NCBI GenBank assembly: GCA_964016885.1
Contig: OZ024755.1
Location: 31,682,001-31,746,000, forward strand
DNA: 64,000 nucleotides
Direction of reading: 5' to 3'
From: Eledone cirrhosa
Taxonomy: Eukaryota
Numbering within the stretch: position 1 is the first letter of the stretch; the number at the start of each line of letters is the position of its first letter. Below are positions 1 through 64,000 of this stretch, one piece after another. The position numbers were made by a program, and so were the translations under genes. The notes beneath the pieces were generated by a model. That model was given only the letters and a program-made list of their open reading frames with translations. It was not told the DNA's origin and ran no database searches.

Positions 1-25
1 TGGCATGCCTTCGTCAGATAAAATA
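1..25 (-). ncRNA. Partial type I hammerhead ribozyme (family C), cut by window edge
   Basis: Minus strand reads tattttat-CTGACGA-aggcatgcca. The motif and its flank (to ~65) match the complete copy at 48338-48402. Confidence 0.6.
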
Positions 26-104
26 CAATATATAAACAGTTTTATAAATAATTTTGACGTACCATAATATAAGCGACCATTAAATTAGGAGGCTGCCTTG
101 GTAG

Positions 105-143
<39 letters not shown>

Positions 144-285
144 GTATGTATATATATATAATTGGTGTTGGATGCTTGAAGCGTCCGTTTGCGGTAGGCC
201 GTTTGAGCACTCGATGCTCTCATAGAGCAGAGTATGATATCACAGAAAATAAAAGAATCAGTATTGTGACGAATGGAATTTATTG

Positions 286-381
286 GACATATTACAATCG
301 TTTCTCTGGCAACCAGCTCGCGGCACGATCGATGTGATGATCGAACCTGACTCAGAAAATCGTAAGGTCCTCAGATACGTC
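286..381 (-). ncRNA. Type I hammerhead ribozyme motif with long stem II (family D)
   Basis: Minus strand: gacgtat-CTGAGGA-[63 nt, partly self-pairing]-GAAA-cgattg-TA-atatgtc. Stem I is 7 bp with one G-U; stem III is near-palindromic. Confidence 0.65.
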
Positions 382-759
382 TTGATTCTACGAAGCAAAT
401 TTTCCTATATATATATATATGTGTATATATATGTATAAATATATATATATGTATGTGTATATATATATTCAGGTTTGAGGTTCACCACTGGATAGAGCTG
501 GTCAATTCTTCCTTCCCCCTTCTTCTCTCTTCTTCCTTTCTTTCTTTCTTTTTTCTTGTGGCATGAGATTGAACGCTAACTTATGTTCCCATCCCTTTCT
601 GTTTTCCTTTATCTGACCGGTAGTAGCACACTGTAAGCTTTAGCCACGTCACTCGAGGGCGACCGGCAAAGGTAGAAGGTGCTGAATAGCGGTCGCCCTC
701 TGGTCCTCAATTTTCAGCCCCATGGATTTCATCTATTACATTCACGTATTATATTTCGA

Positions 760-817
760 ATACCTGATGATATCACCGGATTCATACGGAACCCAGTCAT
801 TGAAATGATCATAGTAT
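760..817 (+). ncRNA. Type I hammerhead ribozyme motif (family B)
   Basis: atac-CTGATGA-tatcaccggattcatacggaacccagtcatt-GAAA-tgatca-TA-gtat. Stem III is palindromic. It lies in a ~280 bp unit that also occurs, inverted, at ~49490-49712. Confidence 0.65.
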
Positions 818-883
818 AACAAACCTTTCAAGGATTTACACAAATCCAGCCTCCTGTCATTTCATTATATATATATATATATA

Positions 884-1880
884 GAGACATTTAACGTAGA
901 AGAGAACTGGGAGTTCCTAAAAAATAACTTACTAGAGGCGACGGATGAGGTTTGTGGCTGGAGTAAGACCTCAAGCAGGAGGAGAGTGACTTGGTGGTGG
1001 AACAATAAGGTAGATGAAGCAGTCAAGGCCAAGAGACAGGCATGGAAAGAATGGAAGAACGGGGGGAGCAGGGTACATTACATAGAGACCAAGAGGGAAG
1101 CTAGGCGACAAGTATACTTAGCTAGGAGGGAAGCAGAGGATAGAAAATTCAAGCATGTTTTACAACGTGAGGACCAGAAACAGGAGGTATTCAAGATTGC
1201 GAGGCAGTGTGTCAGAGATAGTTGTGATGTCATTGGAGAGAAGTGTATCCGGAATGATAAAGGTGAGCTTGCCCTCACAAGTGCTGAGAAGAAAGATGCA
1301 TGGAAGAGTCATTATGATAGATTACTAAATGAGGAGAATGCATGGGAAGAAGAGACCCTACCCCACGTAGACCCTATAGAGGGACCAGCAGTACAAGTCA
1401 GCGGCAGCGTAGTAAGTAAGGCAATCAGAGATATGAAGATAGGGAAGGCAACCGGTCCATCGGGTATAGCTGCCGAGATGCTGAAGGCATCTGGGTCTGT
1501 AGGTCACACTATAACCACACGTATCGTTAACCAGGTAATACTAGAGGGGGCCATACCAAAAGATTGGTGCAGTAGCACCATTGTCAACTGCTACAAAGGT
1601 AAAGGCGATGCACTAGATAGAGGAAACTATAGAGGTATAAAGTTGATGGACCAGGTCATGAAAGTAACAGAAAGAGTTATAGCACAGCTGATTAGGGACC
1701 GGGTGAATATAGACGAGATGCAATTTGGGTTTGTTCCAGGGAAAGGCACCACTGATGCGCTCTTCCTTGTGAGGCAATTACAGGAAAAGTACCTAGCTAA
1801 AAGTAAGCCACTCTACTTGGCATTTGTCGACCTTGAGAAAGCCTTTGACAGAGTTCCACGTGCAGTAATCTGGTGGGCTC
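884..1880 (+). mobile_element. RTE-clade LINE, reverse transcriptase region, truncated by assembly gap
   Basis: Uninterrupted ORF with GKATGPSG, KGKGDALDRGNYRGIKL, QFGFVPGKGTTDA and FVDLEKAFDRV motifs; starts right after a (TA)n tract. Confidence 0.9.
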
Positions 1881-2080
1881 NNNNNNNNNNNNNNNNNNNN
1901 NNNNNNNNNNNNNNNNNNNNNNNNNNNNNNNNNNNNNNNNNNNNNNNNNNNNNNNNNNNNNNNNNNNNNNNNNNNNNNNNNNNNNNNNNNNNNNNNNNNN
2001 NNNNNNNNNNNNNNNNNNNNNNNNNNNNNNNNNNNNNNNNNNNNNNNNNNNNNNNNNNNNNNNNNNNNNNNNNNNNNNNN
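1881..2080. other. Assembly gap (200 N)
   Basis: Run of N. Confidence 1.
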
Positions 2081-3025
2081 TCCTGTATTGGCAGACTTAG
2101 TGAAACTTCTTATAGTGGACTCTTTCAATACATTCGCAATGTTAACTTTAAAAACGAATGAACAGTATGTTGATTGTATATTTGTATTGATATCTGTAAA
2201 TTAACAGATGGTTAAGTTTGATAGCTTGACATATCAATGTTATACCGTATCCAAACAACCACTAACAGGTTCTTAATAATCTACTATTCAACAACTAGCA
2301 TACGGCTAACCATTTATTTACTACATCATACATTAAATCTGTAGAAATTCGGTTGCCATACATTCAAACCACTTCAAATGGAGACAGACATGTCCCTATG
2401 TTGGGCCATATTGCGACGGAAACTAGAAATACTAAATATTTATTTTATGTATTAACAATTTTTAATTATTCCTCTACCAAGTGACTGTTTTAGTTGTTTA
2501 ACGGGAGCCAGAAACTATTTAAAAAACTCTTTTCAATTCGGAAACGATTCCTCTACGTTTTACAACCGGCATTTCAATATGCACCCCCTTCTTTCAGTTA
2601 TAAAATTACCTTAATTCATCGTTGTTTTATATTATTAAATTTCAAAAATGCTAAATTAATTAAATTCTTCATAGTATATCAAGAATAATTTTTGTGTGTT
2701 TGAAATTCCCAAAGACGAATTTATTTGCTGTGAACAGCAATTGTTCATCAGCTGTGTTGTTCTCATTGGAAACGTGTCACTAGAAAGCACATGTCTCCCC
2801 TTTCATATATTACTTTGACACTTCAAACCATTTATGATCGCTTTTTCTGCAGGTCTTGCTAACTTTTAATCCAGCTTGTTCAATATTTCATTCTTAACGA
2901 TATAATGTGTATTTGTTTAATGAAATATCTATATTAATTCTCTATATTCGTAGCCCCCCACTACTTGCTGATACCATATGGTCGATTCTTACACGCTTCC
3001 GTTTTTCTTCTCGGATAGCACACGT

Positions 3026-3084
<59 letters not shown>

Positions 3085-3221
3085 TATACATACATTCATA
3101 CCCATACATACATACATTCATACACACATACATACATTCATACACACATACATACATTCATACACACATACATACATACATTCATACACACATACATACA
3201 TTCATACACACATTCATACAC

Positions 3222-3254
<33 letters not shown>

Positions 3255-3288
3255 TATACATATACATATACATATATATATATATATA
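3026..3288. repeat. Compound (CA)n/(CATA)n/(TA)n microsatellite
   Basis: Seen directly in sequence. Confidence 0.95.
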
Positions 3289-4635
3289 TCGTTTGTTAAA
3301 TAGATACAATTCCGAAATTATATACTGTTTTTCAAAACAGTTTAAAATAAAACGACAGTTGCTGTGATGTAAAATATTGTCCTTCTTAATCAGTAACTTT
3401 TAAAGAATATCGAAAAATGCTTCAAGAAATTTTGTTTGTGGGTTAAATATTATTTTACTCTTTAAATCTTTTGGTCGTATCGGAAGTTTGGCAGGGGCGT
3501 GGTGGGGTGACCGCCCGCCGGGCCCACGCATAAAGGGCTGTAAAATATCCCCTTGTCTGTCATGTTAATAGGGGCACCAAAAATGACCTATTGAGGAGCC
3601 CTTTTACTACGTCACCAGGCAGCAATTTGTTTTGAGATGTCGTCTTTTTACTCGGAGATAAATTGCAATTAAATTATTCCAACCGCCCAATCACGAATTC
3701 TTCAACATATTAATTATCGTTCAAAGATATTTAAGATTTCTGTCCGTTCCTGGAAACATATAACTAGTCGAGTGGCGAAAATTGCAAATTTTGCTTTTAG
3801 ATGTATATCTTCCCTTGTTTTCAATTCTAAAGAATTTTTGACTACGTGGAAACACGTGTATATAATTGTATACGTGTGCTTCAGCAGTTTGCGTTGGACG
3901 TTTTCTATATATATATCAGAGATTTTCGCAGATTTTCCTCCCAACCCATACAATTCCTACATATTTACCATACCATAGTATTTCTTTTTCAACTTTATTT
4001 TCTTCAAACATTTGAAGGTAATATGTGACCAAGTCGCCAGCTGTTATACATGGTCATCTTAAGCTGTATACACATGGTTAACCTTTCAAGTTCGATCAGT
4101 GGAAATGTGTTTTTCTAATATTTTATTCATCTATTTTTTTTTTCTGGCAGACCATCCAGCTAGTTATGACTCGTATAATAAAATTAACCCTTTTGATATC
4201 AATCCACTCAAAATCTGGTTCTATGAAACAAAAGTACCCATATTAAAGGATTCCTATTTAAATTAAAACCTTCCAGCATAGATTTATACAAGAATCTATT
4301 ATGTTTCAAATATCTTGTAAGTGCATAGCTCTAGATTAATTTACCATAAGGTTTCTTTTGGTGGGGCAAAGCTATGATCTCCCTTCTGCCTAAATAAATT
4401 CTTCGCCCACTTATTCCTAGTAGGGTTATAGGAGCAGAGTCCTCAAACATGCCTTCCAGTGGGTCCTGTCACAAGTATCTATCTCCAATTGATTTGGCTG
4501 GATCCCCAAGTGAAATCAAGCTCGTGAATGTTATCCTATCATCTTGTTTGTAGTCTACTTCCAGGTCTTTTGGCTGTTGGTTTTACGTAGACATCAGGAG
4601 ATGCATCATTTGATTTCTTATCTGAGCACCTGTGA

Positions 4636-5822
4636 AATCCATGGGCAGCACGGCATCTCTCCACTTGTCATGGTCCTTCGTCATCTCCTCCGTGAGCTTC
4701 AGCGATCTGAGGTCCGCTCTCACCACCTCCGCCCATATTTTTCATGGTCTTCCTCTACTGCGTCTTCCTTCTACTGGGATTTCTTTACCCAGCGGTCATC
4801 CTCCATGCGCATCACATGTCCATATCATCTCAGTCTTCTCTCCTGCACACTATAACTTATCCCTGTTATACAGTTTCTCTCTCAACTCATCCATGCTTGC
4901 TCGTTCACATACATTGACATTACTCATCCAACAGAGCATGCTTGCTTCATTTCTCTCCAGCCGTAGAATATCCTCTGCAGCTGCTGCCCATGTCTCACTA
5001 TCGTGCAGCATCGTGTCTCACACAGGCATCATATAACCGGCCTTTCAACAGAGGAAGCATCTCCCTAAACTTCTTCCAACCCATCCTTATTCTAGATACT
5101 ATGGCCTCGGAACACCCCCCTCCCATGCTAATCTGATCACCTAGGTACCAGAAGCTTTCAACCACTTCTATAGAACCTACCTGCATTTGGAAAATGTGTC
5201 TATCACTACTTCTACTGTCAAATTTCCCTGTACATTACTGCGTATGTAGTTTTCCCTACCTGTTAGTTTGCCTGCTATCCCACTACATCTCTTGTGTACC
5301 CAAGATCTGCATCGTGTACATTTTATAGAATTTATGCCAGTTCCTTTTCTACATATTGAACATGGCCATTTCCCAGATGGAATCAGTTTTGTCCTCTCTT
5401 CTACTTATCAACATTTTTGTTTTAGCTAGGTTCACTATCGGGCCTCTTGATTCCAACTGTTGTTTCCATAGCCAAAATTTATTTTCTAGCTCCTCTGCTG
5501 ATTCTGCGATAAGAACCAGATCATCAGCATAGATAAGTTCCCATGGACAGCCAGTCTTAAACTCCTCTGTTGTGGCTTGGAGGACTATAATGAACAAGAG
5601 CGGGCTGAGGACTGAACCCTGATCTACTCCTACTTGTATCTGGAATTCCTCACTAAACTCCATTCCTACTCTCACTTTACTGACAGCACATCTGTACAAA
5701 GCTTGCACTGTCCTCACAAGCCATTCTTCAATACCTAGTTTCCTTTGGGACCACCAGATGACAGATCGGGGTACCCTATCAAAGGCCTACTATAGGTCAC
5801 AAAAGCTATGTACAGTGGCTTA
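4636..5822 (-). mobile_element. Degenerate RTE LINE, 3' half
   Basis: Frameshifted RT fragments: GVDQGSVLSPLLF, YADDLVL, FWYLG, GWKKFRE. Confidence 0.9.
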
Positions 5823-6417
5823 TATGTATCTCATCGTCATCGTTTAACGTCTATCTTCCATGCTAGCATGGGTTAGACGAGTTTGTTCCATTTGATGCGG
5901 GAATGGTTGGGAGACCGTGACTCGCTCGTATTTATTTAGGCATTGTAAAGTCCAGTTACTGTAGGTTCACCATAGCGAACATTCGATGTGTAGTTTCCAG
6001 TAGGTATATTGTACTAAGCAGAGTGTAATACTAATAATAATAAAAAGCACAAAGTATTAGATCTTCATTACATTTATTGAGGTGTGATGTGTGTTTCACG
6101 ATCTCTTCATTATAATTCTTCCCCTCCCCTATCCCACATACCCAAACATTTCTTCTCACAAAACCACCAATCAAAATGAAGTAAAATTAACCACCATAAA
6201 TGAATGAGAACTGATATGTACTTTTTCAAAGCTGTATAGGAATTTTTGTCATTGCCATAACAGAAATCTAACGAGCTTTCGATTCCAGAGTTAAACCCAA
6301 TCAATACAGATCGAACCATGAACCAATCGATTGCGAAACGTGCATCACATCTCAATAAAAATCTAAGACCTCGTCCTTTTAATCATTATTAGTGAGTGAG
6401 TGTGTGTGTGTGTGTGT

Positions 6418-7797
6418 CATCAAGGTATTTGAGAGGGTGGTGAGATTACGAATAACTCACTTTCTTGAAAGCAACAGGCTGCTGAACTCCAACCTATATG
6501 GGCTCCGTAATGGAAGGGACTGCCTAACGCAGCTCCTGCATCACTTGGATGACATTTTGAGAGCTTTAGGAGAGGGCTCCAACACTGTCATCTACTTTGA
6601 TTTCAGCAAGGCCTTTGACAGGGTTGATCACAAGATTCTATTGAAAACACTATCCAACATTGGTGTCTCTGGAAAGTTACTACAGTAGATCAAGTGTTTC
6701 CTGACAGAGCCCAACATGTTGTAGTTGGAGTTAAATCAAGCCCAGCCCAAATCAGTAGTGATGTCTCGCAAGGCACTGTGTTGGGCCCACTTCTTTTTAT
6801 CATCTACATTAATGATGTTACTGACATCATCAAGCACAGCAACATAAGAATCTTTGCAGATGATTCCAAGCTCCAGAAGGTCATCAATGGAGTGGGTGAC
6901 CAGACATGCCTTCAATCAGACCTACTGGCTGTTATCCAATGGACAGAAAAGAAAAGTATGTTGCTGAACGAGGATAAATTTGAGTTAATCCACTTTGGAA
7001 AAGAGGATACCCTGAAACTACCATATTTCCTTCAGGTGAAACTCTCATGGCATCCAACATCAGAGACTTTGGGAGTAGTTGTGGGCAATAACATAAGCTG
7101 GGCCACTCATAAACAGCAAAGTTGAAATGGTTTGCCGAATGTTTTCCTGGATTCTCAGAACCTTCCAGTCGAGAGACATCCACACTGTTATCCTTCTCTT
7201 CTCCACTTTTGCCTGACCCCACCTTGAATACTGTTGTCCACTGTGGTCTCCCCACACGAAGAAACAGTATCATGAAGATTGAACCACCTCAAAGGTCAAT
7301 CACAAAAAAGATAGATGGCATGTCAGGCCTTGACTATTGGAGTCGACTAGAAAAGCTTAATCTTTATTCTCTCCAATGTTCGAGTGAGCGCTACATTATC
7401 TGCATGATGTGGAAAATATTCCATCAGCATTGCCCAAATGATGTTATCACCTTTAAGGTACACCTAAGGCTTAGTCCCCATGCTATCAGCCCACAACAAA
7501 AATCACACTCGCATCTCATAACAATATGGTACAATTATTCCACCTCAATTGGCCCCACTCTCTTTAACATTACACCAAAACACATCAAAACAGAAACAGA
7601 ACCCAATAAAGTTCAAGAAGTCTTTGGACAAATTCCTTCAAGAAATTCCAGATAAACCTCCTACACCCGGGTATGTCTCCGTAAACAATAACTCTCTACT
7701 TGAGTGGCCCATGGTGTCCAAATCCTGATTTGAAAGATTTCGCCAGGTGGTGCTATTAAGTTAGACACGGCCTGGGCCAATACTGGCCGAAACCTAT
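6418..7797 (+). mobile_element. Degenerate CR1/L2-group LINE, RT and 3' end
   Basis: Fragments DFSKAFDRVDH, QGTVLGPLLF, FADD and RLEKLNLYSL across frameshifts. Confidence 0.85.
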
Positions 7798-8002
7798 CAA
7801 AGTTTATATATGTGTATGTATATATATATATATGTGTGTGTGTATATAGTGTGGGAAGTATAGTAAACGAAACTTCGTTGTTTTTTTTCTATTATGTGTG
7901 TATGTATGTATGTATATATATAATGTATGTGTGTGTGTGTATCAAAGATTATGGAAGTTGAAAAGCATATTACTTGATGCTTTTGATAGTAAGGAAGAAC
8001 AA

Positions 8003-8670
8003 TTAGACATACAATATAGAGGAACAATGGGAGTTTCTGAAAGTTAACCTATTGAAGGCAACTGATGAAATCTGTGGCTGGAGCAGACTGTTAGGCAGGT
8101 GGAGAATGACATGGTGGTGGAGGAATCCATGAAGGACAAAAAGCAGGCTTGGAAAGAATGGCAGGATGGGGGTAGTAGAGAACTCTATCGGATAGCTAGG
8201 AGAGAAACTAGACACGTATACTTTGCAAAGTGGAAAGCAGAGGATAGTAAGTTCAAGCATATTCTACAACGCGAGGACCAAAGACGTGAGGTGTTCAGGA
8301 ATGCGAGGCAATGTGTCGAGGAAAATGTGTCCGTAACGAAGATGGTATACTTGCCCTCACTGATACTGATAAGATAGCTTGGAAGTGTCACTGTGAGAGA
8401 CTACTGAATGAGGAGAATGAATGGAATAAAGATAGTCTGCTTCACATTTATCCAACAGAAGGACCAGCTGTGCAAGTTAATGGTAGTATAGTAAGTAAGG
8501 CAATCAAAGATGTGAAGACAGGCAATGAAAATTGATGGAAGTTGCGGACTGGGTAGACCAATAAAAACCTGGGACTAGGTGATAAAAACTGACCTTGCTC
8601 ACATCTCTCTAAGACAATGTCAGTGGATCGAGATCTTTGGTGTCATGCAGTTGTACAGAAGACTTGCCTT
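8003..8670 (+). mobile_element. RTE LINE fragment with internal deletion
   Basis: Homologous to the start of the 884-1880 copy (KQAWKEWQDGGSRE, ERLLNEEN), then jumps to the RTE 3' end. Confidence 0.8.
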
Positions 8671-10082
8671 CCCTTGCATACAAACCTAGACAGTAGGCAC
8701 CTCTTAACCCAATGTACACCCCACCTTACACACCCTATCCCATCCTCCCATTTTTCTCCACTGTGTTGGTGACACAACAAAAAGCACTCAGTCCGTTCGC
8801 CTGATGTTAGAGTAGAAGACACTGAAGATGGCAGACAGTGAGAGCTGAGCAGCATGTGGTTGTGAAACACCACTCAGCCATACCTTTGTAGCATTTGATA
8901 TTGTCTTTAGTTTCTAATTCTTTGCTGTTTCCTTTGATTATAGATTGATTTGTGGAACTGTACAGCTGTAGTGAATATTCTACATATTGAGATGTGGAAC
9001 TGTACAGCTGTAACTATTTTATATTCAGTATTGTGTGTATCATCTCCATTCATACTTGATGTAATCAATATTGATCCGACAGGAGAGAAAACATGGCAGT
9101 GTGGTTAAGGTCTTTGCTAGACAAAAGCTTTTCAGATTGTCCCATTGTGTGGTACCTTGGGCAAGTCATCATATGTCTTTTTTCCTTGCTTGCAGATCAT
9201 GTGAGGACTTAAGCAGAGCTACTGACCTCTCAGATGGGTCAGGGCTCTACATCTTGCTTACATACACTCTACAAAGTGTACCAGCTCTATGGAGGTTTTT
9301 GTGTGTTTATCATAACTGAAAAATTCTCTCAACCCTTTGACAAGATTTCTGTAGCTGGATGCCCTTCCTATCACCGTCATTACTGTGTCTTCTGCTATAA
9401 CCCAAGATTGTGTGTAATATTTGATATACAGAAACTGCAAAAGGCCTGACACGTGTATGTGTCCATGTCTGTGTTTACATCTTGTAACTTAGTGATGAGA
9501 CAAATAAGAGATTGATATAAGAATCAGACTGAAAAGATGAGTACAGGGCTGGATATGATTGACAAAATCCCTACAATATGATGCTCCAGTATGACCAGTC
9601 TGTGTGAAACCAGTAAAATAAGTACTGGGGTTGATATGATTGGCAAGATCATGGCAGTGCCCTAGTATGGCCAGTCTAATGACTAAATCCAGCAAAATTA
9701 GTGGGGTTGATATAAGGCATTGCTCCAACATGGCCATATTTTAATGACTGAAACAAGAATATAAACATAATAAAAGTTATAACCTTGTTTACTGCCACCT
9801 GTTGCATTGTAAGTTGTTGGGTGGAGTAGCAGATAGTGTGTGTATCAGCGGTTTTCAATGTTTGTGTGTACGAACATCATGGTATTTTGAATTAACTTTT
9901 TCTAAAATATCATTCTTCTGGATCTCAAACTTTCTGCGAAAGAAGTAGCATAAACATACATATTAATTGAGCAAACACCACCTGTCATAAACACACTCAC
10001 ACCATTGTTTACTGTACATCTTATTTACTAGCTACGGTTTGACAGGTCATCATAGACTACGTCAAAGACCCAATCAGTACTT

Positions 10083-11126
10083 GTGTGATTGAGGTGATAC
10101 AGGCATGGCTGTGTGGTCAAGGTGGGAGTACAGACATGGCTGTGTGGTTAAGGTGGTACAGAAGTGGCTGTGTGGTTAAGGTGGAGGTACAGACATGGCT
10201 GTGTGGTTAAGGTGGTACAGACATGGCTGTGTGGTTAAGGTGGTACAGAAGTGGCTGTGTGGTCAAGGTGGATGTATAGACATGGCTGTGTGGTCAAGGT
10301 GGATGTATAGACATGGCTGTGTGGTCAAGGTGGAGGTATAGACATGGCTGTGTGGTCAAGGTGGAGGTATAGACATGGTTGTGTGGTTAAGGTGATACAG
10401 ACATGGCTGTGTGGTCAAGGTGGGAGTACAGACATGGCTGTGTGGTCAAGGTGGGAGTACAGACATGGCTGTGTGGTCAAGGTGGGAGTACAGACATGGC
10501 TGTGTGGTCAAGGTGGGAGTACAGACATGGCTGTGTGGTTAAGGTGGTACAGACATGGCTGTGTGGTTAAGGTGGTACAGACATGGCTGTGTGGTTAAGG
10601 TGGTACAGACATGGCTGTGTGGTTAAGGTGGTACAGACATGGCTGTGTGGTTAAGGTGATACAGACATGGCTGTGTGGTTAAGGTGGTGGTACAGACATG
10701 GTTGTGTGGTTAAGGTGGTGGTACAGAAGTGGCTGTGTGGTTAAGGTGGTGGTACAGACATGGCTGTGTGGTTAAGGTGGTGGTACAGACATGGCTGTGT
10801 GGTTAAGATGGTGGTACAGACATGGCTGTGTGGTTAAGATGGTGGTACAGACATGGCTGTGTGGTTAAGGTGGTGGTACAGACATGGCTGTGTGGTTAAA
10901 GTGGTGGTACAGACATGGCTGTGTGGTTAAGGTGGTGGTACAGACATGGCTGTGTGGTTAAGGTGGTGGTACAGACATGGCTGTGTGGTTAAGGTGGTGG
11001 TACAGACATGGCTGTGTGGTTAAGGTGGTGGTACAGACATGGCTGTGTGGTTAAGGTGGTGGTACAGACATGGCTGTGTGGTTAAAGTGGTGGTACAGAC
11101 ATGGCTGTGTGGTTAAGGAGGTACAG
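10083..11126 (+). repeat. Minisatellite, 28-31 bp unit (gtacagacatggctgtgtggttaaggtg[gtg]), about 35 copies
   Basis: Direct tandem array; the unit matches SINE heads at ~9091 and ~61923. Confidence 0.95.
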
Positions 11127-11599
11127 TTTATTAGTGTTGTGGGGTTGTAGGCACTGCAGATAATAGGTAGTGTTGATTATTATATAGAAACTACATAATG
11201 ACTACTTTGATACTAAACATGGCCAGTTGCAGACTGGAGAAAAATATCACGTGTTGATGCACAAAGTTCGATCACCAACAGCAGTTTAAAGAGTAAAGAT
11301 GAAGTCCAGTCCATAGGTTGACATCAAGCCATCGTTTTGGCTGCCGGCCACTGTTCTTACCAGCCAACCTTCCTTCCAGGTATAACCTACTCACACCACA
11401 AGTTGATCTTTTTATATGACTGTATAGTTTGAGTACTCTTGACTTGACAATTGATGTAATTGGTCTAAGTTTGGTAATCTTGAGCAGCTCAGCTCACTGA
11501 TATATATATGTATATATATATATATATCAGTGAGCTAGCATGGAAGAACGGATGTAAAACGATGATGATGATGATGATGATGATGATATATATATATAT

Positions 11600-11880
11600 A
11601 TCTTAGACACTAAACTATACAGATATGGTCGCTGAGCCCCTTGCCAGTCATAAGTCTCATGATGTGGTTCTGCAATGTAGAGAGCTTCTGAAGTGGCCTT
11701 GTCGTCCAATGAACACAGCCAAGACCATATAACACAACTGGTAGGATGTAAGTATCGAAGATCTTAGCCTTCAAATGATAGGATAGGAAACTCGTTTTGA
11801 TGTTAGTACTTCCTTGTTCCTGTTGAAAGCTGCCCAACCTAGAGCGATGCGATACTGTGCGTGCAGCAACCATTTCATTG
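11600..11880 (-). mobile_element. Short LINE RT C-terminal fragment
   Basis: LKAKIFDTYILPVVLYG motif typical of RTE-group elements. Confidence 0.6.
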
Positions 11881-12122
11881 TTGTTTGATGATAGCTGGTG
11901 GTTGCTTTACGGAGTATGTCAGAAAATATGGATGATGTCTGAAGTATACTATCAATATTTACTTTATAGTTGGTTTTGCTTTCTGAGTGTATTGTAAGTT
12001 TATTATATATATATATATATAATCAACTAATTCCCTCTAGACTGTGTTCCAGCATGGCCACAGTCAAATGATAGACCAGTGCTATTTTTGATTCTAACTC
12101 TAACATGTCTGTCTATTTGCAG

Positions 12123-36063
<23,941 letters not shown>

Positions 36064-36566
36064 ACATATGGTTCACTTTGTGAGCTTTCATCATATCATC
36101 TTGTGTTGCTGTCCCACATTTGTCTTGTCTCTGTTGCTTGTTCTCTCTCCCACATTTGTCTCCAAAAATATCTTCTCACACATCTGTCTCTCTCCCACCC
36201 ATTCCCGTTTCAGGTTTTTTTTTTGTTCCCCCTTTCCCCTAATGAGACTTCATTACACTTGTCATAAAGCCTCTTTTTTTTCTTTTTTTTTTGGATGTTG
36301 AAGTATGTGAATGTGTGTGTATATATATATATATATACATACACACACACAATATGTGTATGTAACAATATGTAATATGTGTATATGTAATGTGCACATA
36401 TTTTATATATATGTGTGTGTGTGTATATGTATATATATGTATAGTAATGGAATGTAAAAATTCTCAAGTTTATACTACAAAGAAAATATATATATTGTCT
36501 TCGCTATTGAAAAGAGAAAGTTTGTTTCTGTATGGGGATTCGATCTATTTTTATATCTACTACAAA

Positions 36567-36597
<31 letters not shown>

Positions 36598-36759
36598 CAC
36601 ATACACATACACATACATAATTTGTTTGTCTAAATTACTTAGATCTTATTTTAGTTGGAAGTTTCTTTTTAATATTTTAGAAAACTTTATTCTATCTTTT
36701 CAGTAAAAGGAAATTGTTTCAGAATATGAAAAAGACAAATACCTTATAAACTCTGAATT

Positions 36760-36760
36760 A

Positions 36761-36793
<33 letters not shown>

Positions 36794-37008
36794 ATTTGTG
36801 TGTATATATATTTATATACATTTATGTGTGTATATATATATGTATTTGTGTGTATATGTATTTATATACATTTACGTGTGTGTGTGTATGTATATGCATG
36901 TATATGTGTATATGATATTTATGTATATATGTATCATCTTCATTTAACGTCCATCTTCCACGAAGATGATGTTGATACATATATACATGTATATGTATAT
37001 ATATATGT

Positions 37009-37062
<54 letters not shown>

Positions 37063-37192
37063 ATATGTGTATATATATATATATGAGTATATGTATGTAT
37101 GTGTATATATATGTGCATGTGTGTGTATATGTATGTGTGTATGTATATGTGCATATGTGTGTGTGTGTGTATATATATGTATATACATATAC
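36760..37192. repeat. Compound (TG)n/(TA)n microsatellite
   Basis: Seen directly in sequence. Confidence 0.9.
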
Positions 37193-37340
37193 AGACTTAC
37201 CTACTCTAAGTTATTAGGTGTGTATATAAATATATATTCATATGTTCTAAATTACTTTTTAATATTTTAGAAAACTTCTTTATTAAATATTTATCTTCTA
37301 AGTAAAAATAAAAAAATTTATATAATATAATTATTTGATG

Positions 37341-37773
37341 GCCGATAGTTAAGCTACAGCCTCGTCTAGGACTGACCCCTAGTTAAGCTCAGCCTCATCT
37401 AGGACTGACCCCTAGTTAAGCTACAGCCTCGTCTCGGACTGACAGATAGTTAAGCTATAGCTTTGTCTTGGACTGACCGATAGTTAAGCTAGAGCCTCGT
37501 CTCGGACTTACCGATAGTTAAGCTACAGCCTCGTCTAGGACTGATCCCTAGTTAAGCTACAGCCTCGTCTAGGACTGACCGATAGTTAAGCTACAGCCTC
37601 GTCTAGGACTGACCGATAGTTAAGCTTCAGCCTCGTCTAGGACTGACCGATAGTTAAGCTACAGCCTCGTCTCGGACTTACCGATAGTTAAGCTACAGCC
37701 TCGTCTAGGACTGACCGATAGTTAAGCTACAGCCTCGTCTAGGACTGACCGATAGTTAAGCTACAGCCTCCTC
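37341..37773. repeat. 34 bp minisatellite (gatagttaagctacagcctcgtctaggactgacc), about 12.5 copies
   Basis: Head-to-tail units with no spacers. Confidence 0.95.
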
Positions 37774-40700
37774 TACAAGGGATTTCCTATCTTCACGACT
37801 GCAGAAGCTGGAATTAAGCAGCTGCCCTGTGGGTTTTTGAAAGGATTGACATTTTTAAAATTGAAGTTTATTATTGCTGCTAAGGGAGACAAAACATGGG
37901 GGGAAAAACTTCATGTTGGACATGAGCCCAACTTCGAGTGAGGTTGGACATGAGCCCAACTTCGAGTGAGGTCGAGTATAAACCCAACTCTTTATTTTGT
38001 ATCAAAATAAATATTGAAAGAATAATTTCAAAACCCATCAGTAAACAATGGAATATGTCAGCCTTGGTCATTGGGGCCCTCAACTTAATTTTATTTAACT
38101 GGACTAGTCGCTCTATTTTTCACCCCACTTCATGTTCTTGTTTTTTCTGTGCTTGTAATAAAATCAAATATATTCACATCCAAATGATCGTGGTCCCTTA
38201 TTGATTTGTAAGCTACTCGTGAAGGGACAGCTGTGTGGTTATGGAGTTTTGTAATCATGTTTTAGATTGTCTCATCCAATACAGCCATGGGGCTAGATGC
38301 TCCAGTTTATATAGTCCAGACTCAGAAGTTTTGTTGAACTATGTTCAACATGATCAACTAGATCTCTCTAAGGTGGTGCCCCAGCATAACTAAGACAAGG
38401 AGTGTGGTGCCCCATCAAAACCAGTTGTAGTGTAATATCCCAGCAAGACTGTAAAAGTGTGGTGCCCAGTTTAATGAAACCAGTAATCGTGCTCCAAGAT
38501 GCCCCCATTCTAGAAACTGAAAACAGTGTATGTTGCTCAGTATGGCCACAGCCCAATGACTAAAACCAGTATTGTCTGAGAATTTCACCGATGTGCTGTA
38601 GGTTAGTGTATGCTATATGAAGTTGTGTAAGAGATTAGTTAACACTTTTGTTACCATATTGCCAATAGTTTACAAATCATTTTGAAAATAAGAATTTGAA
38701 CAGATTTAGTAATACAAACTTTGTCAGTATCATGCTGGTGTTTGGAGCATAACTTAAAGGATCTTAAACAAAATATTGGAATGTTCTCAGATGAATATAA
38801 CCACTTTAAACAAGCAGTTTTATATCATAGATGTGGGCTTTGTAAGCCATAATGAAGGCCACCTGTCTAGGAGAGCAGTCACTCTGAAAAAAAACAGAGG
38901 TAGTGACAACTTCTCTTGTGTTGTTGGCAAAGTAAAAATGGACACCTGCTTCTGATGTGATGGTGAAGGGCGAGATAGTTTGGTGGGTGGGAATGTGAAG
39001 GGTGAGCTGCTAGTCAGGGGTCAGTGGAGATAAAACACACAAAACTAGCAGAGATGTCACCAGTCAACTGACAGGATGTTGGGTCTAAATAGAGATTTTG
39101 ATCTCTGGTGTGACTTTACAGGAGCTAGACTAATGGTTATTGAAGGGGAAAGTCATTGTGTTGGTGATTGTTAACCCTTTCGTTACCATATTTCTAATGA
39201 CAGTGACTCTCATTAGAAATATGGTAGTGAAAGGGTTAATGACATAGACAGTGTCTTTTCTGTATTTAGAAGGAATTTTTTCATAATTAGGCTGATGTTT
39301 GAAGCATAACTTAAAAGATTTTATACAAAATCCTGTAACGTTTTTAGATAAATATAAACACTTTAAAATAAAGTGTTTATATCATAGAATGAGGTGCAGT
39401 TTAGTATGAAAGGGGGTTAATGTTTATTGCCAACATCTTTCGACATGTTGACGATTGGGAGCAGCATCAGTCAATTTACTCTCCTCACAATATACTCATA
39501 TTTCCAAAGACTGAAATAAATTCTTGTTTGTGCAGATAGAGGCAAGATCTGAAGTGCTTTGTTTGGTGAAGAAAGGAAAAGCTGTCTTACACTAAATATT
39601 TTCTGGTGTTTTAATCTACAATACTCAGAAAAATCTTTGTCCAGTCTCAACTAGTCTGGGTGGGCTTGTTAAAGCTAGGGTCATTGATGATAGTCTCAAC
39701 TAGTCTGGGAAGGCTTAATAAAGCTAGAGCTGTGTATCTCTTAGATTAATGTTTCTCTTTTTTTTATGTTCTATCTGGAACCACCATTTTAATTAAGGCA
39801 GTGCCCAGATTCTATTAAATTTCAGTTCTGCACAATAGCTTTTTTTTCTCTTCTAAGAAAAAAAAATCATCAGATCAGACATTGCTGATGCTGTCTGCCC
39901 TCTCAAATTCTGGTATGAAGTGTCACCACTTTTCTGGTGAAAGAAAGTAGGATTTTAACTCGGAACCAGAATGGATACCACAAAACATTCTCTCCCCCCC
40001 CCCCCCCAAGTTGTTCCCAACAAAATATTAAAGAGTGAAAACAAGATATCAATTGTTTTAAAGTTTAATACAAAATATGAATTTAATATATAATATATAC
40101 ACAGTATGTCCCCCAAAAATGTATACACGTTTATTAGATGGGACATTGTATATATATACATATAAATCTTTTGATAGAAGACTACCAGCATTTCATATAC
40201 AATATTGGAGTGCTTCTATTTAGAAATTACTTTATATTTACATATGAATTGTATAAAATATTTGACATGAATGGAAAATGATACAAAACCACTTGGAAAT
40301 ATTAAATGTATATAAACAATTCTAATTGAAGCTGATATCATCAGAACATTAAGGAAATGTTAGAGTTGTACATGTCTGGCAGATGACTTTATCCGAGACT
40401 CTTGTTGAAACGATAACAATTACATCATGGAAGATTCATTTTAGCTATTCAAAAACTTAACACTAAGAAATAAATGTTAAGCAATGATTCTCAAACAGAA
40501 TGTACTTGGATGAGGAATTTTAGCCAACTTGGAAAACAATGTTTGTATGTGTATATCGTCATTTTTCCCTGCTTGCAAGAGGGGGGGTGGGGGTCCTATT
40601 CAGCACAGCATCTCCCCATTTGTCACGGTCTTTCGACATCTGAGTTTCAGCGATCTGAGGTCTGCTCTCACCACCTCCGCCCATGATTTTCATGGTCTTT

Positions 40701-41901
40701 ACCCAGCAGTCATCCTCCATGTACATCACATGTCGATACCAACGCAGTCTTCTCTCCCACACACTACACCTTATCCCTCTTATACAACAGTCTCAGATCA
40801 AATCAAAATACCAATATATGCAACTATAGTGTATATTGTATATATACATATGAAATACCAATATACACAACTATAAGGGTATAGATGACAATACTTCAGC
40901 TTTAATCCTGTTTGGAACTATATAATTATAGAGGTTTGACAAGCTTGTTCATGTTAAAATAGTGTTGAGGTAAAAATTATGAGATGATAATCTAAATTGA
41001 GGAATCCTGGGATTGCAAGAGGATTTGACCTGGGTTTCTGAGAATCACTGAGATAAAGGGAAGTTAAGTTTTTTTGTGTTTTTCATTGATTAAAATAACC
41101 CTTCCTCGGTGTAATTACTATAAAAACTTAAAGATCTGAGAACCAGTGAAACGGACAGAAATTAGTTTCTATAAATTCATTAAAACATTAAAATTCGCTT
41201 CTATGCAATAGGTTGGTAATACCCTTTGAATATTGACTAATTACTATTAATGAGAAAAATATATTTAATGAATTTCTCTTTTGTAATAGGTTACATAAAA
41301 TATATATATAAACACTTTAAAAGGAAAGTTAAAAGTAAATCTAGATAAAGAACAAATCTGTCTCAAGCCTAGAAGTTCATCAGGCCACAGCTTGTCCTGG
41401 TTTCCTTGGCTACTGGTACTCATTCATTTTCAGCAGCTGAGTTGACTGGAGCAATATGAAATGAAGTGTCTTGCTCAAGGAAATGAACCTTATCACTGAT
41501 AGCAAGGGTTGGATCATGTTTAAATGAAATCTTATTAAATAAGTGGTTTATGTAATTTAGAGAATAAAACAAACGTAACATTTCTACTAAAAGTACATCA
41601 ATAAGTTTTGAATATTAAACTAGTGAAAGTTCCGTATTTCTCGGTGCCAAGGACGCACCCGAATTTTAACAACCAAAAATAAAAAAAAATAAAACCCTTT
41701 GGCCTTCAGGGCGCATGGTAGATTTGAGACTTAGGAAAGAAGTAGCGTCTTCGATGCTGGGAAATACGGTAGTTTTGTTGTTAAGAGTTAATACAATGGA
41801 ACTAAAAGATAAAAACACGGAATATAAACTGAGATACAATTTTTTTTTTTTTTTTGGAGGGGGTCCTGAATTTAAGTAACCACAGGTAATCAAAATCGGG
41901 T

Positions 41902-44840
41902 TTACATTGCAAATTCATTATCAGATTCAATGATCTTCTTAGGCCAGGATGCATGGTCACGTTTCATTCCAGCATTGATGTGTCCGGTTCTACTCGGTTC
42001 CAAGGGTCTATAAGGAACTGACGATCGGATTTCAGCAATCTGTTTCCTGCGGATCTCTTCCACTACCATACAAGTTGAACAAGCTTGTGTCCACAAGAGA
42101 ACACAGCAGAAGATGCAGAGCAAAGGACCACATAAGGCAAAATAATAACCCCAGTTCAAACTGACATGTGGCGCTGTATTAAGAATGACTCTGTTCATAA
42201 CTGGGAAGTCATCCCAGATGTCACCTTCTGTGTGAATTCCAGCAAACGCAACACCAAAAATTAGGGAAAGAGCTGAAAATATAATTAAAACAAAAAAATA
42301 AAGATGGTGAAGAAATGTGAAAAACATAAGTTGATTCTCAGACAAAGGAGATAGAGTGTCCATTGGTCTCTCTATTTCTGATACCCAGTTTACATGTAGC
42401 AGAGAAAACACTAAGTGTTCATGTAGCAGGCAAAACACCCACTGTACATGTAGCAGACAACATCTTGTACAATAATTATTCTAAATATTCAAAACAAAAT
42501 CCAATTCACTCACCTGAAAATGTGACAAATCCTGCTGAAGCAATTTCTCCAGTGACAGAACCATATTTCTGACATGCCAAAATAAATATCCCAACAGTAG
42601 ACATGGTTAAAGAAAACATACCAATGGAATACAATACTTGGCCAACATACAACATTTCTGCAAATAAAAGAACACATTTATTAACTCTTAAAATCCTCTA
42701 CCACATTCTTTAAAAGTACAAAACAGTTCTACGATTGCAACACACAAAAACCCAATCTTTTACATATTTTCACAACCTGTCTGCTAATAAACATTTGAAT
42801 TAATAAGCCTTCTTTTAGATATTTTCTACTAAAACATTAGATGATGTTAAGAGGTAATTGTAAAAGTACTTTCGTCACACCCTGTGGCTTTATTGACGAC
42901 TCTTCCCCTCTGTCTCTTCTTCGTCCACAATTACTCCATCTTTGAAGTGATTGACTGAGTCAACATGGAGTAAAGAGGACCCTTTCCTCTTGTCAACAAC
43001 TTTCCAACCCCCCTAGCATTGCTGCTACAATAAAATACACCCAGTACACTCTGTAAAGGGGTAGTGCTGGTACCACAATAAAATACACCCAGTACACTCT
43101 GTAAAGTGGTAGTGCTGCTACCACAATAAAATACACTCTGTAAAGGGGTAGTGCTGGTGTCATGATAAATACACCCAGTACACTCTGTAAAGTAGTAGTG
43201 CTGGTACCATGATAAAATACACCCAGTACACTCTGTAAAGTGATAGTGCTGGTGCTACAATAAAATACACCCAGTACACTCTGTAAAGGGGTAGTGCTGG
43301 TACCACAATAAAATACACCCAGTACACTCTGTAAAGTGATAGTGCTGGTGATATGATAAAATACCCCCAGTACACTCTGTAAAGTGGTAGTATTGGTGTC
43401 ATGATAAAATACATCCAGTACACTCTAAAGTGGTAGTGTTGATACTACAATAAAATACACCCAGTACACTCTGTAAAGGGGTAGTGCTGGTGCTACAATA
43501 AAATACACCCAGTACACTCTGTAAAGTGGTAGTGTTGGTGTCATGATAAAATACATCCAGTACACTCTGTAAAGTAGTAGTGATGGTACTATGATAAAAT
43601 ACACCCAGTACACTCTGTAAAGTGGTAGTGTTGGTGTCATGATAAAATACATCCAGTACACTCTGTAAAGTAGTAGTGATGGTACCATGATAAAATACAC
43701 CCAGTTCACTCCGTATCGTGGTAGTGCTGGTACCATGATAAAATACACCTAGTACACTCTGTAAAGTGGTAGTGTTGGTGTTAGCAAGGGTATCCAGTTG
43801 TAGAAAACATACCAAAACTGGTGAGGCCCCTGATCTGTCTTGGTCTGTGATGATTTCTCCAAATCATGCCAGCATGGATATCAGACATTAAATGATGACA
43901 ATGATGATGGTGGCGGTGCTGATGAAGGTGATGATGATGGTGGTGGTTGTTGTGGTGATGATGAGGGTGGTGGTGGTGATAATGATGGCAATGTGGATGA
44001 TGGTGATGATAATGATGATGGTGGTGGTGATGATGGAGGTGATGGTGATGACAATAGTGATGATGGTAACAATGATAATGATGGTAGTGGTGCTGATGAT
44101 GGTGGTAGTGGTGGTAATGGTGATGATGGTGGTGGTGGTGGTGGTGCTGATGGTGATTGTGGTGGTGTTGGTGGTGCTGATGCTGGTGATGGTGGTGGTG
44201 TTGGTGGCGGTGATGATGGTGGTGGTGGTGATGATGGTGGTGGTGTTGGTGGCAGTGGTGATGATGATGATAGTGGTGGTGGTGGTGGTGGTGGTGTTAT
44301 GTCTATTTTGCCAAAGTCTGCCACAAACCTACAATACTTACTTGGTAGAAGTAAGACAGGGGCAGTGTTCTCCAGGTGTACAAGAGATACTAGTTTATAC
44401 TTCAACTGAGTGAGGGTTTTAAAGTCAGCATATGGATACTCCAAGTAAAAGAGACCAACGTTGACTGCAGGAACATATAATTGATTGAATGTTTTGCCAA
44501 CGTCGCTATTCTGGCGTTTGTAACGCAGAAATCTTCGAGATCTGACCAGAGCCTGCATCACGTTGTACTGGCCTAAAGAGCGTTTCTTTCTACCGTTCAC
44601 TGAAAGAGTAGTGGTTGCTTCAGTTGATGGTGTTGAACTACCGGTAGGTGTAGTGGCACTGGTGCTTGTTGTTGGGATGTCAATCGTGATCGGTTCTATA
44701 GGGTTGATAGTCTGGAAGTCAACCACAAACCAGTAGGGTAAGAAGAGAGCTGTTAAAGAGAGGATCATCGTAACTAACATGAGGTTAGACAGGAGGAAGA
44801 GACGGCTATTTTGAGGCCAGTATTTCACAACACCCCTCAT
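41902..44840 (-). CDS. PMP22/EMP/claudin-superfamily four-TM protein, about 337 aa. Exons: 44840-44342, 42657-42514, 42272-41902
   Basis: GT-AG phase-1 introns join in frame. An in-frame TGA lies upstream of the ATG, with a splice acceptor at 44868-44870. Four hydrophobic segments; TM1 is followed by PYW, then later NVGLF; LNWGYYFA precedes TM4. Confidence 0.8.
43020..44298 (+). repeat. 48 bp minisatellite (~16 copies), then SINE/RTE-type tail, then expanded (GAT/GGT)n repeat
   Basis: The array runs into gttagcaagggtatccagttgtagaaa...gacattaaatgatga, then the trinucleotide tract. All of it is intronic in the tetraspan gene. Confidence 0.9.
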
Positions 44841-44930
44841 GACGGAAGTTCAGTCAAAAAACAACACCTGAAAGTAAATATATAAAAAAATATCTTCAAA
44901 TAAATGTAAAATGGAATGAGAGTTGGGTGG

Positions 44931-45222
44931 AGAGACAGGCTGACAGGTAGAAAGACAGAGAGAGACAGACAGTCATGTAGACAGAGTGACAGACTGACAG
45001 TCATGTAGACAGAGTGACAGACAGAGAGACAGACAGTCATGTAGACAGAGTGACACACTGGCAGTCATGTAGACAGAGAGACAGGTAGAAAGAGTGACAG
45101 AGAGACAGACAGTCATGTAGACAGAGTGACAGACTGACAGTCATGTAGACAGAGTGACAGACAGAGAGACAGATAGATAGACAGTCAGACTGACAAGTAG
45201 ATAGAAAGACAGACTGACAGAT
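44931..45222. repeat. GACA-rich minisatellite (gacagtcatgtagacagagt core)
   Basis: Seen directly in sequence. Confidence 0.85.
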
Positions 45223-45267
45223 GTATTTATTGTCTGAAGATACATAAGTAGATAGCTATAGATAGAT

Positions 45268-46262
45268 GCTTTTCGATGACCAAATCTTCGAGAGACTCGA
45301 TTAGGCTGCGTTGCCCAAGCGATTTGGGGGTCTTAGTCTTCGTAAATGTTCGCCCCTCTCTCTCCCTTGTTTCCTTTCCTCCACCCTAGTGAGCAATACC
45401 CTCTCCTTTCCAGCATGGGCTAGTTCCAAAAAGGAGATGGAAGAAGCTCTCCAGCAATGGAGTCAGTTGGGCTTGTCTCTTCCTGAGAAGGTGAAGGACA
45501 GTCAAAGTCAGAGAGCTTGGGACAGCATACATTCGAGGGTCACTTTTGACTCCCTCTTCGACCAGTCGGATTAGTTTTCAAGGTGCCGCTTACTATCCGC
45601 CAGTGCCAAATACTCAGGTGACTGGGTTGATGCTCTACCCGTGGCTAACGTTGGTGGCCTACTCAGCTTGGACGAATCTCGTGTCTCCATTACACTCAGA
45701 GTGGGAGCCGACGTCTGTACGGGTCTGAAATGTCGGCGTGTTAGGCTCCTCGACTCCACAGGCCTTCACGGTCTATCTTACCGCCTGAATACTGGTTGCT
45801 TCACACATCACACTGAGCTAAACCTCATCATTAAGAAAGCTTTGGCCCGGGCAAACAACCCCTCAATTTTGGAACCGCCTGGGATGTCCAGAATTGATAG
45901 GAAAATACCTGACGGCCTTACCCTGTGCCCCTGGTAAAGAGGCAGGTACCTTGTCTGAGTAATTCTTTTGTTTCTTCCCACATCCTCGATGCAGCGGTAA
46001 GGGCGAGAGCCACAGCTTTCGTAGCCGAACGGAATAAAATCCTAAAATACTGTGATCTTTCAGTTAACTACATTTTCCAGCCTGTGGCGTTCGAGACGTT
46101 TGGGCGAATCGGGCTGCTGTGAGGTTCTTGTCTTCACTGGCAGTTCGCCTAACAGAGGTAACTGGTGAAGCTCGTGAAGGCGTTTGGTTGTTCCAGCGCA
46201 TCAGCCTCGCCATCACCCGAGGTAACGCCGCAAACATACTGGCTTGCCTCAAAAATTATTAG
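45268..46262 (+). mobile_element. CRE-like non-LTR retrotransposon 3' fragment with restriction-like endonuclease
   Basis: LPKRFGGL, degenerate zinc knuckle (D..GLHGLS), EPPG..PDG.T..PW, K..KY, PVAFETFG, FQRISLAITRGNA. Confidence 0.75.
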
Positions 46263-46693
46263 AGAGGTTTCCTAGTGCTCTTCGCGATACCGTTATCTTT
46301 TGCTCTGGTAACGGCTCAGTTGTCGCACCCCCCCCCCCCCCTTTGTAGTATAACTTGGTTTTTCTCCCTCTGTTTCTATATGTGTATACATGCATCTTCA
46401 TATAAGTGTGTCTGCGTGTGTGTGGGTATATATTTTTTTACCCCTAATTTTACGTAAGTGTGCGTCTATGTATATCTGATTCCGTGTGTACATGTATTTT
46501 TTCCGTTATTTTATTCCAACCAATCCCGCCGAGGTTAACTTTGCCTTTCATCCTTACGGGGTCGATAAAATAAAGTACCAGTAATGTACTGGGTAATTGA
46601 TGGCCTTATGCCAAAAGTAGAAACAGTTATTTTATTCCAACCTCACTTTCACTTATAATAGATTTTAATTTAATATCTTATATCCAAATAAAG

Positions 46694-46766
46694 ATTCCTT
46701 CTGATGAGCGATATCAGGCGTTTCTGTTAGAATCATCTAACTTCGTGAAACCTTGGGTAATGGAAT
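46694..46766 (+). ncRNA. Type I hammerhead ribozyme motif (family A)
   Basis: attcctt-CTGATGA-gcga...tcgt-GAAA-cc-ttg-gg-TA-atggaat. Confidence 0.7.
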
Positions 46767-47103
46767 AATTATATTGTGTTGTTTATTAGATAATTAAATT
46801 ATATATATATAGTCAGTAGGCACCTCTTAACCAAATATACACCCCAATCCACTACCCCTACCCTATCCTCTCTCTGTAAAGTTCGTACCACAACATCCAA
46901 TCCAAATAAATGAGATAATGAGATCGAGATCGTGTAGGTGTCACGACAAAAAAACACACAGTTCGGATCTAGCTGTCGAAACGGCCGCAGCTCAGCCGTC
47001 ACGGTCCTGACTCTTTTCCTATTACCCACTCTACTACCCTAAGTATTGAGTACTCTGGTGCGTTATGGTCCACCTGGTATCTTACCACACCCTCTTTGTT
47101 ATA

Positions 47104-47158
<55 letters not shown>

Positions 47159-47329
47159 TGAAGAAAAAGGCGGCAGAGACATAAAAAATTTTGATAGTTA
47201 ACTTAGTATTTCATACTTCTAAGTAACTCAAGTACTTGTATATGTCACTGTTATAACTAATTATACTAAACTCGTCCTATGGACTGAGTACTCTTACCCT
47301 TGGATATTTCTACCAAACTTATACTACAG

Positions 47330-47374
<45 letters not shown>

Positions 47375-48337
47375 ATATATATATATATAGTACGCAGGTG
47401 TATTGTGGAGGAAAAAAAATGTCATTTCCGTCAGTTATGGAGGACATTTGAAATAGTTGAACTGATTAATAATATAAAGGGAGGGGCAAAAGTTAGGTGT
47501 TTATTGCAACATGAATATAACTTGTGTAGATTTTATAGAGATATTTCAGATTTAAAACTATATAGTATGACACACATACCTTCTTGGTCATACTAACAGG
47601 CCATTGTGTGTGTGTGTATATGTGTATGTGTGAGAGAGATTAAAACACGAGTTAAATATAAAAAACTTAAATATATAAACAACAACAAAACAATGATAAT
47701 AACGTGAAATCTGAAGATTTTTACCTTAATGATTAATACGTATGTTTAAATTGAAAACAAGAGTCCTTGTATGATGTAGTAGTTTAGTTAGAAGTCACCT
47801 GTCCAGTAAGTTACAGGTGCGCTGCAGTCACTTTAACTCATCAACAGCTAAGGGAAGTAACTTAACACTTATCAAACAGGTAGTATTTCAGCTTAATCTT
47901 ACAAACTTGAACGAGCTTAAATGTCTGCTGGGTATTATAGATTTCGCAGTTAGCCAGTCCACAATATATATATATAGAGAGAGAGAGAGAGTCGGGACCA
48001 GACGGCTGAACTCGTGCCGTTGCAACAGCTAGTACCATAAAAGATGAAGTTAGAAATAGCACGGAAAATATATTTAAGGGTCTGTTTTTTTTTTTATCCT
48101 TTCTTTGATTCGTCAAAGTGACATTATTGAAAACATGAGAGGAACAATTCTTTAAAAAAAAAAGTTGTATAATGTATATAAAGTATATAAAGTATATATA
48201 TATATATGCAAAAGTTCTATTTAAATTGTTGGGATACAACAAGCAAACACTTTTATAACTGATATAAAGCACTCGACAAGAAATTGGAGTAAATATACGA
48301 TATTAACAAATGGAAAATATATTTATAAAACCATATC

Positions 48338-48402
48338 TATTTTATTATACATATTTCAAGGATACCATGTTAAATTATGGTATGCTTTCATCAGACAAAA
48401 TA
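48338..48402 (-). ncRNA. Type I hammerhead ribozyme motif (family C)
   Basis: Minus strand: tattttgt-CTGATGA-aag c ataccat aatttaac atggtat c ctt-GAAA-tatgta-TA-ataaaata. Stem I is 8 bp; stem II is 3+7 bp. Confidence 0.78.
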
Positions 48403-48700
48403 CAATATATACCAGTTTTATAAATAAATTTTAACATACCCTTTCAAAATGCAACCGTTACTTTTGGAAGACATCAGGATATATATATATATATTGTTAT
48501 ACTTTGGGAGGGTCATATTGCCATAAAGAAACACACGCACCAGTTGGTTTCACTCCAATTTATTATAAATTTCCGGTTGGTTGGTTGGTTGGTTCCACAA
48601 CCGGACGGTTGTTCATATATTGTCAAAGTTCTTTCATCACACATTCTGTGACCTCTTCAATGACTGGGGATTCTTCTCCTTTGTTCTGTCCTACGCCATC

Positions 48701-48731
<31 letters not shown>

Positions 48732-48875
48732 GTGTGTGTGTGTGTTTAATTATATTGGAATTTACCAATATATCTCCCGTTAAAGATTATAGAAGCTCAA
48801 TGCTAATCAGTATCCTTGGTCAAGCAACCTCCGTGGATTATGTTATGGCATGAACTGCAGAGCTCAATATTTTAA

Positions 48876-49044
48876 TAACAATGAATAACCAGTTTTACAA
48901 GATTTACATTATTTGACCCTACGATCGTTTCAATGTAGGAGGGTGGGCTGTGCCTCAATCGTTGCCCACTGAATCTATTGAAGCACACACCACCCTCCTG
49001 CATTGAAACGATCGTAGTGTAACTTTTAACTGATTATTCATTGT

Positions 49045-49047
<3 letters not shown>
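48876..49047. repeat. Imperfect palindrome carrying hammerhead 3' half on both arms
   Basis: ctacgatcgtttcaatgtaggagggtgg ... ccaccctcctgcattgaaacgatcgtag, with outer taacaatgaataa/ttattcattgtta. Confidence 0.8.
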
Positions 49048-49134
<87 letters not shown>

Positions 49135-49481
49135 GGAGTCACATGGCTTAGTGGTTAGAGCATTGGCCTTGCAATCGAAAGGTTGTGAGTTCAATTCTCA
49201 GACTGGGTGATGTGTTGTTTCCTTGAGTAGGACACTTTATTTCACATTGCTCCAGTTTACTCAGCTGTAGAAATGAGATGATAGGGACTGGGGTCCATAT
49301 CATTCCACTGCAAAGTGGTCGTGGAGGTGCCACGGCAAAAAAGCACCCAGCACTCACTGTAAATGAGGTTGGTGTTAGGAAGGGCATCCAGCTGTAGAAA
49401 TCAAGCCAGAGTCAGTTCTCGTCCCACCCTTGCAAGCAGGGAAAAGCAGACGTAAAATGAAATGATGATGATGATGAAATG
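49135..49481 (+). mobile_element. Full-length tRNA-derived SINE with RTE-type 3' tail
   Basis: A-box tggcttagtgg, B-box gagttcaattc, tail ending gacgtaaaa(tga)n. Near-identical inverted copy at 52491-52819. Confidence 0.85.
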
Positions 49482-49548
49482 ATATATATATATAAATGAA
49501 ATAAAATAACAGGAGGCTGGACTGGTGTAAATCCTTGAAAGGTTTATT

Positions 49549-49606
49549 ATACTATGATCATTTCAATGACCGGGTTCCATATGAATCCGGTGATATCATC
49601 AGGTAT
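49549..49606 (-). ncRNA. Type I hammerhead ribozyme motif (family B, second copy)
   Basis: Minus strand: atac-CTGATGA-tatcaccggattcatatggaacccggtcatt-GAAA-tgatca-TA-gtat. Confidence 0.68.
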
Positions 49607-49806
49607 TGGAATATAACAAAGGAATATGTAAAAAACCATGGGTCCGAAAAATCAGAGACAGAGAGGACGACTGACCAACTAGCTTCTCGGCCAGTCACCC
49701 TCAAAGGCAATATATATATATTTTGGTATAACAAAGAGGGTGTGATAAGATACCAAGTGGACCATAACGCACCAGAGTACTCAATACTTAGGGTAGTAGA
49801 GTGGGT

Positions 49807-49933
49807 AATAGGAAAAGAGTCAGGACCCCGATGGCTGAGCTCCGGCCGTTTTGACAGTTAGATCCAAACTGTTCGGATCTAATTGTTGAATCGGGCGGAG
49901 CTCAGCTGTTGGGGTCCTGACTCTTTTCCTATC
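49807..49933. repeat. Imperfect palindrome of a short dispersed element (single arm also at ~46962-47105)
   Basis: ataggaaaagagtcaggacccc ... ggggtcctgactcttttcctat, axis at ~49870. Confidence 0.85.
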
Positions 49934-50321
49934 ATCATCATCATCATCATCGTTTAACGTCCATATTCCACGCTTGCATGGGTTTGGACGGGAGTTTTCC
50001 CACTTGAGGCAAGAGCGGTTGTCTTGCTCGCATAGGACTGTCTGGCAGGTTTTCTACGGCTGGATGCCTTTCCTAACACCAACCACATTTACAGTGTGGG
50101 ACTGGGAGGCTTTTACCGTGTTGCCTACACGGCCACATTACAGCGTGGACTGTGTGTTTTTTTGTTGTGACACCTACACGATCTCATTTGTTTCGGCCTG
50201 GATGTTGTGGCACCAACATAACTTTACATTGAAAGGGGTGGTGTGGATGGGGTGTGGGTGGTGGGACGGGGGTGTATTTTGTTAGAGGTGCCTACTGACT
50301 GTAGTAGGTTTTACTATGTAT

Positions 50322-51254
50322 TTAGGTAAGGCAGGTCTTCTCTATTACTGTGTAGCGCCAAAGATCTCGGTCCAGTGACATTGTCTTGGTGAGGTGAAAG
50401 TGTGTGAGGTCGGAGTTTATCAGCTCATCCCAGGTTTTTCTGGGTCTGCCTACTCCGTGGCTACCGTCTATCTTTATTGCCCTGCACTTTGTTATACAAC
50501 TATCGTCCTTCATGCGCATCACGTGACCATACCAACGTAGCCTTCTCTCGAGTAAACAACATCTGATCCCTCTTATTTCTAATTTTTCCCTTAGTTCGTT
50601 TATGCTTTGCCGTTCACGTATATTACTATTACACATCCAGCGGAGCATGCAAGCTTCGTTCCTCTCTAGTCTGCGTCTATCCTCTGCACACAATGCCCAG
50701 GTCTTGCCATGCAACATTGCTCGTCATATGCAGGCATCATACAGCCTGCCTTTCATTTTTAGGGAGAACCCTTTAGCGGCTAATAGTGGTATAAGTTCTC
50801 TGAACTTTTTCCATCCAGTTCTGACTCTAGCTACTGTACTTTCAGAGCACCCTCCCCCACTGCTGATTTTGTCACCCAGGTAACGGAAGCTGTCCACTAT
50901 TTCTATAGAACCATCTGTGCAATTGAAAGAGCTAGTATTCTGTGGGCACTTGCTGCTACTTATTGCACCAGAGCACCGGCCACATATAAAATCTATGTTC
51001 TTAGTTAGCTTACCTGTGATCCCACTACATCTTTTATGCACCCATACTTTGCATTTGGGACATAAAATGGAGTTTCTACCTACTCCTTTCCTACACACTG
51101 AGCATGGCCATTTCCCGGATGGGACCGGTGCCCTATTTTCCTTCCTACAAACTAGAACTTTAGTCTTAAACAGGTTAATTTTAAGGCCTTTTGATTCTAG
51201 GCCATGCTTCCATGTTTGGAATTTCTTCTCTAGTTCGGCCATTGATTCAGCTAT
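50322..51254 (-). mobile_element. RTE LINE 3' part, lightly decayed
   Basis: Two long ORFs in different frames: Cys-rich finger, FRYLGD, GWKKFRE, ERRLRWYGHVMRM, GRPRKTW. Confidence 0.9.
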
Positions 51255-52490
51255 ATATATATATATATATCATCATCGATTAACGTCCATCTTCCACGCT
51301 AGCAAGGGTTAGATGGGTTTGTCCCATTTTGAGGCAAGTTGTATCGGGTGACCGTGTCTCGCTCATATAGGGGTGTTTCTGGCTGGATGTCCTTCTTAAT
51401 GCCAACCACATTTACAGTGTGGGCTGGGTGCTTTATATATAAAGATATATAGATATAGAGAGAGAGAATAAGAAAATGCAAAGTAGTTGCAGATGTTAAC
51501 ACATTTGAAAACATTTTACTTCTCAATGTGCTCAGTAAATCTCTCATCTAGCTGCTTGGCATCGACATATGAAACTTCATATATTATTCAATATATTTTT
51601 ATGACAACATACTGAGATAAACATCAGTGGAATATAGATTATCAATTTATATTTAATCCATTCTGTGTAAAGAACAGACAAGACTTTCCATTACTATTGG
51701 GGCTTTCACTAAGCCTTGTAGTATCAGCTAATATTATAATAGGATTAAGCCAGTGTTAATTACAGGAGATTTGTGTGTGTGTATATATATACAGATACAT
51801 AATTATATATATATACACACATATATATAGAGAGAGATACATATATACAGATATATGTATATATATACATACATCAACATCATCATCATTTTACATCCGC
51901 TTCTCCCTGCTTGCAAGTTACATATATATATACATATATATATATATACCAGTGGCGAAGGGTAAGAAGATTAACCTGGGCATGCAGTCCAATCGCCATG
52001 GCGGAAAGTGGGGCTCTGCAGCCTTAACCCCCCCAAATGACCCTCCCGGTCAAAGCCACATGTAGTGTTATCTAGTGTGTGTGTGTGTGTGTTATCTTTT
52101 TTTGTGTCTACGATTTAGTAAGCAGCCAAAATTCTGCTTCCTTCAACCGACGCAATTGATCAACTCAAGATTCTGTAACACATGCACTGCATGCACGGAC
52201 CCTTCGCCCCTGATATATATATCTTATATATATATATATGTGCTTATATATTTATGTTTATATATAAATGTGTGCGTATATACATACATATATATATATA
52301 AGCACATGCATATATACCCACACATACACACATACACACATATATATCATTGTTTCAGCTTGTGACACACAAGCTGAAACCACTGTGTCGGTCAGGATTT
52401 TACACATCTCTGTACCTCCGACTGCAATGGTCACCTCTGTCTCAGCACTGCAGACTCTATATATACATTATATGCACACAAACACACATA

Positions 52491-52819
52491 TCATCATTTT
52501 ATGTCCGCCTCTTCCTGCTTGCAAGGGTGGAACGGGAACTGATTCTGGCTTGATTTCTACAGCTGGATGCCCTTCCTAACACCAACCTCATTTACAGTGA
52601 GTGCTGGGTGCTTTTTTGCCGTGGCACCTCCACGACCACTTTGCAGTGGAATGATAGGGACCCCAGTCCCTATCATCTCATTTCTACAGCTGAGTAAGCT
52701 GGAGCAATGTGAAATAAAGTGTCTTGTTCAAGGAAACAACACATCACCCGGTCTGAGAATTGAACTCACAACCTTTCGATTGCAAGGCCAATGCTCTAAC
52801 CACTAAGCCATGTGCCTCC
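52491..52819 (-). mobile_element. Full-length tRNA-derived SINE
   Basis: Reverse complement of 49135-49481 with few differences; a third, internally deleted copy is at 54104-54385. Confidence 0.85.
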
Positions 52820-52927
52820 TCATATATATACATATGAAGTATTTCCGTAGGAATGGTAAAGGAAAGGAGAGTGCTCTATGTAAGCTACAGAGCTATTTAA
52901 TTATGTAATAAACAACATAAGACAATT

Positions 52928-53002
52928 ATTCCATTTACCAAAGGTTTCACGAAGACAGACAAGCCCAACAGAGACATCTGAAATCGCTCATCAGAATGAA
53001 AA
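52928..53002 (-). ncRNA. Type I hammerhead ribozyme motif (family A), left arm of palindrome
   Basis: Exact reverse complement of 53031-53105. Confidence 0.75.
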
Positions 53003-53030
53003 TTTAATATGGATGTAAGAGCATATTAAA

Positions 53031-53105
53031 TTTTCATTCTGATGAGCGATTTCAGATGTCTCTGTTGGGCTTGTCTGTCTTCGTGAAACCTTTGGTAAAT
53101 GGAAT
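53031..53105 (+). ncRNA. Type I hammerhead ribozyme motif (family A), right arm of palindrome
   Basis: tttcatt-CTGATGA-gcga ttt caga...tctg tct tcgt-GAAA-cc-ttt-gg-TA-aatggaa. GUA cleavage triplet; predicted cut after 53097. Confidence 0.78.
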
Positions 53106-53376
53106 AATTGTCTTATGTTGTTTATTACATAATTAAATAGCTCTGTAACCTAGATAGAGCACTCTCTTTTCCTTTATCCTTCCTACGGAAATACTTCATA
53201 TATTACCATCATTTAACGTCTATCTTCCTCGCTAGCATGGGTTAGACGGGAGTTGTCCCACTTGAGGCAAGGTTGGTCGGATGACCGTGTCTCGCTCGTA
53301 TAGGAGTAACTGGCAGGTTTTCTACAGCTGGATGCCCTTCCAAACACCAACCACATTTATAGAGAGAGAGAGAGAT

Positions 53377-53780
53377 AATACGTGAATTTGTATATCTATG
53401 AATTTGAAAACTGATGGTATAGCGCCATCTAGTGTATTCCAACAGAAGCTAAATAAGGGTAGCTTGCAATGATGACGTTATCATTTCTGACTCTGGTTGT
53501 TATCAAGCTAGTGCTCCCTGCTGAAACTTAATATAAGTTCAAACATACAGTTTACAAGTATGTACATGGGCTGATCATCCACATTTGCATATAGAGTATT
53601 GACAGGAAGATAAAATAAGGGCATTAACTCTAACATAGCTTTATATATAAGATATGTGAATGTATATATCTGACATCATCATTGCTAGCTACCCTTACTT
53701 AACTTCTGTTGGAACACATTAGATGGCACTAAGCCATCAGTTTTCAGATTCCTAGCTGAATGCATACAAATTCACATATT
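53377..53780. mobile_element. MITE with ~100 bp imperfect terminal inverted repeats
   Basis: aatacgtgaatttgtat...gcaatgatga versus tcatcattgc...atacaaattcacatatt. Confidence 0.75.
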
Positions 53781-53814
53781 TCATATACAAAGCTATGTTA
53801 CAGTTTATGCCCTT

Positions 53815-54385
53815 CATCATCATTTTACGTCCGCTTTTCTCTGCTTGCAAGGGTGGGATGGGTCCTATTCAGCACAGCGTCTCTCCACTTGTCACAGTCC
53901 TTCGTCATCTCCTCCGTGAGCTTCAGTGATCTGGGGTCTGCTCTCACCACCTCTGCCCATGTTTTTTGTGGTCTTCCTCTACTGGCACTTCTTTACCCAG
54001 CGGTCATCCTCCATGCGCATCACATGTCCATACCATCTCAGTCTTCTCTCCCGCTCACTACAACTTATCCCTCTTATACAGTTTCTCTCTCAACTATATG
54101 TGTATCATCATCATCATCATTTTACGTCCGCTTTTCCCTGCTTGCAAGGGTGGGACGGGAACAGACTCTGGCTTGATTTCTACAGCTGGATGCCCTTCCT
54201 AACACCAACCTCATTTACAGTGAGTGCTGGGTGCTTTTTTACCGTGGCACCTCCACGACCACTCTACAGCTGAGTAAACTGGAGCAATGTGAAATAAAGT
54301 GTCTTGCTCAAGGAAACAACACATCACCCAGTCTGAGAATTGAACTCACAACCTTTCGATTGCAAGGCCAATGCTCTAACCACTA
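53815..54385 (-). mobile_element. RTE 3' fragment plus adjacent SINE
   Basis: Same sequences as 26686-26950 and 52491-52819. Confidence 0.8.
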
Positions 54386-54723
54386 CACACACATATATGT
54401 ATGTGTGTGTTTGTATAAACTTTTTGGAATGATGAGGAAGGTAGCGTAGAAATAGTTGGTAGTTTCTCTAAGTTAGGTGACCTAATTTGTGGTAAAGAAG
54501 GTCACAATGAAAGTTTCTTTAATCTAGATGACCAACTGTATATCCTCAAATATAAACTGAAGAATATGGGGGGAGGGGCACTTATATTCTCCATCTAAAC
54601 ATATGTTGATTAGCTACTTCGGTTTATAATCGGGGTTTGGACTTTTGTCCATTTCTCAGACATAAAAAGGGGATCAGCTTATATTTGAGTATATATGATA
54701 ATTAGTAGTGGAGGTCACTGTTG

Positions 54724-54756
<33 letters not shown>

Positions 54757-54760
54757 TGTA

Positions 54761-55738
54761 TGAGGGTGGATTGAAAAGTTGACTATGAAGGAGTGATGCT
54801 AGAGCTGTGAAATCTTGCATGCATTAATTTCAACTCTTATTAATAACTGTATTGTTTCTTTCCAGGTAAACTGACATCTGACTGTTCAAAGAAGACCTTT
54901 AAAGTAACTAGTAGTGACTCCTCTTGAAGATGGACCAAATTTGGCACTTTAGTGTTATTAAGTACCGGCAGAAAAAGGGTTTAGCTCCCAAGGATATTCA
55001 TGCTGACACGGTTGCTACATTAGAAGATGAAGCTCTGGCTTTATCAACAGTTCAAATGTGGGCAGCTGAATTTAGGAGAGGAGGGGAGTCTTGAAGATGA
55101 CCCAAGGTCTGGACATCTTACAACTGCCATCACCGAGGAAAACATTGATTGTGTTCACCTCATTGTGATTGACTATAAATCAAATGGCCAATGTTATTAG
55201 TATATCTCATGAAAGAGTTGAGAATATTCTGCACAATGAACTTGGCATGACAAAGGTTTCTGATACCTGATCAAAGGTGCACCAGGCTGATCATATTACA
55301 GGAAAATCTGACATTGTTTGAGGCAGATCCAGCTGGTTTCCTTGAATGTTTCTTAATCCAGGATGAGTGTTGGGTTCATCACTTTGAGCCAGAGACAAGG
55401 TGACAATCCATGCAGTGGAAACACCCCTCCTTACCTGCTCCAAAGAAGTCCAAGGTCATTTCATTTGCAAGGAAATAGCCTCAGTTTTTGGGGGTGCAAA
55501 AGGCCACACTATCAATGGAGAGTACTATGCCAACTAAGGCAGTTATGAAAGGCTATGAAGACCAAACACCCAGGAAAACTAACAAAAGGGGTCTTGTTTC
55601 ATAAAAACAATGATCCAGTACACAAGTCCTTGGTTTCAGTGGCTGCTGTGTGTGAGTGTGGCTTTGAACTCCTTATTATCCTGATTTGGCCCCATCTGAC
55701 ATGAAAAAACACTTAACTGCAGTTGATGATTTTTTTGA
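54761..55738 (+). mobile_element. Degenerate mariner transposon
   Basis: TA-tgagggtggattgaaaagtt terminus. Remnants KGLAPKDIHAD, STVQMWAAEFRRG, LEDDPRSG, QDECWVHHFEPET, HKNN and YYPDLAPSD. Confidence 0.85.
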
Positions 55739-55961
55739 AAGACACTGTCATTAACCCTTTCATTACCATATTTCTAATGAAAGACACTGTCATTAACCCT
55801 TTCATTACCATATTTCTAATGAAAGACACTGCCTATGTCATTAACCCTTTCATTTCCATATTTCTAATGGAAGACAGTCTATGTCTTTAACCACATTTCT
55901 AATGAAAGACACTGTCTATGTCATTAACCCTTTCATTACCATATTTCTAATGAAAGACAGT
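55739..55961. repeat. Tandem array (~5 copies, 42-48 bp) of a TTAA-MITE terminus
   Basis: gtcattaaccctttcattaccatatttctaatgaaagacact units, continuing into a MITE body to ~56195. Confidence 0.85.
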
Positions 55962-56832
55962 TTATTATTTTCAAATATGTTTGAAAATAACCAATTTGGA
56001 GGGTTTTATTAATATAACAAATGCATTATTAAGTTGGTGTTTGGATATCAAACAACTCCTGGTTCTATGATACTAAGCTTTTTACATAAAATTATGTGTC
56101 AAGGTTTTTAAATAAATACATACACTTTAAAACAAACAGTTTTGTATCATAGAACAAGTGGCAGTTTGAGGTTGTTTGACAACAAAAGTGTTACTGTCTG
56201 TATTTCCATGTTGGTGTAGGTTTGATGGATCTGTAATATGTAAACTTACTCCTGTGACATCTCAAAAGTTCCTGAGTTGTAGAGTTAATTCCTTCAAGAA
56301 ATTTAACACTGTCATGTGACATCTTAGTTACATACTTGTATATCTAAGTCAGCCTATTTTGGGGTTTCTATATACACATGTCCATAGTGATATCTGTCTA
56401 TCATCATGCGTCCACTTTCCATGTAAAACGACAATGATATATATATATATATATATATATATGTCAGTACTGATGTATATGTGTATATATATGTATAAAC
56501 ACATTTCTATGTACATGTGCCTGTACATGTATAAATCATCATTGTTATTTAATGTGGTTTTTTTTTCATGCTGACAGGGTGTAAATATATATATATATAT
56601 GTGTATGTGTTAATCTGTGTGTGTATATATATATATATATCATTATCTTCATGTGTGTATATATACATAATATTTGTTTCTGTGTGCATCTACATATGTA
56701 TACAATAAATATATTTATGTTGTATGTCTATGTTTGTACCTGTACCTGTAAGCTCAGTCTGACAGTAGTTTATGCTAAAAAGAAAATAAGACGCAAACAT
56801 ACATTACGAAATTGACTGCAGAACATTTATTT

Positions 56833-59337
56833 TCATCTGCGAAGTCTTAGAAAAAAAGCATGTTTACACTCTCTTGAGTCTGCAGGGTAATATTTATCAT
56901 AAAAGTCCAATATAAACTGCTCTGGTTTGAAACCAAACTTTTGATATAGCAACATGGCTGGATTGTTGGCAGAAACATGAAGTGTGACATCTTTGCCCAT
57001 ACAAGTCTGTATAAGATGGTAAAGTAAAAAGGAAGCAATACCTGAACGACACCATTCAGGGTGGGTAAAAAGGAAGGAAATATATGCCTCATTATATTTC
57101 ACATCTGGTACCATGAAGGCGAATCCTATAACAATCTTTCGGTATAAGACGACACAACTGAAGTCAGGGTATTGTAGGCACTCCGATAGATCAATGCCAG
57201 GCCAGAAAAACTGTTGACAAAGAGAATTCACTGATGGAATGTGTTGTGGACGGACGTAACAATAATCTATTGAATAAGTTGGAGGAGGTTTCCACAAAGG
57301 ATCATTTCGGTGTGGATACGCTCGGATTTCTTCTAAGAGACGCATTTTCAAAGGTCTGGTTTCATAGTCCCTCATGATGAAAGGTTTAAGCCACCGTGTG
57401 GTGTATGGACTACAAATACACTGTAACTGATCATCATCTGTACCAATAAGCCTGTTAATAAATAAAGGTTGTTTCTTGTTTGATTTGGGGGGATAGATTT
57501 CAGGGTGGGTCAGGAATCTACTGAGTACCCTGACATCAGCAGGATGGCAATATGATGAAGGAACACCATGAATCTGGCTATAGTCTTTGTCCACTGAGGA
57601 AGAGTTCAACATACCCAAATGATAATTAACTTCAGCATCTAAGTCAAACAGGGGTATACCTTGTTCTCTCTTCACTTGCCGTACCAGTAATTTGCGGCGA
57701 AACCTATGAAATTCAACTGGAAGTGTTGAGTTCTCGGCAATGTGGTTAAGTCGCATAAGAAGTTTCTTCTCATGGTACAAACTAACAGGAACAAACTTAA
57801 TCGTTTTGGGCTCAGGAATAATTTCTTCTACCTCTTCCTCCTCCTCCTCTTCTTCTTCATCTTTCTCCGATTCTTCTGTTTCATTTGATTTCTCTTCTTG
57901 ATCTTCACTAACTTCCTTTTTCACTGAATCTTGAGCAAGTTCTTCTGATTCCTTCATCTCTTCCTGTCGTTCAAATTTTGGAAGAAATTCATTCTGAGTA
58001 CTTAAGACTTCTCTTTTGGGGACTTTACCCAATGGAGGATTGGTAGTCTTAAAATCAAAGTTAAAATATTTGTTGCTGTTATTATTATTATTGATGGTTG
58101 TGAGTTCATTATTAGAAGAGATCTTTTCATCTGTCACTGACAAAGATGGAATAGAAAGCTGAACAGAGGAATCAGAGGTTCTTGTGAAAAGAGGTCCATT
58201 AGACTTATCATCTAGAACAGCAAACATCTCTTGCAAAGAAGGCGACAGTCGGGGAGAGGTCGGACTAGGGGAACAAGCTGGTATAGGTGAGAATGTTCCA
58301 ATATCAATTTCCATATCACTATCAGACTCATCTTTTAAGAACGGCGGAAATGGCATACTTATTTGTGATTCCAGTGATTCGGATTTTGTGGGTTCTGGGA
58401 GAGAAGGTTCTTCTTCGTCTTGTTCCATAAAATTCCCAAGTTCACCATATGCTTTGAAATCAAACGTGCAATGAGAATAGGAGGAAGATTCCGATTTAAT
58501 ATCAATGGGTTTCAATAAAGAATCTAGCTTGGGTTGTATATTAGTCGTTAAGAGATCATTACACGTAGACACAGCAAAAGTAGTTGTGGTAGTAATATCA
58601 TTTATGTTGGATCTACTGTTATTAACACTGGTCAAACTGGTGGAAGAAACCTTTGTTGGGTTTTCCACACTCGCGGTTTTTCGTTTCGTGAATGCAACAC
58701 CTTTTTCTTTCCGTTCTATCGCCACTTCCAGAGAAGACTTCTTCTGTCGGCCTCGTAAACCAGACGGGAGTATATTAACATCAACTGGAGGAGTCTTGGA
58801 GCGTTTGCGGAAGTTTTTCCACGAAGATTCTAAATTCATAAACGACATTTTACCTTCAGCTAATTTCCACCAGCCAGATTCACCTATCTCCTTTGATCCA
58901 GAAATGAAATAATTAGGACAGCCTGTTGACAGGATACCCGCAACAGTACCATGCCATAAATTCGTCTTTTTTCGGTTTCCAAACAGAAATTTCCAATGTT
59001 TGTCAATAAAAGCACATATGTGATCTTTCCAACGATAATAACCCATTTTACCTGTCCCGGTAAACTGTAAATTATATAAGGCCAGTGAAACTACATGAAT
59101 CCACTGGAGTTTCACTCTCTGACATGATTCTTGGCTGTCTGGAGAACAATTTGAGCAGGTTAATTCGAAGAAGATATCTCCCAATAACTCGGAAGGCCGA
59201 CCGTTCTGGAGACAGGTCGGGTGGAAAAGAAGACTGCACTTGACACATGTTAACATTTCTTCGTTTGGATTGGCATCGCCTCCACAATAACATTGATTAT
59301 GTCTCAGAGAAGGAGATTTCGAAACCCCTTCCATCAT
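56833..59337 (-). CDS. KAT14: KAT14/CSRP2BP (ATAC2) lysine acetyltransferase, 834 aa, single coding exon
   Basis: N-terminal PHD-like finger (CYC..C..C..FH..C..LLGDIFF..C..C) followed by WIHVVSLALYNL; FRRKLLVRQ..R..G.PLFDLD; C-terminal SPYT.R.LKPFI.RD, FFWPGIDLSECLQYPDF and GNAT fold (YISFLFTHPEW, TLHVSANNPAMLLYQKFGFK). Confidence 0.95.
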   Translation of the reverse strand: MMEGVSKSPSLRHNQCYCGGDANPNEEMLTCVKCSLLFHPTCLQNGRPSELLGDIFFELTCSNCSPDSQESCQRVKLQWIHVVSLALYNLQFTGTGKMGYYRWKDHICAFIDKHWKFLFGNRKKTNLWHGTVAGILSTGCPNYFISGSKEIGESGWWKLAEGKMSFMNLESSWKNFRKRSKTPPVDVNILPSGLRGRQKKSSLEVAIERKEKGVAFTKRKTASVENPTKVSSTSLTSVNNSRSNINDITTTTTFAVSTCNDLLTTNIQPKLDSLLKPIDIKSESSSYSHCTFDFKAYGELGNFMEQDEEEPSLPEPTKSESLESQISMPFPPFLKDESDSDMEIDIGTFSPIPACSPSPTSPRLSPSLQEMFAVLDDKSNGPLFTRTSDSSVQLSIPSLSVTDEKISSNNELTTINNNNNSNKYFNFDFKTTNPPLGKVPKREVLSTQNEFLPKFERQEEMKESEELAQDSVKKEVSEDQEEKSNETEESEKDEEEEEEEEEVEEIIPEPKTIKFVPVSLYHEKKLLMRLNHIAENSTLPVEFHRFRRKLLVRQVKREQGIPLFDLDAEVNYHLGMLNSSSVDKDYSQIHGVPSSYCHPADVRVLSRFLTHPEIYPPKSNKKQPLFINRLIGTDDDQLQCICSPYTTRWLKPFIMRDYETRPLKMRLLEEIRAYPHRNDPLWKPPPTYSIDYCYVRPQHIPSVNSLCQQFFWPGIDLSECLQYPDFSCVVLYRKIVIGFAFMVPDVKYNEAYISFLFTHPEWCRSGIASFLLYHLIQTCMGKDVTLHVSANNPAMLLYQKFGFKPEQFILDFYDKYYPADSRECKHAFFLRLRR

Positions 59338-60960
59338 ATTGTAAACTAAAATACGTTGAAGTAATCGTTAAATTTCCCAAAGTTCCTTCAGAACAAAACA
59401 TTAATATTGGCTAACTACCACACAGCTTTCTTCATTTCTATCCCTTTTTACGCTGCCCACACATTTATACAAAGAAATAGCATTAGATATACTTAAGAAT
59501 TGTGCCATGTATATTAGAATTCATTCCAAATTCATACTGGGTTGTTTATATTTATATATATATATATATATATATATCAGTGGACGAAGAAGTGTGTATG
59601 TGTAGATATACTAATCTATATATGTATGTGTAGATATATTGGTGTATATATATATTTATCAGAGTATATATAGATATATCCGTGTATATATAGATATATT
59701 AATGTATATATAGATATATCAGTGTATATGTAGTTATATCGAGCACATGTTGTGTAAATACATTTGACACAATTACCGGCAGTGTCCTGGCGATAAAACA
59801 GATTACTAAGGAAAGATAACTTTGAGCGGCGGTAAATATAATTTGCATTCGTAGCTGAACGGAATACATTTGTGAAATAACGCGATTTATTAATGAATTT
59901 ACATTTTTTCATGCTGTAACATTCGAGACATTGGTAGGAAGCAAAACAGCCAACATCGAGGGTCCTGTCGTTGTTGGCAGATAACTATACTGAAATATTA
60001 GGTAATGCTCCTGATAAGAATGCTTAGTTATTCTATCACCTTAGCCACGCCATCACCCGTGACAATATCGTGTCTTACCTTTCCCCAAAAAATATTTAGA
60101 AAACAACACTAACATTTCCTGTTGTTATGTGCAAGTCGGTGGGCATGTCTGCTTTTCTCTATTGGTATGTTACGTTTGTAAGTGATAATAAACATTATTT
60201 AATTAACTAGAATTATTATCTTCTTTAGTAAATTATATCATTAAAAAAATCCTGACCAATAAAAAAAAAAAAAATTCGTTTTTGATATTTTCGCTTCGAG
60301 TCCGGAAATTGAGTTTCATGGACAAAGGGACATAACTGTGTTATCTCTGCTATTGTAATGTCTGCTATTTGGTCTGTGTGACAATAAAGCCTCGGGGGAA
60401 ATATATTGGCCCTTTTTCATACCAAATCAGCTGGTACGACACTTGATTCTGTCATTAAATAACTGTTTATTTTAAAAGGTACATATTTATCAAAAAGACT
60501 TCCCGTCATAAATTATGTTCTTCCAAACTGCAGATGTAACATGAGAAAGTTATAGGCAGTTTCTTTAGAAAAGTGACGATGGAAAAGTCAAACTACCAAA
60601 CTTAATTCAGTTGTAAAAGAAACAATTCAATGAAAAGGAAAAAAAAGAGAGAAGACATATATAGTGTCCATAGCAGACTTACACACTACATTACACTACA
60701 GTACACACTGCATTACACAATACAGGGGATGTTGGTGTATCTAAACACAGAAGACATACACACTACATTACATACTATATTACACACTACATTACATACT
60801 ATATTACACACTACGTTACACACTACATTACATACATATTACACTACATTACACTCTGTAAAATACTGTGATAGCGTGGCTAAGGTGTAAGAATAGCTAG
60901 ACACCCTCATGAGCATTACCTGATATTTCATTAAACTGAGTTACTAATAATGACAAAACC

Positions 60961-61222
60961 TCGTTACCTGTAGACCATCACACCACATGTTAGCTGTAGA
61001 CTATCACACCACATGTTACCTGTAGACCATCTCACTACATGTTACCTGTAGACTATCACACCACATGTTACATGTAGACCATCGCACCACATGTTAGCTG
61101 TAGACCATCGCACCACATGTTACCTGTAGACCAGCACACCACGTTACCTGTAGACCATCTCACTACATGTTACCTGTAGACCATCACACTACATGTTACC
61201 TGTAGACCAGCACACCACATGT
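60961..61222. repeat. 26 bp minisatellite (gttacctgtagaccatcacaccacat), about 10 copies
   Basis: Seen directly in sequence. Confidence 0.95.
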
Positions 61223-61488
61223 TTCAAATGATTGAAAGATATTATTTTCTGATAAAACATTGAAGGAAAAAAAAAGAAAAGAAAAAAAAAAGATACGGGC
61301 TGTGTGAAGTAACTTGACTTTTATTATTCATTGAGGGAGATATAGCTACTATTTCGAGCAGGTCAAATGACCATATTAGGAGCCTGTAATGAAAGAATTC
61401 AGTACTTTAGTGAGCAATCAACGACAATATCTGTAATAACTTGACATGTCTACAAGGTTAGGGTTAGTTGCTGAGATGAACAACTAGC

Positions 61489-61658
61489 TGACCAGGTAGA
61501 CCACATACTGTACTGTAACTAACCAGGTAGACCACATACTGTACTGTAACTGACCAGGTAGACCACACACTGGACTGTAAATGACCAGGTAGACCACACA
61601 CTGGACTGTAAATGACCAGGTAGACCACACACTGGACTGTAAATGACCAGGTAGACCA
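61489..61658. repeat. 31 bp minisatellite (tgaccaggtagaccacacactggactgtaaa), about 5.5 copies
   Basis: Seen directly in sequence. Confidence 0.9.
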
Positions 61659-62116
61659 AGTATACCATACATTTTAGCATGACACCAAAGCAAAATTGTT
61701 AAGTGTCAAGCAAAAAACCTGTATGAATTAAGTGAACTCTGACAGTAGCCAGCATAAAATACTGTGACAGCCAACATGAAATACTGTGACAGCCAGCATG
61801 AAATACTCTGCCACTCCAACATGAAATACTCTGGCACTCCTATTGTAGGATCCATTTATTTTATAATAAAAATATAAGAAATAAAGGTCTAAGAAATAAA
61901 ATATATTCCACAAGTGAAAAGGTATGGCTGTGTAGTTAAAGAGTTCAATTTGTAACTGCTTGGCTTTCAGGTCAATTCATGCTCTAATGTTCATTTATTG
62001 ATGTAACTGGTGTAGTACCTGTCAAAAATAACAAGTTATATTTCTTCTTCTTACAGAAACTCTTATTATTTGCAATTCAAGCCTTGTTCCATTTTCTTAT
62101 GTTTTGTCTTCTTTTT

Positions 62117-62330
62117 CTTATTATCCCAGCTCCACTCTTTCTCTCTCTTATTATCTCAGCTCCACTCTTTCTCTCTCTTATTATCTCAGCCCCACTCTTT
62201 CTCTTATTATCTCAGCTCCACTCTTTCTCTCTTATTATCTCAGCTCCACTCTTTCTCTCTCTTATTATCTCAGCTCCACCCTTTCTCTCTCTTATTATCT
62301 CAGCCCCACTCTTTCTCTCTCTTATTATTC
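62117..62330. repeat. ~30 bp minisatellite (ttattatctcagctccactctttctctctc), about 7 copies
   Basis: Seen directly in sequence. Confidence 0.9.
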
Positions 62331-62449
62331 ACAACTCAATTTCTTGCTTGTTTCTTCCTCTCTATCTTTCATCATCATTGTTTAATGTCCATCTTCCACG
62401 CTAGCATGGGTAGGACGGGTGACCCTTCTCAGTGAAGACATGTGGCTGT

Positions 62450-62930
62450 TGTGATCGAAAGCAAGAGGCTGAATTAAGTGCAAGAATTGCAGGAGTTGGT
62501 GCAGTAATGCACCAGCTTCAGCATTCAGTAATCAGAAGAAAGGAGTTAGGTGTAAAAGCCAAACTTGCTATCTTCAATTTGGTATTCGTGCCAACCCTTA
62601 CTTAAAGTCATGAATCTTGGGTAATGGCCGAAAGAATACGATTGCAAATATAAGTGGCCGAAATGGGGTTTATCCAAAGTGTCTTTGGAGTAACATTATT
62701 CAATAAAGTGTATAACTCAGAGAGCAGAATCACTCCAGGTAGTGCCTCTATTTCTCCGAATTGAGAGATCACAGGTCCGATACTATGGGCATGAGGTTAG
62801 AATGTCTCGGGGAAAGAATCACTGGACAGATTTTACGGGCAAAACAACCGACAGGAGACCCAAGAGTAGACCCCGAGCAAGATGGTTGGATAAAATCCAT
62901 GAACTGGTCTCACTTGTGCATCCAACTGGA
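62450..62930 (+). mobile_element. RTE-group LINE 3' fragment
   Basis: Remnants FVPTLT..HESW, RIERSQVRYYGH and RP.SRPRARWLD. Confidence 0.75.
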
Positions 62931-63767
62931 AGGTGTGTTTGAGGACTCTGCACCCATGACCCTCGCATAAATAAGTTGGTGAAGAAGTAGAAGACATGTG
63001 ACTTACATGTGTTCAGCTCACGATTGTAAGTTATCAATACACAATTGTCAAAGGTGTATTGCAACCTTGAACAAGACATTTTAATCCATGTTGCTCCAGT
63101 CCACTTGTTGCAGACTGTGTCATGCTGTCCTTGAGAATTACGTTAAGAGTACACGTGTGTGTAGAATACTCAACCATTTACACATTAATTTCATGAGTAG
63201 GCTGTTCCATTGTCTGCAAAACTCTTCACATTTTTATAATCATTATTTACCCTCACTTTTCTTTTTTCCTGTTTATTATTTAAAAAGATAGTCTCATTAT
63301 TGTATACTTCTGTTAATAAATATCTATTAAATAATTGGTAGCCGAGGTTAACTTTGCTTATCATCCTTATAGGGTCAATAAAATAAAATACCAGTAATGC
63401 ACTGGGGTTGATTTAATTGACTTTCTCCTCCCCAAAATTGCTGGCCTTGTGCCTAAATCCAAAACAAATATTTATTATATAATTGGAAATAAGGTAGAAT
63501 TGTGGTCTATTTAGAATAATTTCCACATAAAATCCATGAATAATTAATCTTCTTTTAAGCACATGGAATGGACTTTTGTGGTTTTTGATGAGTGTTCCAG
63601 TTGTTTGATCACCAGGATATGAAATTAACGTGGCTGAGTATTCCACAGAACCTTTAACATAGTTCTCAGGGAGATTCAGCATGACACAATATGTGAGAAG
63701 GATGGCCCTTTCAATCACCTATTTCTCTAGCTGAGTGGACTGGAGCAACATAAAATAAAATGTGTTT

Positions 63768-64000
63768 CCCAAGGACTGGATACACAGCCAGGGACCACCC
63801 AAACCATTAAACCTGCTCCCAAGGACTGGATACACAGCCAGGGACCACCCAAACCATTAAACCTGCTCCCAAGGAGTGGATACACAGCCAGGGACCACCC
63901 AAACCATTAAACCTGCTCCCAAGGACTGGATACACAGCTAGGGACCACCCAAACCATTAAACCTGCTCCCAAGGACTGGATACACAGCCAGGGACCACCC
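63768..64000. repeat. 50 bp minisatellite running off the window end
   Basis: cccaaggactggatacacagccagggaccacccaaaccattaaacctgct, more than 4.5 copies. Confidence 0.95.

Follow-up and report, generated by a model that had tools for sequence, protein, structure and literature searches.

Type I hammerheads are dispersed by the thousand in individual animal genomes and have been tied to the ends of Penelope-like elements (PLEs); in the metazoan motifs described, helix III is short and palindromic and helix II is longer than canonical (Cervera and de la Pena, 2014; PMC4209133). Among those tested in that study, monomers showed no activity and dimers weak activity, and the dimer model of PLE-type hammerheads is summarized elsewhere (PMC6765202). 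PLEs are also marked by 5' truncation, by inverted truncated copies, of which head-to-head pairs are a hallmark, and by insertion into (TA)n, the target of nearly all families of the Hydra clade (Craig et al., 2021; PMC8557442). In that clade, cleavage falls some 29-152 nt from the element end in 23 of the 24 3' hammerheads listed, a count that omits one 5' copy and one inverted copy in the same table (PMC8557442). Retrozymes, by the accounts cited here, consist of tandem units that are expressed as circles (PMC7229834, PMC7761336), and the in vivo role of PLE hammerheads is treated as still open (PMC8557442, PMC7761336).

We analyzed a 64-kb stretch of Eledone cirrhosa DNA, hereafter the window, in which a preliminary description had proposed a hammerhead with an intact core, an 8-bp stem I, a stem II of 3+7 bp, and a stem III one change from the palindrome UACGUA. 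This anatomy is confirmed for the motif, here called C1 (Table 1). The conserved core (CUGANGA ... GAAA ... UH) is present and the helices measure 8 bp, 3+7 bp, and 2-3 bp, with a C·C mismatch between the two parts of helix II. The helix III segment UAUGUA is self-complementary via two U·G pairs, and lies as close to UAUAUA as to UACGUA. Anatomy and the shuffle controls given below together uphold the call, and on its sequence C1 is a genuine type I hammerhead motif whose self-cleavage is a prediction. Hammerhead cleavage 3' of A17 leaves a 2',3'-cyclic phosphate and a 5'-OH. The triplet at this site, AUA, is a natural one, and was the slowest among four tested in one viroid hammerhead, according to the comparison reported in PMC1636495.

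Table 1. Positions of hammerhead-bearing elements, genes, and other features in the window, counted from its first letter.
Feature	Position	Strand	Details
Family C, copy C1, entire element	48208..48479	minus	~272 bp; (TA)n tract at each end
C1 type I hammerhead	48402-48338	minus	core and three helices, open at helix I
C1 helix I	48402-48395 with 48345-48338	minus	8 bp, one G·U
C1 extended helix I	~48425/48321	minus	>20 bp, bulged, encloses entire ribozyme
C1 core	48394-48388	minus	CUGAUGA
C1 helix II	48387-48358	minus	3 bp, C·C (48384/48361), 7 bp; 8-nt loop
C1 GAAA	48357-48354	minus	
C1 helix III	48354-48347	minus	self-complementary 8-nt strand containing UAUGUA
C1 U16.1; A17	48347; 48346	minus	predicted cleavage after A48346, triplet AUA
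Family C, copy C2, 5' part	1..103	minus	core CUGACGA at 17-11; ends at window edge
Family B, copy B1	655..865	plus	core 764-770; helix III palindrome UGAUCA; predicted cleavage after 813
Family B, copy B2	49495..49709	minus	core at 49602; predicted cleavage after 49553, with (TA)n 58 nt further on
Family B GC-rich hairpin	655-700; 49702-49663	plus; minus	~60-110 nt upstream of hammerhead
Family A, copy 1	46667..46799	plus	core at 46701; decayed helix I; helix III of odd length; (TA)n 40 nt past the predicted cleavage site
Family A inverted pair	52832..53201	minus; plus	head-to-head, 5'-truncated; cores 52994 (minus), 53039 (plus)
Family D inverted pair	48874..49048		head-to-head; hammerhead 3' halves only; GAAA, palindrome CGAUCG, UA
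Family E candidate (weaker call)	161..405	minus	core CUGAGGA at 374; 7-bp helix I; predicted cleavage after 293
Short repeat family without hammerhead core	46958-47120; 49710-49872; 49808-49932; 47988-48032		ends at (TA)n
Decayed Penelope-like element	22725..24214	minus	RT then GIY-YIG, frameshifted
Four-membrane-span gene, coding exons	44840-~44343; 42673-42512; 42285-41905	minus	
Acceptor-like CAG of this gene	ends at 44868	minus	
Donor-like sites	48439; 47798; 47579	minus	
Candidate first exon or regulatory region	47900-47720	minus	donor-like 47798 inside, 47579 nearby
Thr-rich loop protein segment	44394-44840	minus	RKKR furin-like site
Non-LTR retrotransposon RT fragments	815-2161; 5349-5786; 50322-51269; 6383-7655	plus; minus; minus; plus	
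Helitron Rep/PIF1 helicase-like fragments	29106-32055	minus	
tRNA-like Rfam matches and 342-bp repeat	49142-49205; 52753-52810; 54104-54385	plus; minus; 	E 0.03, 0.11
Intronless 844-codon frame	56833-59367	minus	N-terminal PHD-like finger, C-terminal GNAT domain

A motif of this kind might arise by chance in AT-rich, hairpin-rich DNA, and two results lean that way. No hammerhead model appears among the Rfam (release 15) matches, whether the window is searched at E<=1 or 48250-48480 at E<=10; only low-complexity miRNA-type and other sub-threshold matches occur. Folding scores are likewise modest: the stability of the 69-nt motif is reached by 27 of 200 shuffles and that of a 106-nt form by 4 of 200, the opposite strand folds equally well, and folding energy alone is weak evidence for the hammerhead. 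In the 106-nt context, the active fold lies 5.3 kcal/mol above the minimum, with pair probabilities of 0.04-0.05 for the active register of helix I and none for helix III, under a model that omits the tertiary energy of the core. Descriptor searches nevertheless argue strongly against chance. Chunk-wise dinucleotide shuffles yielded no site in 300 for a strict descriptor, which found C1 alone in the window and is post hoc, as it was fitted to C1 itself, and again none in 300 for a medium descriptor, which found two. Two loose descriptors found five and six real sites, each with a single match in 8 of 300 shuffles, and a sequence-only pattern gave seven matches against 0.57 expected, one of which was discarded for lack of pairing. 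Helices I and II are formed by none of the 173 prokaryotic and viral matches listed to a similar sequence pattern (at least 120 prokaryote loci, with full flanks for 80, and 53 viral-contig loci), and an exact 25-letter pattern had no match in metagenome contigs. Given the shuffles, these pattern matches, and a conserved second copy, a chance origin is effectively refuted, and we assign it practically no weight.

That second copy, C2, had been placed at positions 1-25, with CTGACGA for CTGATGA at the free core position and further A/G differences in the stems. All of this is borne out, and the homology reaches wider than first described, to about position 103. The copy begins at a (TA)n tract, with about 87 nt to its core against 84 nt in C1, and identity between the two declines from 21/25 in the ribozyme (1-25) and 34/40 along the 5' strand of the extended helix I to 22/40 further upstream. 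The four ribozyme differences are at core position 7 and at three A/G changes opposite U. All four are tolerated by the structure, which has a chance of about 0.002-0.04 under simple substitution models, in a test that takes the unseen partner strand of C2 to equal that of C1 and does not amount to covariation. This pattern suggests selection on the ribozyme in the lineage of the element, not necessarily on the C1 copy.

Set beside the PLE hammerheads illustrated for Drosophila willistoni and Aedes aegypti, C1 has the same type I topology and CUGANGA/GAAA core, a palindromic helix III of 2-3 pairs, a long helix II, flanks rich in U (5') and in AU (3'), and an occurrence as dispersed single copies and close opposite-strand pairs (PMC4209133). 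The D. willistoni motif also has the GAAA-U(4-nt palindrome)A-UA layout of C1 and an A-U pair at the base of helix II (PMC4209133), and the palindrome of the metazoan PLE consensus, at positions 15.2-16.2 and loop 3, is found in C1. Unlike that consensus, as given, C1 has neither an extra nucleotide after A9 nor a G10.1-C11.1 pair; unlike the motifs shown with it, C1 has a helix II of 11 positions with an internal C·C, an 8-bp helix I extendable to >20 bp, and no linked ORF (PMC4209133). Because A-U directly follows A9 in its best register, we class C1 as a variant resembling the PLE min-HHR consensus and not as a member of it. The Hydra-clade elements tabulated in PMC8557442 likewise carry a sense-strand hammerhead near the 3' end (138 nt in C1 vs 29-152 nt) and target (TA)n. 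An octopus, Octopus bimaculoides, hosts one of them, Hydra-1_Obim, whose helix II (7 bp, 8-nt loop) is that of the 7-bp part and loop of C1; the sequence of C1 differs, and in Hydra elements helix III mostly consists of a stem of 4 or 3 bp around a center of 1-3 nt, as in family A here, whereas family C has an even 8-nt strand (PMC8557442).

We consider C1 to be, most likely, the heavily 5'-truncated 3' end (pseudo-LTR region) of a PLE, inserted into a (TA)n tract. Such tracts border C1 on either side and C2 at the end that falls within the window, and in C1 the 5' tract lies 84 nt from the core and the 3' tract 138 nt from the cleavage site. A PLE origin is favored by the inverted truncated pairs in sibling families A and D, by the fall in C1/C2 identity away from the ribozyme combined with the tolerated differences, and by the decayed RT and GIY-YIG element in the same window, the RT of which is 49% identical to a 595-aa protein, P0001. 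Weighing against it are the near-equal distances from start to core in C1 and C2, unlike random truncation; the two departures from the consensus around A9; and the decayed element itself, at whose end no hammerhead was found and which has no sequence link to family C. Nor is any RT or endonuclease ORF attached to family C in the window, although at the C1 locus the lack of RT and GIY-YIG frames is expected for a 272-bp truncated end. No partial tandem or inverted copy occurs at C1, and a hairpin at the 5' end of the family is not significant in C1 or C2. Database comparisons were negative: among metagenome contigs, the 266 pattern matches to P0001 included none that was confirmed; none of six 12-letter strings from families B, C, and D occurred in a published PLE consensus file, in which line breaks could mask matches; and no description of family C was found in the literature searched, which lay mostly outside subscription papers and repeat databases.

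Besides family C, the window contains no fewer than six remnants from other families that bear hammerheads. Two of these are head-to-head inverted pairs; the 180-nt arms of the family A pair are 97% complementary. The two family B copies have a common 3' end and unequal 5' extent, which likewise favors a PLE origin, and B1 has 52 nt from its cleavage site to (TA)n and a GC-rich hairpin upstream. Families B and C do not otherwise align, yet a C·C mismatch at the fourth pair of helix II is common to C1, B1, and B2. In the family E candidate, the 63-nt helix II region is poorly paired and 132 nt separate the cleavage site from (TA)n. Across the complete motifs, six of seven have a TA tract 40, 52, 58, 105, 132, or 138 nt after the cleavage site; the seventh, A3 of family A, scored 544 and ends some 105 nt on at a shorter TA run. 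The background of TA tracts is 0.143 per position, and these arguments from distance and from (TA)n draw on one window in which TA tracts cluster and the remnants were found via their hammerheads. Other sites were rejected as hammerheads, namely 13451 (plus), where helix III is unpaired; 3849 (plus), a plain hairpin without a core; and the remaining GAAA-palindrome matches, which have no core.

Several smaller observations concern these repeats. The family B hairpin has z-scores of -3.2 and -3.0, and its pairing is kept despite sequence change; B2 starts right at this hairpin. The palindromes of the family D and family A pairs are near-perfect and, if transcribed, would give long double-stranded RNA. 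A short repeat family without a hammerhead core also ends at (TA)n, and occurs once as an inverted pair.

Under the PLE reading, the C1 hammerhead would stem from a family of Penelope-like retroelements that bear it close to the 3' end. Tandem or multi-copy RNA of the parent element would bring two hammerheads together, the self-complementary helix III strands of which may then pair mutually, and cutting after the AUA triplet would release unit-length RNA for reverse transcription. Predicted self-duplex energies of helix III are -2.2 (family C), -7.2 (B), and -5.1 (A) kcal/mol; a C1-B2 hetero-dimer was rejected, the helix III strands not being complementary by sequence. Isolated C1, whose helix III has two A-U pairs and whose triplet is AUA, has no partner close by and would be expected to cut slowly or not at all.

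Alternatively, family C might be a short non-autonomous element of fixed length (a mini-PLE, a SINE-like element, or a monomeric non-LTR retrozyme), mobilized in trans by PLE proteins and possibly moved via a small circular RNA from hammerhead cleavage. The near-identical starting point of C1 and C2 would be explained in this way, and the type I hammerhead, the 272-bp length, and the low GC (0.24-0.29 in the scored parts) suit the metazoan non-LTR retrozymes described in PMC7229834, with unit sizes of 150-450 bp. Hammerheads with a 2-bp helix III can, moreover, cut as monomers, as reported for HHR_Amex2 of the axolotl (PMC7229834), and the long bulged helix I of C1 could support tertiary contacts. 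C1 is however a single unit with no tandem arrangement at its locus, unlike the retrozymes presented in that source; it shows no terminal redundancy, its score being equaled in 490 of 1000 shuffles, and no stable circular fold (z -0.47; 30 of 100 shuffles are equally stable), and its helices differ from the canonical 6 bp and 4 bp given for retrozyme hammerheads (PMC4209133). We therefore regard a non-autonomous element as rather unlikely, though deserving of some weight. Still less can be said for a role like that of HDV-like and twister ribozymes, in which the hammerhead would mark an RTE/LINE or tRNA-SINE at its 5' end. Such 5' ribozymes are among those described in PMC7761336, and B1 directly precedes an RTE-like RT frame (815-2161), but a (TA)n tract intervenes between the two, and the sequence after B2 and C1 is unrelated. 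We find this arrangement very improbable.

The preliminary description had also placed the hammerhead sense to a tetraspan gene and upstream of its acceptor at 44868. Strand and order are as stated: an acceptor-like CAG ends there, C1 lies 3.5 kb upstream on the same strand, and the homolog of the encoded protein has four hydrophobic segments. The best homologs are Octopus bimaculoides LOC106872157 and an Argonauta protein, with identities of 62.5% and 57% in the first coding exon and of 90% and 82% in the last. Pfam returned no significant family for the gene; the homolog resembles the claudin/PMP22/clarin superfamily in its features (0.89, which is a lead only) and in its predicted structure (TM 0.5-0.6). 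The first loop of the encoded protein is long and Thr-rich, and an RKKR furin-like site is kept in the Octopus homolog. As the conserved ATG at 44840 sits 28 nt past the acceptor-like CAG, an upstream non-coding exon is likely. Could C1 then be a host-adopted ribozyme that regulates this claudin-like gene by cutting its pre-mRNA, within a first intron, or an upstream transcript? Beyond strand and position, the fully intact core would fit such a role, as would a donor-like G/GUAUGU at 48439, 45 nt before the core, which is kept in C2 as G/GUACGU. Donor-like sites occur on both sides of C1, though, and those at 47798 and 47579, between C1 and the acceptor, mean that the first exon may lie downstream of the ribozyme. 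C1 is also repetitive, a second copy lying 48 kb from it; further hammerhead remnants surround the gene on both strands; and the energetic cost of the active fold, with a monomeric helix III of no predicted stability, tells against cleavage in a host transcript. With at least seven hammerhead-bearing insertions in both orientations within 64 kb, the picture suggests debris of mobile elements and not a device particular to this gene. Host use is thus very unlikely in our judgment, and under the PLE reading the position of C1 near the gene would be incidental. Downstream of C1, at 47900-47720, a unique-looking segment with an inverted pair of E-box-like hexamers is a candidate for the first exon of the gene or for a regulatory region.

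As a further PLE-type hammerhead, C1 adds little, since such motifs are reported by the thousands in animal genomes (PMC4209133) and one octopus PLE hammerhead, Hydra-1_Obim, is already among those published (PMC8557442). It would carry greater weight if the variant cuts as a monomer, or if the density seen here, about one hammerhead-bearing insertion per 9 kb, is general in cephalopods, given that the giant squid annotation contains no more than 235 Rfam hammerheads (PMC6962438). Several short families with differing helix III palindromes also offer a simple means of testing the dimer model. A bolder proposal, which we hold to be a long shot, is that octopods harbor a very dense population of short, (TA)n-targeted, Rfam-invisible elements with hammerheads, among which family C is non-autonomous, of fixed length, and cuts as a monomer through docking of the C·C on the bulged helix I. 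If the first part were true, some hundred thousand hammerhead elements would be expected, were about one per 9 kb to hold genome-wide. If the second were, host pre-mRNAs would be severed by copies in sense orientation within introns, and the C·C-helix I docking would constitute a new tertiary contact, based on a mismatch common to family B.

The window holds other mobile sequences and one further gene-like frame. Its non-LTR RT fragments are presumably RTE-like and CR1/L2-like, and that at 815-2161 contains an assembly gap; we likewise assume the assignment of the fragments at 29106-32055 to the Helitron Rep/PIF1 helicase family. The 342-bp repeat with tRNA-like matches is probably a tRNA-derived SINE. 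The single-exon frame at 56833-59367, which we take to look like KAT14/CSRP2BP, is possibly a retrocopy.
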